From Calditrichaceae bacterium (GTDB lineage: Bacteria > Calditrichota > Calditrichia > Calditrichales > JBFXGD01): a DNA stretch of 64,000 bases. A program made the position numbers and the translations under genes. Shown here one piece after another: positions 1-64,000 of this stretch (position 1 is the first letter of the stretch; each line of letters starts with the position of its first letter). The DNA lies in the NCBI GenBank assembly GCA_050173015.1, contig JBFXLE010000018.1, positions 1 through 64,000 on the forward strand. The letters run 5' to 3'. The notes under the pieces were generated by a model, which did not search any database, was not told where the DNA came from, and saw nothing but the letters and a program-made list of their open reading frames with translations.

Positions 1-37
1 GATTTAATTTTAGCATTAATTAGGGAGAAACTAGATT

Positions 38-1543
38 ATGGGATTGATCAGTCTAGCCACATTTATTCCGTTGCTTGGCGCTTTGATAATTATTTTCTTA
101 CCCAAGAAGCAATTGTTGGCGATTAAAGTTATTTCGGTTATAGCAACGTTTATCCCGCTTGCTATCACCACGTATATGTGGACGCAATTTAATTACGGAG
201 CCGCAGGAATAAACAATGAAAGTCAGTTTCAGTTTGTAGAACATTTTAGTTGGATCTCAGCTTATAATATCGAATATTTCGTTGGTATCGACGGTCTGAG
301 TTTCCCGATGGTCTGGCTGACAACGCTGTTAAGTTTCATCGCGATTTTTGCATCATGGAATATTTCCAAAGCGCAAAAAGGCTATTTCAGCCTGTTTCTT
401 CTGCTTGTCACCGGTATGATGGGTGTATTTGTCGCGCTTGATTTCTTTTTGTTCTATATATTTTGGGAAGTTATGCTTCTTCCCATGTACTTTCTCATTG
501 GTATCTGGGGGGGACCGAGACGTGAATACGCGGCAATTAAGTTCTTCCTCTATACCCTTTTCGGTTCGGTTTTGATGCTGCTCGTTATGCTTGCTCTTTA
601 CTTCAATGTTTCTGATCCTGTGACCGGCGGGCATACATTTAATATGCTGCACATGATGGATCAAAGCAATCATTCCGGCTGGATGCAAATGTTTGATGTG
701 CGTTTATGGCTGTATATCGCTCTGTTTATCGGTTTCGCCATCAAAGTGCCTGTATTCCCATTCCACACATGGCTTCCTGATGCTCACGTTGAAGCGCCGA
801 CTGCCATTAGTGTGATTCTTGCCGGTATTTTGTTGAAGATGGGAACTTACGGACTGCTTCGTATCAGTTATCCTATCTATCCGGATATCGCCAAATACAC
901 CGCTTACTGGCTTGCGGTTCTCGGTGTAATCAATATTCTGTACGGGGCATTTGTGGCAATGGCCCAAAAAGACCTGAAAAAACTTGTGGCCTATTCCAGT
1001 GTTTCCCATATGGGATTTGTGTTACTCGGAATGTCGGTTTTCACAGATGCCGGGATAAACGGCGCCGTTTTTCAGATGTTCAGTCATGGTATGATCACTG
1101 CCATGCTCTTCCTTCTGGTGGGTGTTATATATGACCGCGCCCATCATCGTGAAATCGAAGGATTTGGTGGTTTGGGTGTGAGTATGCCGGTTTATACAGG
1201 GGTTGCCAGTCTTGCATTCTTCGCGGCTCTCGGCTTACCGGGTATGAGTGGTTTTATCGCCGAAGCCATGGTATTTATCGGAGCCTTTACTGTCTACCGT
1301 ACTTTAACCATACTTGCTGCTTTCGGCATCATCGTTACAGCAGGGTATATTCTATGGACTGTACAGCGGGTATTTCTTGGAAAATTGAATCCAAAATACG
1401 AAAAAATTGATGAAATCAATAAGCGAGAACTATTTACACTCATTCCGCTTGGTGCTTTAACTATTTTCTTAGGTGTTTACCCGATGCCGGTCCTGAACCT
1501 GATGAAAACATCGTTAAATTATCTGATCGCTCTAATACCATAA
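38..1543 (+). CDS. nuoM: NADH-quinone oxidoreductase subunit M
   Basis: 501-aa polytopic antiporter-like subunit; motifs FWEVMLLPMYFLIGIWGG, KVPVFPFHTWLPDAHVEAPT, YSSVSHMG; directly upstream of nuoN. Confidence 0.96.
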   Translation: MGLISLATFIPLLGALIIIFLPKKQLLAIKVISVIATFIPLAITTYMWTQFNYGAAGINNESQFQFVEHFSWISAYNIEYFVGIDGLSFPMVWLTTLLSFIAIFASWNISKAQKGYFSLFLLLVTGMMGVFVALDFFLFYIFWEVMLLPMYFLIGIWGGPRREYAAIKFFLYTLFGSVLMLLVMLALYFNVSDPVTGGHTFNMLHMMDQSNHSGWMQMFDVRLWLYIALFIGFAIKVPVFPFHTWLPDAHVEAPTAISVILAGILLKMGTYGLLRISYPIYPDIAKYTAYWLAVLGVINILYGAFVAMAQKDLKKLVAYSSVSHMGFVLLGMSVFTDAGINGAVFQMFSHGMITAMLFLLVGVIYDRAHHREIEGFGGLGVSMPVYTGVASLAFFAALGLPGMSGFIAEAMVFIGAFTVYRTLTILAAFGIIVTAGYILWTVQRVFLGKLNPKYEKIDEINKRELFTLIPLGALTIFLGVYPMPVLNLMKTSLNYLIALIP

Positions 1544-1553
1544 ACGAGAAGGC

Positions 1554-3032
1554 ATGGAAATAATGGATAATATCAGTAGTTTACAATATTTTATCCCTGA
1601 GTTGTTCCTGACGGCGGCAATTATGGTAATAATTATCGTCGATCTGATCCTGAAGGGCGAAAAGAAAATTATCACGGCGTATCTTTCTGTTACGGCACTG
1701 GTTGTTACTATATTTTTGTCATTCGGACAATATGAATACGCTTCGGGATCATTGTTTCAGGGTATGATTGTACTGGATTCTCTTGCAGTATTTTTCAAAA
1801 TAATCACCGCGTTCTCAACTATTATTGTCATCTTTTTTTCAATTCCGTCATTTAGAACTAGATCGGAATATTATATTCTCCTTCTGATCGTAACTGTCGG
1901 AATGTTTTTGATGGCTTCCGTCAATGATCTTTTAATGATAATTCTCGCGATGGAAATAGTCGGGATCGTTTCATATGTTCTTGCCGGGTTTAACAAAAAG
2001 GATATTAAATCCAACGAGGCTTCACTAAAATATGTGCTTTACGGCGCCGCCAGCACCGGTATTATGGCCTTTGGCTTTTCGTACATCTACGGACTTACGG
2101 GTCATACGAACCTATTTGAAATTCAGCAGTCGATAATCGCGAACCAGCCAAACGCCATGACAATGTTTATTGCCGTGGTGCTGGTGATGGGTGGGCTTGG
2201 CTATAAAATAGCAATGGTGCCGTTTCATTTCTGGCTGCCGGATGTTTATGAGGGAGCGCCGACGCCGATTACCGCATTTTTCTCCATCGGGCCTAAGGCC
2301 GCCGGTATGGCCGTCCTGATTCGATTTATGACGACGGTAATTGCGCATCCTCTTGATTATGCAGGTACCGACTTTATTCAGAATCTCCAGGTGCACGCGC
2401 CTATGATTCTCGCGATCCTGGCTGTCCTGACGATGACTCTCGGAAATTTCTCTGCGCTGCAGCAAAAGAATATAAAACGAATGATGGCATATTCATCCAT
2501 AGCGCATGCCGGATATATGCTTATGGCTTTTGTTGTCTTTAATATGCAGGGTTATGAAGCGGTATTATTCTACCTGGTTGTGTATTTATTTATGAATTTC
2601 GGCGCCTTCTGGGTGATCGAAAGCATGACACCAAAATTGGGAAGCGAAGAGATAAGCGCCTACACCGGTCTTGGTTACCGGGCGCCGTATATGGCGGTTG
2701 CAATGGCGGTATTTATGTTCTCATTAACCGGTCTGCCGCCTCTTGCGGGTTTTGTAGGAAAATTTTTCCTTTTTGCGGCGGTTGTGAATGCTGAATGGTA
2801 TGTTCTGGCTGTACTCGGTGTGCTGAACAGTGTTGTTTCGCTTTATTACTACGCCTATGTTGTCAAAGTAATGTTTCTTAACACGGTTGAAGATGATTCC
2901 CCTATCGCGGTCGGTTTGTACGATAAAGTGCTCTTAGCCGTATTTTTGGTTCCAACCATCATATTTGGTGTCTATTGGAGCCCGATTGTTGAGTTTACAA
3001 GCCGTTCCATCGGAATGGTATCAGGAAAGTAA
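1554..3032 (+). CDS. nuoN: NADH-quinone oxidoreductase subunit N
   Basis: SNEASLKY, YKIAMVPFHFWLPDVYEGAPTP, KRMMAYSSIAHAGY, GLPPLAGFVGKF motifs; last gene before a terminator. Confidence 0.96.
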   Translation: MEIMDNISSLQYFIPELFLTAAIMVIIIVDLILKGEKKIITAYLSVTALVVTIFLSFGQYEYASGSLFQGMIVLDSLAVFFKIITAFSTIIVIFFSIPSFRTRSEYYILLLIVTVGMFLMASVNDLLMIILAMEIVGIVSYVLAGFNKKDIKSNEASLKYVLYGAASTGIMAFGFSYIYGLTGHTNLFEIQQSIIANQPNAMTMFIAVVLVMGGLGYKIAMVPFHFWLPDVYEGAPTPITAFFSIGPKAAGMAVLIRFMTTVIAHPLDYAGTDFIQNLQVHAPMILAILAVLTMTLGNFSALQQKNIKRMMAYSSIAHAGYMLMAFVVFNMQGYEAVLFYLVVYLFMNFGAFWVIESMTPKLGSEEISAYTGLGYRAPYMAVAMAVFMFSLTGLPPLAGFVGKFFLFAAVVNAEWYVLAVLGVLNSVVSLYYYAYVVKVMFLNTVEDDSPIAVGLYDKVLLAVFLVPTIIFGVYWSPIVEFTSRSIGMVSGK

Positions 3033-3061
3033 AAAAGGGGCTTTTGAGCCCCTTTTTTTTT
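3031..3061. terminator. Bidirectional intrinsic terminator between nuoN and the convergent hemolysin-III gene
   Basis: AAAAAAGGGGCT-TTTG-AGCCCCTTTTTTTTT: GC stem with A and T tracts on both sides. Confidence 0.9.
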
Positions 3062-3118
3062 CTACATCTTCCGACCACCCCAGGAATCACTCTTTGAATT
3101 TTAAATTCGATGCGTCCA

Positions 3119-3772
3119 CTAGTTAAACAGCGTGATATACCTGTACATCACCCAGAAATGGGAAAAAGTTCCCAGCATTACAAACACATGGAAAATCTCA
3201 TGAAAGCCGAAAATGCCCGGCCAGGGATCGGGTGTTTTTTTTCCGTAGATCAATGCTCCCACACTGTAGAATAGCCCTCCTGCCAACAACCATATCAGCG
3301 CCCCGGTCTGAAGGGATGTCACCAAAGGCCAGATCCCTACGATAACCAGCCAGCCCATCAGCACATAAAGCATCGTGGAAAGCCATCTCGGCGCCTGCAG
3401 CCAGAACAGTTTGAAAAAAATTCCGGCGATCGCCAGTCCCCAAACACTGCCGAATAGGCTCCATCCCCAACCGCCCCGTAATGGTATCAAACATATTGGC
3501 GTGTACGACGCCGCTATGAGGATGAAAATCATGATATGATCCAGCTTCCGTAATCTCTGATTTCCTTTTTCAGAAAGACTCAGCCAGTGATATAAGGCGC
3601 TTGAAGTATATAACAAAATCATCCCTGCGCCAAAAACAGAAAATGAGACGATATGCCATACTTTTGCGGGATGAACTGATTTTAAAATCAATATTACCAG
3701 ACCGGCGATTGAGAGAATGGCACCTATAAAGTGGGTTAAACCGCTAACAGGATCTTTAAGCTTATGAAACAT
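3119..3772 (-). CDS. PAQR/hemolysin III family membrane protein (TrhA-like)
   Basis: 7 TM segments; SALYH, RKLDHIMIFILIAASYTP, GFHEIFHVFV motifs. Confidence 0.92.
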   Translation of the reverse strand: MFHKLKDPVSGLTHFIGAILSIAGLVILILKSVHPAKVWHIVSFSVFGAGMILLYTSSALYHWLSLSEKGNQRLRKLDHIMIFILIAASYTPICLIPLRGGWGWSLFGSVWGLAIAGIFFKLFWLQAPRWLSTMLYVLMGWLVIVGIWPLVTSLQTGALIWLLAGGLFYSVGALIYGKKTPDPWPGIFGFHEIFHVFVMLGTFSHFWVMYRYITLFN

Positions 3773-3918
3773 ATAATTCCTTACTGAATGGATTGTCAGT
3801 GTTCATGAAGGGAATAGTCTAATCAAACAACCGATATAATACAAGAAAAGAAATTATTGTCACTTTAAGCCAAAATTATAAGATTCGCCGACCCGATTTG
3901 ATGCTGAGTATTTCAGAT

Positions 3919-4659
3919 TTAGCGGGTTCCTTTATAAATTACGGCAATACCGTTGAGTAATTTCCAGTGATTAAGATTCCGGAACCCCGCTTCTTCCATC
4001 CATGAGGAAAAATCGCCGATCGATGGAAACTTTTCGACTGAGGCAGGCAGATATGAGTAAGCGGCTCCGTCTTTGCTAATCAAGTTTCCGATAATTGGAA
4101 GTATTTTGTTAAAATAGAACAGATATAACCAACGAAACGGTCTGAATGTCGGAAGTGAAAATTCTAAAATAATCGCCTCGCCATCCGATTTTAGAATTCT
4201 GTACATTTCCGCTAATGCGTCAGGGATTGTCCCCATATTTCGAATCCCGAATGCGATCGTCACCCCGTTAAAAATACTGTCTGAGAAGGGTAATCCTTCT
4301 CCGTCCGCGTTTACAAACCGGCACTGTGATGATAGATTTTTTTTCTCTATTTTTTGATAACCAAATTTTAGCATTCGCAATGCAATGTCAGCGCCGATCA
4401 CCTTGCATTTTTTTTGTGAAATTACTTCGATGGCGAGATCACCTGTTCCGGTGGCAAGATCGAGCACAAGCCCCTGCCCATCCACTTTCAGTTTGGAGAT
4501 CGCTTTTTTTCTCCAGTAGATATCGATTCCGCCGCTCAACAGATGATTTAACAGGTCATAGCGGTGCGCTATTGAGTTAAACATCTTTGTTACATATGTT
4601 TTTCGCTCTGATCCTGCTGTCAGCACCATTTCATCTTTCAATTCTTCTTTTCTCCCCAT
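3919..4659 (-). CDS. menG: Demethylmenaquinone methyltransferase (UbiE/MenG)
   Basis: MFNSIAHRYDLLNHLLSGGID, LDLATGTGD SAM motif, AFGIRN, YSYLPASV; in the menaquinone cluster; true start may be a downstream Met. Confidence 0.92.
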   Translation of the reverse strand: MGRKEELKDEMVLTAGSERKTYVTKMFNSIAHRYDLLNHLLSGGIDIYWRKKAISKLKVDGQGLVLDLATGTGDLAIEVISQKKCKVIGADIALRMLKFGYQKIEKKNLSSQCRFVNADGEGLPFSDSIFNGVTIAFGIRNMGTIPDALAEMYRILKSDGEAIILEFSLPTFRPFRWLYLFYFNKILPIIGNLISKDGAAYSYLPASVEKFPSIGDFSSWMEEAGFRNLNHWKLLNGIAVIYKGTR

Positions 4660-5252
4660 CCCCGGACCAGATTTTGTGGAATATTCAACGCGTTCAATAC
4701 CCTGGCGATTATAAAATCAGTAAGCTCTTCAATATTAGCTGGATTATGGTAAAATGCCGGTGACGCGGGCATGATGGTTACTCCCGCCTCTGTCGCCGAC
4801 AGCATGTTTTTGAGATGAATCCGGTTATAAGGCGCTTCCCTGACGACCAGAACTACCGGACGGCGTTCTTTCAGGTTCACATCCGCCGCGCGTTCTGTCA
4901 AAGTCTGCGCGTATCCATTTGCTATACCTGATAATGTTTTCATGGAGCATGGTATCACAATCATTCCATCCACGCGGAATGATCCGCTTGCGATCCCGGC
5001 GTAATGATCATCCTGCGAGTGAAATATTATTTTTTTGGGATGGATATCTTCCCGGTAATATCTTTTTATATATGTCTCATATGGTTCTCGGTCCGCATCC
5101 CATCCGGTCTCGGTCTTCATTACTTTTTTCGCCACATCGGAAAACACAACATGCAGCTCAAAGTTATCCGGCAGGGCACGGATTAACCGTACCGCGTATA
5201 TCATCCCGCTCGCGCCGCTGATGCCAATTACAAGCCTTCTTACAGCAGCCAT
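4638..5252 (-). CDS. ubiX: Flavin prenyltransferase UbiX
   Basis: GISGASG, IASGSF, PCSMKTLSGIANG, RAADVNLKERR, PASPAFYHNP. Confidence 0.93.
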   Translation of the reverse strand: MAAVRRLVIGISGASGMIYAVRLIRALPDNFELHVVFSDVAKKVMKTETGWDADREPYETYIKRYYREDIHPKKIIFHSQDDHYAGIASGSFRVDGMIVIPCSMKTLSGIANGYAQTLTERAADVNLKERRPVVLVVREAPYNRIHLKNMLSATEAGVTIMPASPAFYHNPANIEELTDFIIARVLNALNIPQNLVRGWGEKKN

Positions 5253-6124
5253 AAGTCTCCGATAACTGAAATAAAGAAAACAATACTGATAAATCCGTTC
5301 ATATTAAAAAACGCCACATCCAGGTCAGCTAAATCATCCGACTTGACCAGCGAGTGCTCGTAGGTCAGCAAACCGGCAATGATGATAAGGCCTGCCGTAT
5401 ATATAAAATTCAGCGGTACAAGCCATGCCAGATATGCAAGCAGCAGGAACGAAATCAAATGGCTGAACCTGGCCAACATCAGAGCATTTTTTAGTCCGAT
5501 CAGTTTGGGCACCGAAAAAAGGTCGGTCTGTTTATCAAAATCGATATCCTGGCAGGAATACACAATATCGAATCCCGCCACCCAGAAGACCACCGCGAGA
5601 CTGAGCAGAACCGGCGCCCAGGCAAAATACCCCGTAACAGCCAGCCAAGCCCCGATGGGTGAAAGCCCCAACGCAATTCCCAGCACATAATGCGAAAATG
5701 AAGTAAACCGTTTTGTATAGGAATATAAAAAAACAACCGCCAGAGCAACAGGTGACAGGACAAAACACAGCATATTTAACTGGTATGACGCGTAAATAAA
5801 CCATCCCGAAAAAAACAATAAAAATATGACAATCTGTCTTTCAGTGATTTTCCCTGAAGGCAAATGTCTGTTTTTTGTTCTTGGATTCTGAGCATCATAT
5901 TTTTTATCGATAAGACGATTAAATCCCATTGCGGCGCTTCTTGCCGCAACCATCGCCACGAGAATCCACATTAGCACAGGCCAGGTGAGCGCTACTTTCT
6001 GATCTGCCAGAATCGCGCCTGATAACGCGAAAGGAAGAGCAAAAACGGAATGAGAAAATTTAATCATATGTCCAAATTCAATTATATTCCTGATCAATTT
6101 CATGAACATCGAATCTGACTCCAT
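5240..6124 (-). CDS. UbiA-family polyprenyltransferase (MqnP-like, futalosine pathway)
   Basis: IKFSHSVFALPFAL, ARSAAMGFNRLIDKKYDAQNPRT, WVAGFDIVYSCQDIDFD; context of mqn genes. Confidence 0.9.
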   Translation of the reverse strand: MESDSMFMKLIRNIIEFGHMIKFSHSVFALPFALSGAILADQKVALTWPVLMWILVAMVAARSAAMGFNRLIDKKYDAQNPRTKNRHLPSGKITERQIVIFLLFFSGWFIYASYQLNMLCFVLSPVALAVVFLYSYTKRFTSFSHYVLGIALGLSPIGAWLAVTGYFAWAPVLLSLAVVFWVAGFDIVYSCQDIDFDKQTDLFSVPKLIGLKNALMLARFSHLISFLLLAYLAWLVPLNFIYTAGLIIIAGLLTYEHSLVKSDDLADLDVAFFNMNGFISIVFFISVIGDLWLL

Positions 6125-7287
6125 TCTTTATTGACAATAAAATCTTCCGGAGTGTCAACAATAGCATCTTCTCCGGTAAAAATATTAAAACTGGCTTTCT
6201 TCCCCGCTTCAAGGCTTCCGAAGTCACTCTCTCTTCCTAAAGCCCGCGCCCCGTTCAAAGTACCCATTTTTATCAAAATATCTGAATCATTCATACCGGA
6301 GTTGGTTTTAAGAAACCGCAATTCATTCAGTACATCCAGGTCAAAATTACTCGCCAGGCTATCCGTGCCTACGCAAAGAGGAACACCGGCATGAATATAT
6401 TTACTAACCGGCGCCCGGCCGACATCCAGATAGGCGTTGCTTCTCGGACAGACACAAACAGACGAACCGGCACTTTTAATGACTTCTATATCCTGATCCG
6501 AGACTTGTACCCCATGAACCAGAATTGTATCGGATTTTATAACCCCAAGGCGGTGTAAATACGCTACGGGAGTATTCGCCGGTGCCGACCATTTTTCATC
6601 CAGGAGTTTCCTCCTGGTGAGAAATTCTCTTAACGGGCCGGTCCCATCCTGAAGAAATCTGCTCTCATCCGGACTCTCGGCCAAATGGACAGATATCCGC
6701 TTGTTTTCACCAATGATTTCTTTGAATAAATCCGGAGATACCGAATAAGGCGCGTGGGGACTGATATGCGCTTTGGGATTTAAACGGCCCTTTTGGATTT
6801 TCGCGTTATTATAGATTTCCTTAGACTGTGAAGCATTAAATCCGAGAATTTCATAAAACACCACTCGTTCCGGTCCCTCTGAATTTCCGTTATTTTCCAG
6901 AAGTGAACCATTGGTTACATCTCCCACAAGAGCAGTGCCGCTTTTTGCCATTTCTTTCAGCTGTTTTTGAGCCGCATGATGAATGTCATCAGTTAAGCCA
7001 AAATTCTGACGTAACTGAATTAATTGTTCCACCCAGTCAACAAAATTATGAAAACTCTCGATCGCATTTTGATAATAGCTCAATTCAAGATGGCAATGAG
7101 CATTAACCCAGGAAGGCGCGATAACAGACTTATCGAAGAGAAGTTCTTTTCCCCGGAAATCACGCAATATATGGTCTTTTGGTCCGACTGCGATAATTCT
7201 GCCGTCTTCAACCGCCACCGCTCCGTTTTTAATCGGTTGCTCAGACACCGGAATGACCCAGTCAGCAATATAAATTTCTGTGCTCAA
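6100..7287 (-). CDS. Amidohydrolase, probable aminodeoxyfutalosine deaminase (MqnF-like)
   Basis: NAHCHLEL (HxH), PHAPYSVS, HLAES, GTDSLASN metal motifs; lies between mqnC and the UbiA-like gene. Confidence 0.78.
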   Translation of the reverse strand: MSTEIYIADWVIPVSEQPIKNGAVAVEDGRIIAVGPKDHILRDFRGKELLFDKSVIAPSWVNAHCHLELSYYQNAIESFHNFVDWVEQLIQLRQNFGLTDDIHHAAQKQLKEMAKSGTALVGDVTNGSLLENNGNSEGPERVVFYEILGFNASQSKEIYNNAKIQKGRLNPKAHISPHAPYSVSPDLFKEIIGENKRISVHLAESPDESRFLQDGTGPLREFLTRRKLLDEKWSAPANTPVAYLHRLGVIKSDTILVHGVQVSDQDIEVIKSAGSSVCVCPRSNAYLDVGRAPVSKYIHAGVPLCVGTDSLASNFDLDVLNELRFLKTNSGMNDSDILIKMGTLNGARALGRESDFGSLEAGKKASFNIFTGEDAIVDTPEDFIVNKEWSQIRCS

Positions 7288-7318
7288 CGAATTTCTTTTC
7301 TCTAAGATTCTGTGAAAA

Positions 7319-8386
7319 TCAGTTTAGTATTCTGTATTCCATATCTCGTTTTTTAGGAATATAACCTGCTTCGGAAATAACCCGTTTTAACTCATCCAAA
7401 GACATTCTGAATGACGCGCCGGCCGCGGCCACCACATTTTCCTCAATCATCAGACTTCCAAAATCGTTACCGCCAAAGGTCAACCCCAGCTGCGCGACTT
7501 TCGCTCCCATTGTTACCCACGAAACCTGTATATTTGGCACATTGTCGAGCATCAGGCGTGAGATAGACAGAGTTTTCAGATAGTCATGCGCGGAGGTTTC
7601 TTCACCGCCGAGTTCCGTGTTTCCCGGCTGATAAGTCCATGGGATAAACGCGGTAAATCCCAATGTATGATCCTGAAGATTACGTATATTTAACAAATGT
7701 TCTATTCTATGTTCATAACTTTCCACGTGACCGAACATCATCGTAGCGGTGGTTTTCATGCCCATTTTGTGAGCGGTCTCCATAACCCCGAGCCAGTCTT
7801 CGGTTTTTGTTTTATTGGCATTCAGCTTTTTCCGGACTTCATCAACCAGTATTTCAGCCCCTCCGCCCGGTATCGATGCAAGACCGGCGGCTTTTAACCT
7901 GATCAAAGTCTCTTCGAGAGACAATTTTGATATTTTCGCGATATAAGTAATTTCCGCGGGAGAAAGCGAATGAATTCTAATCGTAGGATAATTTGTGCTG
8001 ATGAATCTGAAAAGATCTTCGTAAAATTCTATCTTCAGCGCCGGATTTAATCCTCCCTGCATGAGTATTTGTGTACCGCCTAATGCCAGCGTTTCATCAA
8101 TTTTTAACGCGATCTGGTCATTGTTCAGAACATAACCATGATCTGACCCGATTTTCTCATAGAAGGCGCAGAAATTACATTTCGCGACACAAATATTTGT
8201 ATAATTAATATTCCTGTCAATAATATAGGTCACCACCGGATCCGGATGCATCCTCTGACGGACGAAATTGGAAAGCATACCGATTTCCAGTAAATCACCG
8301 TGTTCAAAAAGAAAAAGTCCGTCTTCGCTCGAAAGACGATCCCCTTTGTATATTTTTTCCTCTATTTCCGCAAATTTATCTCTCAT
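7319..8386 (-). CDS. mqnC: Cyclic dehypoxanthinyl futalosine synthase (radical SAM)
   Basis: YIIDRNINYTNICVAKCNFC (CxxxCxxC), PGGGAEIL, FTAFIPWTYQP, NDFGSLMIEENVV. Confidence 0.93.
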   Translation of the reverse strand: MRDKFAEIEEKIYKGDRLSSEDGLFLFEHGDLLEIGMLSNFVRQRMHPDPVVTYIIDRNINYTNICVAKCNFCAFYEKIGSDHGYVLNNDQIALKIDETLALGGTQILMQGGLNPALKIEFYEDLFRFISTNYPTIRIHSLSPAEITYIAKISKLSLEETLIRLKAAGLASIPGGGAEILVDEVRKKLNANKTKTEDWLGVMETAHKMGMKTTATMMFGHVESYEHRIEHLLNIRNLQDHTLGFTAFIPWTYQPGNTELGGEETSAHDYLKTLSISRLMLDNVPNIQVSWVTMGAKVAQLGLTFGGNDFGSLMIEENVVAAAGASFRMSLDELKRVISEAGYIPKKRDMEYRILN

Positions 8387-9245
8387 AAAAATATAACTCC
8401 GGAATATGTTCTATTAAGCCCAAATAAAAGGCATAATGATAAAATTCGTTTAAACCTTCTTTTTCATTCTCGCCAAATTCATATAAAATGTTATTAGTCA
8501 GATAATCTCTGTAGAAGCGCCAATCTTTAGGATTGGATTTAGCGAATTCCTTTGATATTTCATCAATATTTTGCAAACCAATCTCTTTTGACTTAATAAT
8601 TACGTTGATATCATCTGAATTTAACGCGAAGTCCTGCCCCGCCCAAAAAGCATAAACAAAAGGCAGTCCTGTCATATCAAACCACTCTTCGCCGAGATCC
8701 AGAGACAAAGGATATTCATCCTGATAATGAAGCGCCTTATCGCCTATGATCAGAGCTGCGTCCGCCTTTTCCAACATCGCGGGCAGATCAGGCTGCATTA
8801 CTATAAATTCAGGTGAAATCTGATATTTTTCATTTAGTAATATTTTTAGTAAAGCAACAGATGTTCGTGAGCTCGTATCCAGCGCGATGGTTTTTATCTC
8901 CTTCAAATCCGCTTTAAAAAACAACATCACACTTTTAACATGCACACCCGAGGAAATACATACATCCGGAACAATTTTCCAACTACCCTTCCCATGAACG
9001 TATTCGATGGACGGTATGATTCCGAGTTCGACTTCACCCTCGATCAGCCGTCTGGAACAAACGGATGGCACATCCTTTAGAATATTAAAATGATGCTCTA
9101 CAAGATTGTTTTCCATGCCATAAACGAGCGGCTTCGAGTTTAAATAACTAACCAGACTGATATTTCTGACCTGTGTCGTGATTGTGTTGGTATCCTGTTT
9201 GGCCGGACCAAACAAACCTTCTATTTCCATGAGAACCTTCTTCAA
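8376..9245 (-). CDS. mqnA: Chorismate dehydratase
   Basis: VSYLNSKPL, SSRTSVALLKIL, ALIIGDKAL, DLGEEWFDMTGLPFVYAFW. Confidence 0.92.
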   Translation of the reverse strand: MKKVLMEIEGLFGPAKQDTNTITTQVRNISLVSYLNSKPLVYGMENNLVEHHFNILKDVPSVCSRRLIEGEVELGIIPSIEYVHGKGSWKIVPDVCISSGVHVKSVMLFFKADLKEIKTIALDTSSRTSVALLKILLNEKYQISPEFIVMQPDLPAMLEKADAALIIGDKALHYQDEYPLSLDLGEEWFDMTGLPFVYAFWAGQDFALNSDDINVIIKSKEIGLQNIDEISKEFAKSNPKDWRFYRDYLTNNILYEFGENEKEGLNEFYHYAFYLGLIEHIPELYFYER

Positions 9246-9251
9246 ATAATA

Positions 9252-10352
9252 TTATGCGACATCTTTTACTATTTTATTATATAGAGCATCCCGCTCAACA
9301 GGGACATGACCGCTGTCGGTGATCAGCCTTTTCAGTTGCTCTTTTGACATCATCTGCGCGGAATCTGATCCTGCCATATGATATATTCTCTCCTCTACCA
9401 CTGAACCGTCAATATCATCCGCGCCGAATGAAAGGGCTACCTGGGCTAATTTTGTTCCGAGCATCACCCAGTAGGCTTTTACATGATCAAAATTATCCAG
9501 CATGATTCTGCTAATCGCGATATTTTTGAGATCTGTCATGCCGGTCGCTCTCGGCAGTTTACGCATTTTTGTATTTTCAGGGTGAAAAGCCAGCGGGATA
9601 AATGTCAGAAAACCACCCGTTTTGTCCTGCGCTTCACGCAGCTTCACAAAATGTTCGATCCGTTCTTCCAGAGTCTCAATATGTCCGTAGAGCATGGTTG
9701 CATTTGTCCTGACCCCTTTATCATGAGCTATATGATGAATCTTAATCCATTCATCGGCCGTGAGTTTATCCATAAATAATTTCCGCATAACTCTCTGGCT
9801 AAAGACTTCGGCTCCACCGCCGGGCATGGTATTCAGACCCGCCTCTATCAGGTCATCAATAACTTCTTCCCAGCTTTTACCGCTTCGCTCGGCAAAATAA
9901 GCTATCTCTACCGCGGTATAGGCTTTGACATTCGCCTCCGGTCTTATTTCCTTCGCCACACGAACCACATCCAGATAATATTCATACGGCAGATTATCAT
10001 CCAGTCCCCCTACAATATGAATTTCTCTGATATTTTCATTGATCCGCTCCTTCAATTTATGACTGACCGTCTCGATAGACATCCGGTAAGCCCCTTCCTC
10101 TCCATCCTTACGATAAAAAGCGCAGAACAGGCAGTCATTACGGCAGACATTGGTATGATTAATATGCTGATTCATGGTGAAATAGGCATTCTTACCGTTT
10201 TTGCGTTCACGGATAATATTTGCCATTTTCCCAATCATCAGGATATCGTTTGACTGAAACAAACGCAAACCGTCTTCGGGTGAAACCCGTTCACCGTTCA
10301 CAACGCGATCGTATATGTCCCTTAAGGGTGATAAGTTTATGGCTTTGTTCAT
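9252..10352 (-). CDS. mqnE: Aminofutalosine synthase (radical SAM)
   Basis: HINHTNVCRNDCLFC, EIHIVGG, KAYTAVEI, MPGGGAEVF, HVKAYWVMLG, DGSVVEERIYHMAG. Confidence 0.93.
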   Translation of the reverse strand: MNKAINLSPLRDIYDRVVNGERVSPEDGLRLFQSNDILMIGKMANIIRERKNGKNAYFTMNQHINHTNVCRNDCLFCAFYRKDGEEGAYRMSIETVSHKLKERINENIREIHIVGGLDDNLPYEYYLDVVRVAKEIRPEANVKAYTAVEIAYFAERSGKSWEEVIDDLIEAGLNTMPGGGAEVFSQRVMRKLFMDKLTADEWIKIHHIAHDKGVRTNATMLYGHIETLEERIEHFVKLREAQDKTGGFLTFIPLAFHPENTKMRKLPRATGMTDLKNIAISRIMLDNFDHVKAYWVMLGTKLAQVALSFGADDIDGSVVEERIYHMAGSDSAQMMSKEQLKRLITDSGHVPVERDALYNKIVKDVA

Positions 10353-10384
10353 CTGGTGGTCCTTGTTAATTTTTAATTTGCCGG

Positions 10385-10957
10385 TTAATCTGAGAGAAAC
10401 ATCGTCGCCCCGATAAATAATCCTGCGCCATGAATTTTTAGAATATCCCTGCCCGTATCGATTTCACCATATTGAAAAAAACATTCCGCAAACAGATTGT
10501 ACGATTGCATAACCTGATATTCCATACCAAAAAACACAATGGGCAGCAGCGCCTCATCATTATAATCAACATAGCGGGTGACAGCGGCAGCCGTCATCAG
10601 ATCTACGCTCAGACCGGCATAAAGCGGGAATCTGTTTAAACCAAGGTAGGAAATGATTAATCCAGCGGAAAAATTAGTAAACTCAAAGTTTGTAGCACCT
10701 GAGTTTGGTAAATCTATATTATTAAAAAAAAATTTAACCATATACCGGGCATGAATACTGTAATTTGATGCCGGCCTGTATAAATCATGCCGGAACAAAA
10801 AACCATATCCGGGCCCTGTGCTGAAACGGCTATCGAAATTCTCCGATTTACTAAAACCGGGAAATTGCGCCCCGCCCGAAGCACCAATTCCTACCTGCGC
10901 GTAAATCATGCTTAAGTTTATAAAAATCAGGTAACTTGTGAATCTGATTATCCGCAT
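10385..10957 (-). CDS. Exported protein, probable small outer-membrane beta-barrel
   Basis: Signal-peptide-like N-terminus (…SMIYA/Q); alternating aromatic/glycine-rich beta-strand pattern. Confidence 0.55.
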   Translation of the reverse strand: MRIIRFTSYLIFINLSMIYAQVGIGASGGAQFPGFSKSENFDSRFSTGPGYGFLFRHDLYRPASNYSIHARYMVKFFFNNIDLPNSGATNFEFTNFSAGLIISYLGLNRFPLYAGLSVDLMTAAAVTRYVDYNDEALLPIVFFGMEYQVMQSYNLFAECFFQYGEIDTGRDILKIHGAGLFIGATMFLSD

Positions 10958-11122
10958 ACATTTCCACTGACTAAATCATAAATTTAAAAGGTAAGCACTG
11001 TAAAAGCAAATCATAAATCGGACAGGAAATATCTGATTTTTTGTGGAACGAATGCGAATTTGCGGTAAATTTTTTCTGTTTAGGATTCAGCGTAAAAAAG
11101 AATAGCCGTTATACTAAAATAA

Positions 11123-11158
11123 ACGCAAAAAGACAGACAAATTTCTGTCTTTTTGTGT
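11123..11158. terminator. Intrinsic terminator downstream of the epimerase gene
   Basis: CAAAAAGACAGA-CAAATT-TCTGTCTTTTTG inverted repeat. Confidence 0.75.
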
Positions 11159-11168
11159 ATTAAAGTTG

Positions 11169-11654
11169 TTAATCAAGTTCATATGGAGAATTCTTTTCAT
11201 CTTCATGGCGTATTTCATCGACAGGCTCCTGTTTATTCTCCCCCGCGAAAAGCCTGTTTGGAGCATTGAATACGGTACCCGGAACTTTTCCAATATTTTT
11301 ATACGCGTGGACCACCCCCGGCGGCACAATCACCGAGCCGGGTGACTCTTCACCTAAAACCAGAATTGTTTTGTTCTGATAGGTTTTTGAGTCCTTGCGG
11401 CTATCCCATAAATATATCTTAAAATTCGAAGGTCCCACGAACATAAAATAATCTGTCTGATCGACATGTTCATGCGGCCCCCTTGCTATTCCCGGCAAGG
11501 TCTGGGAAATATAACTCATTACAGGCCACGCGGGTTTTTCTATTTCATCATGGCGGAACAATTCTATGAGCCAGCCCCTGTCATCTTTATACTTTTTAAG
11601 GTCTTTTATAATTACACCATCTATATTTCCTTCTTTGAACATCTGAATCTCCAT
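11169..11654 (-). CDS. dTDP-4-dehydrorhamnose 3,5-epimerase family cupin
   Basis: DDRGWLIELFR, RGPHEH, DSRKDSKTY, VPPGVVHAY. Confidence 0.85.
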   Translation of the reverse strand: MEIQMFKEGNIDGVIIKDLKKYKDDRGWLIELFRHDEIEKPAWPVMSYISQTLPGIARGPHEHVDQTDYFMFVGPSNFKIYLWDSRKDSKTYQNKTILVLGEESPGSVIVPPGVVHAYKNIGKVPGTVFNAPNRLFAGENKQEPVDEIRHEDEKNSPYELD

Positions 11655-11713
11655 GAATTTTAAGATTGTTTTATCTAAGTTACCGGAATATTATGTTCAT
11701 TTAATGCTATTGT

Positions 11714-12259
11714 CTATTCCGAAATAGACTCATAACATTTTTCAACCAGGCTGAACAAGGGAAAATTTATCGTCATCGAATAAAATCCGACAATACTAAA
11801 AACGAGAAAACTCCCAAACTGCAGGGCCAAAATATAATCTATAAATCCGATTATTACGATTAGATTCGCCAAAGACCATACTACCATGAAATATCTCCGC
11901 ATAATAATTAATGTCTTGGCCATCAGATCTCCCTCCTTGCCAAACTCCTGAACAAAATCAGTAACATCACCCGGTTCAATGTTCAGCTCGTGGCTCTTCG
12001 CGCGTAAAACCAATTTTTCTGGTAACAAATAAGTTCTTTTTAAATAGAGAATTAAAAAGGCCAGCAAAACCGCAATTATAAGCAGGATTTGATCAATCAT
12101 GCTTTCAGATCCGGGCGAAACAGGTTCGGAAACAATATTAAAAAATTTTAAAACCAGGGTTATGAGTACGATACCGACCATTCCTGAAAATATTGATGCC
12201 CACAACAATCTGTTAATCCTGTGAATACGTCTTAATTTAGCCCTAAAATGAACATCCAT
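11714..12259 (-). CDS. Hypothetical 4-TM membrane protein
   Basis: Four hydrophobic segments; fills the gap between co-oriented genes; no family recognised. Confidence 0.7.
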   Translation of the reverse strand: MDVHFRAKLRRIHRINRLLWASIFSGMVGIVLITLVLKFFNIVSEPVSPGSESMIDQILLIIAVLLAFLILYLKRTYLLPEKLVLRAKSHELNIEPGDVTDFVQEFGKEGDLMAKTLIIMRRYFMVVWSLANLIVIIGFIDYILALQFGSFLVFSIVGFYSMTINFPLFSLVEKCYESISE

Positions 12260-12301
12260 CTTTGTTTTCCCATCCTTCTTAGATTAAACTGAAGATGACC
12301 G

Positions 12302-13711
12302 TTAATCTATATATATATTTTCCCTTATCTCGGGAATTCTGTCTTTTTTTTCCAATACATCCTGTCCGTCCAAGGCAAAAAACGGACTAATTTCCATATT
12401 TGTGATATTCTCCGGCACTTTGATTCCCGCATGCGAGAGCCAGGCTTTGTAGATTCTCAGTAAATCATCCCGGACACTTTCAGGACTGTCTTTCCCCTCT
12501 TTATTTTTTAAAGCGCTGAACTCCATATCGCGTTCTGCTTCAATAGTGATCGGGTTTTTACTATCCGCCAGCGCGTCAAATACAAACGTCTCAAATTTAT
12601 ATCCGTTCTTTTCTTCCGGCAGGACACGCCTGCCATTATCGTCGAGATAGGGGATACTTTTTTCGGCGATATGATACGGAAGCCTGAATCCTTTATTGTT
12701 CTCTCTTTCTATGAAATTCACATTTATTACATGAGAAGCGATTGATCCCGCCCAGAATTTCAACGAACCGTCCGGATTCAAGGCATACATTTCTTCATTT
12801 GTCATATCACTGTATTCCAGAACCCCCATTTTGCCTTCCATTGAACAAATTACACCCATTTTCTCTTCCGGATATGCTTTACGAACAACTTTACTGGACA
12901 TTTCCGAGTGACCTTCTATATGATATCCAATAAATACCGGATCGCAAATATTGGTAAGCACATTATCGATTTGAAAATAAAAGATATATTCTATACCCCT
13001 CTTTTGCATGTCATTAATTGCCCCGCTTTCCCATAATGCTTTTATGGAGCCCCCATGACCATTCGGACTCACAAAAATATGTGAAACTGAATCCAGTATG
13101 AGTTTGCCGTTTTTATCAAGAGCCGGCATCATCCCCTGTTTAAAAAACATGATATTTTCACATGAATACCCAAAATATTTGTTCTTCTTAAAGAATGTCC
13201 TGGTGGATTCGTCATTCGTTTCGCTCGTCATAATATACCAGGGTATCTCAACACCATACTTTTTTCCAGTCGCGAGTAATTTTTCTGAGTGAACCTGGAA
13301 AAGTGATTTCTTCTTAACGGGAGAAATAGGATAAATCCCTTTCGGACCGTTAAATCCCAATCTTGATCCCTGACCTCCGGCCACTAAAAAAGCAGCCACT
13401 TTGCCATCCTTTAGAGCATCTTCACCTATCTGAACCATACCGGAATCATGTATTTTTCTTTTATCGAGAGTCATTATATTGGCCGGTTCCGGAATCACGT
13501 GTTTCTTTACAGAATTTTGTGATTTGGCCATTTGATATAGTTCTTCAAGATGCTCAAAATCAATGGATCTGATCTGCGAAATGAGTCGATCTTTTTCCGG
13601 GAGATTCAACTGATTCCAGTATTTTAAGATATGCTGTTGACCAAATTTTGTTAAAAATACAATGAGTTCATCTTTGGAGCTATGCATGATAACCTTTACG
13701 TTTTTGCACAT
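12302..13711 (-). CDS. UDPGP type 1 family nucleotidyltransferase (UDP-GlcNAc pyrophosphorylase, UAP1-like)
   Basis: VAGGQGSRLGFNGPKG, PWYIMTS, SPNGHGG, QIDN, EKMGV, YKFETFVFD, EFSALKN. Confidence 0.9.
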   Translation of the reverse strand: MCKNVKVIMHSSKDELIVFLTKFGQQHILKYWNQLNLPEKDRLISQIRSIDFEHLEELYQMAKSQNSVKKHVIPEPANIMTLDKRKIHDSGMVQIGEDALKDGKVAAFLVAGGQGSRLGFNGPKGIYPISPVKKKSLFQVHSEKLLATGKKYGVEIPWYIMTSETNDESTRTFFKKNKYFGYSCENIMFFKQGMMPALDKNGKLILDSVSHIFVSPNGHGGSIKALWESGAINDMQKRGIEYIFYFQIDNVLTNICDPVFIGYHIEGHSEMSSKVVRKAYPEEKMGVICSMEGKMGVLEYSDMTNEEMYALNPDGSLKFWAGSIASHVINVNFIERENNKGFRLPYHIAEKSIPYLDDNGRRVLPEEKNGYKFETFVFDALADSKNPITIEAERDMEFSALKNKEGKDSPESVRDDLLRIYKAWLSHAGIKVPENITNMEISPFFALDGQDVLEKKDRIPEIRENIYID

Positions 13712-13829
13712 ACCACAGGCTGATAAAATATAAAAAACTAAATGATTTGAAGCTAATTTTTAGCAAATAAACACCCGTATCGACAAGCCGAAGTTTATTA
13801 AGGTCCGGCGATAGATACAGAATATCATA

Positions 13830-15146
13830 TTAGTAAAGACAAAAAATCAAATCCATCACATTTGTGCGGGTGGGACCGGTTATCACCAACTGATTCAGCT
13901 TCCTGAACAAATGATAAGAATCATTGTTTTTAAGATATATTACGGGATCAAGATTATTTTTCACTACCTTGCCATATGTATCCTGATCTATCCACGCGCC
14001 AGCCGCTTCCGTCGGGCCATCAGATCCATCCGTTCCAATGCTGCAAAAATAAAAAGGTTCTTTGATATCTTTCAGTTCCAGTAAAACTGCCAGCGCCATT
14101 TCCTGATTTCGGCCTCCGAGTCCCTTCCCTTGAATGGTTACAGTCGGCTCGCCCCCGAGAATCAGGCAGGCCGGGGAGTCATCCGGAATTCCCGATTTTA
14201 TCCCACTTTTAATCATCCCTCCAATCAGCCGGGCAATTTCTTTTACTTCACCTTCCATACGATCTGTCAAAACCAGGGGCTTATAACCGTTTGACAGGGC
14301 TATATCCCGGGCTTTTTCAACTGCAAGCCGGTTATTACCGATGATGACATTCTGCACCTTTTTAAAAATCGGATTCATCATATCCGGAGTATCCGCGATT
14401 TTGCCGGATTTACCGTCCGACAAATATTTAATAACCGATTTTCCTATTTTTTTTTGAATCTGATATTTTTGAATTATTTCCAGCGCCTGTTGATAGGTAG
14501 TCGGATCGGGAGCCGTAGGTCCTGAAGCGATACTCTCAATCGGGTCACCGATCACATCCGACAATATTAGAGTGATAGTCTGAGCCGGAGCGATGGCGTA
14601 GGCCAGCCTACCGCCCTTGACCAGCGAAAGGTGCTTCCGGACAGTATTTATTTCATTTATGGAAGCCCCGCAGGAAAGCAAAACACGGTTCAAATTTGTC
14701 AGATCGGAGAGGGAAATTTCATCAGGGAGACATTCAAGCAGAGCGGAACCGCCACCGGTTAAAAGCACTATCACCAAATCTTCGGGACCGGTTTTTTTGA
14801 CGAGTTCAAGAATATGTTTTGTCGCGTCGAGTCCGTTTTGATCAGGTACGGGATGTCCCGCCTCAAATAATTTTATTTTTTTAAGATCCTGACCGTGTCC
14901 GTATTTTACAATAATCGCGCCTGCGGTGATCCGTTCCCCAAGTAATCCTTCCACCGCGGAAGCCATCGGCGCTGTACCCTTCCCTGTTCCGATAAGATAA
15001 ATATCATCATATAGCGACAAATCAATCAGATGTTTTTTTTGAATGACAAGTTTCTCTCCATCCAATTGCATTTGACTATTAACAAGTTCGAAAGGATCAA
15101 CAGCCTTCAGGGATGAATCAATGATTTTACGCGCGATTGATTTCAT
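13830..15146 (-). CDS. Glycerate 2-kinase (MOFRL/DUF4147 family)
   Basis: AGHPVPD, LTGGGSAL, VRKHLSLVKGGRLA, SDVIGDPIESIASGPT, GGRNQE, GTDGSDGPT, TGPTRTNVMD. Confidence 0.92.
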   Translation of the reverse strand: MKSIARKIIDSSLKAVDPFELVNSQMQLDGEKLVIQKKHLIDLSLYDDIYLIGTGKGTAPMASAVEGLLGERITAGAIIVKYGHGQDLKKIKLFEAGHPVPDQNGLDATKHILELVKKTGPEDLVIVLLTGGGSALLECLPDEISLSDLTNLNRVLLSCGASINEINTVRKHLSLVKGGRLAYAIAPAQTITLILSDVIGDPIESIASGPTAPDPTTYQQALEIIQKYQIQKKIGKSVIKYLSDGKSGKIADTPDMMNPIFKKVQNVIIGNNRLAVEKARDIALSNGYKPLVLTDRMEGEVKEIARLIGGMIKSGIKSGIPDDSPACLILGGEPTVTIQGKGLGGRNQEMALAVLLELKDIKEPFYFCSIGTDGSDGPTEAAGAWIDQDTYGKVVKNNLDPVIYLKNNDSYHLFRKLNQLVITGPTRTNVMDLIFCLY

Positions 15147-15158
15147 GAGACTTAAGAC

Positions 15159-15554
15159 TTATTTGGACTTTCTGGTTTTCGATGACGCCAGGCGGCGGCT
15201 TTTAACCCGCTTCTTTTTCAATAAATCACTATTATTTTCGATATTTCGTTTTTTCCTGACAGTGACTTTTTCTGATTTTTCATCTTCAGGAAGAGGACGA
15301 TGAATCAAAAATGTGCGCCCCAGAACCTGAACAACTTCCGTTTCTGGAATTTCTTTTAGAAAAACCGCGATTTCTTCCTTCTCCTGAGGACATGTATCAA
15401 GTAACTTTACTTTGAGCAAATCATGGGTACGGAATGCCGCGTTTATATGATTAATTGTACCGCCCGTAAGCCCTTCTTTTCCGACGGTTATGACAGCTTT
15501 TAAACGATTTCCCCGAGCGCGCAAGGCTCTTTTTTCTTTTCCGGTCAATTTCAT
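15159..15554 (-). CDS. yhbY: YhbY/CRM-domain RNA-binding protein with basic C-terminal tail
   Basis: LTGKEKRALRA, VGKEG, HDLLKVK, VQVLGRT. Confidence 0.88.
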   Translation of the reverse strand: MKLTGKEKRALRARGNRLKAVITVGKEGLTGGTINHINAAFRTHDLLKVKLLDTCPQEKEEIAVFLKEIPETEVVQVLGRTFLIHRPLPEDEKSEKVTVRKKRNIENNSDLLKKKRVKSRRLASSKTRKSK

Positions 15555-15760
15555 CTCCTTGTTTTTGTTAGTTTACTTCAGATTCGCCATAATTTCAAGC
15601 CAATTTGACAGGATTTCTTTTTGTGCTTGTCTTTAATTTTTAATCACATAAATTAATGTAGGATGAGAATTTTATACTAAATATTTTTATAACACTGTTT
15701 CACAGTAAAATGTCCTGAACGGACATAATATCATCTAATCATAAGAGAAACATTCAATTT

Positions 15761-16624
15761 ATGTCTATCTTTTACAGATTATTCATCGGAATTTTTATCA
15801 TCTCCTGGGGATCCATACTCGTTCGATGGGTTGGCGATGTTTCTCCTGTACTCATCGCATTCTACCGCCTGTTTTTCAGCATTATTATCCTTATTCCGGT
15901 ATTATTAATCCGCAAAGAAGCAATTAAAATTGAATCAAAAAAATCACGTTTTTATTTTGTCGCGGCAGGATTGTTGCTCGCCGGTCACTTTTACACCTGG
16001 ATATATTCGCTGCAGCTGACCACCGTCGCTAATTCGATTTTTCTGGAAAGCACACACCCGATATTCGGGTGGATATTATCGGTCATTTTTTTAAAGGAAA
16101 AAGGTACGCGCCTGATTGCAGTGGGTATGATTTCCGGCCTGATCGGTATGTATCTGATTATTTTAGGTGACATCAGTCAATCATCCGGCGCGATTTTGGG
16201 CGATTTAATGGCAGTATTATCCGCTTTCTGTCTTGCGGCTTATTTGTTAATCGCGCGAATGATGACGTCTAAAACCTTGCTGATTCCATATCTGTTGTGG
16301 GTTTACGGAACGGCCGCGTTCTTTTTATTGCTGACAGGAATTATTACCGATCTTAATTTTGCCGGATTTGGGTGGGAAAGCTGGCTGTTTTTGCTGCTTC
16401 TCGCCTTGGGTCCGAATCTGATCGGACATTCACTGCTTAACTGGGCGTCAAGAAAGATCGAAATATTTAAAATAAACATCGCGCTGCTCGCGGAGCCGGT
16501 TCTGGCAACAATTTACGCGGTATTTTTTTTCAAAGAATATCCTGATCTCATTTTTTTTATCGGGGCGCTGTTCATACTTAGCAGTATACTTACTATATTT
16601 TCCTATGAACGGAAAACACTCTGA
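15761..16624 (+). CDS. DMT/EamA family transporter
   Basis: 10 TM segments in two EamA repeats; IAFYRL, LLAGHFYTWIYSL, GHSLLNWA, LAEPV. Confidence 0.9.
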   Translation: MSIFYRLFIGIFIISWGSILVRWVGDVSPVLIAFYRLFFSIIILIPVLLIRKEAIKIESKKSRFYFVAAGLLLAGHFYTWIYSLQLTTVANSIFLESTHPIFGWILSVIFLKEKGTRLIAVGMISGLIGMYLIILGDISQSSGAILGDLMAVLSAFCLAAYLLIARMMTSKTLLIPYLLWVYGTAAFFLLLTGIITDLNFAGFGWESWLFLLLLALGPNLIGHSLLNWASRKIEIFKINIALLAEPVLATIYAVFFFKEYPDLIFFIGALFILSSILTIFSYERKTL

Positions 16625-17379
16625 CTAAGTCCGGGACCTGATTGTATGGGCCCGTCTGGACTGCCCTTTACAAATTGTCTGACTGCCGGTTCACCCGTAG
16701 TCTGAAGTTCACTAACACTTCCGTTGAACATAATGATCCCGTCATGCAGCATCACGACACGATCAGCCACTTTAGTGACACTCTGCATATCATGTGTGAC
16801 GACAATTGAGGTTACGTTCAATTTTTCACTCAATTCGATTATCAACTTATCAATATTTGCGGCCATAATCGGATCCAGCCCGGTCGTGGGTTCATCGTAT
16901 AAAATATATTTTGGTTCCATAATGATTGCTCTGGCCAGCCCTACTCTTTTTTTCATCCCACCCGATAATTCTGCAGGCTTAAGATTTTCGATGCCCGGCA
17001 AACCGACAAGATCAAGTTTTTCCGCGACTTTTACGCGCATTTCATTTGGCGACATTTTGGTATGCTCGACCAGAGGCAGGCGAATGTTCTCGGCAACGGT
17101 CATGGAGTCAAATAAAGCGGCTCCCTGAAAAAGGAATCCAAATTGTTTCCGTAGCGTGAATAAATCTGTCTGTCCTACTTTTTTTATCGCGATATCATCC
17201 ACCAATATGTACCCGTTATCCGGTTGCAATAAATTGAGTATCAACTTTAAGAGAACACTTTTACCGCATCCGCTTTGTCCGATAATTACGAGTTTTTCGC
17301 CGTCAAGGATATCAAGATTCACACCCCGAAGGACAGATTTTTCTTCAAAACTTTTTACTATATCTCTTATTATTATCAT
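16603..17379 (-). CDS. mlaF: MlaF/Mkl-type ABC transporter ATP-binding protein
   Basis: GQSGCGKS Walker A, FQGAALFDSMTV, ELSGGMKKRVGLARA, YDEPTTGLDP; follows mlaE. Confidence 0.9.
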   Translation of the reverse strand: MIIIRDIVKSFEEKSVLRGVNLDILDGEKLVIIGQSGCGKSVLLKLILNLLQPDNGYILVDDIAIKKVGQTDLFTLRKQFGFLFQGAALFDSMTVAENIRLPLVEHTKMSPNEMRVKVAEKLDLVGLPGIENLKPAELSGGMKKRVGLARAIIMEPKYILYDEPTTGLDPIMAANIDKLIIELSEKLNVTSIVVTHDMQSVTKVADRVVMLHDGIIMFNGSVSELQTTGEPAVRQFVKGSPDGPIQSGPGLSQSVFRS

Positions 17380-17383
17380 TTTA

Positions 17384-18154
17384 TCAGAACAAAATTACTG
17401 AAAGGATATAATCATTTAATAAAATTAAAGCAGATGACAACACAAAAGCCCGTATCGTAGCCTTTCCCACGCCTTCAGCGCCACCTATCGTGTTAAATCC
17501 GACGTAACACCCGATGATGGCGGTAATTCCTCCGAAAAAGAAGGCTTTAATCAAACCGGACATCACGTTAAGTATAGAAAAAAATTCTTTTACACTGCCA
17601 AAAAATATTTCCGGTGGAAGATCCAGATTGATATAAGCGACAGCATATGCTCCCAAGACTCCCACAAAATCGGCAATGATGGTCAGTATCGGAATCATAA
17701 TAAATCCGCTAAAAATACGGGGCATAGCCAGATAACGAATGGGATCAATGGCGAGTGCTTCCAGGGCATCAATCTGCTCGGTGACTTTCATCGTTCCGAT
17801 TTCAGCCGCGATGGACGCTCCCACTCTCCCCGCAATAACCAGGGCCGTAAGTACCGGACCTAATTCGATAAAAATCGCGACACTCGTCGCCGCGCCGAGG
17901 TAATTATAGGAAATATACCCCTTTAGCTGATATGCTGTCTGCACTGATGCCACTGCTCCCGCAAAGACACCGACGAAGATTACCAGCGGAATCGAATTAA
18001 CTCCAATTTCGAGCATCTGATCAAATACAAGCCGACGGTTAGACCAAAGACGGGAAAAATAGCCGGCTGTTTTGAATACTAAAATAAAAACAGCGCCTGT
18101 CTGTTGCAGAAAAAATATTGCCCGCCTGCCAAGAACACTAATTGCTTGAACCAT
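17384..18154 (-). CDS. mlaE: MlaE family ABC permease
   Basis: ELGPVLTALVIAGRVGASIAAEIGTMKVTEQIDAL, GGAEGVGKAT. Confidence 0.93.
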   Translation of the reverse strand: MVQAISVLGRRAIFFLQQTGAVFILVFKTAGYFSRLWSNRRLVFDQMLEIGVNSIPLVIFVGVFAGAVASVQTAYQLKGYISYNYLGAATSVAIFIELGPVLTALVIAGRVGASIAAEIGTMKVTEQIDALEALAIDPIRYLAMPRIFSGFIMIPILTIIADFVGVLGAYAVAYINLDLPPEIFFGSVKEFFSILNVMSGLIKAFFFGGITAIIGCYVGFNTIGGAEGVGKATIRAFVLSSALILLNDYILSVILF

Positions 18155-18156
18155 TT

Positions 18157-21100
18157 TTAGAAGTCGATACCCAGCGAAATATAATGTTTTGGTTTACTCG
18201 ATGACTGAAGATCCCATCTCCAGGCAAGATCGTATTTAAGTAATAATCCCAGGAAATATAAGCGCGCGCCGGTACCATATCCAACAACTAAATCTTTTGT
18301 CCGGTTACTACCGAATTCGTCTTTAGCCACCCCCTTGTAGGGCTCATCTGATGACCACGCGGATCCGACATCGGTGTAGAGCACTCCCATGATGTTTCCC
18401 AGACTGATGGGCGGAAAACCCAATTGCATGAACGGAATAAGGGGAAATCTGAATTCCGCGTTGGTGAGCGCAAAATTATTTCCAACTTTCTCATAAAAAT
18501 CAGCGCCTCTCAATGGCGTGACAAATTCTGAAAAATATACATCCCTGATAGAATTAATCCGGATACCATCCTTGTAATGCCTGTTAAGCCAGTTCGACAC
18601 GCCGCCGAGATAGAACTGTTGTGGATCCGAACCGCGGCTCGCGCCGGCATAAAACCTTAATGCGAAACTGTACCCGTTTGTTATCTTATGATATTTTCGC
18701 AGATCCGCTTTCACAGTTGTAAATTCAAGGCTTTCGTTTGAATATTTTGGGCTTGATGTTAAGCTGAGAGCCCCACGGAAGCCATCCTGCGGCCCCGTAT
18801 ACCACCATTCTGCGGTATCATATACTAACTGAATCCCCGGCAATATACTTTGGACGGTTTCTGTTGGTATATCATACTCAAGGTATTCCAGGCTTGCATT
18901 CAGGAAATACAATGAAAAATCTACTCTTGAGAATTTGTTAAACGGCCGTGATGCTATCGCGAAAAATCCGTAATTTCTGAATCTTTGCAGACCGTTTGTA
19001 GATGAATAATATGTATTGGAATAATGAAACAGGCTGGCGCCATAATCAATCCGTTTAGGAAGATACCAGTACTGGGCGTTTATATAACTGTTTCTCAGGT
19101 CAAAAACAAGATTTGTACCCAGAAAAATTTTGTGATTACCGAGAACATCGCTATAAGCAATAGATGTGTAGCCCTGAAATCCCCATAGCGTATTATATTG
19201 TGCCGCGCCGTTTACAATATCAGGGGAAAATTTAACTTTGTAATTTCTAACCTTGTAGTGACCGTCTTCAAGTTTATAATGGTCTTCATCAAGCGCAACA
19301 TCTTTAATTTCCGTGGTGGTCCGTCGTTCAAGATCAGCAAAAACATAATTACTATAGTCTATGGCGCGCGGTATTTTGACCACTCTCTCAGATGTATCCG
19401 CCTCAACTTTTTGATTGGGATTGATAGCCAGGATTTCGTTCAGATCCTGCTTTTCAAGTTTTTTATAAAATACTGTTTTATCTATACTTACTTCAGGTAA
19501 TTCAAACGGATTCCGGATGGTGAACAAATCCCAGCCACCTTCGGAAAAGGATGAGAAAGCAAGAGTATTGCCATCCTTGTCAGTCGTAAGCTGAAACGCT
19601 CCTGTTAACAAATTGGTGATGGGATAGCTTTCGTTTGTGGTTAAATCATGTCTGTACATATTGTAAATTCCGGACCGATCACTTACATAAAGCAGTTTTT
19701 GTCCGTCCGGAGAGAAAACCGGATCTGATTCCCGGTCATTAGTGTCGGTGATCCTGGTCAGACCGGATCCGTCCCGATTAACAATATAAATATCCGTATT
19801 TTCAAAATTATGGTGGGCTATGTTAAAGTTCTCCGGTATCAGATCTTTACTGATGTACTTATTTCTGTCTGAAACAAAAGCCAGCCTTTCTCCGTCTGCT
19901 GACCAGGTGGGATCACTGTCTGAAAAAACATCATTTGTAATATTTTCCAGTTTTTTTGATTTAATATTATATACATAAATATCGCTTGCCCCATCTATAT
20001 TGCCGATAAAAGCGATCTCATCCCCTTTAGGAGACCATGCCGCAGAAAAAATTCCGTCAAGCCCGAATTTAAACTGTTCAATCTTTTCGCTGGCTATGGT
20101 ATAAACATAGAGCGCGTCCTGGTCTCCGGCCTTAGCTGAAAAACTGATTTTATTGCCATCAGGTGACCAACTCATACCCGGGCTCAGCCAATGTAACTCT
20201 TCAAAATCAACGCTTGTTTGCCCCTTAATCAGCTTTTTTATAATTTTATTTTCCATTATATCCATAAGATAAATGGACTGCTTGCCATCCATATCTGAGA
20301 GAAAAACAATTTTATCTCCGTTTGGTGAAAGAGCGGGGCTTATGTTCAGATAGTTTCTTTTTTCCTTATGATCTGTGATGGCTCTGGCAATTTCTTTAGT
20401 TTCTTTTCTGTCAGCAATATCCGGCCAGTACTCCTTTCTCATCTCCTTTCGCCAGTTGTCAGAGAGCTCGTCAAGTTCAATCCCCAGCGCTGATTTGAAC
20501 GCGGCTTCAAATCTCAGGCTGCCCTTTATCTTTCCGATTATTTCACTGATTTTTTCATTCCCGTATTTCTCGGCAATATATCTGAACAGACTGTTTCCAC
20601 CCTGATAGGCAAGATAGTAATTTAGGTAGTTTATCGGTGGAAGGTAGCCGCTAATTGTCGCGTCTCTCAGAATCATGTCCGTCCTGGTATTCCATCTTAC
20701 AGAAAGATACTCCGCGAGCCCTTCTGAAAACCACAAAGGGACCGGCGCCACCTGCCCAGACACGAGTGACTGCACCGATCCGCCATATAACATATCATTC
20801 ATAACCGCGTGGACAAGTTCATGGTGGATGACATGCCTGAACTGCGAGAACGACCCTTCATAGGGGATGACGACACGATTTTTGTAAAGTTCTGTGACCC
20901 CCCCGATGCCTTCGGTAAGATATACATCAATAACGTTTGTTTGCTGAAAATCATTGTGGGATTTATAAACAATCAGAGAAACGCGTTTTGTCAGCTCATA
21001 ACGGAGATCATTTTTCAGGGATACATACGATGATTCCGCTATATTTGCTGTAAATACAGCTATATCATATCCGCCGGAATAGAAATAAACATCAAAATGC

Positions 21101-21234
21101 TCCGACTGTAGATAATGCCAGTCAAACTCACGATATTGGACTTTATTTTTACCAAAACCCTGTCCAAAAACAGAATTACCGGAAAAAACTAAAATCAACA
21201 GGAGCAGTGAAAATGTATGCTTCAAGCTGGACAT
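18157..21234 (-). CDS. Omp85/BamA-TamA family outer-membrane protein with N-terminal zinc-peptidase-like domain and TolB-like (PD40) beta-propeller
   Basis: Signal peptide; HELVH…WFSEGLAEY; repeated SPNG/WSPDG/WSPKG/WSADG/FSPDG; barrel with FYLGG, TPLRG, NAEFRFP, C-terminal SLGIDF. Confidence 0.82.
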   Translation of the reverse strand: MSSLKHTFSLLLLILVFSGNSVFGQGFGKNKVQYREFDWHYLQSEHFDVYFYSGGYDIAVFTANIAESSYVSLKNDLRYELTKRVSLIVYKSHNDFQQTNVIDVYLTEGIGGVTELYKNRVVIPYEGSFSQFRHVIHHELVHAVMNDMLYGGSVQSLVSGQVAPVPLWFSEGLAEYLSVRWNTRTDMILRDATISGYLPPINYLNYYLAYQGGNSLFRYIAEKYGNEKISEIIGKIKGSLRFEAAFKSALGIELDELSDNWRKEMRKEYWPDIADRKETKEIARAITDHKEKRNYLNISPALSPNGDKIVFLSDMDGKQSIYLMDIMENKIIKKLIKGQTSVDFEELHWLSPGMSWSPDGNKISFSAKAGDQDALYVYTIASEKIEQFKFGLDGIFSAAWSPKGDEIAFIGNIDGASDIYVYNIKSKKLENITNDVFSDSDPTWSADGERLAFVSDRNKYISKDLIPENFNIAHHNFENTDIYIVNRDGSGLTRITDTNDRESDPVFSPDGQKLLYVSDRSGIYNMYRHDLTTNESYPITNLLTGAFQLTTDKDGNTLAFSSFSEGGWDLFTIRNPFELPEVSIDKTVFYKKLEKQDLNEILAINPNQKVEADTSERVVKIPRAIDYSNYVFADLERRTTTEIKDVALDEDHYKLEDGHYKVRNYKVKFSPDIVNGAAQYNTLWGFQGYTSIAYSDVLGNHKIFLGTNLVFDLRNSYINAQYWYLPKRIDYGASLFHYSNTYYSSTNGLQRFRNYGFFAIASRPFNKFSRVDFSLYFLNASLEYLEYDIPTETVQSILPGIQLVYDTAEWWYTGPQDGFRGALSLTSSPKYSNESLEFTTVKADLRKYHKITNGYSFALRFYAGASRGSDPQQFYLGGVSNWLNRHYKDGIRINSIRDVYFSEFVTPLRGADFYEKVGNNFALTNAEFRFPLIPFMQLGFPPISLGNIMGVLYTDVGSAWSSDEPYKGVAKDEFGSNRTKDLVVGYGTGARLYFLGLLLKYDLAWRWDLQSSSKPKHYISLGIDF

Positions 21235-21259
21235 GTGTAGCCTCCAAAAACTTTTAACT

Positions 21260-21288
21260 AAAATAAACCATTAGCAAAATCCAGTCAA
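21260..21288 (-). promoter_or_regulatory. Putative sigma70 promoter of the Omp85-mlaEF operon
   Basis: Minus strand TTGACT-N17-TATTTT upstream of the GGAGG RBS. Confidence 0.45.
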
Positions 21289-21340
21289 GCCTATTAAACA
21301 GACAAATAATTGCTAATTCTTACATAATTTTATTAAATTC

Positions 21341-21700
21341 ATGACACAATCAATCAAAAACGGTAAATTAATGAATATGAATTTCAAAAAAATTAATTAT
21401 GTCTTTTTAGGGTTAACGATTTTTTTTACGATTTTCCTCTCAACTTGTTCATCTGAACCCAAAAAAAACTTGTCAAAGGATAAATTCAGCTCAATTTTAG
21501 CAGAACTATCAATCATTGAAAACCTCGCCGTTGAAGATACTGAAAAATTGGCATTAATAAAAAAACTCTTTCAAAAATACAACACAACTACGGATGAATT
21601 TATTCGCACAATTGAGTCGAATAAGAAAAACAGCGAGTACTGGATCGATATATACAAAAGGACTTCAGTAAAAATTAAAGAAAAAAGTGATCCTGAATAA
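21341..21700 (+). CDS. Small lipoprotein, DUF4296-like
   Basis: Lipobox FLST/C; LSKDKFSSILAEL and FQKYN…WIDIY pattern; true start probably a downstream Met. Confidence 0.6.
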   Translation: MTQSIKNGKLMNMNFKKINYVFLGLTIFFTIFLSTCSSEPKKNLSKDKFSSILAELSIIENLAVEDTEKLALIKKLFQKYNTTTDEFIRTIESNKKNSEYWIDIYKRTSVKIKEKSDPE

Positions 21701-21829
21701 ATGTTTAATGCCACAATTTATATATATATTTAATCAATCAATAGATTTTTCTATCTACACAATAATTCGTTATGGATATTGAGTTAAAAATTTTTAATTT
21801 TTAATTCACCGGGGAAGTGTTAAGAATTT

Positions 21830-23176
21830 ATGTTTTCAAAAATAATTCAGTTAAAATGGATCGCAGCGGCGGGAATTTATCTTCTATTTATCATCTACGG
21901 CACAACTATTCCTTTTAGATTTACATTATCTCCTGAAATTATCAATTCAAATATTCATCGTAGTCTTGAAATTTTTCACGGAAGATTTTTTCTCTCTCCG
22001 GATGATAAAGCGGATGCCGTCGCGAATATTTTGTTTTTTCTCCCATTCGGTTTTTTCTTTCTCAGCGCCTCAATTCAGAAAAATTTAGCGAATTTTGAAC
22101 TTAGTTCATTATTTAAAACAACACTTGCAGGTTTACTTGTTAGTTTTTTTGTGGAATCCGTACAGGTATTTACTCCGAACCGCTCCGCGTCATTTCTTGA
22201 TGTTATTACAAATACATCCGGTACATTTATCGGGGCGCTGATCGCTTATTTTTTAATAAAGAAAAAAATATATATCCGGGTGTACCGGTTTGCTGAGAAA
22301 TGGATTAAAGATCCTGATATGCTTATCATCGGATTTTACCTGTCACTGCTTCTGATATCGGGACTTGCCCCTTACAATTTCACACTATCTCCCTCTATTC
22401 TCTCCAGACAAGTCAGACTCATATCGGATATTAAAACTGGAATCCCGGCCAGCCCGACCGATCTGTTCAACCTCATATTTATTTTTGGTACCGGAGGGTA
22501 TCTGTTTGCCAGAACCATCAGAAAATATTTCATCCATCTGACGCATGCGGGTCAGACGATTCTGAGTATTAGCGTTGGATTCTTTGTTTGTGCCGGTATT
22601 GAGACTATGCAAATTTTTGTTGCTTCCAGATTTTTTTCGTGGGCAGATCTGCTGGTAGGCTCAATGGGGATTATTTATGGCACTGCTACCTATCAGATCC
22701 TTCATCCGAATTTGTTTGGAAGAAATATTCATATCGACTGGAAATCAGACGACAATAACGTCAAACTTATCATTTTCTTTACGATAAACTATGCCCTTTT
22801 TCTCATATATAAATTTTCCTACCCGTTCATATTCAGCGCTGAACCGGCCTACATAATGAAAAAAATTAACTTTTTATTATTCAATGTGCATTCGTTCATT
22901 CCATCATCAAGAGCCTTTGATATTTTTGTTCTCTTTACAAAGTATCTGGTCTTGTTTGCGCCGGCCGGGGTGATATATTATGAAATCCGGAATATAAAAC
23001 ATAAAGTTATATTTATGCTAATGTCTTTACTTTTTATTCTCATGTTGAAGACCCTGCAACTGTTTAACACTGACCAGGCGCCGATGTTAATAGATTTTAC
23101 GGGTATTTTTATCGGAATTTTGGCAGGATACTATTTCTGGAGAGAATTCCGGAATCTTTTGTTGAGCGCCAAATAG
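21830..23176 (+). CDS. VanZ-family polytopic membrane protein (three VanZ-like repeats)
   Basis: DAVANILFFLPFG…ESVQVFTPNRSASFLDVITNTSG, plus two degenerate copies. Confidence 0.8.
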   Translation: MFSKIIQLKWIAAAGIYLLFIIYGTTIPFRFTLSPEIINSNIHRSLEIFHGRFFLSPDDKADAVANILFFLPFGFFFLSASIQKNLANFELSSLFKTTLAGLLVSFFVESVQVFTPNRSASFLDVITNTSGTFIGALIAYFLIKKKIYIRVYRFAEKWIKDPDMLIIGFYLSLLLISGLAPYNFTLSPSILSRQVRLISDIKTGIPASPTDLFNLIFIFGTGGYLFARTIRKYFIHLTHAGQTILSISVGFFVCAGIETMQIFVASRFFSWADLLVGSMGIIYGTATYQILHPNLFGRNIHIDWKSDDNNVKLIIFFTINYALFLIYKFSYPFIFSAEPAYIMKKINFLLFNVHSFIPSSRAFDIFVLFTKYLVLFAPAGVIYYEIRNIKHKVIFMLMSLLFILMLKTLQLFNTDQAPMLIDFTGIFIGILAGYYFWREFRNLLLSAK

Positions 23177-23185
23177 ATTCCCCGG

Positions 23186-25165
23186 TTAAGAACCGAGTAC
23201 TTTTTCCAACCTGTAATATGCCCATACCACGCCCGCGAGCGCCGGAGTGTAATCGGCAATCCCCTGCTGTTTGATATACCCGTTTGTGTTGACTGCTTCC
23301 GGGATATATCCCAGTAGCCCATTTTGACGAAGCTCAAGGATCGGCTTGAAATATTTTTCGAGTTTTACCGCCAGGTCTTTTGAATTCCCGGACACCTTCA
23401 TCACCGTTTCCACATAAATACCAACCGTCCATGGCCAGATTGTTCCGTTATAATATTCCGGCGCAGACCGGTCCAGATATTCAAACGGGCTTTTTAAAAT
23501 AAAGGTGTCGTCATTTTTTGAAAGTGATCTTAAACCGTAAGGTGTTAAAAGTTCACTGCCGATTCTTAAAAGAATACTCTGAGCGATTTTTTCATTAACA
23601 AGATCATAGGGGAGCAATAATGGTATGATTTGGTTAATTCTGAAATCTTTATTTATAGTTTCACTGTTGATAAAATCATTAAATTGATTGGCTTCGGAAT
23701 CGACAAACACTTTATTAAAATTTATCTTAACTTTATCCGCTAATCTACCGTACCTGGACGCCCAGCGCTTTTTATTAATTTTTTTACTGATGGATTCCAT
23801 CGACCTTAACGCATTGTACCACAAAGCATTAATTTCCAGCAATTTTCCATACCTTAATACCTGACCACCTTTATCCCGAAGCGGAATCCAGCTAACGGAA
23901 CTCGATTTATCTCCTGCAAATACCAGGTCATCCTTGTCGCAATAAATATTAAATAAGGTGCCTTTTCTGTATTTTTCAATTATTGAAATATAGGCGTTTA
24001 AAAGATCCTCTTTAATAAAATCTGTATGACCGGTTTTCTTTAAATAGTGATCTCCAAAGATAATATACAGCAAGCTTAAATCCGCGCAACCATAGAACAT
24101 ATTTTCTTCAGAACCGTTTTCCACTAACGGAAGTAGTCCGTTTTTAATTTTTGGCAACAGAGAGGAATAATATTCCCTGAAAAAATCCGGGTTCTCATTA
24201 ATAAAAAACAATCCCGGTATGGAAACCATCATGTCACGAAGGTTATGTATATTTTCGATGGTCGAAATACTAATTGTCGGCAGGTTATTTATCCTGTTTA
24301 TGGCATTCTCAAGGTTTGTGTTTAGACTTTTTACATCATCATTTTTAATGATCTGTCTTGCGAACCTGCTCTTATGGTCAGCATTTTCACTCCGGTATAT
24401 ATCTTCGAAACATAGATTTGATCCTGTCTGTAATTCACGTGTTGAAATGAACAAATCAATCGTATCATAAGGTTTCAGTGTTATTTGGAAAAATCCCGGA
24501 TTAAAAAGATCTTCACTGTTCAGGTTGTGTCTGCCGTTATCATTCGGATAATAAAAATTATGATACCACAAGGAAGCGGAAATAAATTCACCGCTACTAT
24601 AATATACATAGAGTTCAGGCATGGTGGCTCTCGGAGCCCAACGTACAAACCGGTGCCCCTGATAACTATCAGTATTCAGGCCCTGGACTTCCGTTGATAA
24701 ATCAGTATTGTACCTGTCCGCGAGAAACGGTTTGAGAACCAGTACAACGGGTTTTCCCTGATTCCTCAACTCATATCTCACCACCAGAACAGGCTGATCC
24801 GACATGAGAAACATAGTCTTTCTTAGCAACCGGTCTTCAATTTTGTAATCAAAGGATGGAAACGGATTTCTGGTAAATTTTTCCAGATAATTATACCCGG
24901 TGGGATAGACGCTTCCTATAAACTGATTCGTGGAAATCTCATGAACACGGTTTTCAATAAAAACCGATTCTTCAAATTTTGAAAGCACAACAATTTTTTT
25001 ATCGGAATTCTTATCAGGAACGACGAGCAATCCATGCTCTCTCCTTGTATTCATCCCGATACTTGATGACGATGCGTAAACTCCAATTTTATTGCGTTCC
25101 AGCCACTCATATCCGGAAGCAATTTTTAAATTAGTCAGCGCTTCCCTTTCCAGACAATAATACAT
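23186..25165 (-). CDS. Glycogen debranching enzyme-like protein (GDE_N + amylo-alpha-1,6-glucosidase), catalytic motifs degenerate
   Basis: EWLERNKIGVYASSS…NTRREHGLL, EDLFNPGFF, EINALWYNAL, LLTPYGLRSLS, YYNGTIWPW. Confidence 0.85.
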   Translation of the reverse strand: MYYCLEREALTNLKIASGYEWLERNKIGVYASSSSIGMNTRREHGLLVVPDKNSDKKIVVLSKFEESVFIENRVHEISTNQFIGSVYPTGYNYLEKFTRNPFPSFDYKIEDRLLRKTMFLMSDQPVLVVRYELRNQGKPVVLVLKPFLADRYNTDLSTEVQGLNTDSYQGHRFVRWAPRATMPELYVYYSSGEFISASLWYHNFYYPNDNGRHNLNSEDLFNPGFFQITLKPYDTIDLFISTRELQTGSNLCFEDIYRSENADHKSRFARQIIKNDDVKSLNTNLENAINRINNLPTISISTIENIHNLRDMMVSIPGLFFINENPDFFREYYSSLLPKIKNGLLPLVENGSEENMFYGCADLSLLYIIFGDHYLKKTGHTDFIKEDLLNAYISIIEKYRKGTLFNIYCDKDDLVFAGDKSSSVSWIPLRDKGGQVLRYGKLLEINALWYNALRSMESISKKINKKRWASRYGRLADKVKINFNKVFVDSEANQFNDFINSETINKDFRINQIIPLLLPYDLVNEKIAQSILLRIGSELLTPYGLRSLSKNDDTFILKSPFEYLDRSAPEYYNGTIWPWTVGIYVETVMKVSGNSKDLAVKLEKYFKPILELRQNGLLGYIPEAVNTNGYIKQQGIADYTPALAGVVWAYYRLEKVLGS

Positions 25166-25359
25166 AACCCATCCAAATCCATTTATGACAGTCAGAATAT
25201 TAAATTATTGAGGAACTTTTTTCTAAATATATTAACTGATTATAATAACCTTCATTGTGATGAAAATCAAACTTTTTTTTGACCGCGATGCATACCCTTG
25301 TCATGATATTTTTAGCGTCATGCCAACCATGACAGACACAGCGCGGCATCTCTCTCTTC

Positions 25360-26265
25360 TCACCGGTTGATCATTTTATTCAGATAGAAAAGACTATCCT
25401 TTATCACGGGAAAATTGAATATTTTCTGCAACCTGCTGATGTCCGCTGTGAACCGGACTACTTCGATGGATCTGGGCGGATCAACAATCACTTTTTGTTT
25501 TGCGCCGGACAGCTCCATTATACAATTTGCAAGATCGAATAGGGTTGTACTTTTTCCGCTGCCGACGTTTGTAGGGCCTTGCGGCGCCTTATCATTATCC
25601 ATTGATTGCAAAAGAATGTCAACAACTGCGTCAATGGAAATAAAATCTATTATCTGATCGCCTCCATAAATATGCAGGTCTTTGCCACCGGCCACATTTT
25701 TCAGAAATATAGGAATCACCCTGTCAAAATCCCGCTCACCATATACATTGGCAAAACGCAGTATCACCACTTCCATGGTGCTCATATTTTGAAATACTTC
25801 ACAATATTTTTCCCCTGCTACTTTACTCGCTCCATAGGTATTTTTTGACGATAAAGGGTGTTTCTCATCCACCGGCAAATACCGCGCCTCTCCATAAGCC
25901 TCTCTGGAAGAAGAAAAGATTAATCTTCTCGCGCCTGATTCCTGGGATGCTTTTAGAACATTAAATGTACCGACCACATTTGTTGAGAACGAATAGTCAA
26001 GGTCATGAACAGCACCCATAACATTTGATTGAGCGGCAAGATGGTATATGGTATCACAGTTATAAACGGCTCTCTTTACCGTGTCGAAATCGCGAATATC
26101 CCCATTGATGAATTCAACGTTTCCCAGATCCATATGCTTCTTTATATTTTCCGTTTTTCCCCGGTGTAGATTATCAAGTACAACAACCTGAAAGTCATTT
26201 TGTATCAGTCTGTCCACCAAATGACTCCCTATAAAACCGGCTCCTCCGGTAACGAGTACTTTCAT
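25360..26265 (-). CDS. NAD-dependent epimerase/dehydratase (extended SDR)
   Basis: VTGGAGFIGSHL, HLAAQ, YGASK (YxxxK), LRFANVYG. Confidence 0.92.
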   Translation of the reverse strand: MKVLVTGGAGFIGSHLVDRLIQNDFQVVVLDNLHRGKTENIKKHMDLGNVEFINGDIRDFDTVKRAVYNCDTIYHLAAQSNVMGAVHDLDYSFSTNVVGTFNVLKASQESGARRLIFSSSREAYGEARYLPVDEKHPLSSKNTYGASKVAGEKYCEVFQNMSTMEVVILRFANVYGERDFDRVIPIFLKNVAGGKDLHIYGGDQIIDFISIDAVVDILLQSMDNDKAPQGPTNVGSGKSTTLFDLANCIMELSGAKQKVIVDPPRSIEVVRFTADISRLQKIFNFPVIKDSLFYLNKMINR

Positions 26266-26356
26266 TTAATTTCCTTTTATTTTGTTGTGAATCTCACGTT
26301 CAAATCTCTCATAAAACAAAAAAATACTTAATTCGTGATTAAAAAACACGCGTTTC

Positions 26357-28069
26357 TCATCGATAATATCTTTTAATTATTTTAACAATTTTTCTTCCCC
26401 GCCCGCCTCGACACAAACTCATCCGGAAACATTTTTTTTCTTCCATCTTTTTTCTTTTATCTTTTTTCTTTTTTCCCCCGATACCCGCGACGATAAAACT
26501 CAGTATCGTGATCAGGATGCTCGATTTCCCGGCCCAGTCACCAAATTGCGTAAAAAATGTAAATTTTTGTCTTAAAGGCAATATAGCATGACCTGATTTT
26601 ATTTCACCCGATTTTGATGATACGGTTTCTCTGCCCCAGGGATCAATAAAAACAGAAATACCCGTATTAGCGCTTCTAACAATCGGGATCCGGTTTTCAA
26701 CGGCCCTCAGAATGGCAGATCTTGAATGTTGGTACGGTCCTGAAGAACCTTCAAACCATCCGTCATTTGTGATTATGGCCAGCAATTCCGCTCCATTCCG
26801 AACAAATTCTCTCACATGCCCGGGAAATACAGCTTCGAAACAGATTAAGGTACTAAATAAACCGTTGCGAGCCTGTGGGGTGGAAGGCTGTTTAATCTGC
26901 CAATGAGGATCCTTCAGAATGATCTCTTCAGCCTTGAAGCGCATGTTGAAAACGGTATAAATTTCGCCTTTTTCATAGAACTGATTTTGTCCTGAAAAAT
27001 ATTTGAGAAACCCGAAATACTTCATATAGGGTATGCTCTCGGTGATGGGAACAAGATGTATCTTATTATAAATCTGAGTTGATCCATCCCCTGACGGATC
27101 AAAATAAAATGCTGAATTAAACAGCCTGCGCTTCCCGTTTATCTCTTTTGCATGCATTGCGCCAACAAGCAAATTGGCGCCTGAGCCGGAGGCGACTTCC
27201 TTTAGTTCGCTTAGTAATTCAGGATAGTCATCCAAATAAACCGGGATCGCCGTTTCCGGCCAGACGATCAGATCCGGTTTGCTCAATGCGGCTTCTCCGG
27301 TCAGATCAAACAAAATTTTAACATTTTCATCCAGAAATTCCGGCTTCCATTTGTTTTTGGAATCAATATTCGGTTGAATATAGGCGATCTTGATACCTTC
27401 AGATTCAGTAGATTCAGAGAGCTTATAATATCCATAACCCAATGAACCCGCGATGATCAAAATGTAAGCAGAAACCGGCAATAGTAATTTTTTACTGATA
27501 TTCCGGGAAGAAATGACTGAGTATCCCAGCTGGTTTAATATCAATACGATCAAAGTCAGACCGGAATATCCGGTCAATTCTATCAATTGAATAAAAGGCA
27601 GAAAGTATGTCTGGGAATGAGCGAGGTTCAACCAGTTATATCCCAGATCGGTAAATTCACGGGAGAAATCAATGGCAGTCCAGATAAAAGGATTTATATA
27701 CGGAAATAATTTGCCCAAACGCTTTTTTAGAAGGACGTACAAATATCCGTACAATCCGAACTGCAGGGGATTTAGAATCAAAATGGCTAAAAATCCTGAT
27801 ACGGAATAGAGAGAAATCCAATACAAAGCTCCCGCGTTTACCAGGAGGCCGATCAGATAACCTGTCCTGAAGCCCTCTTTTGCGTTTAAATCGTCTAAAA
27901 CCATAAAAAAGGGTATAAATGCAAACCATGCCAGGAAACCCGTTGGAAATGGAGGATAGGCAGCAATCAAAAGCAGGCCGCTAAGGAGTATATTCAAATG
28001 ATAAGATGACGCAAAAAGACTATTCCAGGCTAATCTCCGCGCCTGTTTTGGCAGATTCATATAAGGCAT
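26357..28069 (-). CDS. lnt: Apolipoprotein N-acyltransferase
   Basis: Catalytic triad motifs IVWPETA, YNKIHLVP, LICFEAVF; ITNDGWF, RAVENR, RSANTGIS; real start probably downstream of 28069. Confidence 0.92.
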   Translation of the reverse strand: MPYMNLPKQARRLAWNSLFASSYHLNILLSGLLLIAAYPPFPTGFLAWFAFIPFFMVLDDLNAKEGFRTGYLIGLLVNAGALYWISLYSVSGFLAILILNPLQFGLYGYLYVLLKKRLGKLFPYINPFIWTAIDFSREFTDLGYNWLNLAHSQTYFLPFIQLIELTGYSGLTLIVLILNQLGYSVISSRNISKKLLLPVSAYILIIAGSLGYGYYKLSESTESEGIKIAYIQPNIDSKNKWKPEFLDENVKILFDLTGEAALSKPDLIVWPETAIPVYLDDYPELLSELKEVASGSGANLLVGAMHAKEINGKRRLFNSAFYFDPSGDGSTQIYNKIHLVPITESIPYMKYFGFLKYFSGQNQFYEKGEIYTVFNMRFKAEEIILKDPHWQIKQPSTPQARNGLFSTLICFEAVFPGHVREFVRNGAELLAIITNDGWFEGSSGPYQHSRSAILRAVENRIPIVRSANTGISVFIDPWGRETVSSKSGEIKSGHAILPLRQKFTFFTQFGDWAGKSSILITILSFIVAGIGGKKKKDKRKKMEEKKCFRMSLCRGGRGRKIVKIIKRYYR

Positions 28070-29033
28070 CCAGGATTTGCATTACGTACACTGCATCGCC
28101 CGCCGAAGACATGTTTTTTGCATCTCCGTTAATAACATCGACAAAATGCACCAGTTCGTTTTCATATGCTTTTTTAAATTGATCAATATTTTGTTCCACC
28201 AGCATTGGTGTGACATTTACAAGGTTCCCGTGCAATTCCTTGTTGATTCTCAGCGGATTCAAATACGCGGAACCTTGTTTTCCAAATATATGGGTGTAAA
28301 TAGTATCCCTCTCGAGATGCATTCGCCAGCTAACCTCAATCGTTATTGATATTCGCGATTCTGTTTCGATGACGGCCAGCGCAGCATCTTCCACATTTAT
28401 TTCGGGATTTAGCCGGTAATCGAATAAACGTACCTTTTTAATTTTTGGAAGATTTAAAAGAAACATTGCCAAATCAATCAGCTGGATGCCGATATCGATC
28501 AGTACACCGCCTCCCGCAAAACTTTTTTTCGCGTGCCAGCCGGGAACAATATTTCGGGTCCATTTTTTCAGCCAACCGGTTTTTATGTAAAAAATATCAC
28601 CCAGTTCACTATTGTTTAAAAAATCTTTTAGTATTTTTACATCATCCCGGAAGCGATTATGCATCCCCACCATGAGAGTCAGTTTTTTCTCTTCGGCCAG
28701 TTTTGAAAGTTTCAAAGCATCCCGGTGATTAAGAGCGACCGGTTTTTCAATAAAAACATTCACCCCGTTGCTCAGCGCGAGGTAAGCCATGGGGTAATGA
28801 TAAAGACTCGGTGTGCAGATATGTATAGCATCAAGTTTTTCATTACTGATCATTTCATCAATAAGATAGTACCATCTCGGGATATTAAATTTCTGCGTAA
28901 GAAAACTGACTTTGCCCTGATCCACATCGCAAATGGCGACTAATTCCACATTTTCGAGCTTTTTCAATAAGGGGATATGAACAATCTGAGCGATGCTGCC
29001 TGCTCCGACGACTGCCACTTTTAGTTTTTCCAT
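28020..29033 (-). CDS. Gfo/Idh/MocA family oxidoreductase
   Basis: VVGAGSIA, NVFIEKP, GMHNRF, GGGVLIDIG. Confidence 0.9.
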   Translation of the reverse strand: MEKLKVAVVGAGSIAQIVHIPLLKKLENVELVAICDVDQGKVSFLTQKFNIPRWYYLIDEMISNEKLDAIHICTPSLYHYPMAYLALSNGVNVFIEKPVALNHRDALKLSKLAEEKKLTLMVGMHNRFRDDVKILKDFLNNSELGDIFYIKTGWLKKWTRNIVPGWHAKKSFAGGGVLIDIGIQLIDLAMFLLNLPKIKKVRLFDYRLNPEINVEDAALAVIETESRISITIEVSWRMHLERDTIYTHIFGKQGSAYLNPLRINKELHGNLVNVTPMLVEQNIDQFKKAYENELVHFVDVINGDAKNMSSAGDAVYVMQILDALYESAKTGAEISLE

Positions 29034-29034
29034 T

Positions 29035-30120
29035 CTATGACTCCCTGATATAAGCGTCGTAATTTATGGATTTCATTATCCTGACGGCATCTTTGGCTTC
29101 CCGAAAAGTTGAAAAGGAGAGACGGAAGACTCCCCCTTCTTTTTCCCGGATCTTCAACAATTCTATATCACGAATATCGATATTTTTTTCATATAAAGCA
29201 TTAGAAATTTTTGAAACCACTCCAAGTTCATCATTCACGTAAACAAAAACTTCCGTGAGTGGCGACAGAAACCCTTTGTTCACATTTGGAATTTCATGAC
29301 GATACATATTCGCGCTGTTAAAGGCTTCATAAAGGCTTCCGAGTTGATCTTTCTCTGACCGGATTAGTGCTATGAGTTCATCCAACACCGATTTGATATT
29401 GGATTGATTAGAATTGACAATATCCTGCCATATATTTATGGAGCTTGAAGCAATACGGGTTAAATCCCTGAATCCACCTGCGGCCAGCTCAAAGTAAGGA
29501 GAACCCTGTTCATTTTTACGGCCTACAAGATTTACAAGCGCAATGGCAAGTAACTGTGGAACATGACTAATCGCGGCCATGATCTGATCATGCGTCTCTG
29601 AATCGATAATAAGTACACGCGCTTTTAACGCTTCTAGCACAGGTAATAATTTTTGTTTCAGGACCGGGGTTTCTAAGGAGGTGATACCTGTTAAAACATA
29701 AACGGCATTTTCATAAAGCAAGGGGTTTGACGCGGTCAGCCCTGTTTTCTCGGTACCTGTCATTGGATGTCCACCGATATAAATTCCATTAAAATTCAAC
29801 TTGCGGACAAATTTTTCCAGTTCCGACTTTGTACTTCCCATATCAGTTACAACTGTCTCCGGGCTCACCACATCCGCAAGCTGGTCTAACTGTTTTTTGA
29901 TAATATGCAGAGGCGTTGCGAGAACGATGATATCGGCATCAGCGCATTCATCAGGCCAAGCCGTGATTTTCCGGTCGATGATATTTTTCTGCATCGCCAT
30001 ATCCATAATTTCGGGCAGGTCATACCCGATAATTGTGAGATTTGATAAACGTTGCTTTAACGCGCGCGCCATCGACGCGCCCATCACGCCCAAACCAGAA
30101 ATAACAATTTTCATCATCAA
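29035..30120 (-). CDS. tyrA: Prephenate/arogenate dehydrogenase with C-terminal ACT domain
   Basis: [48 protein letters not shown]. Confidence 0.92.
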
Positions 30121-31154
30121 CGGACTTTTTCGGCTTTATTCGAAATATTTCTACCTATTACTTCGGCAATGACCCTGATCTGGTCCATTAACTCTTCAAA
30201 CTGATCGGGGTAAAGTGATTGCGCGCCGTCAGACAGCGCTTTTTCAGGTTCCGGATGTACTTCTATCATAAGGCCGTCCGCACCGGCGGCGATCGCCGCG
30301 CGAGCCATAGGAATCACTTTATCCCGTAATCCCGTTCCATGAGAAGGATCGGCAAATATAGGAAGGTGGCTCAATTTTTTCACCACCGGAATCGCGCTGA
30401 TATCAAGCGTGTTACGGGTATAAGTTTCAAAGGTGCGGATGCCTCTCTCACACAGGATAACATCCTTATTGCCTCCGGATAATATATACTCTGCAGACAT
30501 CAGCCATTCTTCTATTGTGGCGGATATGCCTCTTTTAAGAAATATCGGTTTGTTTACTGTCCCCAGGGCTTTGATAAATGAAAAGTTCTGCATATTTCTG
30601 GCGCCGACCTGTATGATATCAGTATACTCGCTGACCAGCGGAATCTGATCTTTGTCCATCACTTCGGTAACAACGAGCATATTAAATTTATCAGCCGCCT
30701 CACGTAAATATTTTAAGCCCTGTTCACCCAGGCCCTGGAATGAGTATGGTGAACTCCTCGGCTTGAACGCGCCTCCGCGTAATATCTTCGCGCCGGCTGC
30801 CGAGACACGCTCAGCCACGACTAATGTCTGTTCCTGCGACTCAACTGAGCAGGGGCCCGCCATAATTACAGCTTCAGGGCCGCCGATTTTTATGCCTTTA
30901 ATATCGATCACCGTATTGCTGTGTTTAAATTCCCGGCTTACCAGCTTGTAAGGAGCAGAAATCCGGTACGCGTCGCTGACTCCGGGTAATATTTGCATAT
31001 CCCGGACATCAATTTTTGACGTATTGCCGATCACGCCAAGAAGGGTGTGATCCACGCCGGTGGACCGGTGAACATCAAATCCAAGCGAATCCAGCCGCTC
31101 GATCACGTACTCGATTTGCTTTTCGTCAACCCCCTTCTCCATTATTATAACCAT
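30117..31154 (-). CDS. aroF: DAHP synthase type I-beta with N-terminal ferredoxin-like regulatory domain
   Basis: [49 protein letters not shown]. Confidence 0.95.
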
Positions 31155-31170
31155 GGGTCATACTCCTATA

Positions 31171-31587
31171 TTAAAATTTATTTTTATCCAAAAAAGTCTG
31201 CAAAATAAAGACTGCCGCAATCTGGTCCACTTTGTCCTTGTTTCGACTTGGTTTTTTCCCGACGGCATGAAGCGACTGATGCGCCATCTGGGTCGTCAGA
31301 CGTTCATCTATCCTGATGATCTCTATATCAAGTAAGATAGATAACTGATCTGCTATATCTGATATTTCAGTTGTTTTTTTTGAAGAGGTCCCTTTCATTG
31401 TAAAGGGGATCCCGATAACAACCCGATCTACATTCTGCTCTTCGATTATCATTTTAAGTTCTGCCGCGAGGAGTTGAACATTTTTCCATTGAAGGGTTTT
31501 CAACGGATGAGCAAACATGCCAATTCCGTCACTGATAGCCACTCCGACACGGCGTTCTCCTATATCAAGTCCTAATATTTTTTTCAT
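31171..31587 (-). CDS. ruvX: YqgF/RuvX nuclease (pre-16S rRNA processing)
   Basis: ILGLDIGERRVGVAISD, DERLTT, VDQIAAVFILQ. Confidence 0.93.
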   Translation of the reverse strand: MKKILGLDIGERRVGVAISDGIGMFAHPLKTLQWKNVQLLAAELKMIIEEQNVDRVVIGIPFTMKGTSSKKTTEISDIADQLSILLDIEIIRIDERLTTQMAHQSLHAVGKKPSRNKDKVDQIAAVFILQTFLDKNKF

Positions 31588-31735
31588 ATACCTGCTTTCA
31601 GATTACAAATACAATTATCAAGCGCATAAGATAATTAATTTAGTCAACTTTTCAAAATATGACGCGGGGAGTATGATCTCACATCGATATTATGATTAGT
31701 ATGGGGGATCACAATTTTTTGTAACAGATGATACC

Positions 31736-31770
31736 AATAAAAAAAGGGATCAACCAATCCCTTTTTTATT
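31736..31770. terminator. Intrinsic terminator downstream of the HU gene
   Basis: AATAAAAAAAGGGAT-CAACCA-ATCCCTTTTTTATT. Confidence 0.8.
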
Positions 31771-31817
31771 TATTAAATTTTGTAGCATATTTCTTAAAAA
31801 TTCATATCCATGAGTAT

Positions 31818-32135
31818 TTACTTTTTCATTTTATCAGTAGGATTTTTTAAAACGTCTTTTAATAGCTTACCGGCCTTAAAGTGTGTTTTTCGTCTTGCGG
31901 GAACATAGATGATGTCGCCGGTTCTGGGATTCCTCGCTTTTGGCTTTGGTTTGGTTTTTTTGACTTCGAAAACGCCAAAATCCCTGATTTCAATCCTGAT
32001 TTCCGGATCGGCTTCGCTCAGTATTTTTCTTAAAACCGTAAAGACGGCATCAACAAATTTCTCAGCAGTATAGATTTTCTCATTCAGTTCCTGAGCAGTC
32101 CGTTTAGCGACGTCTTTTTTCGTAACCGTCCTCAT
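31818..32135 (-). CDS. HU/IHF family DNA-binding protein
   Basis: VTKKDV, IEIRDFGVFEV, ARNPRTG, FKAGK; start moved to 32135 because GGAGG precedes that ATG. Confidence 0.92.
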   Translation of the reverse strand: MRTVTKKDVAKRTAQELNEKIYTAEKFVDAVFTVLRKILSEADPEIRIEIRDFGVFEVKKTKPKPKARNPRTGDIIYVPARRKTHFKAGKLLKDVLKNPTDKMKK

Positions 32136-32372
32136 CCACACGTCCTCCATAAGACAAAAAGCAGTTAAATTGACTTAATTACTTAATTAATATAAACATA
32201 CAACTTCAAAATATGCAAATCAAGAACTAAGTTTAATAATCTATAATAGATATTAGACTTATGCGACTTTTTTAAAGGTTAAAGAACATTTAGTAAACCG
32301 ATCAATTATATTATTCGGCCTCTTATTGGCAATCTTTATCAAATTATTTATAAGTGGAATATTCACCTGCAT

Positions 32373-35006
32373 TTATGTTCTCTCTTTCATCAGCCGTTTT
32401 AATTCATCCAGTTTTTTCAGTGCTTCAATAGGCGTCATATTGTCAAGATCCATCTTTTTTAACTCTTTTTCGACTCGAGATGGCTGAAGATCGGCAAAAA
32501 GAGTCAGCTGGTTGGTATCGACATCTCTGCCACTTTGTCTCTTTGCCAAACGAGGTTTTCTTGAATGTGGTGTCAGCTCATTTGCCTCCAGATTTGTCAG
32601 AATTTCCCGCGCGCGTTCAATAAGAGCCGAGGGGAGCCCCGCCATTTGAGCGACATATATACCGTAAGAATTATCTGTCCCACCCGGAATAATTTTTCTT
32701 AGGAAAACGACCTGATCTTCCCACTCTTCCACAGCGACATTGTAATTTTTTATGCGTGGATATATCAATGCGAGTTCTGTCAGCTCGTGATAGTGCGTCG
32801 CGAAAAGTGTCTTTGAGTGGATTTTCTCATTGTTAGTGATATATTCAGCGACTGCCCAGGCAATTGAAAGACCGTCGAACGTACTGGTTCCTCTTCCAAT
32901 CTCATCCAGAAGAATAAGGCTTTTGGGAGTCGCATTATTTAATATATTGGCCGTCTCATTCATTTCGACAAGAAACGTGCTTTCTCCCCTCGCGAGATTA
33001 TCTGAGGCGCCCACCCTTGTAAAGATTCTGTCCACAATTCCCAGGGATGCCTTTTCCGCGGGTACAAAAGAGCCTATCTGCCCCATCAGGACTATTAATC
33101 CAACCTGCCGGATAAATGTGGACTTACCCGACATATTCGGACCGGTAATGACCCATAACTGTTCGTTATTAGTATCCAGATTTGTATCGTTTGAGATAAA
33201 ATCATCGCCCGGAGGAAGATTCTTTTCGACAACCGGATGACGGCCCGCGGTAATCCTGATTTCCCTGCTGTCATTGATAATGGGTCGAATGTAATTGTTA
33301 TTAAAAGCGGCGGTGGCAAAGCTCAGATAACAGTCCAGTTCGGATATCAGACGGCTGTTCCTTTGAATCGGTTCTATATAACCGGATACACCGGAACGGA
33401 TTTCCTGAAAAAGTTTGTATTCGAGCTCATTGATTTTTTCCTCAGCGCCAAGGATTTTATCTTCCCATTCCTTTAACTCCGGAGTAATGTAACGCTCCGC
33501 GTTTACCAGAGTTTGCTTGCGGATAAAGGTTTCCGGTACTTTATCTTTATGCGCGTTGGTAACTTCAAGATAGTAGCCAAAAACTTTATTATAGTTAATC
33601 TTAAGTGAAGGGATTTTTGTCTTTTTTCGTTCATCTTCCTGGTACCTGATCAGCCAGTCTTTTCCGTGTTCGGAAATATCCCGAAGTTCATCAAGTTCCT
33701 TGTTATATCCGCTCTTGATCAGACCGCCTTCCTGAATCGTGAGCGGCGGATTCTCTGTGATGGCCGCATTGATGATATCTGATAATTCTTTCAGAGGTTC
33801 CAGAGAAACAAAGGTTTTTTCAATTTTTTTTAAACCACTTCCCTCTATAATTTCCTTCACCGGTGAGATGGCCTCCAGTGAACTTTTCAGATTGAGAAGG
33901 TCTCTGCCGTTTGCCCTGCCGGTGACGATTTTTCCTAACAACCGTTCCATGTCATGAATTCTTTTTAATTCCGCGGTCAGATCATCACGAACTTCGCGGT
34001 GTTCAAACAACTCATTGACAACATCATGACGATTAATAATTTCCTTTTTTTCCAATAAGGGCTGCTGAAGCCATTGCTTGAAGAGTCTGGCGCCCATTGG
34101 TGTGACCGTATGATCCAGAACTGTCAACAGAGTATTTCCTTTGCCGGTCCCGGTCATTGATTCGGCAAGCTCAAGGTTCCGCCTGGTGCTTTCATCAAGC
34201 ACCATATATTTTGAAAGATTTGAGACCTGCAGCTGGATAAAGTGTTCGAGTCTGGTCTTATAATTTTCCTGGAGATAATGTATGACCGCCCCGGCCGCTG
34301 TCACTCCCACGGTCATCTCATCGCAACCGAATCCTTTTAGAGAGTGAGTTTTAAAATGATTTATCAAAATATCATAAGCGTAATCACGTGAAAATATCCA
34401 GTCATCGCGTTTTGTGTACAAAGATGAGAGATGATGATTTGTCAATTGAAATATTGTCTCATAATTTTTATAGGATATCAATATTTCCTTGGGCTGGAAT
34501 CTTATAAGCTGCTCGAGCAGAGTGTTTTTATTAAACTCACTCACCATGAAAGTTCCGGTTGAAACGTCCGCGATTGCCAGTCCGCAATCAGCTTCTGAAA
34601 AATCGACGGCTATCAGGAAATTATTTTTTTTGCTGTCAAGTAACTTATCCGATAAGGTTGCTCCGGGAGAAGCGATCTCAACAACTTCCCTCTTAACGAT
34701 TCCTTTCGCGAGTTTCGGATCTTCCACCTGTTCACAAATGGCCACCCGCAGACCGGCATTCAGTAATCTTGGAAGATAGTTATCCAGAGCATGATATGGG
34801 AATCCCGCGAGAGGAACATCCGCGGCTTTCCCGTGAGCTCTTTTGGTGAGAGCAATTCCGAGAGTTTTTGCAAGCGCTTTTGCGTCATCGTAAAAGGTCT
34901 CGTAAAAATCACCCATGCGATAAAGCAAAAGTACATCTTTATAATCCGCTTTGATGCTCAGATATTGATCCATCAAAGGGGTTGTTTTTACATTTTTTTT
35001 TGCCAT
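32373..35006 (-). CDS. mutS: DNA mismatch repair protein MutS
   Basis: TPLMDQY, RMGDFYETF, TGPNMSGKST, FTRVGASDNL, DEIGRGTST, FATHYHEL. Confidence 0.98.
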   Translation of the reverse strand: MAKKNVKTTPLMDQYLSIKADYKDVLLLYRMGDFYETFYDDAKALAKTLGIALTKRAHGKAADVPLAGFPYHALDNYLPRLLNAGLRVAICEQVEDPKLAKGIVKREVVEIASPGATLSDKLLDSKKNNFLIAVDFSEADCGLAIADVSTGTFMVSEFNKNTLLEQLIRFQPKEILISYKNYETIFQLTNHHLSSLYTKRDDWIFSRDYAYDILINHFKTHSLKGFGCDEMTVGVTAAGAVIHYLQENYKTRLEHFIQLQVSNLSKYMVLDESTRRNLELAESMTGTGKGNTLLTVLDHTVTPMGARLFKQWLQQPLLEKKEIINRHDVVNELFEHREVRDDLTAELKRIHDMERLLGKIVTGRANGRDLLNLKSSLEAISPVKEIIEGSGLKKIEKTFVSLEPLKELSDIINAAITENPPLTIQEGGLIKSGYNKELDELRDISEHGKDWLIRYQEDERKKTKIPSLKINYNKVFGYYLEVTNAHKDKVPETFIRKQTLVNAERYITPELKEWEDKILGAEEKINELEYKLFQEIRSGVSGYIEPIQRNSRLISELDCYLSFATAAFNNNYIRPIINDSREIRITAGRHPVVEKNLPPGDDFISNDTNLDTNNEQLWVITGPNMSGKSTFIRQVGLIVLMGQIGSFVPAEKASLGIVDRIFTRVGASDNLARGESTFLVEMNETANILNNATPKSLILLDEIGRGTSTFDGLSIAWAVAEYITNNEKIHSKTLFATHYHELTELALIYPRIKNYNVAVEEWEDQVVFLRKIIPGGTDNSYGIYVAQMAGLPSALIERAREILTNLEANELTPHSRKPRLAKRQSGRDVDTNQLTLFADLQPSRVEKELKKMDLDNMTPIEALKKLDELKRLMKERT

Positions 35007-35020
35007 TTAATTCTGATTGA

Positions 35021-38000
35021 TTAATTGTGAAGGGATACAATCGGCAGACTAAAATAAAAGGTACTTCCTTTGCCCGGAGTGCTGTTGAACCAAACTTCAC
35101 CTTTATGCAGAGATATAATTTCTTTGCAGATCGCCAGACCAAGGCCGGTGCCTTTTAGTGAGGCGTCTTTTCCCGCTTCGGTTTGTTCATACTTGTTGAA
35201 CACCTTGTTTTGCTCTTCAACCGGTATTCCAACTCCATGATCTTTCACCCATACCTGTACTTCTGTCTCACCCTCTCCCGTAAGCTCATTGTGTTTTTTA
35301 CCAAGCTTGCTGCCAATCTCAATTTTTCCGCCCATATCCGTAAATTTCAGCGCGTTGCTGATATAGTTTGAAATCACCTGTTCGATACGCAGTTTATCAA
35401 ATTTCATGAGCGAAATATTTGGATCAAGACTCAGTTTCATTTCAATATTTTTGTTCTCCGCGAGGACAAGATGCTGAGCATATACTGACTCAATCAACAT
35501 ATTGAGTGACTGTACTTCATTCTGTAGTTTAAATTTACCCGCTTCAAGTTTTGATGCGGTCAGAAAATTATCAATAAGCTTGAGTACCTTGTACACATTT
35601 TCTCTGGCGATGGTCAGAAGTTCTTCCTGCTCTGATGTAATTTTACCGACCACCTGGTTTCGCACAATATCGATATACCCCTGGATAATATTTAACGGGG
35701 ACCGCAGGTCATGAACAACCATAGAATTAAAATCAGCCTTAAGACGCTCGAGTCTTCTTTGCGGCCTCAGATCGGATAAAACACCAAGAAAACCCACTTT
35801 TTTTGATAGCTGATAATAAGGAGTCATATAAATTCTGAGAGGGATAAATTCATTATTGTTATCAAGCAGATCGATTTCGATACCGGAAACGCTAATTTGA
35901 GATAATTTTCCCGATCCGTTTTCATCTGATTTAAGGATCGCGAGAATGTTTTTTTCCAATTCACCCGTTGTTTTATCAGAACAGAGATCAACAATATTCT
36001 GACCGGTGAGATTTTCAATTTTTTTGTATTTTAATAATTTCGCGAAGCTCTTATTGGTGTATAATATCTCACCTTTCATATTACATGTAATCAAACCCAT
36101 CGTCATTGTTTCGGCCAGTAATCTATATTTCAACTCGGATGATTTTAAATTCTCGTATAATTCGGCATTTTCAAGAGCAACAGCGGCCTGATTGGCAAAA
36201 TATTCCAGACTCCGGACTTTATCCTCCGCAGGTCTGAGTCTTTCAACGGGATCATTAACCGCTATCACCCCAAGCTCCCTGCCACGGCTCTCTATAGGAA
36301 TAAAAAGCCAGTCGAGATCATTCCATTCCTTACCGATCGTCGTATCAAAATGTCTGCTCAGAGATGGACGGATTCTGTCATCATCATAATTATGATCATA
36401 AAAATATGAATTACTGATTTCAAAACAACGATCTCTTAAGGCGGAAAACATAGAATCCGGATATTCTTCCTTTAGCTTTTTTTGAGCATTTTCCTGAAGT
36501 CCGAATATACAGGCAGTCTCATATCTTCCCTGGTACGGATCCTTCCTGTCCAGCACAATAATATTCCAGCCGAGAGTTCGTCTGATAGCAGAAGCTATAT
36601 TCGTAAGTAATTCGTTGATGTCTTTTTCCAGGGTGAGCTCTTTACCGAGTTCAAACACCCTGTCAAGCTGCTTTATTGTCTGCTGGGCATGGCGGATCAA
36701 CCTGCTTTCCATGAGAACATCGGTTGCCTTCTGAATAAGCTGCTCCGCCTCACGGATCGAAGTGCCTGTGAATTTTCTAACGGGATTTTCATCTCCGACC
36801 AGGAAAAATCCCTTTATCTCATTTCCTATCTTCAAAGTAAACAATACAATAGACTTGTATTTTCCCCCTCCGAGAGCAGCCATATTTTCCAAATCCGGCG
36901 CCACTGACTCGCTTAGGTTATAGGAAGCATTCATCTCCTTGTCCTGAAGATATTTTTCAAATGTCGGGTAGTCTTTTACGAGCAGAACGGGAGGTTTGTC
37001 ATTTTCAAAAAGATTATTCTCATTTTGCTTGGTATAACAATATTGTGGATATAAGAAACGGAAACCTTCATTATAATTTAAATAAATGCACATGTTCGCA
37101 TTCAATTGTTTCAATAACTGTCGACTCATATAGTTGAAGATTTCATTCTCATTGAGTCTTTGAAAAAGATTCTGAATATCCGCCGCGGTTTCCCTTTGCG
37201 GCGCCCTTCCCGAGAATAATTTTCTCAAGTTAAGTATCCTGAAAGCGAGCGAGGTGCTAAGATTGGCTATCTGATCAAAGCGAGTATCGCTCAGAGAATT
37301 TTTTTCATTGACACCGATCAGCGTTAACCCGACCTGCCTTTCCAAAGCGCGATGGGGAAATTGATAAAAAATTGCGGATTTCAATCCGACCGTCATAAAA
37401 AAATTAAGAATATACTGATCAGAGATGCGGTCCGCGGCTATTCCGGGGTTTGAAAAGAAATATTGCTGCCAGATAGGATGATCAAATAAGGATTTATCAA
37501 TATCGGCGTCCCCGGTATTCTTTGGTATAATATTTTTAAAATCGTATTGTTTCGTGGTTGAATTAAAAATTAGAGTGATAACAAAATCGGGTTGCAGTGT
37601 ACCCACTATAAAGTCATCATAAATTTCGCATAACCGGTTCAAATCCTGAGTGATAATCAAATTATGCTGCAATTCCGCAATATTTTGAAGACCTTTGACT
37701 TCACGGTTGTAGCGTTTTAGACGGCGGCTGTTCGTAAGATGAAACCTGATTTTTGCTTTTAAATCTACAAGGCTTCCCGAATCACCCGCTATTTCACTGA
37801 TTCCGTTTTTTTCAATCTCTATTCGGTCATATAATTCAAGATCGCTGATCAACGCGATTATGGGTATTTCGGAACCCACAGAAGCGGATTGTATTTTTCT
37901 GATGATTGCTTTTGATTGAGAAGATAAGGATTCCCCCCACAGAATAATGTCCGGCTTCATGCTGCGGGCCAGATCATAGGAATTTTCCGTATTGCTTGCC

Positions 38001-38098
38001 ATGATAACAGCGAACCCTGTTTCACGCAGATATTCTGTTATTCGTTCACGGACAATCGGATTTTTATGAAGGATTAATACCTTATCTTTATAAATCAT
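35021..38098 (-). CDS. Cytoplasmic sensor histidine kinase (pseudo-receiver, GAF domains, PAS, HisKA, HATPase)
   Basis: H box VVHDLRSPL, N box SNALKFT, DHGVGI, GTGLGLAICK; FANQAAVALENAELY GAF-PAS linker; no TM segment. Confidence 0.9.
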   Translation of the reverse strand: MIYKDKVLILHKNPIVRERITEYLRETGFAVIMASNTENSYDLARSMKPDIILWGESLSSQSKAIIRKIQSASVGSEIPIIALISDLELYDRIEIEKNGISEIAGDSGSLVDLKAKIRFHLTNSRRLKRYNREVKGLQNIAELQHNLIITQDLNRLCEIYDDFIVGTLQPDFVITLIFNSTTKQYDFKNIIPKNTGDADIDKSLFDHPIWQQYFFSNPGIAADRISDQYILNFFMTVGLKSAIFYQFPHRALERQVGLTLIGVNEKNSLSDTRFDQIANLSTSLAFRILNLRKLFSGRAPQRETAADIQNLFQRLNENEIFNYMSRQLLKQLNANMCIYLNYNEGFRFLYPQYCYTKQNENNLFENDKPPVLLVKDYPTFEKYLQDKEMNASYNLSESVAPDLENMAALGGGKYKSIVLFTLKIGNEIKGFFLVGDENPVRKFTGTSIREAEQLIQKATDVLMESRLIRHAQQTIKQLDRVFELGKELTLEKDINELLTNIASAIRRTLGWNIIVLDRKDPYQGRYETACIFGLQENAQKKLKEEYPDSMFSALRDRCFEISNSYFYDHNYDDDRIRPSLSRHFDTTIGKEWNDLDWLFIPIESRGRELGVIAVNDPVERLRPAEDKVRSLEYFANQAAVALENAELYENLKSSELKYRLLAETMTMGLITCNMKGEILYTNKSFAKLLKYKKIENLTGQNIVDLCSDKTTGELEKNILAILKSDENGSGKLSQISVSGIEIDLLDNNNEFIPLRIYMTPYYQLSKKVGFLGVLSDLRPQRRLERLKADFNSMVVHDLRSPLNIIQGYIDIVRNQVVGKITSEQEELLTIARENVYKVLKLIDNFLTASKLEAGKFKLQNEVQSLNMLIESVYAQHLVLAENKNIEMKLSLDPNISLMKFDKLRIEQVISNYISNALKFTDMGGKIEIGSKLGKKHNELTGEGETEVQVWVKDHGVGIPVEEQNKVFNKYEQTEAGKDASLKGTGLGLAICKEIISLHKGEVWFNSTPGKGSTFYFSLPIVSLHN

Positions 38099-38106
38099 AG
38101 CTCACT

Positions 38107-38886
38107 TTAAATATTTTTTGCTTTCCTGTTTCTATAATATATTTCTGCGATGCCCTCTAGACTTAAATAAGGATCCACAATATCGATCGAATTGGTTCTT
38201 TTGCTTATCACCGTGGAAAGACCTCCTGTGGCGATAACTTTTGTATCTCTTCCCAACTCTTCTTTAAGTTGTCTGGTCAATCCTTCAATGATATGCACCG
38301 TGCCATATAAAATTCCAATTTGGATGCTCTCTTCTGTCGTACTGCCTATCACTTTTTCCGGAAACTGAAGTTCAACCCGCGGCAGTTTTGCGGCCCGAAG
38401 ATGCAGAGCATTTATTGATGTTTCAATGCCGGGTGAGATAACACCGCCTACATAATCACCATTGGAATCAATACAGTCAAATGTCGTCGCGGTGCCAAAA
38501 TCGATTATGATTAAGGGTTTTCCGTACTTATGAATCCCCGCCACAGCATTGCTCAGCCGGTCGGCGCCGACAGTACTCGGATCACGGTATCTAACTTTTA
38601 TTCCCAAATCAAGTGTCGCGTCAATAATGAGCGGTTTAGTCTTGAGATATCTGTGACTCATTTCCGCATATATTGAAGTCAGATCGGGCACGACAGATGA
38701 AATGCAAACCCCTTCAACTTCATCTGTTTTGTAGCCTTTCTGATTAAAAAAGAAACTTAACAGGCCGCCGATTTCATCCTCAGTGCGCATTAAATTTGAA
38801 GTAATCCGCCAATGGTAAACCAATGTTTTTTCGTGGAGGAGCCCAACAACGGTATGGGTATTTCCGATATCAATGACTAAGATCAT
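38107..38886 (-). CDS. coaX: Type III pantothenate kinase
   Basis: IDIGNT, SSVVP, VGADR, IDFGTATTFD, GGVISPG, ATGG. Confidence 0.95.
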   Translation of the reverse strand: MILVIDIGNTHTVVGLLHEKTLVYHWRITSNLMRTEDEIGGLLSFFFNQKGYKTDEVEGVCISSVVPDLTSIYAEMSHRYLKTKPLIIDATLDLGIKVRYRDPSTVGADRLSNAVAGIHKYGKPLIIIDFGTATTFDCIDSNGDYVGGVISPGIETSINALHLRAAKLPRVELQFPEKVIGSTTEESIQIGILYGTVHIIEGLTRQLKEELGRDTKVIATGGLSTVISKRTNSIDIVDPYLSLEGIAEIYYRNRKAKNI

Positions 38887-39683
38887 GCCTTAAGAATTTC
38901 TCCGCTGTGAAGAGTTTTATATTTCCCGTTTTTCAATCTGTAGATTAATAGCCCGTTCTCATCAATGTCATGAAAGACACTTTCAGTTGTCCCATCAAGT
39001 GTTTTAATTTTTATTGTATGACCAAATTGTTTGCAATGTCTTTTCCATTCAGATACTACATGATTATAATTGGTTCGCTCCAACTCGAGATATCTTTTTT
39101 CAAATAAATTTAAAAAATGACTGATAAAATCTTCAATTTGAATCGTTTTTTTTGTGTTTTCTATGAGCGAAGTGGCCATATTTCTTATCTCAACCGGCAT
39201 TTTTTCAAGCGTTGAGTTGATATTCAATCCAAAACCGATGACGAGCGTTTCCACCTTCTTGTCCCGTAAAACAGATTCAGCCAATATTCCTGCTAATTTT
39301 TTACCCTGTACCAGCAGATCATTCGGCCATTTAACCTCTATATCCGGAACCGATATTTTATGTGATTTTAGGTATGATTGAATTGCTTCAATAAGAATGA
39401 CAGCCGAGGCAAGAGTAATTTTCTGCACAGAATCAATCAGCATTTCCGGTCTGACAACTATACTCAGAAGCATATTTTCTCCCGGATTTGCAAACCACTG
39501 CCTATCGAACCTTCCCTTTCCACCCGTCTGGTACCCTGTGCAAACAACCGTCCCGTCGGGAGCCCCCTCCTTCGCTAATTTTAACGCGTATCTGTTGGTT
39601 GATTCTGTTTTATCCAGGAAAACAAAATTCTCACCGACAATTCCTGTAGTGAGATTCTTTTTTATACGGTCCGCGTCAAGCAT
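38883..39683 (-). CDS. birA: Biotin-protein ligase (no N-terminal HTH)
   Basis: STN, QTGGKGRFDRQW, KWPNDL, KLAGILAE, IGFGLNIN. Confidence 0.93.
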   Translation of the reverse strand: MLDADRIKKNLTTGIVGENFVFLDKTESTNRYALKLAKEGAPDGTVVCTGYQTGGKGRFDRQWFANPGENMLLSIVVRPEMLIDSVQKITLASAVILIEAIQSYLKSHKISVPDIEVKWPNDLLVQGKKLAGILAESVLRDKKVETLVIGFGLNINSTLEKMPVEIRNMATSLIENTKKTIQIEDFISHFLNLFEKRYLELERTNYNHVVSEWKRHCKQFGHTIKIKTLDGTTESVFHDIDENGLLIYRLKNGKYKTLHSGEILKA

Positions 39684-40022
39684 GATTTCTCCGAATCAAT
39701 CCTTCCCGGATTGGCTCTGATTTCATTATTAAATTTAATATAAATATCATAAATAACAATAGCTAAATTTATAAACGAATTAAATTTAGATCAATTAATT
39801 TATAAATTCCGGCGACTATAAATTTTTCATGTTCTTTAATATCGGACTGCTGAATCGGGCTTAGTGAAAAAGAGAATAACCTCGATTGAACCGACCGGGA
39901 AATCTTATGTGTGAAATATCAAACTTGTCATCGACACTTTCCAATAAAAAGGTACATATAACTTCGCTTATTTCCATAACTCCGCGGAAATGATTTATCT
40001 ATGAAAGTTTATAATGATCATC

Positions 40023-41009
40023 TTATACTGTTTTTTTACCGCGCAGTGATGGTACAGGCCAAAGAAACCGCCCAGTTTTTAGATAACTCTCAATTTGCCG
40101 AATACTTTGTTCGGCTTTTCTTTCTACCGATTCTCTCGTATTAAAAGCATTATGCGGCGTTAAAATTACATTCTCAAAATTTGCCAGATCAAGGATAGCC
40201 TCAACTTCTGGATTATCACTTTTTTTCTTGTTCCTTAGTGCAAATGCCAAAGCGCTCTCATGATTGTACACATCAAGAGCGACTCCTCCCAGGTGATTTT
40301 CTCTTATGAGCCGGATGATATCACCGCCGGGAGATAATTCTCCTCTTGCCACATTCACAAATATAACACCCGGTTTTGATTTTTTCATCAATGAATAATT
40401 AAAATAAGCCCTGTTTTGCTCTGTCAAATTCATGGCGCTTACGATTATGTCTGCTTTATCGATGCCGTCCAGGATTTCTATGTACGACACATCATCATGT
40501 TTTTTTACAATATCCACGCCCAATACATTCATACCCAGTCCCCGGCCAATGCGCACCACTTCATAACCGATATTTCCCACACCAACGACCAGCAGTGTTT
40601 TATTCTCACATTCATAACCGGTCAGGCCGTCACGATGAAAACTCTTAAACTGCCTCATTTGAAGCGGTAATTTCCGCAGGAGGGACATCCACAGGAGCAT
40701 GGCCTGCTCTGCAACAGCCCTGTTGCAATAAAGCGGCAGATACCCGCAATCGATAGTGGATCGCGATTTAACTTTATAATCTGTTAAGTGATCGTAACCT
40801 GTACTTCTGGAGAGTATCGCTTTCAGTGATGACGCCCAGGAAATCGGTATCACCGATTGCGTGCGAATGCTTATTATCGGTGCCGCGGGCAGGCTTTGAC
40901 CGTATTCCTGAATGGTTTTCCACGTAAAACCGGCCTTGATATCCGGATTCAGATATTGTTTTATCGCTTCGGCTTCTTCTTCAAACGCTTCGTAAAAAAT
41001 AACATCCAC
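40023..41009 (-). CDS. D-isomer-specific 2-hydroxyacid dehydrogenase (D-lactate dehydrogenase-like)
   Basis: RSTGYDH, AVAEQA, VGVGNIG, FVNVARG, LDVY, TPHNAFNT. Confidence 0.88.
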   Translation of the reverse strand: MDVIFYEAFEEEAEAIKQYLNPDIKAGFTWKTIQEYGQSLPAAPIISIRTQSVIPISWASSLKAILSRSTGYDHLTDYKVKSRSTIDCGYLPLYCNRAVAEQAMLLWMSLLRKLPLQMRQFKSFHRDGLTGYECENKTLLVVGVGNIGYEVVRIGRGLGMNVLGVDIVKKHDDVSYIEILDGIDKADIIVSAMNLTEQNRAYFNYSLMKKSKPGVIFVNVARGELSPGGDIIRLIRENHLGGVALDVYNHESALAFALRNKKKSDNPEVEAILDLANFENVILTPHNAFNTRESVERKAEQSIRQIESYLKTGRFLWPVPSLRGKKTV

Positions 41010-41319
41010 TTCATTTCCCCGCAGTTCGGTCGATTCCGTCTGTTGATTACAAATATAATTTTAATCAGTAAAATATAATGGATTCAAACATTCTTCAATG
41101 AAAATCGCTTATAACCTTTAATCCTACGATTTTGTCATGAATTAAACGTAAATTTTGATCATCAGATTTATCTGAATTGTGAGTGATCTGATTGGATGAT
41201 TACTATTCTCAAATTTGTAGATCAAATATCATACGCGTAAAAACTATTTGATTCTCAAAATTAGTACAAAAAAGTAAACTCTTACAAGTTCTTAAAACAT
41301 TTTTTTGACATTTACCGGG

Positions 41320-41616
41320 TTAAATAGTTTTAATTAGGTCAAGAAATCGTTTATAGGGAATGGCGGTCAGACTCTCCGCTTTCACCGCCCCTTTGCTCAT
41401 TGTAATCATTGAGACTTTAGCGGCAATCTCTTCATTGGGAGCTTCATAAATATCCATAAAATCATACGGACCGAGCAAGGCGTAATGATCGATCCATTTC
41501 ACTTCAGGACATTTCTCGTTAACGGTGTGAATCCAGTCACGACCAATAGATTCGCGGCTTTTTGAATCCCCAAGAACCTGGGGCGCAAGTTTTGTCAACA
41601 AAACATAAGTAGGCAT
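41320..41616 (-). CDS. GYD domain protein
   Basis: MPTYVLL…YALLGPYDFMDIYEAP; strong AGGAGG RBS. Confidence 0.85.
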   Translation of the reverse strand: MPTYVLLTKLAPQVLGDSKSRESIGRDWIHTVNEKCPEVKWIDHYALLGPYDFMDIYEAPNEEIAAKVSMITMSKGAVKAESLTAIPYKRFLDLIKTI

Positions 41617-41771
41617 AGCCCGCCTCCTTTTTGTTTAAGGATACCCGGCTAAGACCTCCCTGTTCAATCATTCTTCCATGCTTCAATGAAATGCCGATTT
41701 TATATCTATATCATGAAACTAATCTGTTTAATCTCACAAGGCAAAATAAAAATTAATTAGCTTCATGCCGC

Positions 41772-42917
41772 TCAGCGGGAATACTTTTTAAGAGAGTTTT
41801 CGAATAATTTGAGCAGATAATCCGCCGCCGCGGCCGGTGGAATATTTCCCTCCATTACATCCTCTTCCATTTTTCTCATCACTTTTTCGACTTCAGGATC
41901 ATGAAGGAAGAGATTCTTGAGCTGTTCCTGCACCAAAGAGTTCATCCAGTCCCTTGCCTGCAGACGGCGCCGTTTTCCAAAAACGCCGGAAGCCTTTGTG
42001 ACTTTTCTAAATTCTTCAATCATATCCCAGATTTCAGCGATTCCTCCACCAGTCAACGCCGAACATGTTTGAACTCTTGCTTCCCACCCCTCTGTTGCCG
42101 GTTCCTGATAATGCAGCGCCATGGCAAAATCCTGCTTCGCCGCCTCGGCCCGGGACTTATTGTCGCCGTCAGCCTTATTTATTAAGACGGCATCCGCGAT
42201 CTCCATGACTCCTTTTTTGATCCCCTGGAGCTCATCGCCTGCCCCCGCGATTTGCATCAACAGGAAAAAATCGACCATTGAGCGTACGGTGATTTCACTT
42301 TGACCGATCCCAACGGTTTCAATGAGAAGGACATCATATCCGGCTGCTTCACAAACAAGCATCGTTTCACGTGTTTTTCCGGCCACGCCACCCAAAGTTC
42401 CTCCGGAGGGGGAAGGACGAATAAAACTATTCTGATTCTTTGACAGCTTTTCCATTCTGGTTTTATCCCCCAGAATACTGCCTTTTTTGATGCTGCTGCT
42501 TGGATCTATCGCCAAAACAGCTACCCGGAAACCTTTTTCAATCAGATATATTCCAAGTGATTCGATGAATGTGCTTTTCCCGGAACCGGGGACACCGGAA
42601 ATGCCGATACGAATTGAATTTCCTGTATGGGGAAGTAAGTGTTTTAATACTTCTCTCGCCTGCTCTTTATGGGCTTGCGCGTTACTTTCAACCAGTGTAA
42701 TCGCCCGGCCCAGGATCGTCCTGTCGCCATCAAGAACGCCTTTGACATACTCTTCAGTATTCAGGGATTTACGGGACTGAGTCCCATTCGTGGGTATTGA
42801 ATCCGAATTTCGCGACATTCCGTCATGACCGCCTTCAACACCCCCGACCACGTTTGAAGCAAACGATTCATCGGGATCGGCCGGAGCCCATTCCGGTTTT
42901 TGCTTTTTTGGAGTCAT
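41772..42917 (-). CDS. meaB: Methylmalonyl-CoA mutase-associated GTPase
   Basis: GISGVPGSGKST, AIDPSS…GSILGDKTRM, FIRPSPS, ETVGIGQSE, GDELQGIKKG. Confidence 0.95.
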   Translation of the reverse strand: MTPKKQKPEWAPADPDESFASNVVGGVEGGHDGMSRNSDSIPTNGTQSRKSLNTEEYVKGVLDGDRTILGRAITLVESNAQAHKEQAREVLKHLLPHTGNSIRIGISGVPGSGKSTFIESLGIYLIEKGFRVAVLAIDPSSSIKKGSILGDKTRMEKLSKNQNSFIRPSPSGGTLGGVAGKTRETMLVCEAAGYDVLLIETVGIGQSEITVRSMVDFFLLMQIAGAGDELQGIKKGVMEIADAVLINKADGDNKSRAEAAKQDFAMALHYQEPATEGWEARVQTCSALTGGGIAEIWDMIEEFRKVTKASGVFGKRRRLQARDWMNSLVQEQLKNLFLHDPEVEKVMRKMEEDVMEGNIPPAAAADYLLKLFENSLKKYSR

Positions 42918-43050
42918 TGGCTTTCGCCTTCTATCTCGTTGTAAGATGAAATTATACTTTGATTAATGTAAGATCACTAAAAAAATCCAACAAATCAATC
43001 TTTACGAACCGGAATTTTGATTGAAATGCGCTATTTAACGATATATAAGC

Positions 43051-43077
43051 AAAAAGGCGAACTATAGTCCGCCTTTT
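43051..43077 (-). terminator. Intrinsic terminator after mutB
   Basis: Minus strand AAAAGGCGGAC-TATA-GTTCGCCTTTTT. Confidence 0.75.
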
Positions 43078-43106
43078 ATGAAACCTACATCATATATATG
43101 AGAATT

Positions 43107-45284
43107 TTACCGGATTCTCCTGAATAATTCATCCAGGACTTTTTGCGCGGCAACCGGAACGATCGTTCCGGGGCCGAAAATTGCCGAAGCTCCGTTTTCT
43201 CTCAGAAATTCATAATCCTGGGCAGGAATGACCCCACCCGCGACAACCATGATATCTTCCCGTCCAAGTTTTTTTAATTCAGCCATCAGCTGCGGTAAAA
43301 GGGTTTTATGCCCTCCGGCCAGAGAGCTCATCCCAATTACATGGACGTCATTTTCAATCGCCTGCCGGGCTGTTTCTTCAGGTGTCTGAAACAACGGCCC
43401 GATATCCACATCAAAACCGAGATCGGCAAAGGCGGTGGCAATCACTTTCGCGCCCCGGTCATGACCGTCCTGTCCCATCTTTGCGATCAGTATCCGTGGA
43501 CGCCGGCCCTCAATTTTTTCAAACTCATCTGCTGATTCGCGTACTTTTTTCACATCATCCTCTTCTGAATATTCTTTACTGTAAACACCTGAAATGGATC
43601 GGATTGTCGCTTTGTGCCGGCCGAAAGATTTTTCCATCGCGTCCGAAATTTCACCAAGTGTCGCTCTGGCGCGCGCGGCTTTAATAGAAAGCTCAAGCAG
43701 ATTGCCATCACCTGATTCAGCGCATTTAGCAAGTGAATCAAGCGCTCGCATGGTCTCAGTTTCATCCCTTTCGGATTTCAGCTTCTGAAGTCTCTTAATT
43801 TGCGTTTTACGAACAGCTGTGTTGTCAATTTCGAGTATCTCTATCGGGTCTTCCTTTTCCAAACGATACTTATTAACACCGACAATAGTTTCTCTTCCGG
43901 AGTCGATATGCGCCTGTTTTCTCGCCGCGGCTTCCTCAATTCTCATCTTTGGAATACCCGTTTCAATCGCTTTGGCCATCCCGCCGAGAGATTCGATTTC
44001 ATCGATATGATCAAGAGCTCTCTGCATCAACGCGTCTGTCAGCGCTTCAACATAATACGAACCTCCCCAGGGATCGATCACCCGGCAGATTCCTGTTTCT
44101 TCCTGTAGATATAACTGGGTATTTCTTGCTATCCTCGCAGAAAAATCGGTCGGTAAAGCGATTGCTTCATCCAGGGAATTGGTATGCAGGGATTGTGTAT
44201 GTCCCATCACGGCTGCCATGGCTTCAACGCAGGTACGTATCACATTATTGTACGGATCCTGCTCCGTGAGCGTCCATCCGGATGTTTGGGAATGGGTTCG
44301 AAGGGCCATGGATTTCGGGTCCCTCGGATTAAATTGTTTAATTAATTTCGCCCAGATCAGCCGCGCGGCTCTCATTTTTGCGATTTCCATAAAATAATTC
44401 ATTCCCTGCGCCCAGAAGAATGACAAACGCGGAGCGAACGCATCCACATCGATTCCCGCCTTTATTCCCGTCTTAACATACTCAAGTCCGTCGGCGAGCG
44501 TGTAAGCCATTTCCAGATCCGCTGTAGCGCCGGCCTCCTGCATATGGTATCCCGAAATGCTGATACTGTTGAATTTCGGCATATTCTTCGAAGTAAAAGA
44601 AAAAATATCGGCAATGATCTTCATCGAATGTTCGGGAGGATAAATATAAGTATTCCGGACCATGTATTCCTTCAAAATGTCATTCTGGATCGTACCGGAA
44701 AGCTGATCCATTTTTACACCCTGCTCTTCCGCCGTTACAATATAAAACGCCAGAATAGGAAGCACGGCGCCATTCATAGTCATGGATACCGAGATCTTAT
44801 CAAGGGGGATGCTGTCAAAAAGAATTTTCATATCAAGAATCGAATCAACGGCGACGCCTGCTTTCCCCACATCGCCCATCACTCTGGGATGATCAGAATC
44901 ATACCCGCGGTGTGTGGCGAGATCAAACGCGACAGACAATCCTCTTTGTCCCGCCGCTAAATTTCGCCGGTAAAAAGCATTACTTTCCTCAGCGGTGGAA
45001 AAACCGGCATATTGTCTCACAGTCCATGGACGCATCGCATACATTGTAGCATAAGGGCCTCTCAGAAATGGAGCGATGCCGGCAACATAATCCTTGTGTT
45101 CCAGCGCATTAATGTCATCATGGGAGTAAAGAGGTTTTACGGGAATTTGTTCGTTGGTCTGCCAGATAAGCTCATCGAGGCTTTTACCGGTTTCTTTTTC
45201 AATTTTCCCGCGCCATATTTTTTCATCTGTATCCGCGGCGTCAAACTTAAAATCTATTTTGGTAAAATCAGGCATCCGGCTCAT
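43107..45284 (-). CDS. mutB: Methylmalonyl-CoA mutase, catalytic (large) subunit
   Basis: [31 protein letters not shown]12-binding GQDGHDRG. Confidence 0.97.
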
Positions 45285-47449
45285 TCAATAACTCCTAATT
45301 TTTTCTGTAAGTCCAGCAATATCTCATAGACATTCGAACGAACATGGATGAAGACATCCACTCCGGCTTGCTCATATTGATCTATCTGATCTTTCGGGTA
45401 ACCGGCAAGGACAACAATTTTCCCAGGAGCAGCTGTTTTTATTTTTTTCGTTAGCGGAGGTACAAATTCCGGATATTTTTCATCCGATGAACAAATTACA
45501 ATTACACCGGCCCCTGACTCAAGAGCCATTTCCGCGGCTTCTCCTGATGTTTGATATCCCTGCCTGTTCATTATTCTAAATCCGCCGGTTTCAAAAAATC
45601 CCGCCGCGAAATCGGATCCGGCTTTGTACGAGGAGAGAGCGCCCATATTCGCGAGAAAAACTTTGGGAACCTTTCCTGTAATCTTTTTGTAGTTTTCCAT
45701 ATTCTTTCTGAGTTGTTCAAACATTTCAGCGCCGCGGAATGGTTCAACGGGAATGATTTCAGGAAGTTGATCGTCCCCTTCTCGCAAAGCTGATCGGATC
45801 TCGCCAATGGTCGCGCTGGCAAGAACGGCATCGATCGCGGCATCCATGACTTTTTCAGAAGATGCTTTTTGTATTTCAACAAGTTTTTCAAGAGGGAGTA
45901 TATGTTTTTCCACATCTCCGGTCGTTCTGTATCGGTTAAGATACTCCACTCTTTCATCATATATTATTTGAGCATCGGATATCTTATGTTCCATATTCTT
46001 TTCATTTAGATCCGGATAGACATTTGTCCCAATAATTTTATCTTTCCGGACAGCGATATTTTGAAGACGCCTGTCCGCGATTTCTTTGACCTGATCCTGC
46101 GGGAATCCTTTTTCCAGCGCGGACTGCATTCCTCCCAGCTGTTCTATTTCCTGAAAAAGCTTCCAGGATTTTTCGGCCATCTCTTTTGTAAGGTTTTCTA
46201 TAAAATACGAACCGCCGGCCGGATCGATTATGCGATCCAGGTGACTTTCTTCCATTAGAATAATTTGCGTATTTCTGGCAATCCGGCGAGAAAAATCATC
46301 CGGCTCCCGGAGAAGTTCATCAAAAGCGCCCACATGCATGCTGTCAATTCCGCCGATGATCCCCGCAAACGCTTCCGTGGTGTTCCTCAATATGTTCACA
46401 TACGGATCATGACAAGTTTTATTCGAGGATGAAGTTTCCGCGTGGATATGCATTTTTCCGGAAAGATCATTCCCATCTAGAACTTGAATAATTCTGTTCC
46501 ATACTATACGCGCTGCTCTTAGCTTGGCTATTTCCATGAAAAAATTTGAACCCTGCACAAAATTAAACCGTATCCGGGGCGCAATTTCATCTATAGTAAA
46601 ATTCTTCTCCAGCATCTGCCTGATATACTCAACGGCCGTTCCGACAGCAAAAGCCAGTTCCTGTACCGCGCTGCATCCCCCGTGGCGATACGGGGATGTA
46701 TGGATTCCGATGGTCTGCAAATGAGGAGCGTTCTTGATTGCCCACGCGGTCAGACGCGCCATTTCATCATAAGACATTTTCATAGAAACCGGAAGAATTC
46801 CGTTTTTTGCGAGTTCTCCGAGCGGATCCGTTTGAATGGCTCCGGTAAGAATTTTTGTGGAGACGCCTTTTTTATGAAGAAGGGATGCAAGAAATACCCC
46901 CATCATCATACCCGAAGAATAGGCTTCTATAAATATGGGAGTTGATTTAAAATCTACCCCATTCAGCGCTGTCTCAATATCTTCAAGAGTTGAAAGAGCA
47001 ACGCCGTCCTGACCAACTTTCCCTGATTTGCCGTAATCGGAATCAAGACAGGAAACAGATATTTTGTCCGGAGTCAGATATACAGCCGTTTGCCCCAGTT
47101 TCAGATCCTTTATCAATGAGCGGTTGAAGCGCTCAGGCAATCCATACGGCAGACGTTGCGCAATTTCCCAGCCGTTCATCACAGAGCCATAGGACTCAAT
47201 TGCCCTGTCATATGGCGGGAAGCCGGGAAAATGGTCTTTCACGGTCATCCAGTCAACATCGTTCTTCAGATACAACGGTTTTAATCTGATATCTTCATAG
47301 GTATCTGTCAGCATGATTTTATCGAAAGGCGCGCCTTTAAGCAATTTATCAACCTCCAGGCGCCATTCATCATAGGTAGGTATCGGAAAATCTTCCGACA
47401 GAAATCCAATTCTTCGTTTTGATTTATTAACCTGTTCTTTTGCTCTCAT
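45281..47449 (-). CDS. mutA: Methylmalonyl-CoA mutase small (beta) subunit
   Basis: [42 protein letters not shown]; lacks DxHxxG; 4-nt overlap with mutB. Confidence 0.92.
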
Positions 47450-47624
47450 GGAATTGCTCCGGTTTTATCTGTCCGCTTCCACTGAAACCCAATTTAAGTC
47501 GAAATTTAGTCCTGAAACAAGAATTTAGGATATAGAAAATATGGGCGCAAAGATTTTTTTTAATATTTTGATATTTTTTTCACATGATTTTAGTGGTCTG
47601 CAATGACTCAAATTTAACTGGGAA

Positions 47625-48140
47625 TTATTTGAGGGATTTAATCTTAATGAGAACCTGACCTTGCTGAACTGTTGTATTTTCCTTGACGGCCACCTCTGTC
47701 ACCAGACAATTATAAGGCGCTTTGATTATATTTTCCATTTTCATCGCTTCCAGAACGAGCAGACCGTCTCCGTTCATAACTTCTTGTCCAGCCTTCACAT
47801 TCACTTTGACGACAAGACCCGGAATCGGCGCTTTGATTACCTGACCGGCAGGGGCGCCCGCGGATTTTTCGACCAATTCTTTTACTTTGCGGACCCGTTC
47901 ATCTTCCACGTGAACATCAAATAAATCTCCGAGAACATGGACGTGATAGCTCTCTTCTTTTTTGATCAAATGAACAAGATATGATTTATTCTCCTTTATC
48001 AGAGAATAGCGGCCGTCACCAAGGGAGACCATATCATATGTAATTTCCGTCCCGTTTTTTATCACAATTTGATCATCATCCTTCAAAAATGACTCAAATT
48101 CAAATTTATTTTTTTGGGTGTCGGCAAATATTTTCATCAT
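47625..48140 (-). CDS. Biotin carboxyl carrier protein (acyl-CoA carboxylase)
   Basis: APIPG…EAMKME biotinylation motif; start set at the ATG overlapping the upstream TGA (ATGA). Confidence 0.9.
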   Translation of the reverse strand: MMKIFADTQKNKFEFESFLKDDDQIVIKNGTEITYDMVSLGDGRYSLIKENKSYLVHLIKKEESYHVHVLGDLFDVHVEDERVRKVKELVEKSAGAPAGQVIKAPIPGLVVKVNVKAGQEVMNGDGLLVLEAMKMENIIKAPYNCLVTEVAVKENTTVQQGQVLIKIKSLK

Positions 48141-49672
48141 TTCCCCAGATTTTTTTTTCTGTTTTTCATTTTCCATGAAGAAACACATTTTGCGGTATGA
48201 TTATTTGATGTCATATTAATACGGCTTTTTTCGTACAGCTGATCCAAAACCGCGGCAAAACTGGCGATCTCAGCTCCGACACTGTCTTCAGATAATAGTT
48301 TTTCTTTATTTTCCTCTATAAATTTTGTTGTAAACTTTCCCTTTTTGAATAAACGGTTCTCAAGAACTCGTATCAGAAATGGAATCGTCGTGTGAATACC
48401 AAGAATTTCATATTCTTTCAGCGCGCGCAGCATCCTGTTTATCGCATGTTCCCGGTTGCTTCCCCAGGCGATCAATTTTGATATCATGGGATCATAATAC
48501 AGCGATATCTCACTTCCCTGCGTAACCCCGCTGTCTTCCCTGATGCCCGGGCCATCGGCGGATTTTAAAAATATGATTTTCCCCGGGGAAGGTGAAAAAT
48601 TATTGGCGGGATCTTCTGCGTAAAGCCGGCATTCTATCGCGTGGCCCCAGAACTTTTTAAGACTGGAGTTTACCGTCATTTTTTTACCGGCGGCAATTCG
48701 GATTTGCTGTTCAACAAGATCCAGACCGCTGACCATCTCAGTAACGGGATGTTCAACCTGTAAACGTGTATTCATTTCCAAAAAATAAAAACACAAATGT
48801 TTATCTACCAGAAACTCTATCGTCCCCGCACTGACATAACCACATGATTTTGCTGCTTTTATCGCTGCTTCACCCATTTTTTCACGAAGCTCTTCAGTGA
48901 GAAGCGACGACGGTGATTCTTCGATCACTTTTTGATGACGACGCTGGATGGAACATTCCCGCTCACCGAGATGAACCACCTTTCCAAATGTATCCGCCAG
49001 TATCTGAAATTCAATATGCCGCGGCTCTTCTACAAATTTTTCAATATAGACTGATTCATCGTTAAAGGCGGATTTTGCTTCCCTTGCAGCCCCTTCAATC
49101 GCTTCAATAATTTGAGAATCGTCCTCAACCAGCCGCATCCCCTTACCGCCACCGCCGGCCGCCGCTTTTATTAGAACGGGATAACCGATTTCTTTAGCTA
49201 TGATTCTCGCCTTTTTTACATCGGTGATGGCATCTTCCGTTCCGGGAACGGTGGGCACTCCGTTGGCAATCATCAATTTTCGCGCTTCGGTCTTGTTCCC
49301 CATGAGACGGATCGCGGACGGTGGCGGTCCGATAAACACTAAACCGGCCTTTTCAACCGCTTCCGCGAATTCAGCGTTTTCTGATAAAAACCCATATCCG
49401 GGGTGAATGGCTTCAGCGCCGCTTGCGATCGCTATTTCAATGATATTCCGCCATTTCAGATAACTTTCCTGGGAGGTTGTGCCTCCAAGAGCATACGCCT
49501 CATCGGCATAATATGTAAAGGGGCTTTTTCGGTCAATATCGGAAAATACGGCAACAGAGGATATTCCCATCTCACGACACGTGCGCATAATTCTCAGGGC
49601 AATTTCACCGCGATTGGCAATCAGAATCTTTTTAAACATAGATTTTCTCATTCTTTTCTGGAGGTTAATCAT
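48137..49672 (-). CDS. accC: Biotin carboxylase subunit of acetyl/propionyl-CoA carboxylase
   Basis: KILIANRGEIA, HPGYGFLSEN, GGGGKGMR, ERECSIQRRHQK, EMNTRLQVEHPVTE; true start probably 49651 or 49639. Confidence 0.94.
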   Translation of the reverse strand: MINLQKRMRKSMFKKILIANRGEIALRIMRTCREMGISSVAVFSDIDRKSPFTYYADEAYALGGTTSQESYLKWRNIIEIAIASGAEAIHPGYGFLSENAEFAEAVEKAGLVFIGPPPSAIRLMGNKTEARKLMIANGVPTVPGTEDAITDVKKARIIAKEIGYPVLIKAAAGGGGKGMRLVEDDSQIIEAIEGAAREAKSAFNDESVYIEKFVEEPRHIEFQILADTFGKVVHLGERECSIQRRHQKVIEESPSSLLTEELREKMGEAAIKAAKSCGYVSAGTIEFLVDKHLCFYFLEMNTRLQVEHPVTEMVSGLDLVEQQIRIAAGKKMTVNSSLKKFWGHAIECRLYAEDPANNFSPSPGKIIFLKSADGPGIREDSGVTQGSEISLYYDPMISKLIAWGSNREHAINRMLRALKEYEILGIHTTIPFLIRVLENRLFKKGKFTTKFIEENKEKLLSEDSVGAEIASFAAVLDQLYEKSRINMTSNNHTAKCVSSWKMKNRKKNLGK

Positions 49673-49838
49673 AAAATATATGTTTTTGGGATATTAAAAG
49701 CAATCACTTTGCTGATCCCATGGATGATTCATTTCTCCCGATTCATCGGATATGGCTTTTCATATGATATGGCCGAACAGATAAATTAACAATTATTTTA
49801 TCATTTTAAGAATGGACTCTAACTTAAAAACGCGTAGT

Positions 49839-49894
49839 TTATCAATTTGAGAAGAACTAATGGCGGTACAGAACAAATTTTATCAATTTGATAA
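49839..49894. promoter_or_regulatory. Two palindromic boxes, candidate enhancer-binding-protein sites
   Basis: TTATCAATTTGAGAA (49839-49853) and perfect palindrome TTATCAATTTGATAA (49880-49894), 41 bp apart, upstream of a sigma54-like element. Confidence 0.55.
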
Positions 49895-49939
49895 TTATTT
49901 GCACAATTTAAAGATATCAAAAATTTATATCTCTTTTAA

Positions 49940-49983
49940 ATTCAACAACTTAGAGAATTTCACATCCTTGGCACACCCTTTGT
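49940..49983 (+). promoter_or_regulatory. IHF-like site plus sigma54 (-24/-12)-like promoter
   Basis: ATTCAACAACTTA (one mismatch to WATCAANNNNTTR) at 49940-49952; TGGCACACCCTTTGT at 49969-49983. Confidence 0.6.
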
Positions 49984-50019
49984 AATCATATTTTCAGCCT
50001 TTAACAAATAGGAGGAAAC

Positions 50020-50634
50020 ATGAAATCTAAGGCATTCATTATATCCCTATCTTTAATTGTATTAGTAGGGTTGGTTACAAGTTGCTCTGAGGCTCCTCAG
50101 ACTTTAATTGACGAAACAAAAGCTGCTTTTGATGCCGCGAATCAGGCCGAGGTAAATCGCTATTTACCGGAACTGTACAATGAGGCACAGAGTAAAATGG
50201 ACTCCGCCATGACTGAAATCGAATCTCAAAATTCGAAATTTTCATTGATGCGCAGTTATTCCAAGGCCACTGCCTTGTTGCAGTCAGCTTCAGAAACAGC
50301 CGGAAAATCGGTTGAAGCGGTAGCATTGAGGAAACAGGAAATTCAAAAGGAAACCGAAACATTGTTTCAGGATTTAGACAATTCAATGAAAGAATCCGGA
50401 ATTTTGATTTCTAAAGCTCCTAAGGGTAAAGAGGGGCGCGCGGCTCTTGAAAGTATTCAAAATGAGCTGAAAATTGTCGAAACGGTTGTTAACGAAGCGA
50501 AATCAGCTCAAAACGGTAATGATTTCCTTACCGCCCGTGATAAAGCCAGAGCAGCGCTGGACAAGGTAAATTCACTAAATGCTGAACTGCAGACCGCGAT
50601 TGCGAAAAAAATGGCGCTTCAGGGGAAAAGGTAA
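50020..50634 (+). CDS. All-helical lipoprotein (DUF4398-like)
   Basis: AGGAGG RBS; lipobox LVTS/C22; Ala/Glu/Lys-rich coiled-coil pattern; ends AKKMALQGKR. Confidence 0.85.
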   Translation: MKSKAFIISLSLIVLVGLVTSCSEAPQTLIDETKAAFDAANQAEVNRYLPELYNEAQSKMDSAMTEIESQNSKFSLMRSYSKATALLQSASETAGKSVEAVALRKQEIQKETETLFQDLDNSMKESGILISKAPKGKEGRAALESIQNELKIVETVVNEAKSAQNGNDFLTARDKARAALDKVNSLNAELQTAIAKKMALQGKR

Positions 50635-50666
50635 TCCTTTTCTTAACAATTTTAATTCATTAACTT

Positions 50667-50707
50667 GCGTTCCGCCGCAGATGTGTACGTGGCGGAACGT
50701 TTTTTTT
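50667..50707 (+). terminator. Intrinsic terminator inside the operon, after the lipoprotein gene
   Basis: GCGTTCCGCC…GGCGGAACGT followed by a T7 tract. Confidence 0.8.
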
Positions 50708-50739
50708 AATTTCCTGAATTTTAACAGATTTACTAAACC

Positions 50740-51888
50740 ATGTTTATTAAAAGAAAATCAAAAAAAAACATATATATCAAGATTATACTGACGGCTGCTG
50801 GAATCTTACTTATAACCCTGTTTATTTTTTTTGCGTTCTATAGAATAAATAAACCACCCGTGAGCGCGTTTATAAAAATGGATACCGCGGTAAATCAGGC
50901 CAGAAAAACCGGATCGGATCGATATACCCCGCTCCATTGGCAAAAATTAATCGCCGACCAGGCAAAAGCAAGGCAATCCTGGGACGCGGAGAATCTTAAA
51001 CCGGTTTTTCTTCGCAATTACAGGGATGCACTGTTAATGGCGGACCAGACTGTTATAGATGCTATCCATCTAACTTTACTGGTGCGCGCGAAGAGCGACT
51101 CCATAAAAAATTCATTAACCATAGGGATTCCATATCTCAAAAATGTCCTCAGCGATTACAAAAATCGGTATTCACATCTGCCTGTTTCAAAAAGTTCCCA
51201 AAATGAAACCATCACCGGTGAGTTGCTGCTTTTGGAAAGCGAATACGCCGCGGAAAGAGGCGATTATATTCTTGCCTCAAAAAAAATGAATCTGGCAGCA
51301 GGAAAAATTGAGAATGCAAAATCAACCATTTCCGGGATAATAACCGAATATCTGGCCGGAATGCCTGTGTGGCAGAAATGGGTCGAAGAAGCTTTGGCAG
51401 AATCAAGAAAAGAAAAGACAACATTAATTGTCATTGAAAAACTTGAGCATTTTTGCACCGTTTATACAGCAGGAAAATTAAGCGACCAATATAAAATTGA
51501 ATTAGGCCCGAACTGGATTGGGCCAAAAAGCTTTAGCGGCGATAAAGCTACCCCGGAAGGAATTTATAGAATAATCAAAAAGAAAATACCGCCGCAGACA
51601 AAATATTATAAAGCGCTTGAATTAAATTATCCCAACGATACGGACCGGCAGCGATTTGAATCAGGGATTAAAAACGGAACCCTTCCGTCGTTCTCTCAAA
51701 TCGGGGGATTGATTGAAATACACGGCGGAGGAGGCCAGGGTTTTAACTGGACAGACGGATGTATCGCCCTGCACAACAGCGACATGGATAGAGTGTATAA
51801 TTCAGTTGAAACAAATGCAAAGGTAATCATTGTTGGATCACTTAAGCTGCAGCATCATCTGCTATTTGATCCATACTTGTCAAAATAA
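50740..51888 (+). CDS. YkuD-family enzyme (YafK/DpaA/Csd6-like) with TM anchor and helical stalk
   Basis: N-terminal TM; GPKSFSGDKATPEGIY, LELNYPN, IEIHGG…WTDGCIAL catalytic His/Cys. Confidence 0.88.
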   Translation: MFIKRKSKKNIYIKIILTAAGILLITLFIFFAFYRINKPPVSAFIKMDTAVNQARKTGSDRYTPLHWQKLIADQAKARQSWDAENLKPVFLRNYRDALLMADQTVIDAIHLTLLVRAKSDSIKNSLTIGIPYLKNVLSDYKNRYSHLPVSKSSQNETITGELLLLESEYAAERGDYILASKKMNLAAGKIENAKSTISGIITEYLAGMPVWQKWVEEALAESRKEKTTLIVIEKLEHFCTVYTAGKLSDQYKIELGPNWIGPKSFSGDKATPEGIYRIIKKKIPPQTKYYKALELNYPNDTDRQRFESGIKNGTLPSFSQIGGLIEIHGGGGQGFNWTDGCIALHNSDMDRVYNSVETNAKVIIVGSLKLQHHLLFDPYLSK

Positions 51889-51898
51889 CTAGTAGTGA

Positions 51899-52630
51899 AT
51901 GTCGAAAATGAAAAATAATATGGATAATACATCACCCGATGCAGAAAACGCCAATGGTGAACATAAAAAAACCGGTCTCACGGGCCGCTCTTTTAAAAGG
52001 GACGGATTTATTTTGGGCCTCTTTCTCTCGATCATCATTATGATCATTTCTCCGGACCTGAGAGAATTTTATTACACCATTTCCAATCGTTTTAACCAAT
52101 CTGTTCCGGCTGAATTATCAGCTAAGGAAGCGATAAAACTAAAAAGAAATATTGAAAACCTTAAGCACCGGTACAACCGGTTAATCCCCTACTCGCCATA
52201 TATGATTGTAAATACATCCGGAAATGAATTTTATCTCAAAAAAGGTCTGAAAGAATTATACAGAGGAGTTTGTTCAACAGGAAGCTACACTTTGCTAAAA
52301 GCCCGGGACGAAAGGCAGTGGATATTTAAAACGCCCAGGGGTATGTTCCGTGTTCAGACCAAACTTGTTGCTCCGGTATGGAAAATGCCCGACTGGGCCT
52401 TTATCGAAGAGGGCCTGCCCGTTCCTCCTCCCAATGCCTCTGAAAGATTTGAATATGGTGTTCTCGGGGACTATGCCCTGTCGTTCGGAAAAGGTTATCT
52501 TGTTCACGGCACTTTGTACAAAAGAATGCTGGGAATGCCTGTGACACACGGCTGTATCAGGCTTGACGACGACGAATTAAAACAAACGTATCAAACACTT
52601 GAATTAGGTTCGAGGATTTTTATATACTGA
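51899..52630 (+). CDS. L,D-transpeptidase (ErfK/YbiS-like) with TM anchor
   Basis: KTPRG, APVWKMP, LGDYALSFG, YLVHGT…VTHGCIRL. Confidence 0.9.
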   Translation: MSKMKNNMDNTSPDAENANGEHKKTGLTGRSFKRDGFILGLFLSIIIMIISPDLREFYYTISNRFNQSVPAELSAKEAIKLKRNIENLKHRYNRLIPYSPYMIVNTSGNEFYLKKGLKELYRGVCSTGSYTLLKARDERQWIFKTPRGMFRVQTKLVAPVWKMPDWAFIEEGLPVPPPNASERFEYGVLGDYALSFGKGYLVHGTLYKRMLGMPVTHGCIRLDDDELKQTYQTLELGSRIFIY

Positions 52631-52631
52631 T

Positions 52632-53459
52632 ATGAAAAATAAAATATTAGAAATCATTGTGACATTAAAGTCGAAATTCAAATCGTACTATACTGAATTA
52701 AAAAAAGATAATCGTACACTCCGGAAATTCCTGATCAGTCTCTTTTCACCCGTGATTATCGTTATACTACTCTTCCTTATCTTGCCGCTGACATGCGCAA
52801 ATAATGAATCCCTTTCTCCGGAAACCTCTGGTGAAGATACAAAATCTGTTAAAAAGTCCGAAGCAAATTTGGGAGAATTGGAAACAGAGGAACATTTCTG
52901 GAAGAATCGTATTAAGCTGGCAAAGGATGATTCAATTTATCTGGTGATTAATCTCAGGGACAGCCTGGCGATTCTCGAAATAAAAGGCGTACCGCTTAGA
53001 GAAAGCAGGATTATCACATATGACAAAAGCAGCCTTTTGGCCGCCGGTAACAGATTCATTCATGTAGAATCCGCTTATACGCTTCAGAATGACTGGGCGA
53101 CGGTCACAAAAGCTCCTATAAAAGTGAAAATAGCCCCTAAGGACACCATTGAAGCCGGAAAAGCTGAGCAGCAACAGATTTACAATGAGGAGAGTGATGT
53201 CAGTTATACGCTGCTTTTTGATCATGATATGAGAGTCGAAATCAGACAATCCGATGAATCCTTTATTCACAAACGACTGCATTTTATGTATTACCATTTG
53301 AAATCCGTATATTTTCAATTAAGCGGGGATTTCAAAGAATTCTCGCGTTTAAGGCCGCCCAAAACCCAATTATGGCTTGAATTGGATCTCGCGAAGGATG
53401 ACGCGAAAGCTATTTATCGCGCCCTGCCTGTGAACGCGAAAATGCTGATATATTTATAG
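52632..53459 (+). CDS. Membrane-anchored protein with probable degenerate YkuD fold
   Basis: IYLVINLRDSLAILEIKG and DDAKAIYRALPVNAKMLIYL match YkuD termini; no HGT or GC catalytic motif; starts 1 nt after the upstream stop. Confidence 0.65.
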   Translation: MKNKILEIIVTLKSKFKSYYTELKKDNRTLRKFLISLFSPVIIVILLFLILPLTCANNESLSPETSGEDTKSVKKSEANLGELETEEHFWKNRIKLAKDDSIYLVINLRDSLAILEIKGVPLRESRIITYDKSSLLAAGNRFIHVESAYTLQNDWATVTKAPIKVKIAPKDTIEAGKAEQQQIYNEESDVSYTLLFDHDMRVEIRQSDESFIHKRLHFMYYHLKSVYFQLSGDFKEFSRLRPPKTQLWLELDLAKDDAKAIYRALPVNAKMLIYL

Positions 53460-53486
53460 ATTGAAATTCAGGAAATGATTGAGATG

Positions 53487-53523
53487 AAAAAGATACTGTC
53501 CAAAAGCAATTGGACAGTATCTT
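53487..53523. terminator. Terminator between the convergent LDT operon and tatA
   Basis: 14-bp perfect stem AAGATACTGTCCAA-AAGCAA-TTGGACAGTATCTT; T tract follows on the minus strand. Confidence 0.8.
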
Positions 53524-53548
53524 AATCTGAAAGTCCTGTCACGCGAAA

Positions 53549-53572
53549 CCCACGATTGAACTCGTGGGCTAT
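53549..53572 (-). repeat. Isolated REP-like / IS200-IS605-end-like palindrome
   Basis: Minus strand ATAGCCCACGAGTTCAATCGTGGG; stem CCCACGA/TCGTGGG; resembles AGCCCACG-TTCAA-CGTGGG hairpins associated with Y1 transposases. Confidence 0.45.
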
Positions 53573-53585
53573 TAAGGCAACGGTG

Positions 53586-53798
53586 TTAGTCTGTTAACCC
53601 ATGCGCTTTTTTTGAAGCTGATTGATTGATTTCCAGGTCACCCTGTATATCAGATACTGCCGAATGGAGACCTCTTTTAAATTCATTTACGCTGCTTCCA
53701 AGAGCTTTGGCCATTTCCGGCAGCCTTTTTGATCCGAAAAACAGCAAGATCACTAAAAATATGACCATCAGCTCTCCAAATCCGATGCTCCCTAACAT
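53586..53798 (-). CDS. tatA: Twin-arginine translocase TatA/TatE subunit
   Basis: IGFGELMVIFLVILLFFGSKRLPEMAKALGSSVNEFKRG; GAGG RBS. Confidence 0.92.
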   Translation of the reverse strand: MLGSIGFGELMVIFLVILLFFGSKRLPEMAKALGSSVNEFKRGLHSAVSDIQGDLEINQSASKKAHGLTD

Positions 53799-53962
53799 TT
53801 CTTCCTCACTTTTATTAATGTTTTCTCTAAAAAGTATATTTATGTATTTTATTTAGCCCGGATTTGATTAAGATCCGGGCATATCAGACAGCTCAACACA
53901 CTTGATATCCTATCTGATCACAAAAATATGTTTCACTGTTAAATGAATACCTGATGACCAGA

Positions 53963-54124
53963 TCAGGCCTTTTTTAATCTTTTCACATTTTTTACGGGTG
54001 GAAGATCATTTGGTTTATTTTTCTTGGTGTCGGAAGTTAATCCGATATAAAACACATAGACCATCAGACCAAATAACGTGACGCCCATCGTAACCACCAG
54101 GGCTATATCAATAATTTCATTCAT
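53963..54124 (-). CDS. 53-aa single-pass membrane microprotein (not in the ORF track)
   Basis: Hand translation MNEIIDIALVVTMGVTLFGLMVYVFYIGLTSDTKKNKPNDLPPVKNVKRLKKA*; AAAGGAG RBS 8 nt upstream; TM helix then basic tail. Confidence 0.72.
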   Translation of the reverse strand: MNEIIDIALVVTMGVTLFGLMVYVFYIGLTSDTKKNKPNDLPPVKNVKRLKKA

Positions 54125-54225
54125 TGGGGTACTCCTTTGATTGATTGCAAAAACTCAAAACACCTGTTTTTATCAAGCATTCTTAAAATCAGAATGTAAA
54201 ATTAAAACAAATTTTGAGAGCGCAC

Positions 54226-54597
54226 TCAACCATCCGAAGTATGGAGAGCTAACGGAAGTTTATAAATAATAAACGGGGAATTTTTAAATAAAGCATTGTT
54301 CTGCAGGTAGTCGCGGATGCTTTCATCCTGAGTCGCGTCGACACCAGATCTTGAATTTAGATAGAGAACCTGAATTTGATTACCCTGGAGAGTTCTCGTC
54401 TCCTGATAATTCTGCGTCCATGTGTATTCATCCGCGTTCATAATCGCCAATGAATTCATGTTATCAGAAATACCATCCGGTTCTGAACACGCATGACTCG
54501 CCTGTCCGTGATTGAACGGCAGCAACAATAATACCTGGACCAGTATCACGGTTATGGCGGTAATTTTCTTTATCAGATTCATTAAAGCTTTTCTCAA
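54226..54597 (-). CDS. Hypothetical exported protein (likely 118 aa from ATG 54582)
   Basis: Signal-peptide-like MNLIKKITAITVILVQVLLLL…ASHA; polar middle; ends PLALHTSDG. Confidence 0.6.
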   Translation of the reverse strand: MRKALMNLIKKITAITVILVQVLLLLPFNHGQASHACSEPDGISDNMNSLAIMNADEYTWTQNYQETRTLQGNQIQVLYLNSRSGVDATQDESIRDYLQNNALFKNSPFIIYKLPLALHTSDG

Positions 54598-54766
54598 ATG
54601 ATATTCGTATAAACGTAAAATTACGAATATTTGTTTCCAATAAGCAATGGCGATTTTAAAGATTTTAAAATTTTATTGGTTTATTTTTCTCGCCGCGAGC
54701 CGCATTATTCAGATCACAAAAAATTAATTATCAAACGGACGGGCATGCTTGAAATTTTATAAAAAA

Positions 54767-55630
54767 TCAGGTAGCCGGATTTACGGCATTGTAAAGCGCC
54801 GAATAGTCTTCTTCCTTTAATCCTTTTTCAATCGCATCGACAAGGATCTTTCGCACACCTTCAAGTTGCGCAGTATTCAAACCGGCCTTTGACGATGAGT
54901 TAAGAATTAGGTCAACGTCTTTCAGGAGATGCTTCACCGGAAAGTTAGGAGGAATAAAATTACGGTTCTTCATATTATCCAGTTTTTTATCAAATGTCGG
55001 CGCGTACAAGGCGCTGTTTCGAAGTACACGCATAAAAATATCGGGATCAACACCGGCATGGAGCACCAGCCCCAGGCTAAGTGAAAATGAGGCGGTTAGT
55101 GAAGCAATGAGTTGATTAAGGGCTAATTTTAATGCGGATGCCTTTCCCACTTCCCCGATATGATAGACAGTTGAACCAAAAATTTTGAATAAACTCTCGT
55201 AAGTATTGAATTGTTTTTTTGTGCTTCCGGCCAGAATAAACAACTCCCCCGCTTTGACCTGCTGAATACTGCCCAAAACCGGGGCTTCAAGATATTCCGC
55301 GTTGTAATCTGAAAATTTTTCCATAAGACGCCGGCTATCGTCCGGCGCGATTGTCCCCATCTGGATGATGGTTTTTTCTGCGAGAGACGTTTGAATTTCT
55401 GCAGACAACATGGTTTCATTAACCGCTTTAAAATCCGAAAGCATCAGGATAATAACATCGGAGTTCATCACGGCTTCCCGCGGATCTCCAGCTAAACGCG
55501 CTCCCTGCTCAACCAACAAACCGACCTTTCCGGCTGTCCTGTTAAAAACAGTTAATTCATACCCGTTTTTTAAGAGCCTTTGAGCCATGGGAAAACCCAT
55601 TAATCCTGTTCCCACAAGGGATATTTTCAT
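54767..55630 (-). CDS. NAD(P)-dependent oxidoreductase, beta-hydroxyacid dehydrogenase family
   Basis: GTGLMGFPMA, FNRT, EAPVLGS, LKLALN, HLLKDV. Confidence 0.9.
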   Translation of the reverse strand: MKISLVGTGLMGFPMAQRLLKNGYELTVFNRTAGKVGLLVEQGARLAGDPREAVMNSDVIILMLSDFKAVNETMLSAEIQTSLAEKTIIQMGTIAPDDSRRLMEKFSDYNAEYLEAPVLGSIQQVKAGELFILAGSTKKQFNTYESLFKIFGSTVYHIGEVGKASALKLALNQLIASLTASFSLSLGLVLHAGVDPDIFMRVLRNSALYAPTFDKKLDNMKNRNFIPPNFPVKHLLKDVDLILNSSSKAGLNTAQLEGVRKILVDAIEKGLKEEDYSALYNAVNPAT

Positions 55631-55689
55631 GTCGCTGCCTCCCGTTCATTTTTGTCTTCTCCGAACTGCGTCAAATTGCCAATCTTCTC

Positions 55690-55720
55690 AAAAAAAAAGC
55701 CCCTCGATCGAGGGGCTTTT
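55690..55720 (-). terminator. Intrinsic terminator after dnaK
   Basis: AAAAGCCCCTCGATCGAGGGGCTTTT palindrome with an extended T tract on the minus strand. Confidence 0.9.
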
Positions 55721-55731
55721 GGCTATATACA

Positions 55732-57672
55732 TTAATTCTTTTGGTCGTCGTCAACAACTTCATAATCAGCGTCTTCGACTTTTCCTTTTTGAGCTTTTCC
55801 ATCAGCGCCGCCGTCTGTTTGTCCCGCTCCGGCAGCACCTGCTCCCATATCCGGCCCGGGCTGTCCCTGAGCCGCGCCCTGAGCGTACATTTTTTGAGCT
55901 GCTTCATTCCAAACCGCATTCGCGGCATCAAAAGCTGACTTAATTTCATCTTTATTGGTGCCTTTCAAGGCTTCCTTTAGCCTGCCGATCGCCGTTTCAA
56001 TTTTTGATTTATCATCGGCGCTGATTTTATCACCAAGTTCTGTGAGCTGTTTTTCTGTCTGGTAAACCAAAGAATCAGCCTGATTGCGTGTTTCGATCTC
56101 TTCTTTTTTCAATTTGTCTTCAGAAGCGTGAGCCTGCGCGTCTTTTTTCATTTTTTCAATTTCCTGCTCAGACAATCCGCTGGAAGCTTCGATACGAATG
56201 CTCTGCTCCTTACCCGTGGCTTTATCTTTTGCCGATACATGCAGAATTCCGTTCGCGTCAACATCAAAAGTCACTTCAACCTGCGGAACGCCTCTAGGTG
56301 CAGGTGGAATACCGTCAAGGAAGAATTTACCGAGTGAACGATTTCCGGCGGCCATCTGACGCTCACCCTGCAGAACATTAATTTCTACCGATGTCTGACT
56401 GTCAGCCGCGGTCGAGAATATCTGTGATTTTTTCGTTGGAATCGTCGTATTGGATTCGATCAATTTTGTTGAAACCCCGCCAAGTGTTTCGATACCCAGT
56501 GACAACGGGATCACATCGAGAAGAAGAATGTCGTTTACTTCACCGGTTAATACCGCGCCCTGAATAGCCGCGCCGAGAGCGACAACTTCATCCGGATTCA
56601 CACCCTTATGCGGTTCTTTTCCAAAATATTGTTTTACGATCTCCTGGACCTTTGGAATACGTGTAGAACCGCCAACGAGAATGACCTCGTCTATATCGTC
56701 GGTTTTCAGATTCGCGTCTTTTAACGCAATTTTACATGGTTCAAGCGCTCTCTGCACCAGGTCGTCAACAAGCTGTTCAAATTTTGACCGGCTGAGCGTA
56801 ATATTTAAATGCTTTGGACCGGATTCAGTTGCCGTAATAAACGGCAGATTAACCTCCGTCTGCATTGATGAAGAAAGCTCAATTTTCGCTTTTTCCGCTG
56901 CTTCTTTCAGTCTCTGAAGCGCCATTGGATCTTTCCGAAGGTCAACCCCTTCTTCCTTCTTAAAGTGATCCGCGAGAAACTCAATGATTCTCTGATCGAA
57001 GTCGTCACCACCCAGATGTGTATCACCGTTTGTCGATTTTACTTCAACAACATTGTCACCGATTTCAAGTATGGATATATCAAAAGTACCACCGCCAAGG
57101 TCGAATACGGCAATTTTTTCATCTGATTTTTTATCAAGACCGTACGCGAGAGATGCTGCCGTCGGCTCATTGATGATTCGTTTAACATCAAGACCCGCTA
57201 TTCTTCCGGCATCTTTAGTAGCCTGCCGCTGAGCATCATTAAAGTAAGCGGGAACCGTAATCACCGCTTCAGTCACCTTCTCGCCAAGATAATCCTCGGC
57301 AGTCTGTTTCATTTTCTGCAGAATCATCGCGGATATTTCCGGAGGTGAATACTGTTTATCTGTGACATCTACCATCACAACGTCATTTGTGCCTTTTTTA
57401 ACTTTATAAGGAACTTCTTTCATTTCATTGCTGACTTCATTGTAAAAGCGACCCATGAAGCGTTTAATCGAGAAAACAGTGTTCTCAGGATTAGTAACCG
57501 CCTGACGCTTTGCAGAAGCACCGACAAGCCGTTCACCTTTTTTTGTAAAAGCGACAACCGAAGGAGTTGTACGACCACCTTCCGAATTTGGAATCACAAC
57601 CGGTTCCCCGCCTTCCATCACCGCGACTACCGAGTTCGTCGTTCCAAGGTCAATTCCTATGATTTTTCCCAT
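55732..57672 (-). CDS. dnaK: Hsp70 chaperone DnaK
   Basis: [51 protein letters not shown] tail. Confidence 0.99.
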
Positions 57673-57721
57673 TAGTTATTCTCCTGGTTATAATAAATAC
57701 ACAATTTTTACATAAAGAACT

Positions 57722-57736
57722 ACAATAAATATGCCA
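57722..57736 (-). promoter_or_regulatory. sigma54-like promoter of dnaK
   Basis: Minus strand TGGCATATTTATTGT (GG-N10-GT), about 50 nt upstream of the ATG. Confidence 0.55.
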
Positions 57737-57906
57737 AAACCATTTCAACTCCTGTAAATCTTATATTTACAACGTCTTGGACGCATTTATCCACTCAAGT
57801 CCTTATGAATTCCCCAAAATCAAATTCCGACATATTGACAGATTTCACGTGATATGTCAGGTTGCCCGCAATAATCACTGCCATCTTTGGTAACGATCAT
57901 TTCTAA

Positions 57907-57941
57907 AATAAAAATGCCGCCCGGATGGACGGCATTTTATT
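57907..57941 (-). terminator. Intrinsic terminator after degP
   Basis: AAAATGCCG…CGGCATTTT inverted repeat flanked by A/T tracts. Confidence 0.8.
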
Positions 57942-57964
57942 TATCGCTTTATAAAAAATATAAT

Positions 57965-59488
57965 TTACGGAATCTGTATGAACAACAACCGATCAAAATT
58001 CTGTCCGGTCATTTTTCTTCTTATTTTCAGTTTTATGACATCACCCTTGCTGTATTTTGAAAGGCGATTATGAAAATCATCGACGGATTCAATATTTTTA
58101 CCTTCCATCTGATAAATGATATCACCTTCACCGATGCCAGCTCTTACCGCGGCGCTGTAATTGGTTACCGAGTAAACTTCAACACCACTTTTTAACTCGA
58201 GATTTTTTAACCGGGCGCCGGTCAGATCCCTGACTTTCATACCCAGGTTAGGAATATTTTTCTCCATTTTTTGTTCCGGCTTCTCCGCGATCCCCTGGGT
58301 TTCCAGATCGTCCCTTCCCTCAAGAACGGCGCTCAGACTCATCTTTTTCCCGTTTCGCCAAACTTCCAGCTGCACTTTTTCCCCTGGATTATAGGTTCCT
58401 ATCTTAGCCTGAAGTTCGTTTGGCTGGTTTACTGCTTTTCCGTTGACGGTCAGGACAACATCCCCTTCTTTCAGTCCGGCTTTCTCCGCCGATTTTCCGG
58501 GAATGACGCTTGAGATAAACACTCCGCGCGGTTTATCCATTTTGACGCCCTTAGCTTTTACGGGATTCATCGCTTCGATATAAACACCAAGATATCCGCG
58601 GCGAACTTCACCGAATTTTAGTAAATCGTCCACTACGCTTTTCGCGATATTGATCGGCACAGAGAATCCATATCCCATGTAATAATTTGTCCGGGTCGCG
58701 ATGGCTGAATTTACGCCGATGACTTCACCCTCCAGATTGACAAGCGCCCCTCCGCTGTTACCGGGATTGATCGCCGCGTCGGTTTGAATGAAATTTTCAA
58801 TGCCGTTCGGCATATTCTGGTCACGAAGAATATTAATATCTCGGCTTAGAGCGCTAACGATACCCGCCGTCACGGTTGATGTCAGATTCAACGGACTTCC
58901 CATTGCCATAACCCATTCACCGATTTGAACATTATCCGAATTCCCGAGAACGGCAATCGGCAGATCCTCCGCCTCTATTTTTATCAGGGCGATATCGGTT
59001 GTCGGATCGGTTCCGATGATTTTTGCCTCATATTCGGTGTTATCGAGCAGCTTGACATTGAGCTCATCAACATCGTTTACCACATGATGATTTGTCAAAA
59101 TATATCCGTCTTTGCTGATGATAATTCCTGATCCAAGTCCGTTTTGCGGCACTTCGCTCTGGAACTCATCTTCCGGTACATCCTGCCGGTCCCTAAAGAA
59201 TCTGTAAAACGGATGTACTTTGATATTTTTTGTGGTGTATATCGCGACGATCGACGGACGTACCTTTTTTACCATATCCACGAACATAGCGTTGGGATTA
59301 AAATTTCCGGCGGTCGATATCTGTTGCGGTTGATCAGCCTCTCTGGATTCGGTGTAAATTTTATTCTCATCAACAGCCGCGTTACTTTTCGAATGTATGT
59401 TAAAATTGGTAGTAAGCACCACACCGATAATGATTCCCATGGTTACAAACCCGGCGATAACGATAAATGAGTTCTTCAAATTTCTCAT
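57965..59488 (-). CDS. degP: Do/DegP (HtrA) serine protease with two PDZ domains
   Basis: LTNHHVV, TDIALIKI, QTDAAINPGNSGGAL; N-terminal TM/signal. Confidence 0.93.
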   Translation of the reverse strand: MRNLKNSFIVIAGFVTMGIIIGVVLTTNFNIHSKSNAAVDENKIYTESREADQPQQISTAGNFNPNAMFVDMVKKVRPSIVAIYTTKNIKVHPFYRFFRDRQDVPEDEFQSEVPQNGLGSGIIISKDGYILTNHHVVNDVDELNVKLLDNTEYEAKIIGTDPTTDIALIKIEAEDLPIAVLGNSDNVQIGEWVMAMGSPLNLTSTVTAGIVSALSRDINILRDQNMPNGIENFIQTDAAINPGNSGGALVNLEGEVIGVNSAIATRTNYYMGYGFSVPINIAKSVVDDLLKFGEVRRGYLGVYIEAMNPVKAKGVKMDKPRGVFISSVIPGKSAEKAGLKEGDVVLTVNGKAVNQPNELQAKIGTYNPGEKVQLEVWRNGKKMSLSAVLEGRDDLETQGIAEKPEQKMEKNIPNLGMKVRDLTGARLKNLELKSGVEVYSVTNYSAAVRAGIGEGDIIYQMEGKNIESVDDFHNRLSKYSKGDVIKLKIRRKMTGQNFDRLLFIQIP

Positions 59489-59533
59489 GATCAGCCCTCA
59501 CTCAGAATAGTAATTATTATATCATTTTATAAA

Positions 59534-60217
59534 TTAATCTCTTCCTCTAATAAGCAACAGTCGAATTAGCTGCATCAGCGCCATAGCGGCAGCAGCCACA
59601 TACGTCATGGCAGCGGCATTCAACACTTTTTTCGCGCCGGTTATTTCCTGACTGACAAGCAGCCCGTTTGATTCCAACTGCACCAGGGCGCGGGTGCTCG
59701 CGTTAAACTCGACCGGCAGGGTTACCAGGTGGAACAGAACCACCGCGGCAAAAAAGACGATTCCCAGATCCATCAGAAAAGGCGTGTTCATAAACATACC
59801 GATCAGAAACAACGGGAACGCCGCCCAGGACGCGATATTAGTTACCGGCAAAATGGTGTGTCTCATCTGAAGCGGGGCATATCCCACATTATGCTGTATG
59901 GCGTGCCCAACTTCATGCGCGGCGACGGCGAGAGCCGAGAGAGAACGGCCGCGGAAATTGTTTTCCGACAAACGTACCTTTTTCACCCTGGGATCATAGT
60001 GATCGCTCAACTCACCGGCAACCGGTTCAATCTCCACATCGGTAATGCCATTTTGATTTAATATGAATCTGGCCGCGTCCGCGCCTGTCATTCCTCTGGA
60101 TGAGCTGATATTCTGGAATTTTTTGAATGTTGATTTTACCTTAATTTGCGCCCAAATAGCAAAAATAAGTACCGGAACAAGCAGCAGCATGGTCGGATCG
60201 AAAAACGAAAAAGGCAT
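59534..60217 (-). CDS. Membrane zinc metallopeptidase (YugP/Zn_peptidase_2 family)
   Basis: LSDHYDP, AVAAHEVGHAIQ, TLPVEFNASTRA, LNAAAMTYVA. Confidence 0.92.
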   Translation of the reverse strand: MPFSFFDPTMLLLVPVLIFAIWAQIKVKSTFKKFQNISSSRGMTGADAARFILNQNGITDVEIEPVAGELSDHYDPRVKKVRLSENNFRGRSLSALAVAAHEVGHAIQHNVGYAPLQMRHTILPVTNIASWAAFPLFLIGMFMNTPFLMDLGIVFFAAVVLFHLVTLPVEFNASTRALVQLESNGLLVSQEITGAKKVLNAAAMTYVAAAAMALMQLIRLLLIRGRD

Positions 60218-60297
60218 TTCTTTCTCCTTAAAAGTGTTTTTTATTTTTTTTAATAAACGATTTTTTATTAAATTTGTTCATCTGTATCCTGATAATA

Positions 60298-60312
60298 ACA
60301 AATTTTGTGCCG
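60298..60312 (-). promoter_or_regulatory. sigma54-like promoter of the Zn-peptidase/degP unit
   Basis: Minus strand CGGCACAAAATTTGT (GG-N10-GT). Confidence 0.5.
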
Positions 60313-60619
60313 AACCTGAAATAATTACGTGTAAATCAGCAATATTCAACCGATCTGTTGCAAATCGATGGTCACAAGCTGTCAAAATTCGTCTTCTTTC
60401 GACGATTTTTTTTAAAATAGCGCGTTTGCAATCATTTTAATCATGATCGGGCCAATATGACGCATTTTACTACGCCTATTTGACAGAGTTCCGGAGACAG
60501 AAAAAAATTTTCAGGTTCTGAATGTAATAAGCGACCATTATTTGCTGCTTAAATACATGTCAACGGCATAAACGATGATTTGGATAAAAATATTCGCATG
60601 AGAGATAAGGTTTAAAAGG

Positions 60620-61114
60620 ATGAATGAAAAAATAATCATAGACGGATTTAACCTGGCGCATAAATTCCCTTCCATTCAACAAAAAATAAAATCAGGTGAA
60701 ATTGACACCGCCCTGACCTTAATCCTAAATCAGGTAAAAAAAATTCTCTCACCGAAGGTTTCAAGACTCATTGTAGTGTTCGACGGTACGGATAATCCGC
60801 ATCATTACCCTTCCGGTCACCCGAACATAAAGATCATGTTCTCAAGAAAACCGGAGACCGCGGACGATATCATTCGTAACTTCATCCGCAATACAAACGA
60901 TGTCAATGAATGGACTGTGGTCAGTTCGGATAATGAAATCCTGTTTACCGCGAGGGATCACGGCGCCAAAACCGCAAAATCCGAAAACTTTAAAAGGCGA
61001 ATAGACCGGGCGGGCCGCCCCGGACGGACCACACTTAACCCGGAAAAATATAACCCCGATGATGTGGATATTGACTACTGGAAATCTGTTTTTGGCGCGC
61101 AGGATGAAGAATGA
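60620..61114 (+). CDS. NYN/YacP-like PIN-fold nuclease
   Basis: IIIDGFNL, VVFDG, ETADDII, VVSSDNEI acidic motifs. Confidence 0.88.
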   Translation: MNEKIIIDGFNLAHKFPSIQQKIKSGEIDTALTLILNQVKKILSPKVSRLIVVFDGTDNPHHYPSGHPNIKIMFSRKPETADDIIRNFIRNTNDVNEWTVVSSDNEILFTARDHGAKTAKSENFKRRIDRAGRPGRTTLNPEKYNPDDVDIDYWKSVFGAQDEE

Positions 61115-62445
61115 AAATTTCAACAGACAAAAAGCGGTCTAATCAGTATGCCTTTGTTTTCTGGGCCGGTCTCGGGATCGTGCTTTTGTTTAATCTTCTT
61201 GTCTGGATTTATTTAAATCAGGTGGAAGAAAAATTCAGCGATGAACTTAAAGATAAGCTCAATATCGCGGGTCAGCTAATGAACCGGTTGATCGATGAAG
61301 AACAAGTGAGTCTGCTAATCCCCGGTGAGCAGAACACGCTACCGTATCTCTACCATCAGCAGCTTCTTGAGGAAATCCGCAAAACAAGCGCTCTGCAATC
61401 GATCGTACTCGTTTCGCCCCTGGGAGAAATCCTGGTTTCAGCGCCTGAACGCCTGTCTTCTCAGCAGGTATCCGTCATCACCGGAAGCCGGTATTTTAAG
61501 CAGGCCATGAGCGGCAAGAGCGCCGTCTCCGACCTGCAGGAATTCGCCGGTGAAAAATTCATGACGGCATTTATGCCCATAAAAGATATTGACGGATTCC
61601 CGCAGGGTGTTCAGATTATAGAGGCCAAAGCCAATTATTTTGATGTGATCGTCGTACTCAGAAACCGGCTGCTCCTGTTTAGTTTTATCAATCTTACAGT
61701 GATATTGCTGATCGCCATTCTTCTGTTCCGGGTGATCAACCGTTCCATGAAGTACCGGGCGGCAATAAAGGAACGTGAACATCTTGTTCAACTGGGTACC
61801 ATGGCGGCGACGGTCGCGCACGAATTACGCAATCCGCTGGGAATAATCGATGGCACGAATGATATTATCAAAAAGAAGTATGGGGATACCGGCGATGAAA
61901 TTTTTGAATATATCCCTCAGGAGCTGAAAAGACTGGTCACGATTATTGATCATTTTTTAAAATTCGCCCGTACGCCTCAGTTACAGCTCAGCCGTTTCAG
62001 CATCACAAGCCTTTTGCAGAGAATCAGTGTAGGCCTGAATGAAGACGAGCTGAAACGACTGGAAATCACTCCGGTTACGGATGATATGGAAATTTACAGC
62101 GATGAAAATTTGTTGGAACAATCCTTATTAAATGTAATCAACAACGCGCTTCAGGCGGCCGGAGATCACGGAAAAGTGTCCCTGGAATTTAAATCGGGCA
62201 GAAAAAACATGTGCCGTATTGTCATCAGGGATAACGGTCCGGGGATTCAACCTGAAAACATGGATAAAATTTTTGAACCTTTTTATACCACCAGAGAAAA
62301 AGGAACCGGTTTGGGACTGGCCATCACAAAAAGACTGATAGAAAATATAGATGGACACATTTCGGTCAGCAATCTTGAACCGACCGGGTGTGAATTTGTA
62401 GTGGAAATTCCGGATTTGTCGGGCCGGAAAGGATTGAAAAATTGA
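61111..62445 (+). CDS. Membrane sensor histidine kinase (periplasmic Cache-like sensor, NtrB/AtoS-type core)
   Basis: Two TMs; VAHELRNPL, NVINNALQA, DNGPGI, IFEPFYTT, GTGLGLAI. Confidence 0.92.
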   Translation: MKISTDKKRSNQYAFVFWAGLGIVLLFNLLVWIYLNQVEEKFSDELKDKLNIAGQLMNRLIDEEQVSLLIPGEQNTLPYLYHQQLLEEIRKTSALQSIVLVSPLGEILVSAPERLSSQQVSVITGSRYFKQAMSGKSAVSDLQEFAGEKFMTAFMPIKDIDGFPQGVQIIEAKANYFDVIVVLRNRLLLFSFINLTVILLIAILLFRVINRSMKYRAAIKEREHLVQLGTMAATVAHELRNPLGIIDGTNDIIKKKYGDTGDEIFEYIPQELKRLVTIIDHFLKFARTPQLQLSRFSITSLLQRISVGLNEDELKRLEITPVTDDMEIYSDENLLEQSLLNVINNALQAAGDHGKVSLEFKSGRKNMCRIVIRDNGPGIQPENMDKIFEPFYTTREKGTGLGLAITKRLIENIDGHISVSNLEPTGCEFVVEIPDLSGRKGLKN

Positions 62446-64000
62446 TATTCCCTATCTTTCTCCCTCCGGTTTTGTACGCGGAAACCCATTACCGGTTTAA
62501 ATACTTTTTCAGCCTTCTCAAAAAACCGGAACCGGAAATTATCGCGGATGTCCCCCATCGGATACTGTCGGGTGGCCGACTCCCCATTCTTCTAATCATA
62601 AGGGATGCCCACCTTTACCCGGTCATTCTTGAACAAGCCGAAATCTTTATCGACAATATTAAGAAAGAAAGTTTTAAATTTTCAAAGCGGATCGATGCAC
62701 CCTATTTTGAGTCCCTGCTCAAACTCGATGTCACGGACATAAAGCCGGGGCAGCATTCCATTGTCGTTAAAATTGAATATAAGATTAAAGGGAAAACAAA
62801 AATCTGCGTTAATGACAATCACCGCGGCACGACTCACGAACCATTCCCCTGCTATTTTTCAGCAGAAGCGCTGCCCAACTTTGATGGTTTCGCGCTTGGC
62901 GAACCTCACGCGCATACAAACTTCACCTCCGATCAGATCGAGTTCGGGGCATCGGTCCAAAACACGGCGGAAATGGCAAAAATTCTCGGGCTGCAATACT
63001 TCGCGGCGACTGATCATTCATACGATCTTGACGATATGCCCGATAATTATTTCATCAATGATCCCGAGCTTCGTAAATGGCATGATTTTAACCATCAGGT
63101 TTCCCTGTATAATGACCAACAAGATGATTTTTGCGTCATCCCGGGTGAAGAAGTCAGCGTCCGGAACACGGATCAAAAGAATGTGCATCTTCTGGTTTAC
63201 AATTCCGATACATTTTATCACGGAACGGGTGACAGCGGCGACCGCTGGCTAAATTACCGGTCCGAACACGACCTGAGTTCCATTTTGAATGACCTTAACG
63301 GACAGACGGCGGCATTCGCGGCCCATCCAAAGGATCCCACACCGTTTTTGCAGAGTCTGCTTTTAAACCGCGGCGGATGGAATCATGCCGATGCCGTCCA
63401 CAATAATCTGACCGGCGTTCAGATTATCAACGGGAGAACGGAAGAGATTACCAGGTCCGCTCTGACCTACTGGAAAGAACTGCTGCTTTCCGGTGTTAAA
63501 GTCTTCGCGCTGGCGGGAGACGACGCCCACGGTAATTTTGGCAGGTACCGGCAGATCGGTTTTCCGTTTGTCTCCATGCGTGAACACTATAGGCAGCTTT
63601 TCGGCGCCTGGCGTACCGGAATATTTCTCGGGAAAGAATCATTGAATGTGAGTAATCTCATCACCGGTTTACGCAGCGGAAACTACTTTATGACCAACGG
63701 CCCGGCGATCCGGATCCAAATACGAGACGACAATAAGACCTATGAAATGGGTATGACCGCGGCAAGCGGATCGGAAGCGGTTATTCAGGTTAAATCAGGA
63801 AGCGAGTATGGCGCGATCAGCCGGATCATGCTGTATCGCGGGATTATCGGCGATCAGGATGAAACACTATTGCTGGATCAGAACATAACCGAATCAATAT
63901 TTTCAGTATCAAAAAAGGTTTTATTACCCGATGATCAAAAATCGTATTATATCCGCGGCGAAACTGTCACAAAAAATACGCGCGGCGTATTTTACGGATA
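62442..64000 (+). CDS. PHP-fold metallohydrolase (CehA/McbA-like), truncated by the window end; not in the ORF track
   Basis: TTG start overlaps the kinase TGA; frame gives EPHAHT, AATDHSYD, IPGEEVS, VHLLVY, AAHP, AGDDAHG; apparently no stop before 64000. Confidence 0.85.
   Translation, partial: MIFPIFLPPVLYAETHYRFKYFFSLLKKPEPEIIADVPHRILSGGRLPILLIIRDAHLYPVILEQAEIFIDNIKKESFKFSKRIDAPYFESLLKLDVTDIKPGQHSIVVKIEYKIKGKTKICVNDNHRGTTHEPFPCYFSAEALPNFDGFALGEPHAHTNFTSDQIEFGASVQNTAEMAKILGLQYFAATDHSYDLDDMPDNYFINDPELRKWHDFNHQVSLYNDQQDDFCVIPGEEVSVRNTDQKNVHLLVYNSDTFYHGTGDSGDRWLNYRSEHDLSSILNDLNGQTAAFAAHPKDPTPFLQSLLLNRGGWNHADAVHNNLTGVQIINGRTEEITRSALTYWKELLLSGVKVFALAGDDAHGNFGRYRQIGFPFVSMREHYRQLFGAWRTGIFLGKESLNVSNLITGLRSGNYFMTNGPAIRIQIRDDNKTYEMGMTAASGSEAVIQVKSGSEYGAISRIMLYRGIIGDQDETLLLDQNITESIFSVSKKVLLPDDQKSYYIRGETVTKNTRGVFYG

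Follow-up and report, generated by a model that had tools for sequence, protein, structure and literature searches.

The 64-kb window, meaning the whole stretch of DNA that was analysed, carries four co-oriented open reading frames, P1-P2-P3-P4, on the + strand at 50020-53459, and all four genes claimed by the earlier note are present (Table 1). The flanking genes are unrelated to the module and lie on the - strand, with biotin carboxylase, a biotinyl protein and methylmalonyl-CoA mutase upstream and a TatA gene downstream. The hairpin beyond P4 has its T tract on the - strand only, and on the + strand it would probably serve as the operon end.

Table 1. Genes and sequence features of the four-gene module.
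Feature	Position	Strand	Description
Sigma-54-type promoter element	49969..49983	+	TGGCAC-N5-TTGT; 36 nt 5' of P1 start codon
Shine-Dalgarno site of P1	50010-50015	+	AGGAGG; sequence reading; 4 nt before ATG
P1	50020-50634	+	ORF; 204-aa lipoprotein; lipobox VTSC, Cys22
Intrinsic terminator between P1 and P2	50667..50708	+	12-bp stem, 10-nt loop, T8
P2	50740-51888	+	382 aa; membrane anchor, helical domain ~36-200, YkuD domain 229-364
P3	51899-52630	+	243 aa; membrane-anchored classical L,D-transpeptidase-type YkuD (Pfam YkuD)
P4	52632-53459	+	275 aa; membrane anchor, long helix and YkuD fold; model pLDDT 78.5
14-bp hairpin, P4 end to convergent tatA	53490..53523		terminator-like site listed on - strand

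Across 80 related loci from Bacteroidota, KSB1, Calditrichaceae and Rhodothermales, the four-gene order and strand are the same in 74, an arrangement far beyond chance; a lack of synteny elsewhere was what the earlier note had named as speaking against its proposal. The six exceptions comprise four loci cut by contig ends, one frameshifted locus (L063) and one without P1 (L078). The four genes are inherited together as one unit, their pairwise identities correlating with r 0.68-0.84 over 75 modules. The note knew of no description of this module, and no published one was found.

The AlphaFold model of P1 is all-helical (pLDDT 91.5) and the protein ends in ...AKKMALQGKR, features that, together with the lipobox, bear out its description as an all-helical lipoprotein with a basic C-terminus. 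The further statement that P1 is about three times longer than Lpp holds in residues but probably not for rod length: because the model is a helix bundle whose longest helix has 52 residues, and would thus measure ~78 A, the rod is probably about as long as Lpp rather than three times longer. The modelled rod adopts a DUF4398/BB0323-N-like fold, matching PA2901 (DUF4398) with Z 12.4 over 96 of 96 aligned residues and the BB0323 N-domain with Z 12.2 over 151 of 157, although values near 12 may, for helical bundles, come from common packing. Against the window's P1, Pfam DUF4398 reaches 18 bits, below its cut-off of 27.9; at E <= 0.01 it is matched by 10 of 40 P1 orthologues, and LipL71 by 15 of 40. 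A significant Pfam LPP match was found in none of the P1 members searched. Two lysines, K137 and K196, are invariant across the orthologues, K137 lying inside a GKEGRAAL insert that is absent from the P2 rod. In 80 orthologues the tail past K196 spans 2-14 residues, 54% of them K/R, and its net charge averages +2.9; a Lys occurs within the last three residues in 64 of the 80 and within the last five in 77. The final residue itself is K in 42, R in 25 (the window's P1 among them), F in 7, S in 4, I in 1 and G in 1.

P2 contains the motifs GPK-SFS-GD-KA-TPEG-I-Y and NWTDGC, so that the GPK/GD/TPEG/Y and WTDGC signatures reported earlier can be read directly, and its catalytic pair is His328 and Cys341. 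Pfam YkuD scores 62.9 bits (cut-off 23.4), no further domain follows the YkuD domain, and P2 matches form at least 456 clusters at 50% identity (E <= 1e-30). The closest solved relative is 8ikr, E. coli DpaA (E 1.7e-12), followed by Pgp2, Bd1075 and Csd6, which match the catalytic domain at E 1.2e-9 to 5.9e-7; by homology P2 belongs to the YafK/DpaA-Csd6-Pgp2 hydrolase branch, as had been proposed. All 75 P2 orthologues compared keep K263, E326, H328, W337, T338 and C341. P2 retains the catalytic Cys and His together with the mDAP-binding Lys (DpaA Lys83 corresponds to K263), while an invariant Glu stands where Csd6 has the D-Ala-pocket Trp W158 and DpaA has M133; the roles of the mDAP-binding Lys and of the LD-carboxypeptidase D-Ala-pocket Trp are described in passages of PMC10653827. 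An assignment of P2 as a DpaA orthologue was rejected: the NCBIfam equivalog has a cut-off of 365 bits, and P2 reaches 45.5. Together with the absence of DpaA-specific cleft residues, this leaves room for P2 to act by trimming stem peptides.

Profile comparison by hhalign aligns the P1 family with the P2 family over 166 columns (probability 99.5%, E 4.2e-23), identifying P1 as a paralogue of the P2 N-terminal helical domain. This homology, together with strict co-inheritance with P2-P4, ties P1 to the YkuD proteins and makes it very improbable that P1 belongs to other machinery, such as a BamJ-type BAM accessory lipoprotein merely co-located with YkuD genes. The window's P1 does show a weak NCBIfam BamJ match (E 0.0025, 18.1 bits against a cut-off of 100, first 81 residues), yet this match spans the signal peptide and first helix and occurs in only 1 of 40 orthologues.

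P3 displays the motifs PVW, LGDYAL, YLVHGT and THGCIRL (HGT...PVTHGCIRL), all read directly as the earlier note had listed them, and scores 55.5 bits against Pfam YkuD (cut-off 23.4). Each of 33 sequences keeps His203, His217 and Cys219, preserving the L,D-transpeptidase catalytic motif. The closest solved relative is a K. pneumoniae L,D-transpeptidase (4lzh, E 2e-11), and NCBIfam gives weak matches to E. coli-type L,D-transpeptidase models; on these sequence grounds P3 is classed as a classical L,D-transpeptidase. P4 carries no Pfam domain, nor do 133 P4 relatives. Structurally, residues 100-275 of its model align with 4xvo over 101 residues (VIA-align Z 9.4, rmsd 4.7 A), 46 chains match at Z >= 8, the best 46 of 50 listed entries are all L,D-transpeptidase/YkuD-type, and the best Foldseek rows are nearly all L,D-transpeptidases. 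Compared with P3 by hhalign, P4 aligns colinearly over 167 columns, although the match is weak (probability 41.6%, E 2.7e-4). In an alignment of 75 P4 orthologues, no column has Cys or His in at least half of them. By structure match, hhalign and alignment, P4 is a YkuD-fold pseudoenzyme without catalytic Cys or His, in keeping with the earlier view of a YkuD-like protein without catalytic residues.

The promoter element of P1 is the sole match to TGGCACNNNNNTTGY in the 64-kb window with both strands scanned, where 0.12 would be expected by chance, and RpoN is encoded in the window's genome. A relaxed sigma-54 motif precedes P1 in 14 of 79 loci compared with 8 of 1580 shuffles, and a histidine kinase plus a sigma-54-dependent response regulator adjoin the module in 20 loci, which include 12 of these 14. 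Overall, about 45 of 80 loci have adjacent regulators, and the types tied to the module, namely sigma-54, two-component and ECF, suggest that it is switched on under envelope stress. A Shine-Dalgarno site comparable to that of P1 precedes neither P2 nor P3 in the window; the P4 ATG lies 1 nt past the P3 stop. The GC-rich 12-bp hairpin behind P1 (50667-50700) has a dG of -22.6 kcal/mol (z -3.7), with 1 of 200 shuffles equally stable, and was missed by a simple terminator scan because its loop is 10 nt. Terminator-like hairpins with a T tract within 150 nt of the P1 stop occur in 73 of 79 loci, compared with 62 of 395 shuffles. P1 has its own promoter (of sigma-54 type in the window's genome), a strong RBS and an attenuating terminator behind it. 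Both the strong RBS and the intrinsic terminator that the earlier note had claimed are present, and the signals for P1 in excess of the enzymes are real, with the terminator conserved across loci and the strong site confined to P1 in the window.

Conditional expression bears directly on the strict form of the earlier proposal, in which P1 is a constitutive, very abundant outer membrane-peptidoglycan tether doing Lpp's job, attached by P3 and detached by P2. The features favouring covalent linkage (discussed below) speak for it as well, and the window's genome, at 97.5% completeness, has 0 matches to Lpp (PF04728). Additionally, 61 of 78 P1 orthologues carry Ala or Gly, and 1 carries Asp, at position +2 relative to the lipid-modified Cys, and in E. 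coli lipoproteins Ala/Gly at +2 leads to outer-membrane sorting. That rule is, however, not validated in these phyla, and position +3 is Lys in 69 of 78; the P1 lipobox does not settle the choice of membrane either way. The sigma-54-type promoter and the adjacent regulators argue for conditional expression, and pairing in parallel with TM-anchored P2, as predicted below, would be impossible from the outer membrane. The module is also rare and not a core tether, being present in 8 of 301 sampled Bacteroidota genomes, while full-length P2 occurs in only 3 of 41 genomes sampled from the window's own order and class. We regard an abundant, Lpp-like constitutive core role as unlikely. In all 7 P4-bearing genomes of the Bacteroidota sample P1 lies about 2.6 kb away; a P1-like lipoprotein in genome G258 has no P2-P4 at its locus within the 5.5 kb searched on the downstream side and ~2.4 kb upstream.

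Prediction of the complex between P1 (23-204) and P2 (36-382) yields an ipSAE of 0.80 in each of three runs, compared with 0.00 for the best of three controls. Of 80 solved complexes 58 reach the ipSAE mark, as do 2 of 110 mismatched pairs; both counts are rough because own alignments were used. At least 93% of contacts agree between the runs, with a partner pLDDT of at least 87. P1 is predicted to pair side by side with the P2 rod, in what appears to be a parallel orientation, through an interface comprising P1 residues 46-74, 137-156 and 170-182 and P2 residues 39-89, 151-175, 257, 269, 335 and 337, the last four being contacts within the P2 catalytic domain. Such pairing would bring the P1 far end (the K137 loop, K196 and the basic tail) beside the P2 catalytic domain and, if real, would place the P1 lipid anchor on the membrane of the P2 TM helix, so that P1 is predicted to be anchored in the inner membrane. 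Alternatively, because the rods are paralogous, the high score may stem from an ancestral homodimer interface and not from a true heterodimer.

A tight complex of P1 with P2 would be just as compatible with P1 being a regulatory subunit. It is a substantial, if doubtful, possibility that P1 belongs to a stress-induced complex for peptidoglycan remodelling, either as its regulator or as a subunit bound non-covalently, and that nothing is attached to the wall. P1 would then bind the P2 rod and gate or position its catalytic domain, in the manner of the lipoproteins that partner other wall enzymes, with P3 forming 3-3 cross-links, P2 acting as a stem-peptide hydrolase (LD-carboxypeptidase or endopeptidase-like) and P4 serving as scaffold. 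The predicted heterodimer, whose contacts reach the catalytic domain, is consistent with this arrangement, and the apparent parallel orientation sets both anchors on one membrane, as for subunits. Moreover, apart from DpaA, every solved relative of P2 (Pgp2, Bd1075 and Csd6) is an LD-carboxypeptidase (PMC10653827, in part), a pseudoenzyme such as P4 is typical of regulated enzyme assemblies, and alternative-sigma plus two-component control is reminiscent of the E. coli programme of stress-induced L,D-transpeptidases outlined in part of PMC6428754. Yet the terminator and Shine-Dalgarno pattern favour an excess of P1, and a regulator seldom greatly outnumbers its enzyme; P2 has its invariant Glu in place of the LD-carboxypeptidase D-Ala-pocket Trp; and the conserved Lys-rich far end of P1 would have no obvious role.

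The interpretation we tentatively favour, at somewhat short of an even chance, makes P1 an inducible strut: P3 would link its Lys-rich far end to peptidoglycan, and P2 would release it. The locus as a whole is best explained as an inducible envelope module, complete in itself, that belongs to FCB-group bacteria; within it, the covalent linkage of P1 to peptidoglycan is something we infer. Specifically, the P1 rod would reach from a membrane to the peptidoglycan, P3 would form an acyl-enzyme with a tetrapeptide stem and hand the stem to the side chain of a Lys near the far tip of P1, with K196 or one in the tail as the likeliest acceptor, and the resulting bond would latch the membrane to the wall. 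P2 would dock on P1 via its paralogous rod and hydrolyse the stem-Lys bond, as DpaA does for Lpp, while P4 may bind stem peptides or its paralogues without catalysis, holding or regulating the complex. According to passages of PMC12729407 and PMC12274547, L,D-transpeptidases can attach mDAP to proteins of the inner membrane and to Lys residues that are internal or penultimate; in the former the linkage sites of Lpp, OutB and Lpg1810 are C-terminal or near-terminal Lys and that of LimB is an internal Lys. Given the OutB, LimB and Lpg1810 precedents, the features of P1 are compatible with linkage. Rods of the P1 type are, in addition, joined to peptidoglycan-binding LysM in LipL71 (part of PMC5406399) and in BB0323 (part of PMC5462797). 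Against the covalent strut stand the non-conserved terminal Lys, the position of K196 inside a predicted helix of the P1 model, and the five OmpA_C-domain proteins of the window's genome, which are capable of non-covalent tethering. If the strut is real, a membrane would be strapped covalently to the cell wall in bacteria without Braun's lipoprotein.

One of the known systems closest to the module is the Lpp system of E. coli. P1 and Lpp are both lipoproteins whose body is helical and whose C-terminus is basic and contains Lys, and like LdtA/B/C with DpaA/YafK, the module combines a classical YkuD transpeptidase with a YafK-branch YkuD protein; P2 and DpaA have in common the motifs GxK...GD...PEG.Y...YKA...PN...IHG...GC. 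In E. coli MG1655, however, dpaA lies among unrelated genes, with lpp and ldtA-C located apart from it, whereas the module unites its four genes in a single operon. Lpp is a 58-residue alanine zipper, P1 a DUF4398-type bundle of 182 residues, and P2 differs from DpaA in its rod copy, its membrane anchor and the Glu at the DpaA Met133 position. Unlike the Lpp system, the module includes a dead YkuD protein and alternative sigma factor control, and its attachment of P1 is putative. The linkage precedents, Dickeya OutB (inner membrane), Coxiella LimB and Legionella Lpg1810, all come from Proteobacteria, and each lacks an operon of its own for the purpose; the main text of an L,D-transpeptidase review makes no mention of Bacteroid*. 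The spirochaete lipoproteins BB0323 and LipL71 are important to the stability of the envelope and use LysM to bind peptidoglycan, as described in passages of PMC5462797 and PMC5406399. P1 resembles these Borrelia and Leptospira proteins in its rod but has YkuD neighbours instead of a LysM or other wall-binding domain, and Pseudomonas PA2901 (DUF4398) has a rod fold like that of P1. Csd6, Pgp2 and Bd1075 are solved LD-carboxypeptidase relatives of the P2 catalytic domain and possess the D-Ala-pocket Trp (PMC10653827, in part), whereas P2 combines its invariant Glu with a different N-terminal domain.

The operon encodes a helical lipoprotein (P1), a protein in which an anchor and a P1-like rod precede a YkuD domain of the YafK/DpaA branch (P2), a classical L,D-transpeptidase-type YkuD protein (P3) and a membrane-anchored YkuD fold without the catalytic Cys and His (P4). 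The evidence as a whole fits P1 as a stoichiometric, physically associated partner of the three YkuD-fold proteins in a wall-directed module. The flanking genes are unrelated and lie on the opposite strand, namely those for methylmalonyl-CoA mutase, a biotinyl protein and biotin carboxylase upstream, and those for TatA and a dehydrogenase downstream. Between the end of P4 and the convergent tatA gene lies a perfect hairpin common to both, with a T tract on the tatA side only. The stretch is present, as contigs, in three sequencing runs of unclassified kind from one study, and no RNA run carrying it was listed. A role of the operon in anti-phage defence was considered and dropped, as PADLOC returned 0 matches across P1, P2, P3 and P4.

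Coordinates of the operon genes and associated signals in the window
Feature	Position	Strand	Basis or detail
Putative sigma-54-type promoter, TGGCAC-N5-TTGY	49969-49983	+	36 nt before P1 ATG; sole match in 64 kb, 0.12 expected by chance
Shine-Dalgarno, AGGAGG	4 nt before P1 ATG	+	sequence
P1	50020-50634	+	ORF, 204 aa
Terminator-like 12-bp hairpin, then T8	50667-50708	+	dG -22.6 kcal/mol, z-score -3.7
P2	50740-51888	+	ORF, 382 aa
P3	51899-52630	+	ORF, 243 aa
P4	52632-53459	+	ORF, 275 aa
Perfect 14-bp hairpin	53490-53523		between P4 end and tatA
tatA	53586-53798	-	

Conservation of the gene neighbourhood, which the earlier note had named as a check on its proposal, is borne out: the order P1-P2-P3-P4 on one strand is kept in 74 of 80 related loci, as judged with HMMs built from our own alignments. 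These loci are the best 80 from a one-genome-per-species scan that gave 599 pattern matches, 580 of them confirmed, and derive mostly from Bacteroidales, Cytophagia and Prolixibacteraceae, with two KSB1, two Rhodothermales and one Calditrichaceae; cultured hosts in the records are Roseivirga seohaensis SW-152 (L084) and Maribellus sp. YY47 (L086). Four of the exceptions are cut by contig ends (L021, L024, L056 and L092), and one (L078) has no P1 at E <= 1e-3. In the remaining exception, from one Bacteroidales genome (L063:6128-7611), P3 is broken up over three ORFs and P4 is reduced to a 69-aa fragment; this is a decaying copy of the module. Moreover, the pairwise identities of P1-P4 correlate over 75 modules (r 0.68-0.84), and another family of the window's own order carries a 32%-identical copy with the same four genes.

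Despite its conserved order, the module is rare. Full-length P2 occurs in 3 of 41 genomes sampled around the window's genome, while P4 occurs in 7 of 301 evenly drawn Bacteroidota genomes and P1 in 11 of the same 301, lying about 2.6 kb from P4 in all seven P4 carriers. Beyond these seven, genome G155 of the sample holds the full module according to local HMMs, G062 a weaker P1-like gene that stands alone at its locus, and G175 only a weak P1 match (E 3.1e-9) to a 131-aa ORF. In G258, a lone P1-like lipoprotein gene (L094:6539-7141, minus strand) has as neighbours an ECF sigma gene in divergent orientation and two unknown ORFs, of 135 and 176 aa, and P2-P4 were not found within the fetched 8.5-kb locus; a rod-regulator pair can thus exist without the enzymes at that locus.

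P1 carries a lipobox at Cys22, as read from the sequence, and its AlphaFold model (pLDDT 91.5) consists of helices only, spanning residues 27-42, 50-71, 81-132, 137-165 and 169-203. The solved DUF4398 (PF14346) protein PA2901 shares its three-helix fold with residues 24-128 of this model (Z 12.4, rmsd 4.2 A, 96/96 residues aligned, 20% identity), and the N-terminal domain of Borrelia BB0323 matches at Z 12.2 (151/157 aligned); these are the two best structural matches, with scores in the range below about 13 that is weak for helical bundles. BB0323 is also the Foldseek top rank, with probability 0.99 but E 0.15. Weak matches at the sequence level agree with these structural ones: DUF4398 is matched by 10 of 40 P1 orthologues at E <= 0.01 (best 1.7e-6) and LipL71 by 15 of 40, the window's P1 itself scoring 18 bits on DUF4398, under the gathering cut-off of 27.9. 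In the excerpted sources, LipL71 combines DUF4398 with LysM (PMC5406399), and BB0323, required for cell fission and a stable outer membrane, binds peptidoglycan through its C-terminal LysM (PMC5462797). Rods of this kind are thus found repeatedly as lipid-anchored spacers attached to a wall-binding module. An assignment of P1 as BamJ was dropped, the match being confined to 1 of 40 orthologues. A first word-based search gave only 11 P1 relatives, understating the family, and local HMMs on the fetched loci added 78. No fused, longer P1 forms appeared at E <= 1e-5 among 7995 candidates scored in a search with the P1 alignment, which counts as weak evidence. Proteins of about 200 aa that are DUF4398-like and similar to P1 form ESM Atlas clusters, the commonest phyla being Nitrospirota and Acidobacteriota.

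The P1 rod is homologous to the helical domain of P2 that lies between its anchor and YkuD domain (profile comparison: probability 99.5%, E 4.2e-23, 166 columns). Two elements are specific to P1 relative to the P2 rod, namely the insert GKEGRAAL, which follows an invariant APKG and holds K137, and the invariant K196 together with the tail beyond it. This tail comprises 2-14 residues, is 54% Lys/Arg and has a mean net charge of +2.9; in 64 of 80 orthologues one of the final three residues is a Lys, and in 77 one of the final five. The modelled rod would carry its lipid anchor at one pole and K137, K196 and the tail at the other, its length and the far-end Lys positions being taken from helix order, not measured.

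Complex prediction for P1 (residues 23-204) with P2 (36-382) gave an ipSAE of 0.80 in 3/3 runs against 0.00 for the best of three controls. Among solved complexes 58 of 80 attain the mark, as do 2 of 110 mismatched pairs, counts that are a rough guide here since our own alignments were used. Contacts agree between runs to at least 93%, and partner pLDDT is at least 87. The predicted interface sets P1 residues 46-74, 137-156 and 170-182 against P2 rod residues 39-89 and 151-175, and additionally meets the P2 catalytic domain at positions 257, 269, 335 and 337, beside the invariant W337. In the predicted complex, the P2 helices run along those of P1 just as the equivalent helices within P1 do, which suggests a parallel, pseudo-symmetric pair. 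The linkers of P1 and P2 to the membrane are only about five residues each; should the predicted pair exist, P1 and P2 would be anchored in the same membrane, which would be the inner one given the P2 transmembrane helix. Alternatively, the score may stem from a homodimer interface that the two paralogues share by descent. The lipobox does not decide which membrane holds P1; Ala or Gly occupies position +2 in 61 of 78 orthologues and Asp in one, and position +3 is Lys in 69 of 78.

The catalytic domain of P2 scores 62.9 bits on YkuD (PF03734; cut-off 23.4). Its closest solved structure is 8ikr (E 1.7e-12), identified as E. coli DpaA in the excerpted PMC10653827, followed by Pgp2 (1.2e-9), Bd1075 (1.4e-9) and Csd6 (5.9e-7). 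C341, H328 and K263, the last equivalent to the mDAP-binding Lys83 of DpaA, align with DpaA and are invariant in 75/75 orthologues. On the DpaA/YafK/LdtF equivalog NF040599 (NCBIfam), by contrast, P2 reaches 45.5 bits against a cut-off of 365, and on this score it is not a DpaA orthologue. Trp158 of Csd6 is part of the D-Ala pocket of LD-carboxypeptidases and has Met133 as its DpaA counterpart, as given in the same excerpts (PMC10653827). At this position P2 has Glu in 75/75 orthologues, and Pgp2 has Trp in the alignment; the equivalent of Csd6 Tyr133, Y289, is kept in 73 of 75. With Glu at the D-Ala-pocket position and invariant K263, H328 and C341, P2 is, as far as its residues tell, an active-looking member of the hydrolase branch with its own kind of pocket. 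The two-domain architecture is common, occurring in at least 456 clusters at 50% identity (E <= 1e-30), and nearly the whole query is covered by the clusters among the matches listed.

P3 scores 55.5 bits on the same YkuD model (cut-off 23.4) and has the HxxxxxxxxxxxxxxxxGC-type catalytic motif, with HGT...PVTHGCIRL kept in 33/33 aligned sequences and H203, H217 and C219 invariant. Its nearest relatives are enterobacterial L,D-transpeptidases, and it matches the E. coli models about equally weakly (PRK10260 2.2e-7, PRK10190 3.7e-7, LdtE 7.1e-6). We know of no sequence marker for the acceptor of an L,D-transpeptidase, whether protein Lys or the mDAP of a second stem; since the E. coli enzymes for attachment and for cross-linking are closely related paralogues, phylogeny could not reveal the acceptor of P3 at such a distance. 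The sole other Pfam-detectable YkuD gene of the window's genome (G000:C8:162788-163213, minus strand; 249-aa frame, 70.8 bits) is a candidate for a general cross-linking L,D-transpeptidase outside the module.

P4 was assigned to no family and has no Pfam match. In its model (pLDDT 78.5), residues 100-275 match L,D-transpeptidase structures at Z up to 9.4, with 46 chains at Z >= 8, and its profile aligns colinearly, though weakly, with that of P3 (probability 41.6%, E 2.7e-4); its orthologue alignments contain no conserved Cys or His. The earlier description of P4 as a dead YkuD protein therefore holds, in that fold alone, with neither a Pfam match nor conserved Cys/His, marks it as a non-catalytic YkuD relative. 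The best-conserved part of P4 is residues 157-190 with the motif APKDTIEA, in which A168, P169, D171, T172 and E174 are invariant in 31 sequences; the model places it in a loop of low confidence (pLDDT 57-63), and it may be a docking motif. P2, P3 and P4 all start with charged residues followed by a long hydrophobic stretch, as read from the sequence, and these stretches are probably uncleaved membrane anchors.

P2 and P3 have no ribosome-binding site comparable to that of P1, and the ATG of P4 follows the P3 stop by 1 nt. Across loci, the P1-P2 gap has a median of 82.5 nt versus 6.5 and 9 nt at the other two junctions, and a hairpin with T tract stands behind P1 in 73 of 79 loci versus 62 of 395 shuffles, its stem sequences varying between loci. 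A relaxed form of the sigma-54-type motif precedes P1 in 14 of 79 loci versus 8 of 1580 shuffles; 12 of the 14 fall among the 20 loci with a cluster of histidine kinase and sigma-54-dependent response regulator upstream, and none among the 25 with a divergent ECF sigma gene, the neighbours having been identified by Pfam in L016 and L025 only and elsewhere by clustering. In these putative promoters (e.g. L019, L027, L028, L037 and the window) the -12 element TTGT/TTGA is far commoner than the textbook TTGC (1/14), which may reflect a lineage-specific consensus. The window's genome has rpoN, and in it the sigma-54 activator domain is matched 26 times at E <= 1e-30 and a further five times weakly, never on the window's contig. 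P1 is thus probably transcribed from its own regulated promoter, with the enzymes made by read-through or at a lower level.

In L016, a histidine kinase with a 4HB_MCP sensor (926-2419, +) and an NtrC-type sigma-54 activator (2426-3826, +) lie directly upstream of P1, a cluster present in 20 of 80 loci. In L025, an ECF sigma factor gene (Sigma70_r2/r4; 3455-4024, -) is divergent from P1, as in 25 of 80 loci, a Bacteroidales sub-group. A 132-aa protein of no family (3000-3395, -), likewise divergent and found in 24 of 80 loci, is a candidate for its anti-sigma factor; Pfam was applied to this pair in L025 alone. The ECF-type sequence AAC-N15-18-CGTC is not enriched upstream of P1 (1/79 loci versus 30/1580 shuffles), and GAAAC-N15-18-[TC]CGG occurs in 7/79 versus 3/1580, only in one sub-clade without an adjacent ECF gene. 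A strict version of the proposal in the earlier note, in which P1 would be a constitutive outer-membrane substitute for Lpp, is weakened by the type of promoter, by how rarely the module occurs and by the parallel pairing predicted for P1 and P2, and now appears improbable.

The favoured reading, held tentatively and at somewhat less than an even chance, is that P1 is a covalent strut linked to the wall by P3 and released by P2, with P4 non-catalytic. Specifically, P3 would link a Lys at the far end of P1 to mDAP, P2, docked through its paralogous rod, would cut the P1-mDAP link, and P4 would bind without catalysis. A strut is favoured because the Lys-rich far end is specific to P1, because an attaching-type and a DpaA-branch enzyme are paired in one operon, because P2 is without the carboxypeptidase Trp, and because the signals suggest P1 in excess. 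Almost as likely, P1 serves without covalent attachment as a subunit or regulator of a cross-linking and trimming complex induced by stress, a reading that the tight predicted P1-P2 heterodimer, the pseudoenzyme P4 and the adjoining regulators also fit. A bolder and rather doubtful proposal is that P1 is the first covalent strut between protein and peptidoglycan outside Proteobacteria, encoded by a compact, patchy, stress-switched operon with its own substrate, attaching and detaching enzymes and pseudoenzyme. In this proposal the hydrolase would find its substrate by pairing with it through the rod copy that it carries, and the strut may tie the inner, not the outer, membrane to the wall.

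How the membrane is fastened to the wall outside Gammaproteobacteria is largely open, and the module offers a candidate substrate, P1, beside candidate enzymes. Excerpted sources confine Lpp to a subclade of Gammaproteobacteria (10.1101/2021.05.31.446380) and state that the substrates of DpaA-like proteins in Bacteroidetes are not known (PMC8263019); in a 2025 review, every protein known to be linked to peptidoglycan comes from Proteobacteria, as do the enzymes concerned, and Bacteroid* is absent from its main text. No description of the operon was found in the literature searched (supplements not covered), and none of the DUF4398 papers found concerns the module. Its parts list is conserved at 580 or more loci of species-representative genomes, and so across hundreds of species, and it supplies an unannotated family of membrane-anchored YkuD pseudoenzymes (P4), an enzyme fused to a paralogue of its partner (P2/P1) and a directly testable predicted heterodimer (P1-P2). 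Even without attachment of P1, this would remain a regulated, so far undescribed L,D-transpeptidase complex.

Set against known systems, P1 differs from Braun's lipoprotein, in which the C-terminal Lys is the linkage residue: the invariant Lys of P1 lies 2-14 residues from the end, the terminal residue is K in only 42 of 80 orthologues, and the window's P1 ends ...AKKMALQGKR. Nor does P1 match the alanine-zipper sequence of Lpp, as the window's P1 gives no match to PF04728 at E <= 1 and the Lpp/OprI alanine-zipper model (NCBIfam; E 0.0041) and PRK15396 (E 0.0073) are each matched by 1 of 40 orthologues; the window's genome as a whole has 0 matches to PF04728, i.e. no Lpp, and five OmpA_C-domain proteins. 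Whereas BB0323 and LipL71 end in a peptidoglycan-binding LysM domain, P1 stops directly after the rod and has no wall-binding module, LysM giving no match in the window's P1 or its orthologues. The aromatic D-Ala pocket of the LD-carboxypeptidases Csd6 and Pgp2 (Csd6 Tyr133 and Trp158) is retained in P2 for the Tyr and not the Trp. Finally, the cleft residues Gln86, Lys130, Tyr131 and Met133, described as DpaA-specific in the excerpted PMC10653827, are replaced in P2 by a variable Ser, Gly, Leu and Glu, whereas the GxK, GD, PEG-Y, YKA, PN, IHG and GC motifs are common to P2 and E. coli DpaA.
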